Part shown: positions 1 to 64,000 of the stretch, piece after piece | Numbering within the stretch: the stretch's first letter is position 1 | Layout: the number at the start of each line of letters is the position of its first letter | Source of the DNA: Somniosus microcephalus | Lineage: Eukaryota | Length of the DNA stretch: 64,000 nt | Direction of reading: 5' to 3' | NCBI GenBank assembly: GCA_052327205.1 | Contig: CM126223.1 | Location: forward strand, 62,062,001 to 62,126,000 | The notes under the pieces: generated by a model | The model's input: only the letters and a program-made list of their open reading frames with translations | Database searches by the model: none | Told to the model about the DNA's origin: nothing | Program-made: the position numbers and the translations under genes

Positions 1-307
1 AATTTAAATTCAGTTAATTAAATAAATCTGGAATTAAAAAGTTAGTATCATTAATGATGACCATGAAACTACCGGATTACCATAAAAATGCATCCTTAGG
101 GAAGGAAATCTCCTGGCCTTTATGTGACTCCAGACCCACTGCATTGTGATTAACTTTGAAATGGCCGAGCAAGCCACTCAGTTGTACCAATGAAGTATGG
201 GAGTACCTTCACCTCACTGACTGCAGCGGTTCAAGAAGGTGGCAATTAGGGATGGGCAATAAATGCTGCCCTTGCCAGCGACGCCCACATCTAATGAATT
301 AAAAAAA
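1..307 (+). mobile_element. HE1-like shark SINE, 3' part
   Basis: Tail 'caattagggatgggcaataaatgctg..cttgccagcgacgcccacatc' followed by an A-run. The same tail occurs reversed at ~24175, ~25805 and ~39890. Confidence 0.7.
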
Positions 308-608
308 TCAATCAATAGCCTTGCAGTACTTGTTCATGACAGTGAATAATTAACAAAGGAATTACTGACATAGGATTGTCATCGTGATTGACAATGCTGT
401 TGTAAATAAAGGGCATAGTGCCCCTTAGATATATAAAATATTGTGTTTGGTAAGCAACCGAATGTAATTGGAAACTTCAGAGTCTGAGTTGATTATAGGG
501 TAGCACAACTTTAAACTGGAATATTGTGGGAAAAAATCTGTATAATCTGTCCATTGTGATTTTAGTTCTACATTGTACTAGACAGTGCTCTTTTTTTTTT
601 CCCCCCAG

Positions 609-863
609 AGAGGCATTCCTGCACTGAACCTTGAAAATCTCAACCAGTTTCCATCTGCTCCTATTCCTACGTTAAGTGGGACCCCGATGACTTTGCCTAC
701 TTCAGTTCCACAGCAGTCTATGATATCGGTGCCAACTGGTCCGACTGTATCTATGTCTGTTCACACTGGCCAGTCTGTGGTAGGAATGAACCTTCCTGTA
801 CCAGTGGGTGGCAGCACAACCCAAGTTTCCAGTGGTTTTATGGCATCTTTCCCCGTCAGTCAG
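609..863 (+). CDS. SYNRG: Synergin gamma internal exon (RGIPALN...FPVSQ), phase 0-0
   Basis: Polypyrimidine tract and AG at 607-608, GT at 864. The 85 codons resemble vertebrate SYNRG 'RGVPAMSPDALNQFPAAPIPTLSG' (recalled). Confidence 0.93.
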
Positions 864-1003
864 GTAACTACGAGTATTATTCGAATGCAGCCATTTTTAG
901 TTCAGGAAGCACAATAAATTATTAACCCAAACAAGTAGTAATTCTGAGATTGTGAGCTAGTTAAGGAAGTACAATAAATTATTAACCAAAACATGAAATA
1001 GTA

Positions 1004-1329
1004 CAGGAAACTTTTTTTTTATCCGGGACCGACATGGTGCCGGTTCATCAAAAATTCCGGATAACCGAGAGCTATAGTAAAAGATACGGAGAGCTGAGAG
1101 CTCCGTATAAAGCAACAAACCCTGTTGCTTAGCAACAGGTTCAGAACAATGGCCACAAGTTCCAAGTGTCTCTGTAGCTTAGCAACAGCTGCAGCCACAC
1201 CCTTGCACAGCAACAGATCGAGGAAGGCAAGTACAATATGAAGTAAAACTTACCTGAACCTACTCCTGAATTTTGCCGGTTAACCGAGATTTCCGGTTAT
1301 TTAGGTGCCGGTAAATCGAGAGTTTCCTG
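1004..1329 (+). mobile_element. Tc1/mariner (pogo/Tigger-like) MITE, copy 1
   Basis: TIRs CAGGAAACT...AGTTTCCTG with TA on both sides (1002-1003, 1330-1331). Confidence 0.85.
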
Positions 1330-3372
1330 TACTGAGATTGTCACCTGTAACCTCCTGTTACCATGGTCTTAATTACAAATATACAGCAAGACAACTTGCC
1401 TGCACTGGGCATTCTCAACAGGAGAACAATCACCTCTGCAACCCAGTGCACCAGAGATAATAAATAGAAATGTGAATAGAATTTAAAAAACTTTGCACCG
1501 TACAATCACTCAGCGGACTCAGAGATAAATCCAGAATGGCAACCTACAAAAATAGGGGCAGAACGGGGAACTTGCAATCTTTTAATGGAGAACAAGAGAA
1601 AGTAGGAATGAGAACCAGCCATTGTCTGAGTGAATACTGAGAAGATTGTTTTCCTCCATGCTTTCTTGTTGCTGATTCCTTATTTGCTCCTTAGAATATA
1701 TCAAATGGACTTGTATATTATCTTCTATTGCATGATGCTATGCAAGATAGCTCTCTGATGGAACTCCAAAAGTTTATTGGTAACTCCTGATAAACATTCC
1801 AAAATCTATATCCCAGTCAACATTTTTTTCATGTCAACATGTTGGAAGTGTGTCCTGCCCTGAAGTTGCTGGCCTCCTGTTGGGGTACAGTTCTACAGGC
1901 ACTGGCAGCCATCTACTACCTTACCCACCTGACCATTTTCCTATGTGAGCCCAGACACTGAGCTATTTGCTCCTGAGGTGTGTTTCATGACTGAGCCCGA
2001 TCCTGTCCTTGCCCAGTGGCTGCACACACCAGCACTTTCCATTCGTGGACAGTGATCAGGAGCTGGGGACCCTGGTTGAGTTTCCCCTCTCCTCTCCCCA
2101 CCACTGTACGTTTTGGTTTACAATACATTTTTAATTTTCCTTGCATTTCCAGCTTTATTTTAGTTTTCTGAGCTGCGGTAACTATCCACGGGCCCTGTTT
2201 TGTTTTGGCAGGCAATAATGATCAAGCAGAAGAAATAACAATTGTGAGAAATGATCTATTTAATAAAAAGTGCTGAGTGTGCATTGTTAGAGAATAAAGA
2301 AATCAATATTCTCAAGTATTAACATTTTTGTTTAAAAATTAGCTGTATAATGAACTAACTTTTCAATGGATACTGGGTATTTATTTTGCTAAGAAGCCCT
2401 GTTACAAGCTAGCTTCTGATGAGAACTAATGTTTGTAACTGTTAGTTAATGGGAATTGTCAGGCTTTCCCATAAACAGAGACATGTCAATCAAAAAAAAC
2501 TTACAAGTGAGTGACTCATATAGTCATTCAGGTTCTTCTGCCGGCTCGTTCGATGTATTAGTGTCTTTCATTTAAATCAAATATCTAACTTGCAAAGTAA
2601 AGATAAAAGGGCTGATTCCCTGGCACATTAGCCATGGAGTGCTGGTTTGGGAAATTGCAGGCCCAAAGGCCCGGGTTTTCTGTCCAACCAAGGAATCGGC
2701 CCTAAAAAGAAACAAGCTACAAATGCTGAAAAAGAAACCCACAAATGTCAGGAATTAAAACACAATGGCCCAGAACTTGGTGTCGGGGGCTTGCCGCGCG
2801 TGCAAGCCCCCGATCTGCACTCACCCTGCGCGCTGACATCTGAAGCCCGGGCCTGCTTGCATTTCCTGTCACAGGCCCGGTTCAGATGTCAGCGCGCAGT
2901 GCTTACCTGATCCAGCGGCGTAGTTAGTGCGATGTGCCGGCTGGGATCTGGTGAGCACTGTACAACCAATCAGGGGAGGGGAAGGTTCATTCATGAGTTT
3001 GAGAGTAAGAACTGTCAAACTCATGAAAACTACAGGGGCCCAAAACACTCTTTAAACTTTAAATAAAAATTTTAAAAACATCCCAATCATTAAATTAAGT
3101 ATAAATAAGTTTAAAAAAATAATTTAAACAATTTTTTTTTTTTGAAAAAATAAATCTATATATATAAAAGAGCTCTCCTGTCTGTCTGTCCCGATGTCTG
3201 TCTGTCTGTCCGTTCTCTATACGTTTGAAAGTTACAGAGCGTACCTCAAAAGAAAGCTTGCGATTCCGGACCGGTCATAGGCGTATTTACGTTTTGGCCG
3301 GACAAAAATCCTGCCCGCGGTATCCCAAAAACGTTCAGCGTTCCGCTCATTAGCACCTCATTAGCGACCGTG

Positions 3373-3539
3373 TGACGTCGAGGTCCACCAATCGGACGGC
3401 GGGTTCCTTCCTACAGTTGAGTGTCGAGTGACTCGACGATTGACCAATCCTACGCTTCGGTGACCTGACCGGTCGACCAATCGGTGCGTGTGTGGGCGGG
3501 CCTTATCCTTCTGAACCGAGGTGAGTGGCCGCCATCTTG
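3373..3539 (+). promoter_or_regulatory. Promoter-like module inside the Helitron
   Basis: CRE-like TGACGTCG at 3373; CCAAT at 3388, 3444 and 3477; GC box at 3494; donor GAG|GTGAGT at 3521; YY1-type GCCGCCATCTTG at 3528. Confidence 0.6.
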
Positions 3540-3728
3540 ATTTTTCACAATTTTTCCCCCCACACTTTCTGTGTGTTAGGGAACTAAGGTAAATATTTTA
3601 ATGATGTGTTAGGAAATTAAATAACAATTTAATAGGGGGGGGGGGGGAAGAGCCTTGGGAAATCGCGGGGGGGGGGGGGGGGGCGAGCCTCGGGAAATCG
3701 CGGGGCGCTCGCGCTGACCGCGCATGCG

Positions 3729-4253
3729 CTGACCGCGCATGCGCCGCCCGCCCACCCACAGCGGCCGTCCATCAGCCGCGCGATACGCGGGGGACCTCGG
3801 CTCCGGACCTCAGGCGCTAGGCAGGGGGAGGGGCCGGAGAGAGGGACAGAGGGGAGCGGGGGAGGCGAGGGGAGGGAGAGGAGGGGAGGGAGGGAGGGGA
3901 GGGGAGGGAGGGATAGGACAGGAGAGGGAGAGGACATGACCGGGAGAGGGGGGACACACAGGGGCAGGGAGACCAAGCGCCCCAAAATTGCCCACTGACC
4001 GCGCATGCGCCGCCCGCCCGCCCACAGCGGCCGTCCATCAGCCGCGCCATACGCGGGGGACCTCCGCTCCGGACCTCGGGCGCTAGGCAGGGGGAGGGGC
4101 CGGAGAGAGGGACAGAGGGGGGTGGGGGTGGGCGAGGGGAGGGAGGGAGGGAGGAAGACAGGGGAGGGGAGGGAGGGATAGGACAGGGAGAGGACATGAC
4201 AGGGAGAGGGGGGACACACAGGGGCAGGGAGACCAAGCGCCCCAAAATTGCCC
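3729..4253 (+). repeat. Tandem duplication (~265 + ~259 bp), G/purine-rich, inside the Helitron
   Basis: Units ctgaccgcgcatgcgc...ccccaaaattgccc at 3729-3993 and 3995-4253. Confidence 0.9.
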
Positions 4254-5130
4254 TCGCAACGCGGGGCTCCCCAGCTAGTTTTTAATAAAAAGGGTCTAAA
4301 ACTAAACTTACCTTATTGTAGATTCTTTAAAATAATAAACCTGTGGGAAAAAAAATTCTAAACTACACTAAAACACCACTTACCTGTAAAAATAAATACT
4401 TACGTGTGCTTTTTACAAGCGTAAAGACCGGAGGCCTTTAGACATGCGCAAATCCCCCAAAACGGAGGAAATCCAAGACACACGCGCTGCCCCCTACAGC
4501 GCACGCGCTAGCCTCTTCAACTCTTGGGTTGGAGGAGAGGAAATGCCGGTTTTCAGCGCATGCGCTGTGCATGCTGAAAACCGGCATTTCCTCTGGCCAG
4601 ACGCGTGAGTACCCCTTCCGTACTCACGCGTTTGAGGAGGAATTTCTGCCCCAAAATGCTGGTTCATCAGTATCTGAAAAGAGAAAAGGCAGAACAGAAC
4701 CAGCGCTAACCTGCCTTTTCTCTTGCAGCTACTGACAAACCTGTGCGTTTCAAACATTTTCTTGTCCTTTCTCAGTAGTTTTACGCCATGCTAAGATCAT
4801 CTTCACGGGTGTCAGTACTGCAGCCTCTTTAATCTCTGCAATCTTGACTTTAGTGAAAACAAGAAACCTTGTGACGACTAAATGCTCTAACACACAATGA
4901 TGCTGCACACAAACACTTCACACGTTGCTCATGATTATTATTTGTTTTGCCTTTTAGCTGAAGCCGATATGTGGGATGATAGTTACAGTGTGAAAATTTG
5001 GGCAGTTGTCTTGTAAATATAGTTAATGATGTGCTTAAAAGGTGTGCAATGCAACATAATAGCAGTGACGGTTTGAACAATAACGCCAAGGATTAACGTA
5101 TACCAAAACTAAATCCTTCCCTTTATCCAG

Positions 5131-5270
5131 GTTGCAAAATCTGATGACGACGATTTCCAGGATTTTCAGGAGGCTCCTAAGCCTAACACAGCCGACGATT
5201 CTTTCAGGGCGTTCAAGGGTGAAGCCTCTGGAACCTTATCGAAGGCACCAAGCTCACAGACCACAATCAG
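5131..5270 (+). CDS. SYNRG: SYNRG exon (VAKSDDDDFQDFQEAPK...TTIS), phase 0-2
   Basis: tttatccag|GTTGCA acceptor, AG|gtttga donor, DDFQDF gamma-ear-type motif. This frame is missing from the ORF track. Confidence 0.92.
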
Positions 5271-6359
5271 GTTTGAATTATTGGCATGCAATAGTTATCT
5301 GCACAGTTGGATCTCGCCAATTGATATCCCAGTATAGGATGAATAAGAGCTGGGCAAGCCAGACAGCCTACCCAGTGTAATAAAAGTGAAAGGTGGGTGT
5401 AGTAAATGACTCGGAGTGTCAGCAGGACACTTAGCAACTGGCGTGCCTTATCACTGCGGCTGGCTAAAACAATATGGGGCAGGACATCATTCCTACACTG
5501 ATTTCTTCTCCACTTTGACTCCTTAAAAAATTATACAAAGGGTCTGAATGGAGTCCTAGTTTCAGAATCTTAGATCTAAATATAGTGAAATGTATTGGTA
5601 AAATCAGAGCTCTACAGACCATTGTTTGCTAATATTAATGCTCGTTCTCAAAACGTATGCCAGGGTCTCTTTATTTGGGCAGGTGATATTTTCACTCTAA
5701 TAACTTAAGACTGGAATTGAGAATTACATTTTAGCATTGAGCCAACAGGTTTCACAATTGACCGAATGCCCTTTACTTGATGCCTGTTTGATCAAATGGG
5801 GTATAAATTTAGGATTGAATTAGTCATGTGTACTGGTTCAAGTAAAATACAAAATAATTCCTATTAGCTCAAAAAGCAACAAGTGAGATTGGCGAGTGAA
5901 ATTTAAGCTGTGCTGGTATATCTGTGCCGACTGCTGAACAAAAATATCCCAACAAGCGAATAAATTGGGATAGATAGCTGAACGTAATCGAACCCTGCCT
6001 CACATCCATCCGTCTGATATTTAATATCTTAGTTATACAGTTATTTTAGGATTACATTTTATTGATTTTATTTAACTTTTGTTTTTCTCCCACGCAAAGT
6101 TCAACTTGGAGTGAAGAAAGTTGACACGGAGCAGTGGAGCAAAGCCGATTTAGTGGTCACATATGAATGATTTTGCTGTAAAGCTCAGCCTCACAGTCGT
6201 AAAATCGAAAGTTGTTTCTGCCATTAGCTGGTCACCCAGTTGAACCTGCAGAATGTTTTTCTTGCTAAACTTGTGTAGTATTTCTGATCCCGGTAGCAAA
6301 ACATTTTGTCTGCATAGTGTAAGTGATTTATTTGCTGTACCAAGAATGTTGCCTTTTTA

Positions 6360-6696
6360 CAGGAAACTTTGTGTTATCCGGAGGCTAAATGTCCGGCAAG
6401 CTCGAGCCACCGGCAAAAATCAGGAGTCGTTTCGTTAGTTTTTTTTTCTTTTTGTTGCTTTTTTTCTCGACAGCCAAGCTCTGCAAGGTCTCGCTAAAGC
6501 TGTTGCTAAGCTACAGAGACGCTACAGAGATGCTTGCAAGGTACGGCCGACTGCTATTGCTAAGCAACAGGGTTTGTTGCCAGATACGGAGCTCAAAATC
6601 TCCGTATGTTTCAACATTAGCGCTGGTTTGTCCGGCAGTTTTGATCTAACGGCAACAGCTCGGTCCCGTCGGTGCCGGATAGCACAAAGTTTCCTG
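6360..6696 (-). mobile_element. pogo/Tigger-like MITE, copy 2
   Basis: TA-CAGGAAACTTTGTG...CACAAAGTTTCCTG-TA. Reverse complement of the 63175 copy. Confidence 0.88.
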
Positions 6697-8798
6697 TAGT
6701 AAGCTTTAAAATTCATTGATGAGGCTTTTTTTTTGTCTGCCTGAAATGAGAGAATTCTTTACTTGAATTAGCTATTGCAACCAAACATTCCAATTGATAC
6801 TGTATTTTGAAGGCAGCTCAGAACGCAAGCCGGACCTTTAACAAAGTCATAAGATTTTACTTAGAATTTATAGTTTGCTCTGTAAATGTGGGAAAGAATG
6901 CTTGCGCAAAGGTTTCTGCTGTATAACCAGAGTCTATGTATTCAGAGTTCCTGAAACCTCCTTTTATACGGTTGCTTTCACATACACTACTCTCTTCCCC
7001 GCGTTCCTCCCACATCCAGTTTTCTCGCCGCCTCTCCTAATGGTGGTGATTCATGCTCGGGACGGAATTCCAATTGGAGCCTCTCTCACCCACATGTCTT
7101 TAGTCAGGGAAGGGTGGAAGAGAAACTGAGGGCAATGGTAGCAGCCCCATTTCCACCTACACTAAAAACTACTGTGCAAGGAAAAGCCTTCGTGAAAATA
7201 ATCACAGCTCTGGAAATGAGTGGTGGCCAATTGGTGGGTAGCTATGCATTGTGCTACTGCGAATTTCTCTTGTTTTTGAAAAACATTTTATTGAGGTTAA
7301 GTACATGACTCACCAATAAAAAAATACATGTCGAGCAAATGTAACAATGCTGCCTAAATTTTGGCTTAATACTGCAGCGTAAAATGAGCTACAGGGGTCA
7401 TAGTTACCATACTTCATTAAAAAACAAAACTTATAAAAGCTGCCTCTGTTGAATCAGAATGGAGTCATAGATGATCAACGGATATTCTTAGCAATGAGGT
7501 GATGGTTATTACAGCTTTATTAAAATGCAATGTAGAAAGACACACACAGAAAGTAATAAGGAAGGATTTTACGTTATTGCCTTTGTTTCCTTATTATGAA
7601 AGGGGATCCATTGTAACTGGGTGGTAAAGTAAAGATTTCTATTCATCGAAGATAATGGTGCCAAATGGAAATTGAAAACCATTTATTCTTGCAGTCTTTG
7701 TGTTTTGATTTGATTTACACACATTTTCTGAATCCTGACAGGATTGCAGTACTGAGCCGCTTGCTCTTAACTGTTCAGTAATTTATTAAAGGTTTTAACT
7801 ATGCTGTAAGAAAGTGATTTTTAGGGTGGTAATAAATAATTGACAGTTTTTTGCTGCAGGTATATTCATTGAAATCTTACGGCAGTTATGTGTTTTTCTT
7901 GTAGTAGATGTTTTTTTGCTTACACTTGTGTTCTATGATCACTATTGTATGCAAATTTCTCAATGATTAACATTTTGTACATTTAAACACTTCAAATGAA
8001 CAAATATTGTAGCTCAGGGAGCTTTGTAGTGCTGTCCACAACAACTTAATCTGCAAATATCTATGTGGAAATCTGATTGTATGATTGAAATATGCAATCT
8101 AAATTACTGAGTCAAATTCCAAAACAATTGTCATTGCAGTTTATAACAATTCAGTCAATTCAGAATGGATGATCTTCCTTTGTTCTTTTTGAGAGAAGAT
8201 TTTTTTTTCGTCATGTTTAATGCTGCTCTTGTACTGAAACAGCGATCAGAGATGACTAAAAAGCCATTACGTGTGAGAAAATAGTTTTCATAGTTTACCA
8301 TAATGGGTAATTGTGGTCAATAGAACACACCACTGCACACTGATGTCACGGACTACGCCCTGGCTGTGGAAAAACCACTGGATTGGCATTTGAGGTTTTT
8401 AGGGTGGTACTCCTCGCATTCTGACATGAGCACTTTCTGTCATTGATATTTTTCTTTTTGCTGAGGAGTCATTATGTAGAGGCTTGTACTTTCCGTTAGC
8501 TCTTTGCCCCTTGACAGCCATTGTCCTTCAGAGGACAATAAAATAAATGTGGTTTTCTGGAGTGCAAAGTTTGTTTGTAGATGTGAAAGAGGGCGTGTTA
8601 TACAGCATTTGAAAAGACACTCGGTCACTTCTGTAAGCGGGATTATTGGCCTTACCTGGAAAGTCTTACTTGTTTCGCTTGAACACTAATGAGAATTATA
8701 ACTGCAGGAAAAACTACTTACCTGCAGTTCTTCAGGCATGCATCTATGAACAGTGATGTTTGAGATCATTTTGAGTAATTGAATTCTCTCTCTTTCAG

Positions 8799-8914
8799 TG
8801 CACATACATTACTGACTCCAATTTCAGGAACCTCTGCATCCTCTTCAGTGGACAAATACGCAGTCTTTAAAGACTTGACAGAAGACAAGCCTACAGAAAA
8901 TTCATCGTTTGCAG
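8799..8914 (+). CDS. SYNRG: SYNRG exon (AHTLLTP...DKYAVFKDL...SSFA), phase 2-1
   Basis: tctttcag acceptor, G|gtacag donor. Phase fits both neighbours; DKYAVFK motif. Confidence 0.93.
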
Positions 8915-9043
8915 GTACAGTGGACTGTCTTCTGGCAATGTCTACATTATTATTCCACTGTTTGGCATTTTAGAAATATAATGAATGGAATTTTTCTCTC
9001 CAAATTACTGTGAATGTAGATATGTGCAAGTCAGCATGCACCT

Positions 9044-9314
9044 CATAGAGTCATACAGCACAGAAAGAGGCCCTTCAGCCCATCGCGTCCGCGCCGGCCA
9101 TCAAGCCCTATCTAATCTAATCCCATTTTCCAGCACTTGGTCCGTAGCCTTGTATGCTATGGCATTTCAAGTGCTCATCCAAATGCTTCTTGAATGTTGT
9201 GAGGGTTCCTGCCTCTACCATCCTTTCAGGCAGTGAGTTCCAGATTCCAACCATCCTCTGGGTGAAAAAGTTTTTCCTCAAATCCCCTCTAAACCTCCTG
9301 CCCCTTACCTTGAA
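9044..9314 (-). mobile_element. CR1 LINE 3' fragment
   Basis: catagagtcata-type tail; similar to 59203-59480. Confidence 0.75.
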
Positions 9315-9490
9315 TATTTTATTTCAAGCCATACATGAAAGTTTTGGTCATTGTTGTTCCTCCGGCTCCCCCACACTCTCCGCTGGTTCCCACCAGTGCT
9401 GCCGATCGCTCGACCCCTCCCTCAACACCCAGGACAACTCGCTTCGTCCACAGGCCTGGGGAAAAGGGGCGGCAAATGGCGTTCAACCGC

Positions 9491-9641
9491 TGGCAGCCAT
9501 TTTACCCACCATGCCAGAGCCGCTGGTATCTACCCACCGCGCCGGAGCCGCCAGCAGCCATTTTACCCACCGTACCCAGAGCCGCCAGCAGCCATTTTAC
9601 CCACCGTACCCAGAGCCACCAGCAGCCATTTTACCCACCGT
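9491..9641. repeat. 34-bp minisatellite, about 4 degenerate units
   Basis: Unit ccagcagccattttacccaccgtacccagagccg. Confidence 0.85.
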
Positions 9642-9999
9642 CCAATTGTAAGCATTTTTAAATTCCTGGATGTATGAATTAGATTATGATGTGCATCAAA
9701 TTTTTTCAAATTAAAAAATATATATTTGCTAAGTATTTCAGTCTCAAAATTCAAACTAATAAAATTGGCTTGTGTATATATAGTGTATATTGCTAAACAT
9801 GTTATATTACTGGATTTCATATCTTCATGTTTATTTTTTGAGAGAATGTTGCCCTGTTTTCTCCCTTTGCTCCTCCTGTGTACACCTCATACATTGTCCA
9901 GTGCTCCAGGTCACTGCTGCTTCCAAACCACTACCACTTACCAGAAGGCACATGAGAGCTGCCTGGTGAGGATACCTTTCCAATAATAAAGAAAATGAG

Positions 10000-10409
10000 G
10001 AAAGAACTTGAATTTTTATAGCACCTTTCACGGCCTCGTGATGTCCCCAAGCTCTTCCTAGCCAACAAAATTGTTTTTCTTTAAAGTGTGGGCACTGGTG
10101 TAAGATAGTAAAACGTGGCAGACAATAAGCACAGCAAGGTCCCACAAACAGCAGTGAGATAAATGACCATATAATCTGTTTTTGGTGTTGTTGACTTGAG
10201 GGATAAATGTTGGCCAAGACACCAGGGGAACTCCCCGGCTTCTCTTTGAATAGTTTCATTGGATCTTTTCTGTCCATCTGAGCGGGCAAATGGGACCTCG
10301 GTTTAATGTCTCATCCAAAAGATGGCCCCTCCGACAGCACAGTACTCCCTCAGTATTGCGCTGAAGTGTCAGTGCAGTTTATGAACTCAAGTCTCGAGTA
10401 GGACCTTCT
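10000..10409 (-). mobile_element. SacSINE/Deu-like SINE with L2-type tail, continuing at 14663-14706
   Basis: Contains 'cacagcaaggtcccacaaacagc'. The sequence accttct|gactcggagg is split by the 10410-14662 insertion. Confidence 0.7.
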
Positions 10410-13400
10410 GGGGGAGAAATTCAGTATCGCCCCATTTGGGGCGCAATTATTGGCCGAGTGCAAAGATTAGCGCCTGGCGCTAATTATCGCCTCCGACTGC
10501 AAACTTGGCTTTTATCGCCCCTGGAGGTGATTGGAGCGCTAAATCAGGTGCTACACACCTGTCTTAAGGCGCAAAGGCCGAGCAGCGAGGCGCTACCTCA
10601 GAGCGCTGGTGAAGCTCATGTGATGTCAGTCAGCAATGGAACACAGACACAATGGCGTCGACCAGTTCTTAAAGGGGAGGGTTGATCTTGCTCACCATCC
10701 ACATCCTGCTCATTGCAGTCTTGAATCTTGGCCTGGAGAGACCTGTACATCAAATCAGCTGGAAAGAACAATGGAGAGGCCCAGGGAAAGAGCTGAGAGT
10801 GCAGCCCCCACAGTCTCTTCTAAATCAATACAAGGAAGGGCAAATCAAAATGAACCTGCAAAGTGCTGCTCAGTGAATCTCTCCAGAAGTCTGTCTCTCT
10901 CTCTCTTGCTCTCGCTCTCGCTCTCTCTCGCTCTCTCTCAGAATGTGTGGTGCAAAAATGTCACCAACAAAAAAAGGCACGAAGTGGTCACCTTTTAAAT
11001 AGCGCTCCCCCAGTCCCTTCCTGACTGCAAAATGCTCCCCTCAACCTGTCATAGAAACATAGAAGATAGGAGCAGGAGTAGGCCATTCGGCCCCTCGAGC
11101 CTGTTCCGTCATTTAATGAGATCATGGCTGATCATCCAAATTCAGTACCCTGTCCCTGCTTTCTCCCCATATCCCTTGATCCCTTTAGCCTTAATAAATA
11201 TATCTAATTCCTTCTTGAATATATTTAATGAATTGGCCTCAACTGCCTGTGTGGTAGAAAATTCCACAGGTTCACCACTCTCTGGGTGAAGAAATTCCTC
11301 CTCATCTCATCTCAGCCCTAAATGGCTTACCCCTTATCTTTAGACTGTGACCCCTGGTTCTGGACTCCCCTGCCATCGGGAACATCCTTCCTGCATCTAA
11401 TCTGTCTAGTCCTGTTAGAATTTTATAAGTTTCAATGAGATCCCCTCTCATTCTTCTAAACTCTAGTGAATATAAGCCTAATCGACCCAATCTCTTCTCA
11501 TACGTCATTCCTGCCATCCCAGGTATCAGTCTGGTGAATCTTTGCTGCACTCCCTCCATGGCAAGAACATCCTTCCTCAGATAAGGTGACCAAAACTGCA
11601 CACAATACTCAAGGTGTGGTCTCACCAAGGCCCTGTACAACTGCAGCAAGACATCCTTGCTCCTGTACTCAAATCCTCTCGCTATGAAGGCCAACATAAC
11701 ATTTACCTTCTTAACCACCTGCTGCACCTGCATGCTTACCTTCAGCGACTGGTGCACAAGGACACCCAGGCCTCGTCGTACTTCCCCTTTTCCCAATCTA
11801 TTGCCGTTCAGATAATCTGTCTTCCTGTTTTTGCCACCGAAGTGGATAACCTCGCATTTATCCACATTGGGCAGATGCATGGCAAATGCAGTATAATCAC
11901 CCAACCTGTCCAAATCATACTGGAGTTTTTCTGCATCCTCCTCGCAGCACACATGCCCACCCAGCTTTTTGTCGTCTGCAAACTTGGAGATATTACATCC
12001 AGTTCCCTCGTCTAGATCATTTATTTATATTATATATATATATATATATAATTTATATTGTGAATAGCTGGGGTCCTAGCACCGATCCCTGCAGTACCCC
12101 ACTAGTCACTGCCTGCCACTCGGAAAAAGACCCGTTTATTCCCACTCTTTGCTTCTTGTCTGCCAACCAGTTCTCTATCCAAGACAGTACCTTACCCCCA
12201 ATCCCGTGTGCTTTAACTTTGCACGCTAATCTCTTATGTGGGACCTTATCGAAAGCCTTCTGAAAGTCCAAATACACCACATCCACTGGTTCTCCCTTAT
12301 CTATTCTACCAGTTACATCCTCAAAATATTCCAGTAGATTAGTCAAGCATGATTTACTTTATGTAAATCCATGTTGACTTTGTCCGATCCTGTCCCTGTT
12401 TTCCAAGTGCTCTGCTATTACATCTTTTATAATGGACTCTAGCATTTTCCCCCACTACCGATGTCAGACTTACCGATCTATAATCCCCCATTTTCTCTCT
12501 GCCACCTTTTTTAAATAGTGCGGTTACATTAGCTATCCTCCAATCCATGGGAACTGTTCCGGAGTCCATAGAATTTTGGAAGATGACCAGCAATGCATCT
12601 ACTATTTCTAGGGCCACTTCCTTAAGTACCCTAGGATGTAGATTATCAAGCCCTGGGGATTTATTGGCCTTCAATCCCGTCAATTTCCCCAACACCATTT
12701 CCCTACAAATACTGATTTCATTCAATTCCTCCCTCTCATTAGACCCTATGTTCCCCGACATCTCTGAAGGTTATTTGTGTCCTCCTTTGTGAAGACAGAA
12801 TCAAAGTATGTATTTAATTGGTCTGCCATTTCTTTGTTCCCCATTATAAATTCCCCTGATTCTGCAAGGGACCTACGCTTTGACTTCACCAATCTTTTTC
12901 TCTTCGCATATCTATAGAAGCTTTTACAGTCAGTTTTTATGTTCCCTGCAAGCTTACTCTCATAATCTATTTTCCCCCTCTTAATTAATCCCTTTGTCCT
13001 CCTTTGCTGAATCCTAAACTGCTCCCAATCCTCAGGTTTGCTGCTTTTTCTGGCCAAATTATATGTTCTCTCCTTGGATCTTATGCTATCCCTAATTTCC
13101 CTTGTTAGCTACGGTTGAGTCACCTTTTTTGTTTTTGTGCCAAACAGGGAAGAACAAATTCTGTAGTTCATCCATGCGATCTTTAAATGTTTGCCATTGC
13201 CTATCCACCGTTAACCCTTTAAGTAACATTCCCCAATCCATCCTAGCCAACTCGTGCCTCATACCATCGTAGTTCCCTTTATTTAAATTCAGGACCCTAG
13301 TCTCTGAGTCAACTACTTCATTCTCCATTTTAAAGAAGAATTCGATCATATTATGATCGCTCCTCCCCAAGGGGCCTCGCACAACAAGATTGCTAATTAA

Positions 13401-14662
13401 TCCTTTCTCATTACATAATACCCAGTCTAAGATGGCCTGATCTCTAGTTGGTTCCTCGATATATTGGTCCAGGAAACCATCCCGTATACACTCTAGGAAT
13501 TCCTCCTCCACCGTATTGTTACTAACTTGGTTAGCCCAATCTATATGTAGATTGAAGTCACCGATGAAAACGGCTGTGCCCTTATCGCACGCGTCTCTAA
13601 TTTCCTGTTTAATGCCATCCCAAACCTCAGCATTACTGTTTGGGGGTCTGTATACAACACACACTAACGTTTTCTGCCCCTTGGTATTTCTCAGCTCTGC
13701 CCATACAGATTCCACATCATCAGAGCTAATATCCTTCCATACTATTGTGTTAATCTCCTCTTTAACCAGCAATGCTACCCCACCTCCTTTTCCTTTTTTC
13801 CTGTCCTTCTGAATGTTGAATTCCCAGTCTTGGTCACCCTGGAGCCATGTCTCCGTAATCCCAATTCTATCCTATCCGTTTACATCTATTTGCGCAGCTA
13901 ATTCATCCACCTTATTATGAATGCTCCTCGCATTAAGACACAAAGCATTCAGGCTTGTTTTTTTAACACTCTTAGACCTTTTAGAACTTATTTACTGTGG
14001 CCATGTTTGATTTAAACTCTTGACTGCCTGCCACTTTTGCTTTTCTCCTTCCTGTCTTTTGCTTCTATCCTTGTTTCCCATTCCTCTGTCTCCCTGCACA
14101 GGTTCCCAACCCCCTGCCATTTTAGTTTAAACCCTCCCCAACAGCACTAGCAAACACTCCCCCTAGGACATCGGTTCCGGTCCCGCCCAGGTGCAAACCG
14201 TCCAGTTTGTACTGGTCCCACCTCCCGCAGAACCGGTTCCAATGTCCCAGGAATTTGAATCCCTCCCCCTTGCACCATTCTTCTAGCCACGTATTCATCT
14301 GAAATATCCTTCTATTTCTACTCTGACTAGCATGTGGCACTGGTAGCAATCCTGAGATTACTACCTTTTGAGGTCCTATTTTTTAAATTTACCTCCTAAC
14401 TGTCATTGCTAGCGGCAGGTGGTAAGGCGGGGGGCGCCACTCAATACCCGGTCTGGGGCGCTACTGGAGCGTTGCACACTCGACTGACGTCATGATCTGC
14501 CGGTGCAGGAGGTCGTGGCGATAGTGTTTAGCGCCGCCGCAAAATGTCTAGTTAATTTTGTGAGCGGCGCAAACATCGCCGCGCACGGGCGCTAGTTGCT
14601 TTGCGCCCCATTATCGCCCTCTTAACTAACGGGAGGCGCAAACCAACTGAATTTTTCCCCCC
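10410..14662. mobile_element. Harbinger-like non-autonomous DNA element, with a CR1 inside it
   Basis: TIRs GGGGGAGAAATTCAGT / ACTGAATTTTTCCCCCC; 3-bp TSD TCT (10407-10409, 14663-14665). Confidence 0.75.
11050..14400 (-). mobile_element. CR1 LINE, 5'-truncated, frameshifted: ORF1 esterase C-terminus plus ORF2 APE and RT
   Basis: Minus-strand ORFs: LDGLHL (SGNH-type ORF1), VVYRPPN/GDFN/SDHN (APE), DFQKAFDKVPH and QGSVLGPQLF (RT), LVRPHLEYCVQFWSP; (ttctatg) tail. Confidence 0.95.
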
Positions 14663-15141
14663 TCTGACTCGGAGGCAAAAGTGCAATTTCTGAGCCAAGG
14701 CTGATACCCAATATTCTTCGGCTCCTCTCTGGTAAGGCGACATCTGTGGCGCCTCAAGATGTGATTTATTTTTCTGTTTTGTTTATGCATTTGTACTCCT
14801 CAAGTGAAGGGATGTTGGCACTGGGATATGGAGCACCTTGCCTTTTCAGGCTCCCAGTATCATCATTTGCAAGTACCAATTTGAGCTGCCTCCATGACAT
14901 AATTGTGTAACACAAAAAAAAGAGTTCCCAAGAATGTTTTGATGAGGAGGAGAAAGTGTGAAATTTTCAGATTAGCGCTGCATCATAAACTGACACTTAA
15001 ATTAATGTGAGTCTGTCGTACTTTAGCTGAGGAAAAGTTTTGCACTAGATTGTTATTTTAGCACATTATTAATGAAATAAGGTGAGGAAGGTGCAAGCTT
15101 ATTTGAATACATTATGACTCCATTTGAATTTTTTTTTAAAG

Positions 15142-15204
15142 ATTTTGGCGACAAGTACAGTGTTTTTCGGGAACTCGGCCAGAGTGCAGAGAATAAATCC
15201 TCAG
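15142..15204 (+). CDS. SYNRG: SYNRG 63-nt exon (DFGDKYSVFRELGQSAENKSS), phase 1-1
   Basis: ttttttaaag acceptor, CAG|gtgagt donor. Resembles recalled 'DPGDKYSAFRELEQTAENKPL'. Confidence 0.92.
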
Positions 15205-15507
15205 GTGAGTGGATGCTGAGTAGTGTGTATAACCACCCATGCATACAATAGCTGTGGCCAGTAGAGTACGTTCAGATTCCTTGTATGAAAGGCATAGTGT
15301 ATCCCAAAGAGCTAGAAATGATCGTGTATTTAACACATGTAGACTTGCTGGTTACTCTACAAATCCTGTCAGTAGCAGTGCTTTTCCTGACAAATTTGCT
15401 TTCAAGTTGGCCCAGAGTTGAGACCACCATTGACATTCAATGGAGATGATTCGGGATGCTCCCAGTCATTGGTGCAGTGGCTAAGCAGCAAAGAGACACT
15501 GACCTGG

Positions 15508-15646
15508 TGCAAAAGCAAAATACTGCGGATGCTGGAAACCTGAAATAAAAATAGAAAATGCTGGAAATACTCGGCAGGTCAGGCAGCATCTGTGGAGAGA
15601 GAAACAGAGTTAACGTTTCAGGTTGATGACCTTTCGTCCGAACTGG
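15508..15646 (-). mobile_element. Penelope-like terminal-repeat fragment with a degenerate hammerhead motif
   Basis: Minus strand AGTT-CGGACGA-A-AGGTC..AACCT-GAAA-CG-TT-AACT, followed by 'ctgacctgccgagtatttccagcatttt'. Confidence 0.6.
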
Positions 15647-15674
15647 TGGGTCACCAGGGGGGAAAAAAAACAAA

Positions 15675-15677
<3 letters not shown>

Positions 15678-15739
<62 letters not shown>

Positions 15740-15740
15740 A
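15678..15740. repeat. (CA)n microsatellite
   Basis: Visible dinucleotide run. Confidence 0.97.
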
Positions 15741-18064
15741 TCAGGGATACTTCTTCTGGCAGTATATTTTCTGACTATAGAATGGGACATTATTATGTAC
15801 AACAAAAATGCTCACCTTGGATTTTCTCTTTCTTCCCCCCCCCCCTGCCCCCAGTGTTTTTCTGATGTATTCTTGCAATTCCCAGCTGAAAAAGAGTAAC
15901 AGTCATCATACAAATGAAAATAAAGTGTAGGAACTTTAGTGCGCCAGTATTGTCTAGATGTCCAGTTGATTGGGCAGATGTGTTTATATTTTAAATATTT
16001 TTATTTGTGCATTTAATTCTCGTCAGAGCTAAAGGAATTGTAAGAGAGTTTGTAAAAAAACTAAAGTATTTAAATATTTTGTTGTGTTTTGTTTTCTGCT
16101 CTCAGCCTTTGTTTTAATTGAATTGGGATGGAACAGTATATCTGTATTCCACCACATTAATCTAGAGAGTGCATGATGTTTCCTGCTCACTGTTGTTCAT
16201 TTAGTGGATTCCCTGCATTGACCATGGTATTGGGGAGGGAGGGAGAAGGTGCAGAGCAGAGGTGCTCCCATACAGAAAGAGAAAGAAAATCCAAGGTTGA
16301 GCCTTGCTGAGCTGCTGTTACGTATCTCTTCATTCTAGTTTGCAAGTTGCACTGTCAACAGACTGGGGACAGGTTGCCTTATCTACCTTTTTCATTGGGG
16401 GAGTAAGGTGGTGGGTACATTTGGGGAGAAGAGAAGAAACATGCACTTTATGGGCCCAGGTAAACAATTGTGATGGTGCACTATGATCACGTAAACGACT
16501 TAAAGTAGAAAATGATTACCCCATTGAGGCAAGAAAGGCAGGAACAGTTATGATTCTACTTTTTTTTGAAGAGGGAGTTGGAAATTAAACCACTTAACTG
16601 AAACAAGCCTGAGTTGTGGTATTTTCATTAATTTTATTTTTTATTTTTTCACACACAGGATAACTTGACCATTGCAACTTGGTAAAAATATCATGAGTAA
16701 TTTTTTAATTAAAAAAAAAAGTAGTCACCATAGTATGGGCCCAAAGAATCGCTGCCAGGCATAATAAGTGCACTGTGTATTCGCAAAGATGTGAGCCTGA
16801 AGATTTGCAACTTTAAAACAGTTTCCCTACTGTTTCTCACCCCAACTTTTTTTTTTATAGAGTAGTCACATTTTGGCAGGGTGATTGGCCATTGAAAATG
16901 TGTGGTTGCAGCTTCCCTGATACCTCAGCAGTGTATCCAGTGAATGGCTGAGCCAGAGAGATCAGAAGGGTCACAGGTTTGATCTTTGGTCTGTGCTGAG
17001 CCACAGTAGCATAGGGGGCTACAATTGGCTTCAGTGTCCCACAGTTAGGAAGGCCAAAATCAGCTAGTATCGCTATACATTGAGCCATGCTGGCAATGCA
17101 TATTTGAATGGTAGGTGAATACTATTAGCAGTGGATTAGCAGTGGTACAGCCCTTGGTTGAATAGCTATCTGACACTCGCCTTTAAGTTTCGCACATGAA
17201 ATATGGTCACTAAGATCTGGTACTGAGCAGTGCGAGTTGCCCATGGCATGAAGTCAGTACCTTTAGAAGTAAAATTGGTGGAAAAAGGTGAAGAAAAGTT
17301 TTTTTTTAATATATTGTCTTCCAGCTCTTAATGTAGTCTCCAAGTTGCTTCATACAAAATATAAATGGTGGTTTAAAAACAAATCACTATCTCATATAGA
17401 AGATGTATTTTGAACTGCAAGCTTAAGTGTTATGGAGGGAGAAGTGGGAGAGAGATTGAAAGTCAATTGACTGGGCCAAGAAAGATGATAGTTGCTCTCA
17501 AATAGATAAGGCAATGTTTCTTCTTTTTTCACCCCCTCCAAAAGGCTTTTTGAAGGAGTTATTACAATATTTCCAGATAGAAAAATGAAAAATACTAACA
17601 ATAAAATAACAGAACATTTTCCTTAAAAAGGCAAAGGTCAGTTCAAACATTTGCCAATAGTGTGAGCAGAACCAGACAGTGTGCCATCACTTGTGTGTGG
17701 ACTGGATAGAAACTAGCAGAATGCTGCCACACATGTGCCATGGGAAATATCCAGACCATTTACCCATCGAAGCTGGGTTAAAATTCTCACTTTCTTTTTT
17801 CCAGATTTACATAATGGCCCTAATTTGGGTCATTTGGGTATTTAAATTTGGTTCGGTGATCATCCCTCTTCCCTACAATGAGAAATTAAATGGTGGTATG
17901 TTCTATGTAGGGTTTTATTCGGCAGTGCATGCTTGGTATGGGTTGGTGCTTTGGTCTTAGCTACTAACTTGGAAATGCTTGTGTTTGTGTGCTGTGAAAC
18001 GTGAAACATAGAATTCCGTTCTTAACTGCTGGTATTTTGTCACTGAAAAGATGTATGTTTGCAG

Positions 18065-19054
18065 GGGAGGGCTTTGCAGAATTCAAGTCACCAGGGAATG
18101 ATGATGGATTCACAGACTTCAAAACTGCAGACAGCATTTCACCAGTAGATTCTTCAGAGCAAGCAAAGACATTCACAACAGCCTTTCCTTCTGTGCCATT
18201 TCTTCAGCCACAATTGCAACCTGTAACGCAGCCTAAAGACACTTTCAATCTCACGGACCTTTTTACATCTGTCAGTTGCACTGGAGAGAGCAAATCTGTG
18301 TCAGTTCCACCAGTTTCTGTGACCTCATCCATTACATCATCTGTATGTGTTGCATCGTCATTGTCATCGTCACTATCATCTGGTACTTTTTCCTCAGCCA
18401 GTAGCAAGGCTGCCGGTGGAACTGATGACTTTGGGGACTTCAACCTTTTTGGCGTAGCAGCCAGTACTTCGTCGGGTGGGGGATGGGGTCAGGATGAATT
18501 TGCAGATTTTATAGCTTTTGGCAGCGCCGGCACCACTGGATCCTCTGAACAAAAGGCAAATGATAAATGTAGTGTTTTCAGGCAGGAGAAGAATGATGGC
18601 TTCGCAGCATCTTTCGATGCCTCCCTTGGCATAACAGAAGGTGGACAGCAGCCTCCAACCTCAACTGTAGACAAGTATGATGTCTTTAAACAGTTACCTG
18701 AGGAAGGGCCTGTGATGGGCTTTGAGGAGCAAAAAGACAGCACCTCCCTTTCCCAAGGGAAGAATGATGATGACTTTCCAGTTACCAAGCTGCCCCTTGC
18801 ATTCAGCACCTTGGACAAGACTTTCGTAGATAAACTCTCTGCTTTTAAACAGGCAAAAGAGGACTCTGCCTCGGTGAAATCGTTGGACCTTCCTTCTATT
18901 GGTGGGAGCAGTATTGGTAAAGAGGACTCGGAAGATGCCTTATCTGGTCAGTTTGACATGAAGTCAGCTGAGGTTGGTGGTGATCTGAAGCATGTATTGT
19001 CTGACAGCTCGCTGGATTTACCACCTGTCATTGGTCAGCTGCCTCCTGTTCCAG
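18065..19054 (+). CDS. SYNRG: SYNRG 990-nt exon with several gamma-ear-binding motifs, phase 1-1
   Basis: Lies within ORF 18001-19083. tttgcag acceptor, CAG|gtgagg donor. Contains DDGFTDFKTADS, DDFGDF and KEDSASVKSLDLPSIGGSS. Confidence 0.96.
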
Positions 19055-22000
19055 GTGAGGAAATGGTTCGATTGATCTGGTAAATACAGCCAAATCATCT
19101 GCAAACTGCCGTTACCTTTCTATAATGCCGCACCAATGATTTACCATTTATATATGTAGTTGTCCATTCGTATGATCATGGCTGTTGGGAATTGTTTTGA
19201 GTACCACTGTTCTTCAGTGGACGTAATTATGTTCAGTTATTAACCATAGTGGAGAAATCCAACAAATAGCCTTGGTTTTGAGCTATCATCAGGCAACTTC
19301 AATTGTTGGGGTACCTACAGCCACTGTATTGCCATCAGTTACCATAGTTGAGCCAGCATAGTTACTGTCAATATTTTTTTCCAATTAGAGTGTAACAATT
19401 GTTCGATCAGTACTTGGAATGATCCAAATGGTGTTCGCTTTTTCTGAGCAGACACCTACATATTCAGGTCATCCATTATAATGAACACTTGAGACAATCC
19501 CAGAGAGCGCGACAATTATAGTCAGGTTGGGCGGCTCTGTGTTAGTTGAATTATTTTAACTGCACCCTTTGGAGCAGCATTACAAATTTCTGTTTCCTTT
19601 TTTTTGTGTTGTGGGCAATATTCAATAGCTATTGCTTGTACAGAAAGGAACACGGTGCCTTAACATGGTGCCTAGTTTTAACTGCAATTTTCTTACAAAG
19701 TTGCAAATAACACTTTTAATTATTGTGAAAGGGCCACCATTATCGAAGGCCAGCATTGTTGTTTATATTTCCAGAAAGCTAGTTTCAAAATTTTGTCTGG
19801 GATAAAGAGCTTTAGGCTTCATTCTAGATGTTAGCGTCTGGGCATAAACTTGAGTTTGCCCTGCTAAGTACAGATTAGTGTTCGAGTAGTTAAGCACGGT
19901 CTGTTCGACTGATGGTAAAACAGACCAGACAATGGGGACAAATGTGCCAGTAACATGTAAATAATCCACTGGACAAAACTGCATGCTAATAAGGATGATG
20001 AAAGAACTGATTGGTGGGTTGCTGGCCGGGGGGGGGGGGGGGGGGGTTCCAGGTCTACTGACTGGTGTAACAAACATGCATAGCACCAGTTTTCTTGAAA
20101 ACCGAGCCAGAGTGAGAGTGCCCATTATATTTCTCTCCTTCCCTTTCTAAATATTTACTTTTGTCAACTAGCTTAATAATACAGTATAAATAATGTACCA
20201 AAAATTAAATACCTTGGGTTGTTGTTTAAAATAGAGCCTGTTTACTCAGCCGTCCATACACCGCTGACACGCCACACTAAATTTGATGAGTGGCGATAAT
20301 GTCGGTGTATATTAATTATATACTTGAAGGTGTGTATCTAATGGAGATTATGTGTGATATTTAAGAAATGGGACAGAGGGCCTGAAATTAGACTAAACTG
20401 AGTCTCATACTTTTCAAATGAGCTGCTCACAGTGCCGAGACTCTTACTGCAGTATGGGAGTAATGCCTGTGCACTGTACCCTAATGCCAGTGGCCAGCAC
20501 AAGGGTTTTCTTTCAGGATGCAAAGTGAAGGCCCTTCACTGTGGAACGAAGTTGGGAGAGTACAGAATTGGTGAGTACAAATGTATTGAGAGTTCCTCAA
20601 CCTTTTAAAATTTGCAAGAGCACATCAACAGTTAAAATAAGTGTGCTGAAAGTGTGCAGCTGCAGAGTTAGACTCCTATGTGAAACTGTCCTAATTAGCT
20701 TAGAACGTCCATAGAGTAGAAATGGTCAGATAGCACTGTTCATTTGAAAATTGTATTTTCTTTACTTTTAAAGTGCTTTGCAGCGATCTGAACTGGAGGT
20801 CTGGCTGTAGGCACAAGGCTGGCGTCAGTGCATCTGGTACAGTGTTTGTCTTCATTGTCATAGGTTGTACACCACTGTGCAGTGAGTGAAAAGTTCAAAA
20901 GAAACTGATATTTGAATGTAGATGGGATAGTAATATTAACAATCGGTCATTTATTTCATTGCTGTTGTGGGACCTTGCTGTGCACCAATTGGCCACAGTG
21001 ACTATACTTCAAAAATAATTCATTGGCTTTGGAACACCCTGAGGGCACGAAAGGTGCTATTCAAATGCATGTTCTTTCTATAATGGCAGCATGTGTTTTT
21101 TTTAAAATCCCTTAATTAAAATCAGCACGTACCTGCACGGAATGAGAAGATGGGCTGGAGATGACATTCCAGAACTTCACTAGCTATTGGTAGACTGGTG
21201 CTGGGAGATGTGCAGGAGCAGCTCAAGGTGACGGGTTTCTCCTTCTCGCATTGGAAAAACTGATCTCTGGCTGAAAAGCGGTTCCACAGTCCAATTTTAA
21301 TAGACAGAACCAGGAGGTCGTTCTTTGATGTGCTTTTGACTAGAGAAACTAAGGCCAGCTACGGTGGGATGATTTATCTTCTACACCTTTCTGGCAACTC
21401 CAAAAGTGCCTCGATTAGATAACTCATCTGTATTGTAGTCACAAGTAATACACTATCCTTTTATGTTAATTGAGTGGTGGCACCTTCACCTAATACCATC
21501 TGGCAACAAAACGCCATTTCCCTAATATTTACTCATCAGCAGTGTTAGATTTGACAAGACCTGTTAAGCATCTGTTGCATGGGAAGGTGCTTTATTTAAA
21601 GTGTACTGACATGCTGGTCAAAATGTCGTCCATAAACCATATTTAGTTTTATTCCATCAACCTTAACTACACACCATCTCCAAAATAATTTGTCGTTTAG
21701 AAGCTGTAAGTAAATGTGTGATTTAGTGATCAAAGAAGTCTGTAGCCTGAGGTACTGTTAAAATGGAGAGCCTCGTTACTTTTCAATGAATCGAACTAGT
21801 TTCATGTGTAGAAATTAAAAACAAATTAAAATAGGATGCTTTTCTTATGAGATTTATTAAACAAGTAGATTCTGAAAATTGTCATTGAGACTAGGAGAGA
21901 GTACAGAAAATCGAATTACATTTTCACACTGTTAAATACAAGGGAATAAAATCTCTGTATACTATTATGTAGTGGTCGCATTTAAAATGGAGTTTAAATT

Positions 22001-22303
22001 TCTGTCCTTTTGTTGGATGCAGTGCACTAGTGTGGGCTCTTGTATGGGAGTTCCTCTGTGCTTTGTTACAGCGCTAATGCTGTGTTTGCCTGGCACAGTG
22101 CTTTTTGCAGTTTGGCAAAAATTGCCGATTTCTGTGTTGGAGAATGGGTATTCAAAAACATCTTTATTTCACATTACGTACTTTTCACATTGTTAAGCCC
22201 AGCTGGTGCTATAATTTGCTCAGTCAGTTGTTTATAATTGTTATGCCGTGCATTTTGCTTTCATTAACCATGGCATCTTCTCCACCCACATTTTCTTTTC
22301 TTT

Positions 22304-22306
<3 letters not shown>

Positions 22307-22349
<43 letters not shown>

Positions 22350-22364
22350 CTCTCTCTCTCTCTC
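22307..22364. repeat. (CT)n microsatellite
   Basis: Visible dinucleotide run. A second, imperfect one lies at ~10892-10939. Confidence 0.95.
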
Positions 22365-22669
22365 TTCATACTTACCCATGCATATGCACCACCTGTTGAT
22401 TAATATGTTTGGATCTATGAAACAGCATATGTGTAGTTTTTTCCAATCAACGGTTGCCAACAACTGACTTGCAGCTTTTTAATTATATTTTGAGAAATCT
22501 GGGTTACGGGTCAAATCTCAGTGAAGATCATCACTCTGGCAGGAAGGAGCAGGTGAGCGGATTAAATAACTCCGGACATGGTTAGGAAATGCCAACCGTT
22601 AAAAGTCAAAGATTGTAGGAGTACAACACGAGTCCCCATAGATTTTTCACCTCACAATGGCATAAGGAG

Positions 22670-23262
22670 GTTCATGCTTCAGTTATACAGGGCATTAGTG
22701 AGACCACATCTGGAGTACTGTGTACAGTATTGGTCTCCTTATTTAAGGAAGGATGTAAATGCGTTGGAAACAGTTCAGAGAAGGTTTACCAGACTAATAC
22801 CTGGAATGGGCGGGTTGTCTTATGAGGAACGGTTGGACAGGCTAGGATTGTATCCGCTGGAGTTTAGAAGAGTAAGAGGTGACTTGATTGAAACATATAA
22901 GATCCTGAGGGGTCTGGACAGGGTGGATGTGGAGAGGATATTTCCTCTTGTGGGAGAATCGAGAACTAGGGGTCACTGTTTAAAAATAAGGGGTCGCCCA
23001 TTTAAGACTGAGATGAGGAGAATTTTTTTCTCTGAGGGTCGTGAGTCTTTGGAACTCTCTTCCTCCGAGGGCGGTGGAAGCAGAGTCTTTGAATATTTTT
23101 AAGGCAGAGGTAGATAGATTCTTGATAAGCAAGGGGGTGAAAGGTTATCGGGGATAGACGGGATTGTGGAGTAATCAGATCAACCATGATCTTATTGAAT
23201 GACGGAGCAGGCTCGAGGGGCCGAGTGGCCTACTCCTGCTCCTAATTCGTATGTTCGTATGT
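22670..23262 (+). mobile_element. CR1 LINE 3' fragment
   Basis: MLQLYRALVRPHLEYCVQYWSP...RGDLIETYKI; (ttcgtatg)n tail. Confidence 0.93.
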
Positions 23263-24174
23263 AACAAAATAAGACGACAGATATTGTACACCAATGTCAG
23301 TTGTTGGAAACTGCATTTCTCTATTACATAAATTCTGTGTTCCAACCCCTGCAATGTAATTACTGCTGTCATTTTGTGAGTTGCCATTAGAATAAGGATC
23401 GACAACAATAGACCAAGAAACCTGTTTGAATGCTTCACTGAGTTAAAGGACTAGTGTGGTGCAGTGATGAGGGACAATAGAAAGTGGGAATATTATCTTA
23501 CATCTGCAAGAATGTGTTTACTATAATCCTTTCAGGAAGAAATCCTGCCATCCGTACCTATTTCTGGCCTATATGTGACTCCAGTCCCAGTTCAGAATTA
23601 CTAGTCAGGAAAGTGAATTCAGCCAGATAAAAGGGATCGTGTGGTATACTTTATCATTTTTTACATTATGAGGAGAATTATGAAATAGTTTAAGATTCAC
23701 TGAAAATGTTAATCCATATGTTCACTTGTTATATGAACATTGAAAAATGACAGACAGGAAAAGACCCACTGGTCCATTTAGCCTGTCCTATATAGTTGTG
23801 ATGCTGACTTTATCACAATACAGATACTCCTCACCTGCCTAGAGCCATGTAATCTCCTGGGAGAAATGAAAAAACAGAAAAAAAAACAGGCCAATTAGGG
23901 GGAAAAACCTCTCAAATTCTTCTCCGACCCATTTAGACGATCAAAACTATTCCAGGAGATCACATGGACCCTCATTTCTGTTATAGGACCTCTTGTGCGA
24001 GGTGATCTCTGCCCCAGCCAGAAACAGGCTTTATAGTGAATTGTCTTGTGAATATAACTGAGTACCCTGTTTGCTTTAGTTATAGCTTCACATCATGGTC
24101 ATGAACCTTTAGAGAGTGGTGCACTAAAACACCCAGATCTCTTTCTCTCACCACTGGCTTAAATTCTGTTCTGT

Positions 24175-24395
24175 ATTCATTCGCGGGATGTGGGCGTCGC
24201 CCTTAAGGAATTTCTTGCCCGTCCTTAGTTGCCCGCAGAAGGTGGTGATGCAACTGAGTGGCTTGCTAGGCCACTTCAAAAGACAATTGAGAGTCAACCA
24301 CAGTGGTGTAGGACTGGAGTCACTTATAGGCCAGACCAGGTAAGGACAGCAGGTTTACTTTACTAAAGGACATTAGTGAACCAGTTGGGTTTTTA
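24175..24395 (-). mobile_element. HE1-like SINE
   Basis: Reverse complement of the tail and body seen at 1-307. Confidence 0.65.
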
Positions 24396-24778
24396 TCTAG
24401 TGCCGACCCAATCTATAACCTGGAATTGTCAAGTTGCTAAATTCAGATGACTTCATTTTTGTTGTTAATTTGGGGAATTCTATAGGGGGTAGTGAAAAAC
24501 TATGTTCTGTAGGATCTATGGGAAAATTCAACAATTTAACCTCTGTTTTCAGTCTTGGTGATGTCCCGCACTGTGGTCTTGTGCGCCTCACCTAGATTTC
24601 TCAAATAAAATTAAACTGTTTGACAACTGTAAGTTAGTTATTGACAATTATCGTTTGTCCAAACTACACATGTGCTGCACTGTGGATCCAACCAAATTAT
24701 TCATTGTGAATAGTGTATGTGCGTGTGTCTGTGTTTCTGCTCTTCCTTGTTTTGCAGTTGAGCATCGAGGGTAAGGAC

Positions 24779-24918
24779 CAATGTTGCCTCTAATTTTTTT
24801 TTTGTGCGGTCCCTTTTAAATTTGCTGTGCGGCATCTCATCCAGCGGCGGCAGCTGGTGAGCAGCCTGCACGGGGCCTTGCGATTGATGCGCGGCCACAC
24901 ACCTTAGGGGGAACATTG
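24779..24918 (+). mobile_element. hAT MITE, 140 bp
   Basis: TIRs CAATGTTGCCTCTAA / TTAGGGGGAACATTG; perfect 8-bp TSD GTAAGGAC. Confidence 0.9.
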
Positions 24919-25804
24919 GTAAGGACTCCTGCTTATCTTGAACAAAGTAAAACCTCAGTGTTTATATCTTCAAGTGTACTCCTTGTAGTGCCCTCTGCTA
25001 CCTTGGATCTTTGTATGCAACACATGTCCATTTATTTCCCATGTTAATGTGTTGCCTATGTTTCAAGTACACTCTGATCCTCTTGGAACAAGTTGAATTT
25101 TATAAGAAAAAGTTGTTAGATTTTTATTAATGATGGGCCTTTTCACAGTTTGATCCAAAACATGTACCTATTACATTATTTTTAATCCCCTTTCTTTAAA
25201 AGGACTAATCTCCTAAGATTGTAGACTACTTTTTTATATTGAATGGAGTTTTTGATAGCTGCCAGATATATTCTCCTTTCTATATTTGCCTGTATTCTGT
25301 TGCCACAAAAAACTTGTTACAACAGTACCAGTTATGTGCTGATGCATGCCTTCTAAACAATGTCACACTTGCCTGTATTATCTTGCCACTTGTGCTGTTT
25401 GCACACCTTGCTCCCCACTGCAGAACACTCACCAAAACTTTGTGGTCAAAACATACAGTCGAGAGTGTCCAATGGTGCATCAAGGGTCTCATATGACCAA
25501 CGTGAAGCTCGAGTGGTTTCTCCCTATTGCACAAACCAAGGGATGTTTTCTGTTCTTGACACATTTTCTATCGTACATTGTATATTCAGCTGGAGTTCAC
25601 GGGGCTGGCTTCTGTGATTGGGGGAGGTGGTGAATGTTGACCGTGGTGGGGTGGTGTAAGTAACTAGCTTCTTTAATGTAAAAAAAACAACTTAAAAATG
25701 AGGGTTTTGAAGTCATTGCACCCACATGGCTTGGAATCCATTTCTTAGCTATTTACATGGTGAAGCACCTCTTTTTAATAATTAAACGTGCTGTGTAAAT
25801 GCTA

Positions 25805-25982
25805 TTTTTTTTATTCGCTCCTGGGATGTGGGCATCACTGGCAAGACCAGCATTATTTGCCCATCTCTAATTACCCTTGAGAAGGTGGTGGTGAGCCGCC
25901 TACTTGAACCGCTGCAGCCCGTGCGATGAAGGTACTCCCATAGTGCTGTTAGGGAGGGAGTTCCAGCATTTTGACCCAGTAG
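25805..25982 (-). mobile_element. HE1/HER1-type 3' tail fragment
   Basis: 'gggatgtgggcatcactggcaagaccagcatt...gagaaggtggtggtgagc'. Confidence 0.65.
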
Positions 25983-28900
25983 TTGTTGTTAGAGTGGTTG
26001 AGGCTGGGCTTTTTTTAAGCAGGGGTAGTGATGGGTGGCAGTTTTGAAGGGGGAAGGGACAATGTCAGTAAGTATTGGAACAAACAAAGTTAGCTGAGTT
26101 AGTAGCAGCTGGGGTGGAGAGAACGCATGGTGGGTCTTGTGGAACAGGTAAGTCTGGTAAGTCCTGGGTGGGTAGATAGGAGAGAAGTTGCTGAGCATTG
26201 CAGTAAGGGAACTGTGATTGTGGAAGAGCTTGGAAATGTTGTGGATAGTCTCCTGGAGGAAGCAGATTCTGCGGAGCAGTTCGGTTCAGTTTTTGGATAC
26301 AAAGACAATTTTGAGCTTCTCACACTGAGTTGGAGATGAAGGTGGAGGATATAATAAAGGGTGGCCAAAGCAGGTTAATGTGATTTTGGGATTGTCCTTG
26401 CCTTCCAGGCGTAACAAGGAGTTAGCCCCAGAGAAGGAGAGATGCTGCTGCTTGAGGTGATCTAGTAGTGGATGACCAGCCTGATCGTATGCCCTTAAGC
26501 CTACTGTCCTCAGATTTGAGGTTTTAGAAGTGGTGCGTGTATCAGGAAATGGCAGAAAGGGAAGCTATGATGGCATCTGAAAGGGACAAGGGTATCAAAG
26601 AGCAAATCCAGCTGTTGATCAGATTGACCGAGATGATGGTGATGTGGCGGCTGTTGGAGCAAAGGAGAATTAGTTAGAGAGGGCTTTGGGGATAGCTTGA
26701 GGGGTAGGCGGTGGGCAAAGGTGTCTAGGCCTTGAGTGGTGGCATGTTTGAGGCATGGGTGTAAGTAGGGTATTTAGGTGCTGAACTAGAGTGCTGTTCT
26801 ATCACAGGATTCATTTCACTTCAAACCACCTTGTTTTTTAAGGCTGTAATTTAATCTAATTTTGGTCTCGTAATTTATTATATTGTCTGAACCCTTGAAT
26901 TTAGATGCCTACTCTTTGTACAACACAGCAAACACATTGAATTCAATCCAGCACAGCGCTGAAAGAGAAAGAAACAGCAAGACAACATTTTGATGATATG
27001 TTGTAGAATGGCACGTGGAAGTGCCAGAGTGGTTGAAAAACATAGGGAATGACTCGTGAATTTGATGGGGAATGGGACACCAGACAGCAGTATTGATAAC
27101 AAAAATGCTCACCAGCATTTGAGAAGTATTATGGTTTTGTAATTGTTAACGAGAGATGAGGAAATGGTTAGGGTTGGAATCTTATTATTGATCTGGAGTG
27201 TACATTTAAATAACCAATGGTGTTGCATTCATTTATGCCAGCACATTTTGTGTTCTTTCTATAATTGATTTTGTCAGCCAGCTGATGAGAATCAGTTCGC
27301 TGTGGCCATGTTTTTGTAGAAATGTATCTGAAAACCTTTGATATCATTGGTCATTATTTACAGGGCAAAATTTCTGGGGACCCTATTGGGTGGCGGGGAA
27401 GGTTGTGCACCCATACAGATGCTTCTATTTTGTCGGTCTCTTTCCTTCCCTGACTGGGAATAAGAAACAGTGGGCTAGATTTTACACTCCTTCATCGACA
27501 ATGGGCAGATAATCTAGCCTGTGATCCATGGCCCCTGCCAGTTGGTGGATGTCGCTCTGGTTCGTAGAACACACTTTTTCTATCGCTGGTCTGTTACCGA
27601 TGTGTTTATATTGCGTAGCAACTTTAAGAAGTAGTCTTTTACTATTGACTAAGGCACTGCCTGCTGTGTTAACTGTCCCATTTATATTGCGGACGCTTTC
27701 TACAGAATCCAAGATAATTGTACTTGTACTCGATTGATATGTGTACTTTTTTATATTGTTTCCAGTTATCATGCCTTCCCCAATGGCCGGTGAATTTTCA
27801 TACAGGCCCTTGACCCTTCTCCAGCGGCTGGGGAATTTTCACTTAGGCCATTGAGCAAACAAATGACGTTGGCAGACAGCTGCTCAGCCTGCAGGCAGCC
27901 AGTAAGATGTCACTCTGCATCTTCGATGGCAAATTTTTATCGTGCTGTCAGGGACAATTAGTGCCGCCACCGTCACCTCTTTATTTGGGTCTTGGAGCCT
28001 CTGGAGGCAGCAGTGTTACAGTACTTTGTTTACTGTGTTACAGTTAGTGAGCTAATCCAGTATTAGTGAGATGACCTCAGTCTATTGGAGCAGTGTTCAT
28101 TTTCTCACATTTAGATACCGGGCACCTGGATAAGTGGCATTAAACCATAGCATTCTCGGGCACTCGTGCCTCTTCAGTGGCCACTGTTTGAGAACCATTT
28201 TAGCATCATCATTGCCAGAATGAATTGTAATGATCAACATAAATATTTAACACTTGTCAATCTGGGAAACAGATTCTGAGCGTTCTCTTTCAGTTTAAGT
28301 ATGATTTTCCAGCTAGCCTTGCATGTAATGAATTTGTCCTTTTTATATTAGGTCACTTAATGAGTGATTCTGAAGAAGTTGAGCCATTTTGTTGAGGGTA
28401 GGGAATAAGTGGAAAAAAGATTGTGAATTTTACTCCATGCTACATTACCTTTTTTTATGCTTGAACATACAGAGAGGTAGTTATTTATTAGTGAAGCCTG
28501 TGTAGGCTCTGATCTGGTTATCTTGGCTGAATGGAGGATAAGGTCTTCAGAGGAAATTAAGGGGAGAACTGTAGATTAAAAGCAGTATTATTTATCCAGA
28601 ACCAAATTTCTGCTGATGTGCCTCCATGTGACAGATATTGAGCCCCTCAAGTATTGCTCAGTGGGGTCATGTCTGACAGGATTACAGGCCTGTATAATTC
28701 TGCTCAGTTTAAAATCGTGAATGTAGCTGCAAGCGTGATATAGCAGGAATTAACTTGTAAATATAATTGAAGATTAACTCAGCAACATAGAAATAGCATC
28801 ACTTGTTGTAGATTGACATTATGGCTCTGCAGTCTACTGAATTTAAAGTTGATTAAATTAAATTATCTGATAACTACATTTTTTTTTTAGCATAAATTTC

Positions 28901-29266
28901 CACTTTAGTCTTGTTATTTATATTGCTTCATTCAAATTACTGAATAATTCATATTTTTAGTGACAAAAATAGCTTTGAATTATCAGGAGTTGAGTGTATT
29001 GCGTCTTCCTCGGTGTAATGGCTATTTGTTTCTTCAAATCCTTGCAACATTGTTGTCCTTGATGTAGAACAAAAACACTTAAAAACCTGTATTGTGGAAA
29101 AACCTGTATTGTGAATTCCCCTGGTGAGGAAAAAGCTGTAACTTAAAGTTGCAGAGGTTTATTTTTCAAAATGAAGTCAGCAGCATCCAATCGATAATGT
29201 GTGTTTATCTATCATTTGAGATATTTGACCAAACTTCTGGTGGCCAACTAGCTGACGAGATCAGTT

Positions 29267-29493
29267 CAATGTGAGAAGTCACACAGCACCAGGTTATAGT
29301 CCAACAGCTTTATTTGAAATCACAAGCTTTCGGAGCGCTGCTCCTTCGTCAGGCGAAGTATTCTTTAGACTTCACCTGACGAAGGAGCAGCGCTCCGAAA
29401 GCTTGTGATTTCAAATAAAACTGTTGGACTATAACCTGGTGTTTGACTTCTCACATTTGTCCACCCCAGTCCAACACTGGCATCTCCACATCA
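29267..29493 (+). mobile_element. Penelope-like inverted-repeat insertion
   Basis: ~90-bp inverted arms (29268-29359 and 29369-29457) with a 9-nt spacer; 9-bp flanking duplication AGATCAGTT (29258, 29494). Confidence 0.75.
29371..29408 (+). ncRNA. Minimal type I hammerhead ribozyme motif
   Basis: UCAC-CUGACGA-A-GGAGC(AGC)GCUCC-GAAA-GC-UU-GUGA: conserved core, stem II, palindromic stem III and stem I are all present. Confidence 0.7.
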
Positions 29494-32400
29494 AGATCAG
29501 TTTAGTTTTAGAATGTGTGCTATGTTGTACAGATTTGATCAAAAACTGAAATTAATGATCTTTAGATTGTTGTTTCAAAATAAAAATGTATTGAAGTTTG
29601 TAGATGCAACCATCACACTGACACACGTGCAAAGTTCGGCATCGTACTTCAATAAAAATACGAACAAAAGAAAATCATTCATTTCTAAAGTAAAGACACC
29701 TCCCGCCAACAGAAAATATCTTCAAATTGACTTTGTTTCACGCTTTTATATAAAAAAAATTAATTGAAAAGAAAGCTAGTCTGATCGCTAATTGACCCGT
29801 GCATCTTTCTCTCATTGCCCCAGAAAGGTGCAGGAATTCCCCTCGTGGCCTTAAAGGGACACTTTAAGTTACTCACAACTGCACTTCAGCAGCAGAATTA
29901 TACATGGTGTGTTGCATGGTACTGTATAATGGTCCCGTCCTTATAAAACAGCATCTCCACTAATCTACTGTGAACAGCACCATAAGAAGTGTTAACATAC
30001 ATTATAAAATATAATATACACGAGGATTGCTTGGTTCTAACAAGTAACATTTTGAAAGCTGTTAAAGAAAATGCCAGGTCACATAGGAAGTGCCATCAAT
30101 TGAATCAAGGAATTGATGGCTGTTGGTGCATTAGCCACGTTGAGGCCTGGTAAAGTAGCTCCAAGCAAAGAGTCTTTTTCATACCATTGTATCAGTAATG
30201 GAAGAGAAGTGGGATACTATAGTTACGGGTTTAAATGTAATTGTAGTTCTGCTGTTCCCTTCCTCTGCCACTTGAGAATTGTGAAACTACCCAGACTATA
30301 CTAAGGGCTTTTTATTTAAACAAACTTTAAATTGGAGCAGTGAATGGTTTATAATCACAGTGCCATTAGACCCAGGGATGGCAGTTTTGTAAAAGTGCTG
30401 CTTTTTAAAAAGAAATGTCCCTGTACCAGAATGATACAACAGCCGTGGTACCTGACCAGTGTTGTTTTATGCTCTTTTGAATAACTGAGCCTGTTTCTTG
30501 AGATTACACAAAGCAATCATGAGCCTTAACAATCAAAACATTCCTGAGAAGATAGGGACCATTTATAGTCCAATGTTTATATGTCTATAAGAATAAAATT
30601 AGAACACGCACTACTTGATATGATATAACCGCATACTTACTTCAGTCCATTAAGAAAATGTTGTGAAAGTATATCACATAATACTCGGTGCCCCCTTACT
30701 GTGTGTACTTTAGTTTAAGCACCACCTCAACTGTGATTATTGGTGTGAAGTTGAGCTGCACAATTATGTTGATTGATTATATGTAACTTTTAAAAGCCCT
30801 GCTTACACAACCAATGACTGACTGAATCAAAACAGCAGCATTTGATTTTGATCTGACTACTGCTGATTTGAGTTAAAAGTTGCACCTCAGATTGACGAAC
30901 TAAATGTGAATAATGTGTAAACTTTAAAAGGCCCACCACGTAAAAAATATTTAAAATTCCTTTCCTGGTGGATCAGATTGAGGCCAGCCCAGCAGAATCA
31001 CTAAATTATTTCAAAACGGGCTGAGGCAGCACGCTCAATGACTGCAGCAGCAGCAAATGCAGGAGAAAAACATTTTGCCAACAGTCACAGGGTTTGGTAT
31101 TTGCAGTAAAGATTGACACCTAATGTGTGAAGGGCCTCGTATTAGAATGGATGAGAAACTTACAAGAAATTGTTACGGTGTGTAAGCAGGCTAAACTACG
31201 TTTTATACGTGTGGAGGACCCAAACTGAAGGCTAACTCTTGGATTAAAAGTAAATGTTATGGTATGAGTAGAGCGAGACATTTGCATTTACTGATGGCTT
31301 CCTTTACATTATTTTACATTTGATCCTCACTTAAGAGGCATCTCTAATTTCCTGAACTCTTAAATGTACTGTGCCTACTTGATTTGCAGTGCATAGTCTT
31401 GTGATCTCATAGAAATGTCTTGGAGATGTAATACGGAGCAAGTCTGAAGTGAATTTGTTTTAATCTGAATCTAGGCCACCCGTTGCTGTGTTGTGCAATT
31501 CAGTCTGAACTCACTTTCAGCGTGAGAAACAACAATTACATGTAGCGTGTTGTAGCAAACTTGAGCTGATGTTTTCCATACTTATCGCAAGGATTTAGTG
31601 TATTCTGCCTAGTGTTTTACATTGGAAATTGTTTACAACCAATATGAATAGCAAAGATTTTAACCATGTTAGTACCAAAATAGTATCCCGAGACAATCGT
31701 CCATTGAATTCTAAACAGTAATGTGTTTTTACTCCAATTAAAAATCTATCTTATCAGTGGGGCTTTTGTTAAATAAAAAAAAATCTCTACTAGCCACTGA
31801 TGAAGGTGCAAAATATTCTGAACCATTCTATTCTTAACAGGTGTATAATTAACATATCTGTGCTGAAAGCAGGGTTGAAATTCATTTTAATCATTTTCTT
31901 TGGTTTCATGTCTAACTTTTCTGTATCTAACCAAAAATTCTGTAAAACTTTTTGTTTCAAATCAGCTTTACTGATGACTTAATTCTATACAGTAGAGTCC
32001 AAATAAAAGCATACCCGACGCAAGCATAAAATCCCAATTTACTCCCCCTATGTAGAATTTCTGATCTAAATCCAGTGCAAGAATAGATGCCTGAAATCTC
32101 TGGTAATCAATGTTGGTTATGCCTTTATCAGGATTCAACTGCATTCTAACAAATTTATCCTATTGCTTTTTGTAATAAAGTGCAATCTCTTGTATGAAAA
32201 TGCTTAATGCTTTAAAAGACCTTCTACCTGAATCTGCTTTCTTAAGCTTTTCTTTCTGTATTTTACTCTGTTTGCTGAGGTGTTGCATGTGAAGCCTAAT
32301 CTGTATTTTAAATAGCTGTAACACTCTGTAATGTATGACTACTGCATATAGTATTTTCTGACTTTTTTCTGAAGTGGCATCTTGCTAATAAACATTGATC

Positions 32401-35400
32401 TTGGAATATTTGATGGTGTAATGTCATGTTGACTTGCCCTAAACTAAAAGTGCCCACAGCAAGTGGTGCATGTCCTATTTATCAAACTCCTGCAAGTGTA
32501 CAAAAAGATTTGAACTAACAGAATGGATGTGTGATGCACTGACAGTGACATGTAAAACCCATTTTTTTTAAACCACGATAAATTTCAGATCATGATCACA
32601 AAAAAATGTTTTCTTTGGCCACTGAAGGCTAAATGATGTAACTTCTCTCAAATATCTTGCATGCCATCTACATTTTTGTCAAAAGGAAGACTCCCGAGAT
32701 GTGAGTTATATCCCACAATTGTTTTCTCTGTAGTTGCTCTGTTATGGCCAGTTCCACTGGTGTGATCATCATATTTTGGGATTTGAATTTTTGGGGGTGA
32801 AACTTGTTGATCTCCCGTGACAGAATCCTAAGAAAAATTCTTCCTCTGTCACTGCAGTTGTGTTCCATTCTCTAATGCATTCTCTTTTTGTCTGTATCTT
32901 TCCATATGTCTTCTTCTTTTCCCTCTTCCTCTCTGGTTCTCATCCACTTTGTCATTGTCATCTTTCTTTCTCGGTGTTTGTCTTTAACTCCTTTTGTTCC
33001 AATTTCTGTCTCCCTTCATTAAAGAGTCTCCTCCAATCTGTCTCATCTGTCCCTAAATATCTCTCACACTGCATGCTTCTCAACACATGTTGCTTTACTG
33101 ATTTTACTCAATTTGTATTTTTTTTTTTTACTTTGGAACTCCCTCTTCTCCAAACCTACCTTTTTTGACCATGCCTTTGGTTATCTCTCCTAACTACTCT
33201 GCAACACCTTATGGCATTTGTGCCCTCCCGTGTGAAGTGTCGTGGAGCATTCAAAGTTTTGTTGTAAAGGCGAGGGCATATAGCAAGAAGGTTGATAACG
33301 TGTTGGAGGTGGGTACTAGGTCTGAGTGGAGAGAGGCAGGGGACCAAAGCCACCCTGGAACTGCTGTATTGTTCTGGTGAGAGGGAACCTGGGGCCTGGG
33401 TTGGGAGTAAGGGAATAGGGGCTGGAGGGAACATGGGACTGGGAGGGAGGCGAGCAGTCTGGAAACTATGCCTACCGATAGTCATATAGCCTTTCTGTTG
33501 TTGCAGTGGATCAGAAGCCATGGGGGCCACTGCATCATGGAGCGTCTAAAGGGCTGGCACAAAGGCTCGGTTGGAAGAGAGTGTCAAGTTCTGGTTGGGA
33601 AGGACTGGAGCTGTTGGTCATAACGTTGGGCTTGGAAGGGAGGGAAGAAGGGAGGGGCAGGCAGTGGCCAGGCAGCACAAAGCCGAGGACTGCAGCTGCA
33701 GGTTGGGCTACAGGGCCAGGGAGAGTGGCAGAATTTGGGCATTGAGCTGGGGGAGAGCAGTGGGAGCAGGTTCTGCACATGGAGAATAGAGAGAGTGACC
33801 AGAGTGCAACATAGAGCTGGAAAGAACAGTGGGAATGGGCCCGAGAACTATGCAGAGCTGTAAACCCATACAACTACTGCAATGGTGGCAGCAGAACTGG
33901 CGTACTCAAGGTGGACCACAGTAGGAGGGAGGAGAGGCAGAGCTTGGGGTATGCCTGGAAGGGAACAGAGCTCAAGCAGTGTGTAAAATGCCTGGGACTG
34001 AGGGGAGAATGGGAACTCTCATGACAGTGAAATAACTAACATTGTAAACTCACCACAACATTACAATCAAACAATAATATAACAAGCAAGCATATCAAAC
34101 AAATATTCATGTGACTAACCGATCTCCTATGGCATTGCTTAGCAGATATCCTGTGTTATAACAATAATGTTATCAACAAAGTGTGATGGGGAAGGTGTTA
34201 CAGGAAGTATATGTGACATTTACAAGAAGTGTACTATACGCAAGACAGTTCATATATTAATATACCTAATTAAAAATGAATTGGATAAAGAGGTTAAATG
34301 CATCTGGAGACACTGACTGCTAGTTAGGTGTTAGTGTGATCTGACTTTGGAATGATTATGTTTTCAACATTCTCAAAGCAAATTTTCACGACAGAAAATA
34401 CAATTAGAATAAGACGTCATCTTCATAACCCGTGAACTATTATGCAGAACTGGGCTTACATTTACTGCAAAGTATTTTCGTCAGGGCTTCCTGGGAGACA
34501 CGATAAGGTACAACATAAATGCAAGTCTTTTTTCTCTCTCACCATCTTTAAGTTGGACACAACATTTCTATTGGCGACCTTTAGCTTTTCCATTCGTTTT
34601 GATCAGTTAGCTAAATCCTGCAAAAAAAATTTTTTTTTTTAAAGAAATCTGACTGGATTAACAATTCTACAATACCGTAATTATTCAATTCTACCAGTTC
34701 TGACTATGTCCAGTAAAGCACAAGTGTGGACTTTATTGATAGCATTTTTGCAGCCAGGTAACTATTGGAATTGAAACCAAACATTAATCAATGTTTTGAC
34801 TTGTCGTTGTTAAATGCACATTTTTTTTTTTAGGATTGTAATTTATTTTCTAAAGTTTAAGATTTGCCCCCACTCCTGCAATTGCCTCAGTCAGTTTGGA
34901 AAATTTGAATGCAATTGTCTTCATCTCTTTTTTTTTAACTGTGAGTAACATAAAGACAACTTTGGCATCTAACAATATTCTCAGCAGCCTTCCTTAGTTA
35001 ATCCATTCTTCAGAGCTGTCCTGCTACCTTGCAGGCTTGATTCCATTGCCATTGGGGTCTTGATCTCAGCACTGCATTTGAAAGGAGTTGTGACTAATAG
35101 TCACCTGCCCACAGAAAAGGTGAAAATCTGAGAGGGTTGTTCATGAGTCACTTTGGACATGTTGCAGCATCCAATTCAGAGCAGTAATGCAGAAGGCCAG
35201 GGAACAGTTCATCTTCCTTATTCTAATAACAAGTACCTGGCCCAGGGAAGAATGGGTAGAATATTCCCTCAAGTTTTTTTTAAATAAGTTTTAAAGAAAA
35301 ATAATAGTTATTGAAGGCGCTTCTGGTTATTGTCCTTTCTTTCTGCTCTCATTAAGTGGCTTATGTTTTTTGTGCTTAACTTTGAGAAAAAAGTAACTCG

Positions 35401-36432
35401 TCATGTCATGCTAAAAGACCTCTAACTTTTGGGATTGTGTTTGCTTGCTGGATGAGTTACATTCAAGTAGGTTCCTTGTTTGCTAAAAAGGAATTCTATC
35501 TGCCCTATCTGTAAACTAATCTCCCTGTTTCTAATAGGAGGTTCAGCCAGTGTTTAGGTTGAGAAGGTGACTTTCACAGCATTGCAGTAAGTGCTAAGTA
35601 ACTAGCAAAGAGATCATGTTATGAGTATCCTTGACAATTAGCAGCTGACTTGTACTTCTCACCTTACGTAAACCTGACCAGGGAGGTGTTCATTGTGTGC
35701 CTCCTTTCACCACCTTTTTAGGCGAGCATTATTTCCATCATTGTTGCACTTTCTCCTTCACCCTGAAGAGTGAGCTGTTTGGAATGGGGCAGAGGTTATT
35801 CCTGGCCATCATTTGTGCTGTTGCATTGAGATCTAACTGGAAATAATCCTGTGGGGAGGGTGAACTACCCCATTGATATTTCTCTCTCTTTCTCTCCCCT
35901 TGCCCTCCCCCATACATCCTCATTAAGCGTTTCGCTGCTCAGAATTGATCCATATGGTTCTCACCTGAGCATTGTCAAAACCTGACCGATGAGGGAAAAC
36001 TTGACTTTGAATATTAACGAGTGTTATAATTTCAACTTCTGGGACTGCTGATTAGGTGTCCAGCAGTCTTCATGTCTGTGTTGGGGCTGTATCGGGTCCA
36101 GGTCATTTATATTTATAATCCAGAAAATCTAAGCTACTCGTATCTATAATAGCAAAACAATGCAACAATTATATTTTGGTAGCTGATGCCCAGTAGGATT
36201 AGGTTGGTAAGAAGCCAGTTACTGTACCAAGATTTGACCTTCCATGCAGAAATACACCTATTTTAACATCTGAAGAAAGCTAGATTTTTGATGGGACAGT
36301 TTATTCAAAAGTACATGCAGCCATTCGGTTATGATTACGTGTGACTTTTGACCAGACAGAAAAACAAATTCAAATTCCTTATAACTGATAAACTTGATGA
36401 AGTGAAGTCTGAATAAAGATCTATCGAATCCA

Positions 36433-36704
36433 AGAACAGATTTAAAGTGATTGACAAAAGAACCAGAGGCGGCATGAGGAAAATCTTTTTTTTAACCCAG
36501 CGAGTGGTTAGGATTTGGAATGCCCTGTCTGATTCAATAGTAGCCTTCAAAAGGGAATTGGATAAATACTTGAAGGAGAAAAAATTGCAGGAATATGGGG
36601 AAAGAGCGGGGGAGTGGGACTAACTGGATTGCTCTTCGACTGAGACGGCGCAGATTTGATGGGCTGAATGGCCTCCATCTGTGCTGTACTATTCTATGAT
36701 TCTA
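36433..36704 (+). mobile_element. CR1 LINE 3' end
   Basis: ORF2 C-terminal 'FFTQRVVRIWNAL' and attctatgattcta tail. Confidence 0.8.
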
Positions 36705-38363
36705 AGATTTACACAAGGGAACATAGGCTGTATCCAGATATGACTAATGTCCATTTTTGAAGTACTCTATTACAGCTTGATGGTACTTGAATATTTGTTC
36801 CTAATGAGAGGTGAAACTGTGACAATTAATGCTTCTTAAGATGAGCTTCTGCTTCAGAAGTTGACAATGGCATTCTATAGTTGAAATTTTAAAAAACATT
36901 TCATCGACTGTTGTTACACAGTATTCAAAACAATCTAATTTTTATCTTGTTAATAATAATGTTCTCTGTTTACCCACAGAGTGGTAGTTTTGGTTTCAGC
37001 ACAGCTGTTAGTAATTTATTCTGACCATCACTGTTGGCGATCGTCTGCATTTGCTGCAGATTTCATTCCCGATCTTGCCATCAGGCTGCTGCTTGGCAGC
37101 ATGTTGTGATTGTTTTCAGGCTAATGTCAGCACCATCAAAGACAACAGAAAGCTATGTAGGAAATTAAATATTAAAAAAAAAGATTCCAATGCCTGCCTT
37201 TGGTCTGTGAATCAGGATATCATATTGAAGATTACAGAAGCAAGATTGACAAATTGCCATCATTTCTTGAATTTTTTTTAATCCTTTTTGTTTTTTAAAG
37301 TGTTTCCCTGCACTGTAGAAACATTTCCATGCAATGAAATTGGTCAGATGATCTGCTCATAGACCTGTCCTATTGACACCCTAACTGACTGCTTGGAGGT
37401 GGAGAGGAGTGGCCCTGGACCAGGATAACTGCTCTTTCCTGTAAGGCGCTACTGATCCTTACCTTTGTCCTCCGCCTGGTCAAGATCAGGAACCGGCTGT
37501 GTGGGATATCATGGGTGCTTGCCATTCTGTGGCACAGAACACAGGAGCTCCACCATGCAGTGACGTCCAGCTAATTATGCTTTTTTAAAATTCTGATTGT
37601 GTACATTTTTGCTGGCTAACTAAATGCAGCAGAACTAACCTAAAACTGTCAGAAATGTAACCATCTAGAATGCCGAATTCCATCTCAGCTTAACAAAGCT
37701 GAATACGCTGTCATACATGTACTTTGGGTTATCTGTTATTACATTGCCACGGTCTAAAGCATGTGCAGAACTCTTCAGAATTAACAGGCCACGCTTGTCT
37801 GGTCATGAGAGCAACGGTCGAGGAAGTAAAAATAACATGCTGGTTACGACTGGCACCATTCTTCAGCTTTACAGAGCTGAAGCTGACTGCCAAATCTGCT
37901 TTAATGTAAGTTTGGAGCACCGCTATCTTTAACATGAGTGACTCCAGGCCTACGCTTCAAGCTGAAAGAGAAATTACATTTGTCAGCACAAGACAAATCA
38001 GTCTAACGCTAAAGGATTTTCTTGCCACATTAGCTGGAAAATAAATTTTGGAACTCTGCCTTAGCAACAACAACAAATCCTAATCAGTGTTGACATATTA
38101 TTTTAATCTCTCGGAGCAGATGTCAGCTGTGCTGCTGAAAACCTTAGAAGACCCTGCCAGTGGCTAAGAACGCTATCTCAAATGAATTAATCTGCTGAAA
38201 TGCAAATAATCTGCAAGAATGTGCAGCCACTGATCAACTTCAGTCTTTGTAGTTTATTTGTTGTACAGTTGAGTACTTAAAGAACTGTCATTCTGCCAAA
38301 TTAAAGCCTTACTTTAAAATTCAAAGTCTAAGGTCAATGATCAGATGTCACTGTTTCTTTCAG

Positions 38364-38993
38364 ATCTGGACGACTTTAAGTTCGACCCCTTTGGTAACTT
38401 CAGTAATGGCTCCGCAGTGAGCAGTTTAACCAGTTACGATTGGTCTGAAAAAGAAGACTCTGGCACCCAGAGTAAGAAGCAGCCACCTTTCTTCCTCCAC
38501 TCCGAAGGCAGATCCTTGTCCTCCACCTCAGTGCTTCAGAAGAAAGAAACCTCTTTCGGCAGCTCCGAGAACATCACTATGACGACTGTCTCCACGGTAA
38601 CAACATTCTCTGCTGAGGACACCAGCTCGCCGCACAAGTTTGATGCTTTTGGAGACTTCAAAGAAACTGCAGAACGGACCAAAGAAAAAAAGGAAGGAGG
38701 AGGTGATTTTGGAGAATTTGCAGTTACTTCATCTCTGGAGGAGCAGATAACTCCGCCGAATGTGGCCGAGTCAAGCCTGGGTGATGCAGAGCAAAGGACC
38801 GCAGTCTCTGTCGCAAATGGGGTTTCTTCTGAAGAGACAAAAACTGAAGCCTTTGATGAATTTGGCGAATTCCAAAGTGAAAAGCCCAAAATTAGTAAAT
38901 TTGATTTTCTTATGGCTAGTTCCCAGGGCAAGGTGAAGTCTAGCGAGGAGATGATCAAGAGTGAGATGGAGACCTTTGACCTTTCTGTACAAG
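38364..38993 (+). CDS. SYNRG: SYNRG 630-nt exon (DLDDFK...FDLSVQ), phase 1-1
   Basis: tttctttcag acceptor, AAG|gtatgt donor. Contains KKETSFGSSENITMT and FGEFQSEKPKISKFDFL. Confidence 0.96.
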
Positions 38994-39361
38994 GTATGTA
39001 GAGATCGTCTGTATCCTGTCTTAAATTGATTGTAATATTTTTACTTCTGGCTGCTTAACCTCAAAGTTGGATATTGCAAAAAGCTGTTTTTGCTGAAAAC
39101 ACAATTTAGATCTTGGGTTTTTGAGAAAATGATTGTGTCTTCATGTTAATCAAAAGCAAATTTAAAAATAATAGTAATTCTGTCTTTTCTGAATTTACAA
39201 AGAGTAAAGTTACTGATTGCACATGTGACTTATTAATTCACTTTAAGGTGTGGTAAAATGCTTCCTTCATTGAGTTGTCTCCTCAACAACAGCAATAACT
39301 TACATTTCATAGGATAGTTACAGCACAGAAGGAGGCCATTTTGCCTTTCAAGCCTGTGTAG

Positions 39362-40265
39362 GAAATGTCCCAAGGCACTTCACAGAGGCATATGGAGGCC
39401 AAGATATTAGGAGGGGTGATCATAAGCTTGGTCAAAGAGATGGGTTTTAAGGAGGGTCTTGAAGGAGGAGAGAAAGGTGAAGAGGAGCAGTAGTTTAGGG
39501 AACAATTTCAAAGGGTGGGGCCTCGGCAGCTGAGGGCACGGTCACTAGTGGTGGGGCAAAGGGATGGTGGGGATGCAGAAAAGGCCAGAGTCAGAGGAAC
39601 AGAGTGTTTATGGCCAGTGGATAGTGCTTGAGAAGGTTAGAGAGATGGGGAGGCCATGGAGGGATTTAAACATAAGGATAAGAATTTTACATTTGAGTCA
39701 CTAGGAGACTGGAAGCGATTGTAGGTCAGCGAGGACAGAGGTGGTGGGTCAGCAAGATTTGGTGCGGGATACAATCTGGGCAGCAGAGTATTTGATGAGC
39801 TGAAGTTTACAGAGGGTGGATGATGGGTTGGAGATGGACGATGTTGGCGGAGGTGGAAATAGGCAGTCTTTGTGATGAAGAGGATTTTTAAAATTCATTC
39901 ACGGGATGTGGGCGTCGCCGGCAAGGCCAGCATTTATTGCCCATCCCTAATTGCCCTTGAGAAGGTGGTGATGAGTCACCTTCTTGAACCGCTGCAGTCC
40001 GTGAGGTGAGGGTACTCCCACACTGAGTGCTGCTAAGGAGGGAGTCCCAGGATTTTTACCCAGCAATGATGAAGGAACGGCGATATATTTCCAAGTCAGG
40101 AGGGTGTGTGACTTGGAGGTGGTGGTGTTCCCATGCGCCTGCTGCCCTTGTCCTTCTAGGTGGTTGAGGTCATGGGTTATGGGATCGGAAGCTCTGTTTG
40201 GGGTCAAATAGGACTCGGAGGTTGCAAATAGTTTGGTTCAGCCTAAGATAGGGGAGGGGGAAGGA
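39362..40265 (-). mobile_element. L2-type LINE 3' fragment with a nested HE1/HER1-type piece (~39890-40175)
   Basis: Reverse-complement similarity to 44740-45535. Confidence 0.7.
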
Positions 40266-40809
40266 GTCCTCGATCAAACTGCTCAGTTCAGTTAAACGTT
40301 TCCTCCTTGTGTTGGAGCCAAACCCCCCTCCACATTCCCCCTCAACCTCAGCCACCTGTTGAAATCCCAACTTTTTTTTTTAGCATCGCCAGTGACAATT
40401 TTTAACTTTGCAGTAAAAGCCATTACTTGGGTAACATGTTTTTGTCTTCTCAAACTCCTCCAAGAAAAAACATTGCTCGCTTCTCTGACTTTTGAGATAG
40501 CTGAGAGCAAGGGTCAGTCAATGAAAACTATTGGCACTTTATAACAGGAAAAATAGTCTAACGGTGGTTGAGACCTCAGTGAGGAAGATTCTTGATCTAC
40601 AGTGCAATCCAGCAGTTTGTATCGTAATGCTCAAAGTATCAAGTTAACTGGCACGTTTTAAAATTGTGTTAATATGGAACCCTTATTAAAGTACCACAGA
40701 ATGTTGAACCTTCTCTTATGAGCAGAGAGGATTTTCTAATAAATTATTGAGTGAAGCCTGTGCTTTAGTTTTTTCACTTACCTGGTGAGACGGGAGGCGA
40801 GCCCCAAGT

Positions 40810-40973
40810 ATATTTAAGAAGGAGATAGATTTCTAGACACAAAAGGCATCAAGGGATATGGGGAGAGAGCGGGAATATGGTATTGAGATAGAGGATCAGC
40901 CATGATCTTATTGAATGACGGAGCAGGCTCGAAAGGCCGAATGGCCTACTCCTATTTTTCTATGTTTCTATGC
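40810..40973 (+). mobile_element. Short CR1 3' tail
   Basis: 'ggagcaggctcgaaaggccgaatggcctactcct...tctatgtttctatg'. Confidence 0.75.
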
Positions 40974-41100
40974 TATGAGAACTGCTCCTTTCCATGGTTA
41001 GAATTTTGCGGTACATTGGCCAGACATAATTCGTGTTTCTGTGACTTTCTCTCAAATGGAGTAACTTGCTTAACACAAGATTTCAACCCCACCCCTACAG

Positions 41101-41261
41101 GATCTCATAAAAGGAGTCTGAGCCTGGGGGATAAAGAAGTAACCCGTGCACCACCAGCTTCAGAGCAGTCTTTCAGGGACCGATCAAATACCCTAAATGA
41201 GAAACCAGCACCACTGCCTGTCATCAGGGACAAGTATAAGGACCTAACTGGGGAAGTGGAG
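41101..41261 (+). CDS. SYNRG: SYNRG exon (GSHKRSLSLGDKE...DLTGEVE), phase 1-0
   Basis: cccctacag acceptor, GAG|gtaaag donor. Contains RDRSNTLNEKP and PVIRDKYKDLTGEVE. Confidence 0.95.
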
Positions 41262-42181
41262 GTAAAGGTTGCGAGTTCAGAAAACAATTACTGGTTAAGC
41301 ACGGAGCTGGAAGATGTTTGGGATTTCTACTTGGCGCTAGGGAAGGAAATTATAATTGTTCTCAGTTTCTAGCTTCAGAATCTCTCAATTCAAGTCAATT
41401 TTTATTTGTCATCTGTGCACGATTCCAGGTTTGGTTCTGCAAGAGAAGTTACACATTGTAGGAAAGGAACTGGTCCAACTCATTGGCACCAGGGGTAGTC
41501 TGAAACAGGCCAGGAAAGGAATGGCTTTGAGAAATTAATTTACGTGCGTATTAAGAGGGTAATTTTCACTAGTTTACTTGCAAGCAGTATGTGTTCAGCA
41601 TTTCAAAATAAATGAACAAAACTTGTAAATAAAGTTGTATTTTTTTTAGTCTACAATATTTTATATAGCACAGTTTCACAGCTGGTGGGAAAAGTGTTAC
41701 AAGCTAAATTTCTTTAGAGCTCAGCACACAAATTACCCTCTATATAGGATTATGTTCATGATAACTGGTGAGATTTACTTACCTATAATGTTAGTTAGAA
41801 AACAAAACTTGACAGTTTTTCTTCAGACCTAAAGTTTGAAGTAGGTATGTCTGGTGCTGTTGATATATTACAGATTTTTGGGGCCCTGTGGTTGATGATT
41901 ATTTAAGAACCCGCTTGACTGTCTTGTGGTGACGAGTTCTGTGACCAGGACCACCCATGTATGTGATGGTTTTATCAGTTCCTGACCTGGGCACTCGTTA
42001 ATGTATATTTCATAGAGCAGTATATTTAGACAATTCTTCTACTGTAGTATTTGCTTAATTACTATTTCAGTTTGACCACTGTCAGCTACATGTATATTTA
42101 TTTTAGTATACAGCGTATGGAAGGAGTTGGATTTAGGTTCAAATAAGAGTTTGCGAATCACTTTTGTTGTCTCTGTTTCAG

Positions 42182-42235
42182 GAGAATGAACGCTACGCTT
42201 ACGAATGGCAAAGATGTTTAGAAAGTGCATTGCAG
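42182..42235 (+). CDS. SYNRG: SYNRG 54-nt exon (ENERYAYEWQRCLESALQ), phase 0-0
   Basis: ctgtttcag acceptor, CAG|gtaaag donor. Confidence 0.95.
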
Positions 42236-43779
42236 GTAAAGCCTTCAACATTTTATGTAGTGCTGCATTGCAGTGGTATGCCACAGCAGAACGGTACGTC
42301 ATTTTCAGAAGTATCTGGGCATTGTCTACCTGGACCTGAGTCTGAACTTGCTGTTAATTGACAAGGGGTGCAGTTGTGCATTCACTTTTTTGGATCCGTT
42401 TACAACAATGCAAAAGCGACTTTATAACTCTGAAGTAAATCTGAAATCTGACTCCAGGACGCTGCAGTATGAGATCCCTGCGGGGAGACCCTTCCGCTCC
42501 ACTTGGGTTTAACACCAGTGGGCCGTTGAGTTTAATATGTACTCTGATGCTCTGTTTGGCCTTGCGCATGCTTTACAAACTTAAGCAGAGTTTAAAAAAC
42601 TATATATTTTGAGTGTGTTGATGCTGCACTCTCGAGACATTTAAAATCTACTGGCTGGGGAGCGGAGCTCTATGAATGCATGGAGCTCTTTCTAGGGGAG
42701 TGCAATTCACAGCAACGTATAATGAGGGTTTTACTGACTGTTAACTGCTCGCTGCAATCAGCAATCTCAAATCAGTATAACTGCAGCTCGGGTCATTTAG
42801 TCTCCATCGATGTAGATTAGGACTTATTTCGGGTAAGGTACTGTGATTGAAACTGGACTCTGAATTTAATTTCCCAATTTGGACTGCAAAATGCAGTGCC
42901 TGTGTCGGTTCAACATAGTCTGAAATGTTAAACAAGCATTTGTTATGCGACTGCAACTTGTTTTACTTGCTTTACAAAAGGCGTAATGCTGGACAGTTCA
43001 TAATTTGCTATGAAAATTGTATAATGGAATGCCACCTGTCAGAATATTATTCTTGACTCTTGTCCAGCATCCACAAGAGACACTAAATAAACGTGTCTGA
43101 TATTGGTTTTGTTTCCACAGTTGAGTCTTGGTCATGATGAACAAAAATAACTGTGCAACAGGGATATCGCTTAGTGTTTTGTTTATATCACTTGTCTTTT
43201 TAACCTCTCTTTGGGTTTGAGGTGGCTCCAAAGTAACAGGCCAGATGAAGGAATCAGAACCAAATCAAGCCTCTTTGGCAAGCTTGGTAATCTGATACCG
43301 CAACCAGACAGATCTGCAATACTCCAGGACACTGTTGGTTCATTCAATGTGGAGGAGTAGGGTGCTGGGATTCTTCCCACTCTGCTCCAGATAAGCCTGC
43401 AAGTCAGTGCTGTAACAGGTGGAGTGTCCAGGTGGGACAAGCAGCGAGAAGCTTACCCGTGTTCATTAGGCTGCTTTGTTTTAACTGGTTGAACACCAGC
43501 AGTATCGGGCAAGGTAAAGGGGACGTTTCCTTAGAGGAAGAGAGTGCGCACTCCATGTCAGGCAAATGGAAACTCAAACTGTGGATTTCGAAGTAGTTTA
43601 CTTCGGAGACCCTGAAGCATAGTGATGGGTTTCTGGGTATGTCAGACACTCAGCTGACCACAAAAAGGTGTTTCTTTAATTCAAAATGTAGACATTTATT
43701 TTTGGATTGACGTACCTTTTTGTGATATTAATGTGAAATAAAACTTTAATTTCTCTACCAGAAAAGAAAGCCTTGCATT

Positions 43780-43934
43780 CAATGTTCCCTCTAATTTTTT
43801 TTCCGTGCGTGGTCCCTTTAAGTAGCTGCGCAGCCTATTCAAATTTTTGCACATGCACGGTTTCTCCCATTTAAAAGCCTGTGAGCAGCCTGCGCGGGAC
43901 CTCCAGACCGCTGCGCAGCTTAACGGGAACGTTG
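43780..43934 (+). mobile_element. hAT MITE of the same family as 24779, inserted in a SINE tail
   Basis: CAATGTTCCCTCTAA...TTAACGGGAACGTTG; 8-bp TSD CTTGCATT. Confidence 0.88.
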
Positions 43935-44741
43935 CTTGCATTTATATCGTACCTACCACATCCCCAAGACAACCCAGAACACTTTATAACCAATGAATTA
44001 CTTTTGAAATGTTGTTTTGAAGGCAAATGTGGCAGCCAATTTGCACACAAGTCCCACAACAAGTGAGTTGAATGACAAGTTACTCTGAGGCTGTCTGTGC
44101 TCTAAATATAAGGTACTCCACCAATGGGAAAACAAAATAACAAAGGAGAATGACTTGACTCACAACCGTCACAAATGAGTTATCCTCCGTTTTCTCACAG
44201 GTTGAATATAGCCTGTATTCCCCACTAAGCATTGTTCTTTATATAGGTCTAGTCCAACTTTTTAATTATTAAAACCAGGCTGTTACCAGAAAGGACGCAT
44301 CAGTAATAAGGAGTTGTAGTTCGAAGTTTTCAGTCTGACACCTGTCTGTTGCAGAGAGAGAATCCACAGAGGGTGAGATGATCTAGAGGGCGCTGATTGG
44401 TTGTTTCTGAGTGAACGAGACATGTAAATCCATCAAAATCCACTTTCTGTTAGGAATGCTGATGGACTCTTAATGCAAAGGGAAGCCATGTATATCTCTA
44501 GAATTAAAAGGAGGGCACATGGTAAAAACAAGTCAACTTAGCTAACAAGTCATGTGCAAGCACAAATCAGACTTAAACAAAAATACTTTTTCAGACTTAA
44601 AGAAAATAATTCACAGGAGAACAGGGATAGGCAACGGAAGCTGCATTCAGAACAGCCAAAACATCATTAGAGAAGGGGCTAGTGATAACTGTGGTAGCAA
44701 TAGCTATGTTTGAAGTCAGAGGGCCATTAAGGACTGCATAG

Positions 44742-45535
44742 AGATTGAAGCTGTTCTCTTTGGCTCCCCGCCACAAACTCTGTTCCCTAGCCACCGATTC
44801 CATCCACCTCCCTGGCCACTGTCTCAGGTTGAACCAGACTGTTCGCAACCTCGGCATCCTATTTTACTTCGAGCTTCCTACCCCATAACCTTCCCGTCAC
44901 TTGGACCGCCTACTTGCACCTCGGTAACATTGCCTGTGTCCGCCCCGCCTCGGGCCTTCCTCTGCTGAAAGCCTCATCTATGCTTTTGTTACCACCAGAC
45001 TTGACTATTCCAGTGCTCTCCAGGCCGACCGCCTATTCTCCACCCTCCATAAACTTGAGCTCATCCAAACCTCTACTGCCTGTATCCCAACTCTCATCAG
45101 GGGTCGCTCACCCGTTACCTTTGTGCTCACTGACCTACATTGGTTCCCGGTCCAGTAACGCTTCAGTTTTACAATTCTCATTGTTGTGATTAAATCCCTG
45201 CATGGGCCTCGCCTCTCCCTATCTCTGTGACCTCCTCCAGCCCTACAAGCCTCCGAGTACACTGTATTCCTCCAACTTTGGCCACTTGTGTGTCCCCCAC
45301 TCCCTTCGCCCCACCATTGGCGGCCATGCCTTCAGCTATCTTGGCTCTAAGCTCTGCAATTCCCTCCCTAAACCTCCCCGCCTCTCCACCCCTCTCTCTT
45401 TTAAGATGCTTCTAGTCACCCATCCTAATATCTTGTTCATTGGCTCAGTGTTGTTTTTTGTTTGATAACGCTCCTGTGAAGTGCTTTGGGATGTTTTACT
45501 ACATTAAAGGCACTATATAAATGTAAGTTCTTATT
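44742..45535 (+). mobile_element. L2-type LINE 3' fragment
   Basis: Degraded 'VRNLGI..HL.NIA..RP..LDYS..LHW' ORF2 C-terminus; tail aaaggcactatataaatgtaagtt. Confidence 0.8.
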
Positions 45536-45779
45536 GAAGGATTCATCATGGCAACTTCAAGTAGACTGTCAATATGCCAGAGGTTTTAAATACCCCACTA
45601 GCAATGCCACAATTTGTGAAACTATTGATTACTCCTGAGGTTTTGGTATTTGACACAAACATTCTGTTTAATTGCCCATTGATGGGTATACCAATTTGTT
45701 AATTGCTTAGTTTCATTTTTCCAGCCTTTATAATTTCATTGTAAATATCTTACAGGGCACTTTAAACATTTTTTTTTAG

Positions 45780-45876
45780 GTGATCAGGAAGGCCAGTGAG
45801 ACCCTGAACGGAATCAGCAGTTCGACTGTGTGTAGTGAAGTCATCCAGTCAACACAAGGCATGGAATACCTCTTGG
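45780..45876 (+). CDS. SYNRG: SYNRG exon (VIRKASETLNGISSSTVCSEVIQSTQGMEYLL), phase 0-1
   Basis: ttttttag acceptor, G|gtatgg donor. Close to recalled 'VIKKANDTLNGISSSSVCTEVIQSAQGMEYLL'. Confidence 0.94.
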
Positions 45877-47775
45877 GTATGGAATAAATGGCAGCAATTG
45901 TTAATTGATATTGTTTTGTTCGTGCCGGGGGGGTTTCTGGTTATGCAGTGATGTATTTAGAAGACCCCCCATTTTGTCCTCTTGGAAAGGTGATGTCAGT
46001 AATATTTCTGTATCGAAACAAAACGTCATTACTTTATTAAAAATTCAACATCCTACTTTTTTTACTCCCTCTTTAGGTCTCCAGCGATACACTTTTGAAA
46101 TCATACTGAGTAGTTTGTGGCCGAGGGGTGAGCAGATGACTGGCCCCTCAGGCTTTTACAAGCGTTATTGCTAAACCAACAGTTCATTAAAGTTGACTAT
46201 TCCCTCCTCCCTCCCCCCTCCCCCACATTGGGAAGAGCCTAACTTTTCTTCAAGCTCCTCTTGCTCCTTGTGATCTGGAGCCTGCAGCATGTTGAATTGC
46301 AGGCAGGAATCCAGCAATTTGAATTTCATCAAATATTAAATGCTTTTTCATTATGCATATTCTCTAAATCTACTTTTGGCATTCTTCATTAGAATGGTCA
46401 CGGAAAATATGTTTTGCAGGTGTTATGTGAAGGAAAATATTTGTGTATTTTGAAAATCACAAGGGGCCTTTATTTAATTTAGCAAATGCTGCAATTATTT
46501 TCAATGTAGGTAATTTTAACAAGGTGGTATTCAGATAAGGCTAACGGGTAGCACTTCTCGAACCACATTCAACAGCTTGCAGCACGCTGTCTATATGGTT
46601 AATTTATATCGTTGCTACTTTTTTCCCAACTAATATCCCCTTTTCCCCCAAAGGCACTGAATGCTAGTGGGAAACGGGTCCATCGCCACTGGAAGCTTTC
46701 CACTGGCCTGTCCAAATGATCATTCTTCATGCACGAGTCTACTCATTGAGTGCCAGCAGGCTATTTGGCTGCAGGGGGCATCACAGCCAAGCCCAATCCT
46801 GTCTTCACCCACCATCCATCCACATGCACTTTCCACTGAACAGCAGTGATGAGCAGAATTGGCTGATATGTCCTCTTCCGAGTCCAGGCAGGCTGTGACC
46901 CAATTGCTTGTAGTGGTCCACTTGCTATACCAGCTAATATCTGGGAACTAGGCTCAGACTGGCAATCAAATCTGCGACCCTGTGACTTATAGGGTTTAGT
47001 GTATGCAGTTACCTTATTAGAGAAGCTATTCATTCCAGTAATATATAGTCATAAGTTTTCTATATTTGTAGAGATGCAGAAAATAGTGAATTAAGCTGTA
47101 AATGCTTCCACTTGGTAGCATCGTGTGTGCACATTGTAATATAAATGTTGGCTGCATGTAGTCACAGTATTTAATATCCGTAACAATCATAGTGACTGTT
47201 TTTGGCTACCATGATTACAAATCTTAGTCAAAATGACATGATTGTACTATGTGTTTTAAAAAAAAAAAAATCATTCTAGAGCATCTTTAAATAGCTGAGA
47301 ATATACCAAGAGGGCTGTGCTATAAACACTGTTTGATCAGGGAAATATTTTTAACTATTTGGCTCACCTTCAAATTACCTATTCATGATAACTAACAAAG
47401 TATTGTTTCCCTGCCATTTAAAAGGGGCTGGCATCTTTTTCACTTTGCTGCCTTGATTCTCTGCATTTCACTCCGCTATTTTGAGGATTCCTGTTGGCGA
47501 ATAATTAAACAAATATAGAGATTCCTGATCTGTGAAAATACTGATAATGGGATAGAAAATCCATGATAAATGTATTGGCGCACTTATTGTAACTGTAAGA
47601 CGCAACCTTATACATAAATTTGGAATTAGGAATGGCCATCGGACCCATCAAACCGCTTCCTTCTAACAGACCATGTAGTTTGGATCATCCAATTTATTTA
47701 CTCTTCTGAGGGAGGTGGATAACTACACTTAACTCTTCCAAAAAGACTGCAAAATTTCTCCTTGACCCTCTAAGG

Positions 47776-48061
47776 CAGAGGTGTCCAACTGGCAGCCGCC
47801 CGACCCCCCCCCCCCCCCCCCAAGGAATCTGGCCATGGAAACCCAGGCAGCTTAGTCCTATTTGCACTTGTATTTCTTATTCACTGTTTTTTAGTGCCCA
47901 TTTTTCATTGGTGGATGAATTGGAAACCAAGCTATGTTAGTATCAGCAGCTTGAGGAATATGCTAATTATCGAGAATATGACGATAAACTTTATTGATGG
48001 CCCCCCTGAGGCTCCATGTTGCACTTATTCAACCCCTTCGACATAAGTTTGGACACCCCTT
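47776..48061. mobile_element. hAT (Charlie-like) MITE
   Basis: CAGAGGTGTCCAA / TTGGACACCCCT; 8-bp TSD CTCTAAGG. Confidence 0.85.
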
Positions 48062-48179
48062 CTCTAAGGTAATCTACTGAGACTTCAGGATATTAGCCTA
48101 ACCTAAATTATTGTACCGTCGTCACCCGATGCATTTCGCAGGTCACATTTCCTTGGTTTCACCAGCACAGAAACTCATT

Positions 48180-48930
48180 GGCTCAGAAATTCGGGTCGGA
48201 GGCTTCCCGCGGGTGCAAGCCTCCGACCTGCACTTACCTTGCACGCCGGCCGTTGAGCTGTGGGCCCCCGTGGAATTGCGATCCTGGGCCTCCTCCAACT
48301 GCTGGCGCGCAGTGCTTGCGTATCCCAGGGGCGCAGTTAGTTCGATGCGTCCCCTGGGATCACGTGGGCTATGGAGAGCCAATGGTAGCAGGGAATGCTT
48401 CATTCATATAGGTTTGACAGGAAGACCTGTCAAACCTATAAAAACTATAAGCCCCAAAAATCACTAAAACCTCAAATAAATTTTTTTTTAAATCACATTT
48501 TTAAAATAAACTATAAATTACATGAAATAACTTTTAAACAATACAGCAATTTAAATTTTTGAAAAGAAATTACATTTTCTAACGGGGCTAAAATAAACTT
48601 ACCTTTCTTTAAAGTATTTAAAAATAATAAACCTGTGGAAGAAATGTTTTAATTTTAATTAATTCACCACTTACCTTGTTAAAAGCAGGCCTTGCGACTG
48701 CTTTTTACATGTATAACTTCTGGAAACTTACCTTCCCGGAGAAACCTGGGAAAAAAACGTAAGTTCGATGCGCACGCGCTGCCTCTCTCGCGCACGCGTT
48801 CCACCTCTTAACCCCTTTCAGGGGAACGGAAGTGCCGGTTTCCCGTGCATGCACGAAACCGGCACTTCCATTGGGCCTACGGGTGAGTACCCCGTGCGTA
48901 CTCACCCGTGGAGACCCGAATTTCTGGGCC
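48180..48930 (+). mobile_element. PIF/Harbinger-like MITE, intact
   Basis: TIRs GGCTCAGAAATTCGGGTC / GACCCGAATTTCTGGGCC; 3-bp TSD ATT. Confidence 0.85.
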
Positions 48931-49479
48931 ATTGTGTTTTATGGAATATATATAATCGTCTGCACCCACACTTATTTTTAGTTCTGCTTTTAACCAGATA
49001 TTTATCCAACTACTTTTTTTTAATATAAAAGTTAATTAACTGACCTGCTTGGAGTCTGTTTCGCAGATCATCCACTATGGGGAGAAAGAATTTCTTTCAA
49101 CAATAGTTTTGCTCAAGGCTGATTAATTTTGTTCTTGCGTCTCGCAGTTCTGTAATCATAGTTTAAGTTAAGTAACTTCCATCTTAATGCTTTGCTGTAT
49201 TTTAAAGACTAGAATCATGTCCCCTCTTAATTATCTTTTCTACAATGAAAGCAAGCTCATTTCAAAAAGCTGATCCATGTAACTTAAAGGTTTAAATTCT
49301 AGACTTGGCCTTGCCACTCTGCAAAGGATCAATGTTCTTTTGAAGGCAGCTTTCTTTATAATGGCGCACAATGGCTTTACTATTGAGTTACACAAAGTTG
49401 AAATAACTTTTAATCAAATGTACTTGAGCTGCATTTCTGTCCTTTTATTAGCCTGGTAGATGACACTTCAGATAATTGT

Positions 49480-51630
49480 CATAGAGCCATTCGGCCCATC
49501 GAGCCCACGCCGGCTCTCAGTAGAGCAATCCAATCAGTCCCATTCCCCCGCTCTATCCCCGTAGCCCTGCAAGTTTATTTCCCTCAAGTGCCTATCCAGT
49601 CTCCCCTTGAAAACATTGAGTGTCTCTGTTTCCACCACTTCCATCAGCAGCGAATTCCAGGTCCTCACCACTCGCGTAAAAAAGTTTTTCCTCACATCCC
49701 CCCTGTATCTCTTGCCCAAAACCTTAAATCTGTGTCCCCTAGTCCTTGTACCATCAACTAATGGGAACAGCCTTACCCCGTCTAGCCTATCCAAACCCGT
49801 TATAATCTTGTACACCTCTATCAAATCATCCCTCAACCTCCTTTGCTCTACTGAAAACAAATCCAGTTTCTCCAACCTGTCCTTGTAGCTAAGATTCCCC
49901 CATCCCCGGAACCATTCTGGTAAATCTCTGCACCCTCTCAAGGGCCTTCACATCCTTCCCAAAGTGTGGTGACCAGAACTGGATGCAACACTCCAGCGGC
50001 AGCCCAACCAGCGCTCCACAGAGGCTGAGCACAACCTCTTTACCTCTGCATTCAACACCTCCACCCATGAAGCCCAAGATCCCACACGCTCCACCAATCA
50101 CTCTCCCAACACGTCCCTCCACCCTCCGGGACCCACGCACACCAACTCCCAGGTCCCTCCGTCCCCGCACACTTCCCAAAGCCGCGCCACCGCCTCTCCC
50201 CGTTCCCCCCGCCAAAATGCATCACCAAACTCCATCCGCCACCCGTCTGCCCACTCCGCCAGCCCCTCCACACCCTGCTGCAGTCAATCGGCATCATCCT
50301 CACTGTTTGCCACACCCCCAAGCTTGGCGCCATCAGCAAACTCAGAAATTCCACTCTGCACCCCAACATCCAGGCCATCCACATACACCAAAAAAAGCAA
50401 TAGCCCCAGCACTGACCCCCGGGGAACACCACTGTCCCCCAGTTCGAAAAACAGCCATCTACCACAACTCGCTGCCCGCCATCCCCAAGCCAGTTCCCCA
50501 CTCAAGCTGCCACTGATCCACCCACTCCACAAGCCCCAACCCTGCCAACCAGCATTCCACGCGGTACCCTGCCAAACGCCCTCCAAAAATCCACGCAGAC
50601 AACATCCACCGCACTCCCCCCACCAGTCCCCTCTGCCACCCCATCAAAAAACTCAACTAGATCAGCAAAACACAATCCGCCCTCCACAAATCCATGCCGG
50701 CCCTCCCCAATCAGCCCAAATCTCTCCAAGCACCCGTCAACCCCTTCCCTGACCATTGCCTCCAAAACCCCACCCACCATCGATGCCAAACCAACTGGCC
50801 CGCAGTCACCAGGACACCCCCCCCCGCCGAACTACGGTGCCACACCCCAATCCTCGGGCACTTCCCCCACATCTAGGGAAGATTGGAAAATTATGGCAAG
50901 CCCTTCTGCTATCTCCTCCCCTAATTCCCTTAGCAACTTGAGGTGCAAGCCATCTGGACCAGGCGACTTGTCCACTCTAAGCATACCCAGCCTTTCCAGT
51001 ACATCCTGTCTATCAATTTTCACCCCTTCCATTGCTTCTACCTTTTCCATTTCTACTGATATTTTGTCAGCATCCACCTCCTTAGTAAATACCGATACAA
51101 AGTACTCATTGAGTATTCTAGCCTTGCCCTGCGCCTCTAAGCACATAACACCTTCTTTGTCTCTAATAGGCCCCAGCCCGCCTCTTACTACCCGCTTACT
51201 GTTTACTTGCCGGTAGAAGATTTTTGGGTTCCCTTTTATGTTAACCGCCATTCTACTCTCATATTCTCTCTTTGCCAATCTTATTTTCATCTTTACTTCC
51301 CCTCTCAACTTATTGTATTTGGTCTGGTTCTCCCTTGAAGAATTCACCTGACATGCGTCATACACCCTCTCTTTTGTTTCATCATCTTCTCTATCTCCCT
51401 CATCATCCAAGGAGCCCTTGCTTTGGTTCCCCTTACCCTTCCCTCTTGTTGGAATGTACCTAGTCTATACTTGGAACATCTCCTCCTTAACGATCACCCA
51501 GTGTGCCGTTACAGTTTTTCCTGTCAGTCTTTGGTCCCATTTTACCCTGGCTAGATCCTTTCGCATCCCATTGAAGTTGGCCCTATTCCAGTTTAGAAGT
51601 TCCACTCTAGATTGCTCCAAAATCCTTTTC
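49480..51630 (-). mobile_element. CR1 LINE ORF2 fragment with a hypermutated tract
   Basis: DKSPGPDGLH and RDDLIEVYKI at the flanks; RT motifs still recognisable but altered in ~49955-50870. Confidence 0.93.
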
Positions 51631-51801
51631 CACTTTTACTAATGGCCACTAATTCATTCTGTACATATTTCCTGTGCCATGGTACATTACATTTTTCCAC
51701 ATTAAAACTCATCTGCCATTCTTTAGCTTATCCACTTTATTTTCCCAGGTTCCTTTGAATGTTCTCAATCACTTCACACTAGTAACCTGGCCACGCAACT
51801 T

Positions 51802-52578
51802 GGTCCCGTAATTCGGGTCGGGGGCTTCCTGCGGGTGCAAGCCCCCGATCTGCACTTAGCTTGCACGCCGGCCGTTGAGCTGTGGGCCCCCATGGAATTC
51901 CGATCCGGGGCCTGGTCCAGCTGCCAGCGCACAGTGCTTGCGTATCCCAGGGGCGCAGTTAGTTCGATGCATCCCCTGGGATCACGTGGGCCATGGGGAG
52001 CCAATCGAAGCAGGGAATGCTCCGTTCATAAGTCTGACAGGAAGTGCTGTCAAGACTTATAAATACTACGGCCCCAAAACAGCACTAAATCTTCAAATAA
52101 TTTTTTTTTTTAAATCACATTTTTAAAATAAACTATAAATTACATGAAATAACTATTTTAAACAATTTAAATTTTTGAAAAAAATTATTTTATTTTCTAA
52201 CGGGGCTAAAAATAAACTTACCTTGCTTTAAAGCATTTAAAAATAATAAACCTGTGGGAAAAAATGTTTTAATTTTAATTAATTCACCACTTACCTTGTA
52301 AAAAGCAGGCCTTGCAACTGCTTTTTACATTTCTAACTTCTGGAGACTTACCTTCCTGGGAAAACCTGTTTTAAAAAAAAAAAAAAAAAAAACGAAGTTC
52401 GATGTGCAGGCGCAGCCTCCCCTGCGCGCGCGTTCGACCTCTGAACCCCTTCGTTCAGAGGAACGGAAGTGCCGGCTTCCCGCGCATGCGCCGTGCATGC
52501 AGGAAACCGGCACTTCCATTGGGCCTACGGGTGAGTACCCCGTGCGTACTCACCCGTGGGGACCCGAATTTCTGGGCC
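51802..52578 (+). mobile_element. PIF/Harbinger-like MITE, close relative of 48180
   Basis: Highly similar throughout; 3' TIR GACCCGAATTTCTGGGCC. 5' TIR degenerate and TSD not matched. Confidence 0.85.
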
Positions 52579-54757
52579 AATGTTAATGAATAGTGTAAAC
52601 AGCAGTGGTCCCGGAATAGACCCCTCAGAATTCCAATTGTTACTGCCCCAACTGGAGCTTTTTCCATTTTTCGTTGTCTTCTGCTTTCTGCTGCTTGGAC
52701 CAGTTATCAAATCAGCTAATTTGTTATTCTATGACCCTCAATCTTAATTTACAAGTCTCACATCAGAACTGTCCAATGCCATCTCAAAGCATTTGTCTGC
52801 TAGTTTACTTCCCTCCTGAAAATTTCTGTAGATTGGTGAAGCATGTCTTGGGCAAGTGATTTGTCACCGTGTGCCATGCCACTTCAAGTCCACTGATTTT
52901 CACCTTGTAGCACAACTTTCCCTGTCAGTTTCTCCTGTCATGGGCACTTCAGTTTTAATCAGCAGCATGATTCAAAGTGTTCTGCCTCTCTCAGTCTGCC
53001 GAAGAATAATGGCATTTTCTACCTGTCACCAACCGCTCAGCCCACCGGCACTGTTTGATATTGAGTCGAATTAGTGTCAGTGAGCTGACTGTTAAACCAA
53101 TTGTTACAGTAACCAGCTCAGCTTACAGACTTTCTCCAGAGTGATCGCCTGAACATCTAAAAACTCTTCAAAGCTGCCAAGAGGTTCCTGAAGTTCTCCA
53201 GCATCTAAGCTGCCTCAGAGCAACGCAAGTTAGCAACGCAGAGACATAATACAGCTGCAGAGAAAGACAACACTTGTCTGTTAGTTGTTAGTGGCCATGT
53301 GCCTGCAACACTCTGACTTGTACAATCAGCAAGTGCTCCGCTTACTGACAGTTAAATTCAGACTTTCATTTTTGGAGTGCTTGCCCACTCCAAGACTAGC
53401 TGTTGGAGTAATTAGGTAGAAACTTGCTTCATTGTTAGGCGGCTGAGAGGCGCAGATTGCCACTACTTTAAAACAGACTGTTGATTAAAATCAAAGCGCT
53501 GGTGAGAGAACAAACTGAAGGGACTGACTCAGATCTGCAAGCAGACTATCCCCAACAACTGCCCCGTGATTTTCAGCAATTTTGCCGTAGCAAACCATTA
53601 GACATGACCTAATATTTCTAAAACCATGTTGACCATTTATTAATATCCTCCAGATGACCATCAATAGTACTCTGTTCTACTAGTTGTATAATGCTCTGAG
53701 TGATTTTTTTTTTTTGTTGAATTTTGCATTAACGTCTGCTGAACTCCAGTCTTCGGGTTTTGCTCCTATATTTATAGAAGTTTTAACACGAGTTGAGGCC
53801 TTTGTGCCCTTTTTGCCTGTGTTGAATTTAGGTTGTTTTTGGGGGCTGATTTTCCACGGTCCCATTTTCCTGTTTCGCACCCCCCCCCCCCCAATACCCT
53901 TTTATATTCGTCTTTACAGTTTTGAATGCTGCAACCGATTTAGCATCAATCGCCACTCGTGTCAAAGCGTTCCACATGCCAGTAACTCCGTGTATGAATA
54001 AAGTTTCTTCTAATCTCCACTTTTGTGTATCTAGTGATCATAGCCCTATGTCTTTGGTTTACTTACCAATGGAAATGATATATGTTAGTTTACCATGTCT
54101 CTTCCTTTTACTACTTTGAACCGCTATCAAATCACTCCTCCCCTCTATCTTATCAGTGTAAGAGAATGCAGACCTAATTGCTCCAGCCTGCAGAGAAAGG
54201 CAACAGCTGTCTGTTACTGGGCACGTGTCTGGCCAGCCAGGGAATAGCTGAATCTGAAGGAAGCACATATGGAGTCTGTAAGACCAGCTGGTTACTGTAA
54301 TATCCTGCCTTAACAATCAGCAAGTGCTGCACTCACTGACAGTCCTCATAAGCCAGCCCCTTCATCCCTGGTATCCTCTTGATCAGCCTGTTTTACAGTT
54401 TCTCCAGGGCTATTATGCGCCACCTATAGAGAGGAGCCTAAAAAAATGATAATCCTCCCAATAGTGAGAGTTACTAAAAATATTAACTGGAGCCTTACTA
54501 TATCCTTGCTTTTCTTAAAATAATTCTATGGTGATCTCATCGTCTAGGTTCCTGTAGACATTTTAATATTGATCAATGTAAAGTAGGTCAGGAGGGAAGA
54601 AATGATAAAATTAACTTTTTCACTATAGTAAAAATTAGCACTCACTTTTTTAAAAAGTTAACTTAATTTAACACTGTTCAATATTTTTTCATTATCAGTG
54701 AGTCCTTTTTGGAGGTAGATTTTATGCACAAGTGAACATTTTGTTTTATTTTAACAG

Positions 54758-54906
54758 GGGTGATTGAGGTGTATAGAGTAACCAAACGTGTTGAGCTTGG
54801 AATTAAAGCAACAGCAGTGTGTAATGAGAAGCTTCAGCTACTGATGAAGGAAATAGAGAAGATCTGGAGTAGCCTGATGATTTTTATGTCTCTCACGCCC
54901 CTCATG
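54758..54906 (+). CDS. SYNRG: SYNRG exon (GVIEVYRVTKRVELGIKATAVC...LTPLM), phase 1-0
   Basis: ttttaacag acceptor, ATG|gtaagg donor. Confidence 0.95.
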
Positions 54907-55590
54907 GTAAGGCTGCCACTGGGTTCTGAACTGAATTTTGCTTCCTTCCTGTAGAAGATGTTTCTGAGCTTCCATTATATTATTGTCGCTCTACAGCTTT
55001 GATATTTAGCTTGGATCTCTCTGGCAACATGTGGGGTTTATCCTGTTCATTGTACAACATTATTTTGAAGACATAATGCTCTATCCGAGTAGAGAGCTTG
55101 GGTTGAACCCAACATGCTATTCCATTCTAAACTGAGAGCTAGAGCTTTGTTCCTCAGGATATTTGTAAAGCTGGGAGTATTTTGAAATGACGTGATCTGA
55201 TTAGAGCAAGAATGAAATTTAGCTTTCAAAGAGTGGCTCGCAGGAGTCATCTTGTTTGACGCAGCAAGAGCCCTTAAAGTAATTCCTCAGATGTCTGGGT
55301 GATGAGGGTTTACCATTTATAGTATCATAACGCCAGTTAGCAGCATGTAAAGTGTAAAGCAGTGGAATAGGGGCATCCATTCCAAGGAGTTTTGTTGGGG
55401 AAAACGCAAATCTTAAGTGCACATTAGCTGTCCCTAAAACTGGAATTTGTCTCTTAGACCTCAGCTGCCAGCCCAGCGTCAATAAGGTAAAGAAACTAAT
55501 CGGCAGGTAGAATGATCTCTGCTCCCCTTATGGGAGAGATCATTTCCCAACTCCACTAGACTTTGAGATCTACAGTAAAACTCTTAAGTA

Positions 55591-56261
55591 CAGGAAACTT
55601 TTTTTATCCGGCACCGACGGGACCGGCATGGTGCCGGTTGATCAAAAAGTCCGGATTACAGAGAGGTATACTTACCAAGGTACGAGAGCCCCGTACACGG
55701 CCACAGGTACAGGAGCCCCGGTTACACGGCCACAGGTACAGGAGCCCCGGTTACACGGCCACAGATCCAGGAGTCCCTGTTGCAGGGCTACAGGTGCAGG
55801 AACCCCGGTTACACGGCCACAGATCCAGGAACCCCGGTTATACGGCACTTGTGCAGGAGTCCCGGTTACACGGCCACAGATCCAGGAGTCCCTGTTGCAC
55901 GGCTACAGGTGCAGGAACCCCGGTTACACAGCCACAGATCCAGGAACCTCGGTTATACGGCACTTGTGCAGGAGTCCCGGTTACATGGCCACAGATCCAG
56001 GAACCCCGGTTACACGGCACTTGTGCAGGAGTCCCGGTTACACGGCCACAGGTGCAGGAGCCCCTGTTGCACGGCTACAGGTGTAGGAACCCCGGTTACA
56101 CGGCTACAGGTGCAGGAACCCCGGTTACACGGCCACAGATCCAGGAACCCCGGTTACATGGCCACTAATATATAGTAAAACTTAACTGAACCTACTTCTG
56201 AATTTTGCCGGTTAAGAAAGATTTCCGGATATTTAGGTGCCGGTTAAAAGAGAGTTTCCTG
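55591..56261 (+). mobile_element. pogo/Tigger-like MITE, copy 3, with internal minisatellite
   Basis: TA-CAGGAAACTT...AGAGTTTCCTG-TA; both ends match copy 1. Confidence 0.88.
55682..56165. repeat. 28-29-bp minisatellite, 17 units
   Basis: Consensus CAGGAACCCCGGTTACACGGCCACAGATC with recurring variants. Confidence 0.95.
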
Positions 56262-57748
56262 TAATCTGCAAGTTTTGTTATATTGGCATCGATATTCTTC
56301 ATGATCTTAAACCAAGCTGGAACTTTCTCTTTTGCTTTGCTTTGGTACTATAAGCTTGGTTTCGGCTTTATTATTGAGGTGAGAAGCTAGAGAATGTTTT
56401 TTTTCCCCCATGAAATGGAGACAGTGGCTGGGAACAAGCAATGGTAGAAATCTTGAGTGGTTTTAAAATACTAATAGTTAAAAATGCATTGTAGTAGAGA
56501 ATCAAAATATCTTGCATTCACTGAGCTTTTTTTCTATAATTGCATTCCTTTGGGATAATACAGAAGGTAAGCAATGCACTTAGTTTTAATCTTTGCTCAC
56601 AAAATAATACTTTGTGTTAGCATTACATTGACACCAGCACCCATGTGTTATGTTAATTCAAGAAAAATGATTTATGGTGATTATAGCTTTGGTTTTTTTT
56701 TAGTGCCATCTTCTCTTTCAGTGGTCTGACAGCTGTTCCTGTAAATAACCATTGTCCCTTACTATCTGGAAACTGCATCTTTTCTATACTGTTCCCCTTG
56801 GCGAGGTGGGTACTTGAGGACGAGATATTACCCCACTTGCTGAATTTAGTGCAGTCTCATGACATGAACAGAGGAGACAGAAATGCAAAGCTTAATTTAC
56901 AGAAGTTGAGTAGCGACTGAGGTGTGAACGCTTTGCACATCTGCATCAAACATTTTTTTTACAGTGACGCAAGCCAATTCTTTAGATCAAAGAAAAGCAT
57001 CTGCCAATTCAATCAAACTGATTTGTTTTTCCATCCTATGACCATGCAGGTCAAAAAAGCCAGCAGATTAGACATTGTCATGATGGTTACAGTTACCAAC
57101 TTAAAAAAGAAACAGTATAATGATTCATAATCTACCTATTTATATGCATTATAAATACATGTATGTGTGATATATACACATTAAAGTAAGACCCAAAAAC
57201 TACACCAGCAAAAAAAAAATAGCATTTTCCTCCAACTACAATGCGTTTTCAGATGCTGTTATCTTCCAGTGCACATTAATTTTGATTTTATACCCGGAAT
57301 CAATTTCTTTACTTCGGTGACTTTAAAGCTTAATGGACCATTTTCTACAGTAGCAGTGTTTATATTCCATCATTCTTTGTGATTGCTGCTTAAAGATCCA
57401 ATCATTAAAATAGCCTTGGAGAACATAAATGGTGAAAATGATTGTTGCAACTGTCCAACTTTAAGTAATGTTGCTTTCACACGTCACAAAAACCATAACT
57501 TTGGAATTCAAAGCATAGCCCTGTGTAACCAAATTGACGCATTTTGACCAAAGCTATAATTGTCTTGTCTTATTCTGAAATAACTATAAAGTTGCAGTGT
57601 CCAGTAAAGGTTTGTATGAGGGATAGTTTTGCTGTTTCTTGGTCTACTGTTCTTAAATTTCAGCTTTGAACTGTCCAAAGTCACATCGTCCCAGTACAGC
57701 CAAAGAAAATGGGAGGAAGTACCAAGGACATCATATATACTGTAATGT

Positions 57749-58658
57749 GGCTTGGAGTTTCTGCTCGATTGCGCTGTTTTTTTTGGGTGCTATTCCCCCG
57801 ATATCGGCGTAACTGGCGCAAAAGATCGTGGAATTTTAAGCACAAATTGCATTCAGCACAACTTGAGTTTCTGCAATCTTTTGCGCTAGTTTATAAAACA
57901 TTGCGCTAGAAGCAGGCCCTGCCCACAAAACTGGCCACCCCCCCCCAGGTAAATTAACCAATGGGAGTTTCTGCTAATTGAGCTTGACGTAAGAAAACTA
58001 CTAGGCACTTGGTCTAAGCATTAAACAAAGCTTTAATCAACTGTTTTACAACACGGAGGTCTAGTTGTGTCCTTCACTAGTTCCTGTTAAAGAATGTCCT
58101 GAGCAAGCTGGGCCCATGCCCGAGTATTTATACTCTCCCTGGACAGCGCCACCAGCAGGCCGTCCAGTATTATTTCATAAGTCATTTCCACATGAACGAC
58201 CAGATTCATGTCAGAGCTCGTTTGCAGGCCTCCAAGGAGCCTCCAAAAATTATGCTGGATTTTTTGGGTGCAAGGACACTAATAGGTACATTTCACAATT
58301 TTAAAAAAATTGCCAAGGAACCCCAATCTAACTAGAAAATATTTTTGTATATTTTTTTTAAGTCATTTAAAATCAGGTTACTCACATTTGGTGGACTAAC
58401 ACTGTGATTTAAAATGCTTATTTTTTGTGATAAACCCATTTTCAGCTGTATTCATCAAACTTTACCACTCATATATCAAGGAATATTTTTTAAAGCAAAT
58501 TTTTTTTTTAAATTATGTTTTAAAACACTGCCCAATTGCACTGGTTCATAGTAGATTTTGTGTTTGGTGATATGCAAATGAGTTTGAACGGAAACTCGGG
58601 GGTGGGGGACACTTTTCAAAACTGCCGCAGTTTGCATCAGAATCGGAAACTCTACCCC
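57749..58658. mobile_element. Older Harbinger-like MITE
   Basis: Imperfect TIRs GGCTTGGAGTTTCTG / CGGAAACTCTACCCC; flanks TGT/TAT. Confidence 0.5.
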
Positions 58659-58763
58659 TATGTATTTATCTCTCTATCTCTCTCTATCTATCTATCTAGC
58701 TATATCTCTATCTATCCAGCTATATGTCTACATCATAGTTACATAGTTTTTATATCAATATTA

Positions 58764-59176
58764 TAATAATAATAACAATCAACTTTATTGTCATTGTTAG
58801 TGCACAAGTGCAGTACAACGAAATGTAGGCTTGCGGCTCCCGAGAGTGTACATTTAGATTAAGACATTTCAACATTCAACATACATTTGGCTTGTAATAC
58901 ATTAACATAAACATAACCATAATAAAGTGCATTGGCAGATGTGCAGGCTTTAGAGTTTATTTGTGGAGTTCAGTAGGATGACAGCCCTGGGAAAGAAGCT
59001 GTTCCTAAATCTGGTCGTTTGGGTGCGAATGCATCTGTAGCGTCTCCCAGATGGCAGGAGGACGAACAGACTGTGGCTGGGGTGGGTAGGGTCTTTGATG
59101 ATGGTCCGTGACCTCCGTAAACAGCGTTTCTGGTATATGTGCTCTATGGTCGGTAGCCGGGTGCTGGTAATGCGTT
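58764..59176 (-). mobile_element. Rex1/Babar-like LINE 3' end
   Basis: Minus strand translates as IIKDPTHPSHSLFVLLPSGRRYRCIRTQTTRFRNSFFPRAV; (TAT)n tail. Confidence 0.8.
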
Positions 59177-59202
59177 AATGCAATTGCACTATAAATTCAT
59201 TT

Positions 59203-61010
59203 CATAGAATCATAGAAATTTACGGCACAGAAGGAGGCCATTTGGCCCATCGTGTCTGTGCCAGCTGAAAAAGAGCTCTCCACCCTAATCCCACTTTCCA
59301 GCTCTTGGTCCGTAGCCTTGTAGGTTACGGCACTTCAAGTGCATATCCAAGTACTTTTTAAATGCGATGAGCGTTTCTGCCTCTACCACTCTTTCAGACA
59401 GTGAGTTCCAGACCCCCACCACCCTCTGGGTGAAAAAAGTTCTCCTCCACTCCCCTCTAATCCTTCTACCAAAACTTTAAATCTATGCCCCCTGGTTATT
59501 GACCTCTGCTAGGGGAAATTGGTCCTTCCTATCCACTCTATCTAGGCCCCTCATAATTTTATACACCTCAATCAAGTCTCCCCTCGGCCTCCTCTGTTCC
59601 AAAGAAAACAACTCCAGCCTATCCAATCTCTCCTCATAGCTAAAATTCTCCAGTCCTGGCAACATCCTCGTAAATCTCCTCTGTACCCTCTCTAGTGCAA
59701 TCACACCTTTCCTGTAATGTGGTGACCAGAACTGTACACAGTACTCTAGCTGTGGCCTAACTAGTGTTTTATACAGTTCAAGCATAACCTCCCTGCTCTT
59801 ATATTCTAAGCATCGACTAATGAAGGAAAGTATCCCGTATGCCGCCTTAACCACCTTATCTACCTGTCCTGCTACCTTCAGGGATCTGTCGACATGTACT
59901 CCAAGGTCCCTCTGTTCCTCTACACATCTCAGTATCTTACCATTTATTGTGTATTCCCTTGTCTTATTAGCCCTCCCCAAATTACCTCACACATCTCCAG
60001 ATTGAATTCCATTTGCCACTTTTCTGCCCACCTGACCAGTCCATTGATATCTTCCTGCAGTCTACAGCTTTCTTCCTCACTATCAACCACACGGCCAATT
60101 TTTGTATCATTTGCAAACTTCTTAATCATCCCCCTACATTGAAGTCTAAATCATTGATGAATACCACAAAAAGCAAGGGACCGAGTACTGAGCCCTGCAG
60201 AACCCCACTGGAAGCAGCCTTCCAGTCACAAAAACATCTGTCGACCATTACCCTTTGCTTCCTGCCACTGAGCTAATTTTGGATCCAACTTGCCACTTTC
60301 CCTTGGATCCGATGGGCTTTTACTTTTCTGACCAGTCTGCCATGTGAGACCTTGTTAAAAGTCTTGCTAAAAACCATGTAGACGACATCAAATGCACTAC
60401 CCTTATCAACCCTCCTTGTTACCACCTCAAAAAAATTCAATCAAGTTAGCCAGACACGACCTTCCCTTAACAAATCCATGCTGACTGTCCTTGATTAATC
60501 CGTGCCTTTCTAAATGACGATTAATACTATCCCTCAGAATTTTTTACAACAATTTGCCCACCACCTAGGTTAGGCTGACTGGCCTGCAGTTACTCAGTCT
60601 ATTCCTTTCTCCCCTTTTGAACAATGGTACAACATTAACAGACCTCCAGTCCTCCGGCACCGCACCTGTAGCCAGAGAGGATTGAAAAATGATGGTCAGA
60701 GCCTCTGCTATCTCCTCCCTTGCTTCTCTTAACAGCCTGAGATACATTTCATCTGGGCCTGGGGATTTATCTACTTTCAAAGGTGCTAAACCCCTTAATA
60801 CTTCCTCTCTCACTATGTTTATCTCATCTAATATTTCACACTCCTCCTTCTTAACTACAATGTCTGCATTGCCCCTCTCTTTTGTGAAAACAGAACCATA
60901 CCCACGGCTTCTGCCTCCTCACACAAACTTCATTTTTGGTCTCTAATAGACCCTACTCTTTCTTTAGTTATCCTCTTGCTCTTTATGTATTTATAAAACA
61001 TATTTGGGTT
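59203..61010 (-). mobile_element. CR1 LINE ORF2 fragment, unedited
   Basis: LYKTLVRPQLEYCVQFWSP, KFANDTK, DKSPGPD; attctatg tail. Confidence 0.93.
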
Positions 61011-61443
61011 TATTGTAGTCAGCTATCCAATCTGGCCAGATGGACCTTCCAACTAGCTGATTTGACTAAAATGTATTGTGGATCACTTTCACAATTAGTT
61101 TTTTAAATGGAAGCCAATTACATTAGGTGAGTTTGTGACTTCATGATGCTGGGTGAGCATCATAAGATCGGATGCTTAATATAAACTTCCTAAAGTGTTA
61201 GACCAAAACTTATCAACTTATTTGCTGAATATGCCTAGTTCAAAATGTCCAGGAGTCCGGTCTTAAATAGTTGCTAATAAGAATTTTGAACAGGAAAAGG
61301 CCATTGGGACACACCCAACAAGTCCTCCATTTATCCAATAGGAAAGTGATTTTACAGTGTGACTGTGAGATAGAGAAGCTATAATTTGAAACTACATTGT
61401 CTGAAATGTAATAGTAAATCTAAGCCATTTGCATTCCTCACAG

Positions 61444-61554
61444 CCAGATGAAAACTCATTGGATTTCTCCTCATGCATTCTACGTCCTGGGATAAGAAAT
61501 GCGAAAGAGCTAGCCTGTGGAGTTTGTCTGCTTAATGTTGACTCCAGAAGCAAG
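61444..61554 (+). CDS. SYNRG: SYNRG exon (PDENSLDFSSC...ACGVCLLNVDSRSK), phase 0-0
   Basis: cctcacag acceptor, AAG|gtaagc donor. Start of the Cys-rich C-terminal region. Confidence 0.95.
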
Positions 61555-62234
61555 GTAAGCGCAAGCTACCTTTCACTTGCTCACATTCCAATAGTTATTT
61601 ACTTAATGGACTAATATAGGGATCAGTAACTTGCAAGAGCAGATCCAGCCCAGTGAGCATTTGTCTATGGCCATTGATGTATCTCTATTCCATAGGTCAC
61701 AGCTAATAAATCAGAAACTGCATGTGAAATACCAGCCAAGCATTTCAAGGTTTTGCTGGTTTTCAAGCCTCGATTGCAGTCCCAGTGCAGTGCATTGTTG
61801 AGCTACAGCATTGGGAGAACCAGGTTTGAATCATAGCCTCAACTGGAAATAATACTCCGGCTTGCCCCAGGTGATGAGTTGTCCATCTCGGCCAGGTGGT
61901 CAGCTACATTACAGCGTGCAGAGGGAGGCAAATCAACATCCACTAAAGTTTTAGCAGCTGCTATGGCTGGCCCAAGAATGGCCCCAACAGGCTGAGGAAA
62001 TGTTGACCGTCATTTCTTCCTTGCCTTCCACTCCCCCGCCAGCCCCCCCCCCCCCCCCACACTCCTCTCTGACTCCTTTCAACCAGTGTCTCCTCTGCGT
62101 AACCTGAAGAGATGAAAGGGAGTTGATGCCAAACACTTTGTGGAAAAAAACTCTTAGCTGATCTTTTGAAGATTAAATCATTCAGCTGATGTGGTGCTAA
62201 CCAGGATACTGACTTCACATCTCACTTATTCCAG

Positions 62235-62267
62235 AAGGAAGAAAACTTGGAGGATCATCCTAAACAA
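62235..62267 (+). CDS. SYNRG: SYNRG 33-nt cassette exon (KEENLEDHPKQ), phase 0-0
   Basis: cttattccag acceptor, CAA|gtatga donor, frame-preserving. Resembles the recalled mammalian segment KEEKPAEEHPKK. Confidence 0.8.
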
Positions 62268-62496
62268 GTATGACCTTCTAAAAGCTATATTCTCAAAACA
62301 TCTCATCTGCCAAATGGCTATGGAATTGAGCAAAATTAAAATTAACCCTTGAAGTGTCTGCAGGGATAATTTTAATATCTCTTTTCCTTTCTTACACCAT
62401 CATCATTTTGGGGTCTTGAGTTTATTTGGAATCTGCTAACAAATATTGATGGGTCTCACTTTCTTCTTGACGGTGTTGCAGTTGTAATTTTTGGAT

Positions 62497-62551
62497 TGCA
62501 TGGGGAAATTGGTGTTGCATGCGTCAAGAATGGTTGGTTTTAACATGCATG
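62497..62551 (+). promoter_or_regulatory. Cluster of three TGCATG (RBFOX) splicing motifs
   Basis: TGCATG at 62497, 62516 and 62546, about 230-285 nt downstream of the 33-nt exon. Confidence 0.6.
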
Positions 62552-63174
62552 TTGAAGAAAGTTAATGCTTTTTGTTAAAAAAAAAAAAAAAAAAAATTCC
62601 TTGTGTTTAACAAATGTAATATATTATAACTCTAAAATATACAGTTAAATGCAGTAAGCGATTGCTTCAAATGGGCGACATACACTAAAAGTGCAGCTTC
62701 CCATCAGTATAAACTTAATGTTCAAAGTGTGGGAACAGAGGTTTTGGCTAATGCGTAGAGGACTCCAAAATGAATGTACACGTCATTGTCCAAGAAGGAA
62801 AGGAATGTCTGTCTCGCTCATAATGGGGCCATTTCATATAGTAGGCAAGTTAGAAATCTGATTATTATAATACGGATGCACAATCATGCCTCCATTCAAC
62901 CTGCATTTAACAGTTTTAATGAATATGCTTGAAAAAAACGAGTTGAAGAACGAGTTTCAAGGTCACGAATTTGATCATCAGTCTGTGCTGAGTTTGGTGA
63001 TCTCAGCAAGGGCAGCCGTGTGTTTGTCGGTAGCTGGGAGCAGTCAGCCTGAACTGAGAAGTATGCAGTGCCTCCTGCTGGAAAGTCTATGTATGCATGT
63101 GAATGTTGGATAAGAACAGAGCAGTGATTCCCACTTTGTTAAAAAAGAATGTCCAACTCGCACTCATCAAGATA

Positions 63175-63498
63175 CAGGAAACTTTGTGATATCCGGCACC
63201 GACGGGACCGAGCTGTTGCCGTCCCATCAAAACTGCCGAACAAACCAACGCTAATGTTGAAACATACGGAGCTTTTGAGCTCCGTATCTAGCAACAAACC
63301 CAACAGCTTCTAAACAGTCGGTCGTAGCTTGCAAGCGTCTCTGTAGCTAAGCAACAGCTTAAGCGAGACCTTGCAGAGCCTGACTGGTGAGAAAAAAAAG
63401 CAACGAAAAGGAAAAAAACGTACTGAACCGACTCCTGAATTTTGCCGGTGGATCGAGCATTCCGGACAGTTAACCTCCAGATAAACCAAAGTTTCCTG
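63175..63498 (+). mobile_element. pogo/Tigger-like MITE, copy 4
   Basis: TA-CAGGAAACTTTG...CAAAGTTTCCTG-TA. Confidence 0.88.
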
Positions 63499-64000
63499 TA
63501 AGATGCTAAATGGCAGTTGGCATCAATGGAACCATACTTCATCATGAGCCACCACCTTGGGAGAGGAACAGAGAAAATTGGAAACCAAGATTCGCAATTT
63601 GGTCTCTGTTCATGTTGCCCTGGAAGTATCTTAAACATTAAGTGCATTAACTTCGACCATAGTTCAATTATAGCTAAACTAAATGGTTGTCGGGTATATG
63701 TGACTGCCTGGTTACTATTCATTGTCCCTACATAACAAAGAAAAAATGGTTACGGCACAGTTATGCTAAAGGATTAAAGTATATGAGTATTTGGTAGATG
63801 TATTGAGTGAATTCTTCATGACGAATTTTGCAAAGGAGATCTGTAGACAAATTCTGAATTTCATCCTCCAGAAATGTAATTTGGAACTAAATTGAAGATT
63901 TATTAAGTAGAAATTCCAAGTGCTATAAAAACTGGACTCTCTCCTTTATTAATGGATTTTAATTGCAAAGTCAGTAAGAAAGAAAGGAAGGGACATCGCC

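Follow-up and report, generated by a model that had tools for sequence, protein, structure and literature searches.

The window, by which we mean the whole 64,000-nucleotide stretch of DNA analysed here, holds most of the gene SYNRG on the + strand, which is the host gene of the Helitron discussed below. With three shark proteins as queries, tblastn placed eleven SYNRG exons per query in the window; the largest has 93% identity to the protein of Pristiophorus japonicus and 90-91% to those of Heptranchias and Heterodontus, which points to a shark, probably a squalomorph one. In a Pfam search with four SYNRG exon translations, three had no match and one had a weak match below the cut-off. The Helitron lies in the SYNRG intron at 864-5130, which is bounded by phase-0 exon ends: the upstream coding exon (609-863, + strand) was placed by the open reading frame list and the shark protein alignments, and the downstream coding exon (5131-5270, + strand) starts in phase 0, with its first ATG, at nucleotide 14, out of frame. 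A 34-bp tandem repeat in a SYNRG intron (9481-9643) contains four GCCATTTT matches to the YY1 core. Broken LINE-like endonuclease and reverse-transcriptase frames, which by resemblance we take to be CR1/L2-like, lie on the minus strand at 11305-13871, 49537-51464 and 59486-60918.

The element at 3155-4278 (1,124 bp, + strand) had been predicted to be a Helitron with TC, hairpin and CTAG ends at an A/T site, and its ends, empty paralogues and empty-site joints bear this out. Its left terminus (3155-3210, + strand) consists of a TC at 3155, preceded by an A, a TA-rich run and then (TCTG)n-type repeats; TA-rich left ends have been described for Xenopus Heli1Xen1 (available part of PMC12001565). 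The right terminus (4250-4278, + strand) consists of an 18-nt bulged hairpin at 4250-4267, which stops 11 nt short of the 3' end, and a CTAG that ends at 4278 with T next. The hairpin (-6.6 kcal/mol, z -1.53; 18 of 200 shuffles fold equally well) is not significant by itself, and the case for a Helitron rests on the empty sites. The Helitron is missing from both of the window's paralogues of its host MITE, which confirms its boundaries, and the DNA contigs contain empty-site joints from 3150 to 4279 with ATAAA between (depth 180 in run X1 and 88 in run X2). The empty paralogues and joints fix the insertion at A/T (AAA/TTTTT) without target duplication. Helitron1 (HLE1) elements are recognised by a 5' TC, a CTRR after the hairpin and insertion at A/T, according to the available text of PMC11417382; the element at 3155-4278 has the TC end, a hairpin with a CTRR-type end, the A/T site and multiple dispersed copies. 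Since the open reading frame list gave no RepHel frame in 3155-4278, where the overlapping frames are only low-complexity and of at most 227 codons, the element is non-autonomous. A self-comparison of the 64-kb window found no second copy. Scans for the motifs of the element, exact and gapped, gave 0 and 0 matches in viral contigs and 0 and 0 in metagenome contigs; a single match in genome contigs lies in bacterial coding-like DNA without similarity to the window and was set aside as chance. The six Rfam matches in 2600-5400, all far below gathering scores, are hairpins of the MITE and the flanks.

The Helitron splits an older host MITE (2767-4652, unstranded), which measures ~760 bp without it and has paralogues at 48180-48930 and 51802-52578. 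This family, presumably Harbinger-like, has GGCCCAG-type inverted ends, and its copy at 48180 has ATT on both flanks. Each of its copies contains 2-4 AG/GTRAGT donors on the minus strand, together with CCAAT and NRF1- or ETS-type motifs; promoter-like layouts are therefore not peculiar to the Helitron. A second MITE family occurs at 1003-1331, 6357-6703, 55605-56264 and 63153-63520, and within its copy near 55.6 kb is a 29-bp minisatellite with ~17 units.

A promoter-type block lies 220-390 nt from the left end of the Helitron and faces inward. All motifs that the original prediction had named in the element (CRE-like site, CCAAT boxes, GC box, donors, YY1 and NRF1) are present at their predicted positions. 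The upstream part of the block (3373-3499, + strand), built of short similar units, contains TGACGTC at 3373, whose next letter is G, so that it has seven of the eight CRE letters, CCAAT boxes at 3388, 3444 and 3477, and the GC box GGGCGG at 3494. The units in which the CCAAT boxes sit look duplicated within the Helitron by self-comparison. Downstream follow the putative splice donor GAG/GTGAGT (3518-3526, + strand, GT at 3521), which has seven of nine consensus matches and a putative leader without ATG ahead of it, and the YY1-type motif GCCGCCATCTTG (3528-3539, + strand, with CCAT on the + strand). A second donor, AAG/GTAAAT (3586-3594, + strand, GT at 3589), stands outside the part shared by the family. 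The three NRF1-type GCGCATGCGC sites (3720, 3735 and 4001) are where they were predicted, but they do not count as independent sites: they are copies of one site made by 15-bp and 266-bp tandem duplications in a GA-rich stretch (3711-4254, + strand), the 266-bp copies being 93% identical. The same GCGCATGCGC 10-mer also occurs in host MITE copies at 4556 and 52482. The last 24 nt of the 266-bp unit (3729-4254 in the window) are also those found in front of the terminal hairpin, and in run X2 a contig joins 4269 back to 3817, which suggests right-end arrays in other Helitron copies.

We compared the block with 20,000 dinucleotide shuffles of 3155-3634. Three RCCAATS motifs appeared in none of them, the YY1 motif in 32 and AG/GTRAGT in 241, while three plain CCAAT appeared in 254, the CRE in 1,444 and the GC box in 3,576; the CRE and the GC box are within chance. 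The ordered pattern of CCAAT, GC box and donor, on either strand and counted once, was found in 10 of the 20,000 shuffles, and with the YY1 core added in 0 of 20,000; in the window it has one match. Because the patterns were written after the sequence had been seen, these figures flatter the case. A chance origin of the CCAAT/GC-box/donor/YY1 block nevertheless appears unlikely. The CpGs had been called intact, and the observed/expected ratio of 1.30 in 3200-3560, against 0.43 in the window, agrees with this; as a mark of an unmethylated island, however, they had to be given up, since CpG retention is common to the neighbouring MITEs (0.70-1.15 in eight segments).

Geometry makes rightward use of the block less straightforward. 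From the GC box to the donor there are 21 nt, and from the last CCAAT 44 nt, so that a sense first exon would be shorter than ~20 nt or transcription would start past the donor. For the pyrimidine-rich, initiator-like stretch proposed ahead of the donor, the consensus patterns for the initiator (BBCABW) and TCT give no match on the + strand between 3495 and 3520, and the nearest initiator matches on that strand, at 3544 and 3559, are both past the donor. In human promoters, NFY, SP, CREB and NRF1 motifs work in both directions, YY1 is strand-specific and sits shortly downstream of the start, and conservation of U1 sites is strongest from 50 bp downstream (available parts of bioRxiv 2023.06.27.546584 and bioRxiv 2024.05.28.596138). 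For YY1, the orientation favoured in human data puts CCAT on the transcript's minus strand, at about +12 (bioRxiv 2021.03.18.435942, as far as its available text goes). Here CCAT is on the + strand, an antisense-favouring orientation by the human rule, and by that rule the site would tend to favour leftward starts near 3543. As these rules come from human data, the YY1 and U1 geometry is a tendency and neither an exclusion nor a defining requirement. The YY1 motif resembles the Kozak motif (available part of PMC4773876); a sense Kozak start at the YY1 site was considered and rejected, as was an antisense open reading frame starting at the YY1 ATG, which has 10 codons.

The block belongs to a very abundant family. 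At least half of the sampled words of 3155-3634 are contained in 4 of 19 sequencing runs (three organism labels, two studies), and we mapped onto 550-5400 the reads of two raw RNA runs (X17 and X18) and one contig run from organism B and one contig run from organism A. Both DNA contig sets differ from the single-copy intron by 4 other letters and 8 gaps in ~1,490, the contigs of organisms A and B differing from the window at the same sites; the single-copy contigs, among those listed, end inside the host MITE. Summed DNA depth in these two contig runs is 0.2-1.9 million at the points listed in 3295-3556, against 14-31 on the single-copy flanks; this is a depth of 10^5-10^6, and the family is of high copy number. 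Summed depth is not copy number, and after an assumed thirty-fold inflation by overlapping contigs we estimate about a thousand copies or more. Depth is 0.21-0.70 million (X2) and 0.38-1.33 million (X1) at 3295-3386, is highest among the points listed in the Helitron at 3508, in the GC-box/donor block (1.9 and 1.8 million), and at 3556 is 11% (X2) and 21% (X1) of that at 3508. Subfamilies diverge from the window sequence at 3423 or 3470 on the left and at 3542 on the right, with loose ends behind 3539 and 3542 in RNA and behind 3542 in DNA, and the shared block ends at 3539-3542. From the depth peak at 3508 and these points of divergence, the GC box, donor and YY1 motif form the core feature of the family, and among the differences listed all three are widely shared, as expected of a conserved module. 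The CCAAT units vary more: most family reads have G at 3386, which makes box 1 like box 3 and gives it a better NF-Y context than in the window copy, one subfamily has lost the middle box (ACAAT at 3444), and in a further one an additional intact GC box precedes 3423.

RNA from the family comes from both strands. On SYNRG exons, coverage stems almost entirely from first mates on the minus strand, which fixes the strand of the RNA libraries, and family RNA covers the promoter-type block on both strands in X17 and X18. Normalised to a million of DNA depth, sense RNA amounts to 96-135 (X17) and 303-395 (X18) in the block, compared with 18-115 and 112-760, respectively, in the neighbouring MITE bins; it is within or slightly above the MITE range. 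The ratio of sense to antisense reads is 0.25-1.16 at 3295-3386 and rises at 3508 to 1.15 (X17) and 2.08 (X18), above all four points in 3295-3386 in both runs. Relative to DNA depth, antisense RNA in the block also exceeds that of all six MITE bins in X17 and in X18. The strand ratio and the antisense level hint weakly at initiation in some family copies; the hint is weak because the MITE ratios span 0.6-4.7 and the ratio in X17 is back to 0.5 at 3556. No accumulation of molecule ends is listed in family RNA at 3394-3611, and no loose end at 3520 is among the six best per RNA run. If these six are the best supported, the reads behind any loose end at 3520 number fewer than 94 in X17 and fewer than 333 in X18, although very short first exons may escape alignment. 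The leading RNA loose ends within the block, at 3539 and 3542, lie beyond the donor, and DNA too has one at 3542; they therefore represent unspliced reads of other subfamilies. Together with the depth at 3556, these loose ends amount to ~339 against a depth of 530 at 3508 in X17 and ~527 against 1,067 in X18, with both strands pooled and the reads not all the same. Much family RNA thus crosses the donor unspliced. Position 3612-3613 is where 38 of 90 molecules of X18 and 5 of 9 of X17 start with the first mate on the minus strand, which makes these the ends of sense-RNA fragments; the position is just ahead of an A-rich run and may be an alignment edge.

From these data we consider it very unlikely that the window copy is an active alternative promoter which, in one tissue or another (testis or early embryo, for example), splices from 3520 (or 3588) to 5131 and gives a 5'-truncated SYNRG RNA, whatever the origin of the block. 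The arrangement itself would permit it: the Helitron block is in sense orientation to SYNRG, its donor has seven of nine consensus matches, and a crude pyrimidine-tract scan gave one other candidate acceptor (3579) before 5130. There are also precedents, as HelibatN3 traps exons (available parts of PMC4778049 and PMC4224331) and intronic DNA transposons of zebrafish act as testis-specific promoters (available part of PMC9341505). What weighs against it is that no accumulation of molecule ends is listed around the donor, that family RNA is two-stranded at levels like those of neighbouring repeats, that many reads pass the donor unspliced, that rightward starts may fall past the donor in the arrangement described, and that the YY1 motif faces the antisense direction. 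The joint from 3520 to 5131 is absent among the joints listed (15/58), but so is the normal joint from 863 to 5131, and at a SYNRG exon depth of 0-0.7 in X17 and 1.3-3.0 in X18 (from 24% and 31% of the runs), in runs that may lack the insertion, this absence carries no weight. The reading frame does argue against such splicing. In the exons from 5131 on, the first ATG is out of frame and opens 47 codons whose stop is ~100 nt before the next junction, and the first in-frame Met is codon 324, behind 15 out-of-frame ATGs. Transcripts with a stop more than 50-55 nt ahead of a junction are subject to decay. By this rule the RNA joining 3520 to 5131, if made, would be open to decay, and its degradation is more probable than a short SYNRG product; a useful short SYNRG from this splicing is unlikely. 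The original prediction of a mobile promoter cassette therefore stands in part: the Helitron1 is mobile and of high copy number, and the promoter-type layout that it carries in sense to SYNRG is non-random and common to the family, but this has no initiator consensus ahead of the donor, its YY1 motif favours antisense by the human rule and its RNA is two-stranded. The alternative offered with that prediction, a native promoter of the parent element, fits at least as well as the trapping of SYNRG exons.

Based on our findings, we propose the following history. A Helitron1 copy of a very abundant shark family inserted at A/T in an older MITE in a SYNRG intron. The family bears, behind its left end, what would be a Pol II promoter-type module of CCAAT/GC-box units, a CRE-like site, a donor and a YY1 motif. 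Its most likely origin is the promoter and non-coding leader of the parent autonomous element, which would once have driven RepHel and may have been retained in short derivatives because the adjoining left end is needed for transposition. The copy at SYNRG is probably a passenger, and probably of little consequence by itself. To an origin of the block as promoter and leader of the parent, with the window copy as a passenger, we give a probability of about 50%. It is favoured because the block faces inward near the left end, where autonomous Helitrons keep their promoter: the first 966 bp of the wheat Helitron Feng8 drive a reporter (available part of PMC13286980), and Heli1Xen1 has a presumed 5' promoter (PMC12001565, in its available part). 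No autonomous parent was found among the viral, metagenome and genome contig collections scanned.

The block is more likely the parent's own than captured, but capture is a possible, if less probable, source: the housekeeping promoter of a host gene, along with the first, non-coding exon and the start of the intron, would have been amplified as the NUBPL promoter was in HelibatN3. The layout agrees with the motif set of ubiquitous human promoters, NFY, SP, CREB, YY1 and a U1 site (bioRxiv 2023.06.27.546584, in part), bat Helitrons took the promoters of 15 genes in 4,690 copies (PMC4224331, in its available part), and the sharp family boundary at 3542 could be the end of the captured piece. Position and abundance do not separate the two origins, because the captured HelibatN3 promoter sits alike and promoter-bearing bat Helitrons reach higher copy numbers (PMC4778049 and PMC4224331, in part); a block shared by subfamilies could also be an early capture. 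Against capture, the leader lacks a coding start, unlike that of HelibatN3, the unrelated MITE family has similar layouts, and the units of the block look duplicated within the Helitron. No match was found elsewhere in the 64-kb window. That the block initiates in no copy, being CpG-rich DNA of a young transposon whose motifs serve another role, such as binding host factors that help transposition, or none, seems to us decidedly unlikely. It would account for CpG retention shared with neighbouring repeats, for a CRE and a GC box within chance, for motif counts inflated by duplication and for RNA levels that resemble those of passive repeats; it would leave aside that the ordered layout is rare in shuffles even with one unit counted, that the block is the part most shared among subfamilies, and that NFY motifs by themselves can suffice for transcription from neutral sequence (bioRxiv 2023.06.27.546584, available text). 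The parent's own promoter is the reading that we retain.

Among known systems, the Helitron in the window recalls Feng8 and Heli1Xen1, which share the TC and TA-rich left end, the hairpin and the CTAG and have a promoter region inside the left end that faces the position of RepHel; here no RepHel frame stands behind the block, and a CCAAT/GC/donor/YY1 block is not described for either in the available parts of PMC13286980 and PMC12001565. The intronic DNA-transposon promoters of zebrafish (PMC9341505, available part) resemble the case in that a new first exon and a 5'-truncated transcript may result, and they have support from RNA-seq, chromatin and nanoCAGE; Helitrons go unmentioned in the available text of PMC10468316. 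In the literature covered, with repeat databases (Repbase, Dfam) and most subscription journals outside that coverage, we found no description of a promoter-bearing Helitron family in sharks. The closest counterpart is HelibatN3 of Myotis, likewise a non-autonomous Helitron1 of high copy number with promoter, short first exon and donor behind its left end, which could in principle trap downstream exons if intronic and in sense (PMC4778049, PMC4224331, in part). This layout is found here at the level of motifs, with NFY, SP and CREB upstream and the splice donor downstream. HelibatN3 has an identified donor gene (NUBPL), six codons of coding sequence and demonstrated chimeric transcripts, whereas the window Helitron has a promoter-like block known from its motifs and a leader without ATG and gives no chimeric junction among the joints listed at a SYNRG depth of 0-3. 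Because the mechanism is established in bats, an exon-trapping Helitron is not a new concept; should family-wide first-exon donation be true, the lineage (sharks) and the scale would be new. A promoter block at such copy number also offers an easy test of whether Helitrons spread their own or captured promoters. A further and rather unlikely reading is that thousands of copies of a shark Helitron family disperse a conserved NF-Y/Sp1/donor/YY1 cassette, active in germline or embryo, which would supply new first exons genome-wide, SYNRG included. If it were true, cartilaginous fishes would have undergone a rewiring of the transcriptome like that of bats, possibly from the Helitron's own bidirectional promoter.

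What the first reader, a model, noticed from the sequence alone, without database searches (positions are those of the whole stretch)
49955..50870. CR1 LINE with strand-specific A-to-G hypermutation: probable genomic fossil of ADAR hyper-editing
Seen: within an otherwise normal minus-strand CR1, ~0.9 kb has lost most + strand T (hand count ~37 T in 300 nt at 50521-50820, versus 26 in 60 nt at 51001-51060) while A is retained. This equals A-to-G on the LINE RNA strand. Translations agree: LCGALVGLPLECCIQFWSPHFGKD here versus LYKTLVRPQLEYCVQFWSPHYRKG in the copy at 59483, and VDVVCVDFWRAFGRVPR versus VDVVYLDFQKAFDKVPH at 12053. The changes Y>C, K>G/R, T>A, D>G, H>R and R>G are all reachable by A>G. 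Surviving T are mostly TC (~24 of 37), rarely TA or TT (~5). Established: ADAR deaminates A to I in dsRNA, RT reads I as G, and a 5' G neighbour is disfavoured while U/A are favoured; APOBEC editing gives G>A instead. Inference: a hyper-edited CR1 transcript was still retrotransposed in the germ line, writing RNA edits into DNA and creating a CpG-rich patch. Strand asymmetry argues against GC-biased gene conversion. Some TC may derive from partly edited TT.
Basis: partly seen in the sequence, partly recalled or inferred. Interest (0 to 1): 0.92.

Follow-up and report, generated by a model that had tools for sequence, protein, structure and literature searches.

The report
ADAR-edited LINE copies fixed in germline
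A jumping-gene copy carries about 165 A-to-G changes with the signature of the RNA-editing enzyme ADAR, as do five more copies elsewhere in the genome, which suggests that edited RNA was copied back into the germ line several times long ago and left a lasting DNA record of RNA editing.

Summary
Confirmed and extended. Against a reference built from 77 family copies, 165 of 272 sense-strand A read G in window 49989-50840, versus 8 of 398 outside; T>C is 4. Editing by 5' neighbour is U 0.90, A 0.76, C 0.58, G 0.26, the published ADAR order, at the 50-60% plateau of long dsRNA. The tract is in contigs of runs from four coded organisms up to about 9% apart, and edit-made CpGs have decayed as far as original ones, so it is real and about as old as the insertion. 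Five more edited copies lie on other contigs, about 6 in roughly 7,000. Four, including this one, share tract edges and site preferences, yet their edits fit independent events; rare shared variants point to one source element. Best reading: a CR1-type RNA paired over about 1 kb was hyper-edited by ADAR and still reverse-transcribed, repeatedly. The partner strand and the source locus were not found. Known for retroviruses; my ten literature searches found no report for germline LINE copies.

The parts
49478..51620 (-). 5'-truncated CR1-type LINE copy (3' 2.2 kb: ORF2 with the RT domain, short 3' UTR, one unit of the short tail repeat)
   Evidence: Flanks 94-95% identical to the best family hits; reference has a 715-codon open frame; RVT_1 in sibling copy L172, E 3e-35; tail compared with five siblings
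49989..50840 (-). Hyper-edited tract, 165 of 272 A to G on the sense strand; covers most of the RT domain; 104 codons changed non-synonymously
50846..50847 (-). 9-nt deletion at the 5' edge of the tract; L102 and L104 also have a 9-nt deletion at their own 5' edges
50828..50829 (-). 6-nt deletion in a G run made by editing; run X2 has 6 extra letters here
50436..50437 (-). 7-nt deletion inside the tract, shared with the contig of run X5
50226..50227 (-). 17-nt deletion inside the tract, shared with the contig of run X5
50191..50192 (-). 11-nt deletion inside the tract, shared with the contig of run X5
50847..51615 (-). Unedited 5' part of the copy (5 A>G in 266 A)
51366..51382 (-). A run one base shorter than in the family reference, a frameshift upstream of the RT domain, shared with edited copies L102 and L104 (family 11 of 114); position approximate
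49486..49988 (-). Unedited 3' part, about 500 nt; 2 A>G in 125 A over 49490-49954 plus one at 49960

Best explanation
A CR1-type LINE RNA was base-paired over about 1 kb of ORF2 to a complementary CR1 stretch. ADAR deaminated 40-60% of the adenosines in that duplex. The 3' end stayed unedited, so a CR1 reverse transcriptase primed there, read inosine as G and inserted the copy in the germ line. This happened several times: four copies on four contigs record separate editing rounds on the same duplex, probably from one frameshifted source element moved in trans, and two more record other duplex extents. Shown: spectrum, strand, context, sharp edges, age, independence of edits, shared variants. 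Inferred: the enzyme, the RNA stage, trans mobilisation and the nature of the partner (an inverted copy in the source transcript about 55%, an antisense RNA in trans about 35%).
For: 5' order U>A>C>G in this copy and pooled over six copies: 273/350, 388/627, 138/378, 87/531, with a weak 3' G preference, odds 1.84 (sites are reused across copies). Published hADAR1 order is 5' U>A>C>G, 3' G first (PMC3113232), and 50-60% of A are edited in long dsRNA. Pooled fate of changed A: G 886, T 29, C 18; T>C 24 of 1408. All six copies are edited on the sense strand. Edges: last edit at reference 1689, 1689, 1689, 1698 and first at 791, about 700, 698, 714; just beyond the edges 0-2 edits where 20-32 would be expected. 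Site sharing among these four exceeds a trinucleotide shuffle, z 3.4-5.1 in 6 of 6 pairs, versus -0.8 to 2.4 in the 9 pairs with L105 or L106, yet a star-shaped independent-events model fits, chi2 3.3, df 8, p 0.91. Two rare variants are shared by three of the four; 0 of 1500 random quartets reach two. Edit-made CpG decayed to TG in 34 of 133, original CpG in 39 of 156, unedited CA to TA in 9 of 235.
Against: Neither the source element nor the partner strand was found, and the reference has no internal complementarity. The window copy lacks the two rare substitutions of L102-L104; its link to them rests on the A-run loss (family frequency 11 of 114), the shared 3' edge and site preferences, all noticed after the fact. 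ADAR1 did not edit L1 RNA in cell culture over more than 2.5 kb (PMC5224506). This organism's ADAR genes were not examined. The queries favoured copies edited in this same interval, so shared edges are partly open to ascertainment.
Confidence: 0.88

Rival explanations
1. DNA-level hypermutation at or after insertion, by polymerase eta-type error-prone synthesis (A>G at TA and AA) or by an adenine deaminase acting on single-stranded DNA or on the DNA strand of an RNA:DNA hybrid.
For: TA and AA are the most changed contexts, as in the polymerase eta signature (recalled). Small deletions are about three times denser in the tracts, 15 in 6296 nt versus 128 in 158,937, p 2.6e-4. ADARs can edit DNA in hybrids at A-C mismatches (review PMC12925331).
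Against: 95% of changed A become G (886 of 933) at 30-60% density, and CA is clearly above GA. Deamination of first-strand cDNA would give T>C on the sense strand, which is nearly absent. Copies on different contigs share edges in element coordinates.
Confidence: 0.04
2. Each copy inserted unedited; later a locally edited host transcript was reverse-transcribed and overwrote part of it by gene conversion.
For: The tract is internal with sharp edges, and 3 of 4 sibling copies have a 9-nt deletion within about 20 nt of the 5' edge, which looks like a junction.
Against: No inverted copy of this subfamily lies in the window or within the 20-kb stretch fetched around each of the other five; inverted CR1 pieces there are 61-70% alike. 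New CpGs are as decayed as old ones. Shared variants lie in both unedited flanks and inside the tract. Independent local events would not share edges.
Confidence: 0.04
3. Reverse-transcriptase error burst from nucleotide imbalance or template dislocation, with no deaminase.
For: It would also be one-stranded and date to the insertion; deletions are enriched.
Against: Dislocation should favour A next to G; 5' G is the least changed context and the 3' neighbour has no effect in this copy, p 0.97. It cannot explain the same edges and site preferences in four insertions.
Confidence: 0.02
4. Assembly artefact, GC-biased gene conversion, or a G-rich subfamily.
For: GC rises from 41% to 60%; the best-matching run may be the assembly's own sample.
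Against: Contigs from four organism labels and three studies carry it with 1, 2, 25 and 71 differences. Other weak-to-strong changes number 2-4 each. Edited copies overlap by Jaccard 0.30-0.62 only.
Confidence: 0.01

Closest known systems
ADAR-type A-to-G hypermutation recorded in retroviral DNA (Rous-associated virus, avian leukosis virus, HTLV-2/STLV-3, BLV proviruses)
   Same: RNA edited and then fixed in DNA by reverse transcription; nearly 50% of A changed in the avian cases (PMC12925331, passages; PMC8025556, passages).
   Different: Those are infectious retroviruses in somatic or cultured cells, about 70 bp in BLV. Here it is a non-LTR element, 0.55-1.7 kb tracts, inherited, shared between organisms, and repeated from one source.
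APOBEC G-to-A edited retroelements in vertebrate genomes (ERVs; lizard L1)
   Same: A deaminase burst during retrotransposition leaves a heavily changed, inherited copy; similar rarity (85 of 32,872 lizard L1; PMC3880073, passages; PMC4866542, passages).
   Different: C-to-U on cDNA gives G>A. The ERV screen of 123 species reported other clustered mismatch types as negligible and does not mention ADAR; the lizard study has no mention of A-to-G or ADAR.
Hyper-edited cellular RNA from inverted repeats
   Same: Dense A-to-I with 5' G depletion in long duplexes (PMC4365171, PMC2873906, passages; PMC3113232).
   Different: Those edits exist only in RNA; here they are in genomic DNA.
ADAR1 restriction of LINE-1
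   Same: ADAR acts on a LINE RNA.
   Different: Reported as independent of editing, with no edits found in L1 RNA (PMC5224506, passages).

Membership tests
ADAR hyper-editing signature | A>G on one strand, other changes at background | tested here: met
   167/274 A>G versus 4/214 T>C
ADAR hyper-editing signature | 5' neighbour order U>A>C>G | tested here: met
   reference order
ADAR hyper-editing signature | Weak 3' G preference | tested here: inconclusive
   None in this copy (p 0.97); odds 1.84 pooled over six copies with non-independent sites
ADAR hyper-editing signature | Plateau near 50-60% of A in long dsRNA | tested here: met
   61% here; 32-55% in the other five
ADAR hyper-editing signature | A complementary strand spanning the tract | tested here: inconclusive
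   None near the six insertions or within the element; source locus not found
ADAR hyper-editing signature | Dependence on ADAR catalysis | not testable with these tools
   Needs experiment
Retrotransposed (pre-integration) edit | Edited strand is the element's RNA strand | tested here: met
   6 of 6 copies; queries could only find this polarity, but none of the other screened copies showed a T>C cluster
Retrotransposed (pre-integration) edit | Edits as old as the insertion | tested here: met
   CpG decay 34/133 versus 39/156; shared with diverged organisms
APOBEC DNA editing | G>A clusters on the sense strand | tested here: not met
   G>A 12 versus A>G 166
CR1-clade LINE | Non-LTR-type RT domain in ORF2 | tested here: met
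   RVT_1 in sibling L172; Pfam does not resolve the clade
CR1-clade LINE | 5' truncation and short tandem-repeat tail, no poly(A) | tested here: met
   that this tail type marks CR1 is recalled
CR1-clade LINE | RT tree placement in CR1 rather than L2; endonuclease and ORF1 | not tested

The most novel reading that the evidence does not exclude
A long-lived antisense RNA with a fixed end near reference 1700-1735 paired with CR1 transcripts of at least two subfamilies in the germ line and steered ADAR to wreck the RT coding region: an editing-based defence against a LINE, with the six copies as escapees. Five of six tracts, including the more diverged L105, end within 42 nt of each other, and no edited copy was seen in the last 470 nt.
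Probability: 0.25. Interest if true: 0.87.

Novelty: new variant of a known kind. Interest (0 to 1): 0.76.

Why it matters
A 2016 review says a role for ADAR editing in mutating retrotransposons (there, Alus) was undetermined (PMC4982230), and cell assays found no editing of L1 RNA. These copies are in vivo evidence that a LINE RNA can be half-converted to inosine over 1 kb and still be inserted and inherited. They record the neighbour preference of an ancient germ-line deaminase and the extent of a vanished dsRNA, give a simple genome-wide screen for more such fossils, and show one way a CpG-rich patch can arise in one step. The effect on genome evolution is small: about 0.1% of copies.

Tried and rejected
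1) Editing-created microhomology as the cause of the deletions: not supported; mean microhomology 2.3 nt at 15 tract deletions versus 2.75 at 128 deletions in unedited copies. 2) A seventh edited copy: three more DNA searches and 20 fetched regions, 84 loci, gave only the same six. L125 and L219 had elevated cluster scores but mixed spectra and were not counted; nine loci were flagged only for subfamily-level A>G without a cluster. 3) Edited-motif searches: 0 hits at reference 1865, 1 hit (this copy) at 835; the second motif matches 1 of the 6 known copies, so power is low. 4) Source hunt: 39 copies match the 888 variant motif; one was examined and of the other 38, 20 have C at 1712, 3 A, 1 T, 1 hit another family and 13 do not cover the site. 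The one double-variant copy (C14:8517389-8519099) is unedited, truncated, has no close inverted partner within about 6 kb and is within chance. An inverted pair on C16 was not a source. 5) Antisense splice or poly(A) signals at the tract edges: inconclusive. 6) Internal hairpin in the element: none. 7) No RNA holder listed. 8) Neighbourhoods beyond the window and around L121 were not read. 9) Carmi 2011 and Samuel 2011 were not held, so a mention of A-to-G clusters there cannot be excluded; no supplements were read.

Full report
OBSERVATION. The window lies at G000:C22:62062001-62126000 in a 6.4-Gb assembly. The minus-strand LINE copy at about 49478-51620 has flanks 94-95% identical to its best family hits. 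I built a majority reference from 77 of 85 non-redundant copies, dropping 8 under 800 nt; 'reference' positions below are 0-based in it. The best tract is window 49989-50840: 165 of 272 A read G, 8 of 398 outside. In 49955-50845 the spectrum is A>G 166, C>T 14, G>A 12, T>C 4, all others 3 or fewer. None of the 77 copies exceeds 7 A>G per 200 nt, and the family has G at the edited sites in 1.5% of cases. GC-biased conversion fails because other weak-to-strong changes number 2-4.

SIGNATURE. Edited fraction by 5' neighbour: U 47/52, A 66/87, C 33/57, G 19/73, p 5e-14; the 3' neighbour has no effect here, p 0.97. Human ADAR1 prefers 5' U>A>C>G and 3' G first (PMC3113232, section 9), and long dsRNA is edited to 50-60% (passages). 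A>G alone changes 104 codons non-synonymously across the RT domain.

REAL AND OLD. Twelve of 17 listed runs hold words of the tract, 3 of them half or more. Laid contigs: X1 589 nt with 1 difference, X2 595 nt with 2 and a 6-letter gap, X8 442 nt with 25, X5 773 nt with 71 and only 4 gap letters, so X5 shares the 7-, 17- and 11-nt deletions. Of the 21 X8 differences shown (25 in all), one undoes an edit among the 85 edited sites covered, three are edits the window has since lost, and ten restore the family base. One run may be the assembly's own sample. CpG decay dates the edits: CA edited to CG has gone on to TG in 34 of 133 sites over six copies, original CpG in 39 of 156, while CA that stayed unedited became TA in 9 of 235. 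At 50732 X8 keeps the CG that the window has lost. Decay of the G also hides some 5'-C edits.

MORE COPIES. Using the tract as query, 5 of 29 other loci are hyper-edited, all on the sense strand with the same order: L102 131/304, L103 129/299, L104 161/294, L105 240/538, L106 58/180. Three more searches and 20 fetched regions, 84 loci, added none; the L104 query re-found the same set. An unedited 23-mer has 3,461 exact hits and matches 80 of 158 sampled copies, so about 6,800 or more copies cover the site and about 0.1% are edited; both numbers are rough.

ONE DUPLEX, SEVERAL EVENTS. In L101 (the window copy), L102, L103 and L104 the dense editing ends at reference 1689, 1689, 1689, 1698 and starts at 791, about 700, 698, 714. 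In the 210 nt beyond each side there are 0-2 edits where 20-32 are expected. Pairs among these four share more edited sites than trinucleotide context predicts (z 3.4-5.1); the 9 pairs with L105 or L106 mostly do not (z -0.8 to 2.4). The 14 informative patterns fit a model of shared site propensity and independent events (chi2 3.3, df 8, p 0.91), so the four do not descend from one edited ancestor. L102-L104 share variants at 888 (family 1 of 158; also in L106) and 1712 (4 of 133); 0 of 1500 random quartets share two such variants. L101, L102 and L104 share a one-base loss in an A run upstream of the RT domain (family 11 of 114). Against this, L101 lacks the 888 and 1712 variants; its 888 state could be CpG decay, which I could not check. 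L105 is closer to a more diverged set of copies and has a longer tract, 34-1731.

PARTNER NOT FOUND. No close inverted copy lies in the window or in 20 kb around the other five, the element has no internal complementarity, and the source hunt failed. Absence at the insertion sites is expected if pairing happened at the source.

DELETIONS. Deletions of 3-60 nt run at 2.4 per kb in tracts (15 in 6296 nt), 0.7 in the same copies' flanks (4 in 5577) and 0.8 in unedited copies, p 2.6e-4. Three of four sibling copies have a 9-nt deletion at the 5' edge. Slippage of the reverse transcriptase on inosine-rich RNA is a guess; the microhomology test was negative, and alignment in diverged tracts may inflate the count.

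MECHANISM. Shown: strand, purity, context, plateau, edges, age, independence. Inferred: ADAR as enzyme; editing before target-primed reverse transcription (editing of first-strand cDNA would give T>C); a frameshifted source moved in trans; an inverted copy in the source transcript or an antisense RNA as partner. Confidence 0.88 for ADAR editing of the RNA before insertion.

KNOWN WORK. ADAR-type A>G in DNA is reported for avian retroviruses and HTLV-2/STLV-3 (PMC12925331, passages) and BLV (PMC8025556, passages). Genome screens for edited retroelements looked for APOBEC G>A (PMC4866542, passages; PMC3880073, passages; PMC2873906, passages). ADAR1 restricts L1 without editing it (PMC5224506, passages), and a review calls the mutational role undetermined for Alus (PMC4982230, passages). 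PMC5974252 and PMC4365171 (passages) showed no such case in what I saw. Ten searches (listings only, apart from the papers named) found no report of inherited ADAR-hypermutated LINE copies; subscription journals are mostly missing and Carmi 2011 was not held. Two unchecked notes of this scan describe similar cases in an L1 and an ERV of other genomes: a hint that the phenomenon is general, not evidence.

VERDICT. Real, old and repeated; a new variant of a known kind. Interest 0.76.

Noticed in passing
window 48178-48935 and 51800-52583; related pieces at 2758-3174 and 4276-4654: Two copies, 85% alike, of a roughly 790-nt interspersed element with similar inverted ends flank the LINE; it looks like a non-autonomous DNA transposon, not an LTR pair. 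The copy near 2760-4650 is split by about 1.1 kb of other sequence.
   Followed up: partly
window 3600-4300: The lowest T content of the window is a GA-rich duplicated unit of low complexity with CpG-rich pieces, not an edited LINE.
   Followed up: partly
window 49504 and 49508: Two A>G changes close together near the 3' end of the copy, outside the tract; may be chance.
   Followed up: no
run X5, contig 22, laid on window 49968-50084: A 117-nt contig with 14 differences, several of them further sense-strand A>G; possibly an independently edited copy in that organism.
   Followed up: no
window 11082-12986, 59237-61010, 22710-23229, 36436-36672, 9070-9315: Other, more distant CR1-type copies, 56-70% alike to the edited copy; not screened against their own subfamilies.
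   Followed up: no
L103 and L104 (G000:C14 near 97.78 Mb; G000:C9 near 205.39 Mb): Both edited copies were later interrupted in their 3' part by insertions of another LINE family, in line with an old age.
   Followed up: no
G000:C38:17471924, C125:228745, C794:60532: Three copies with the same pair of variants, two on small contigs; probably a duplicated or redundantly assembled region.
   Followed up: no
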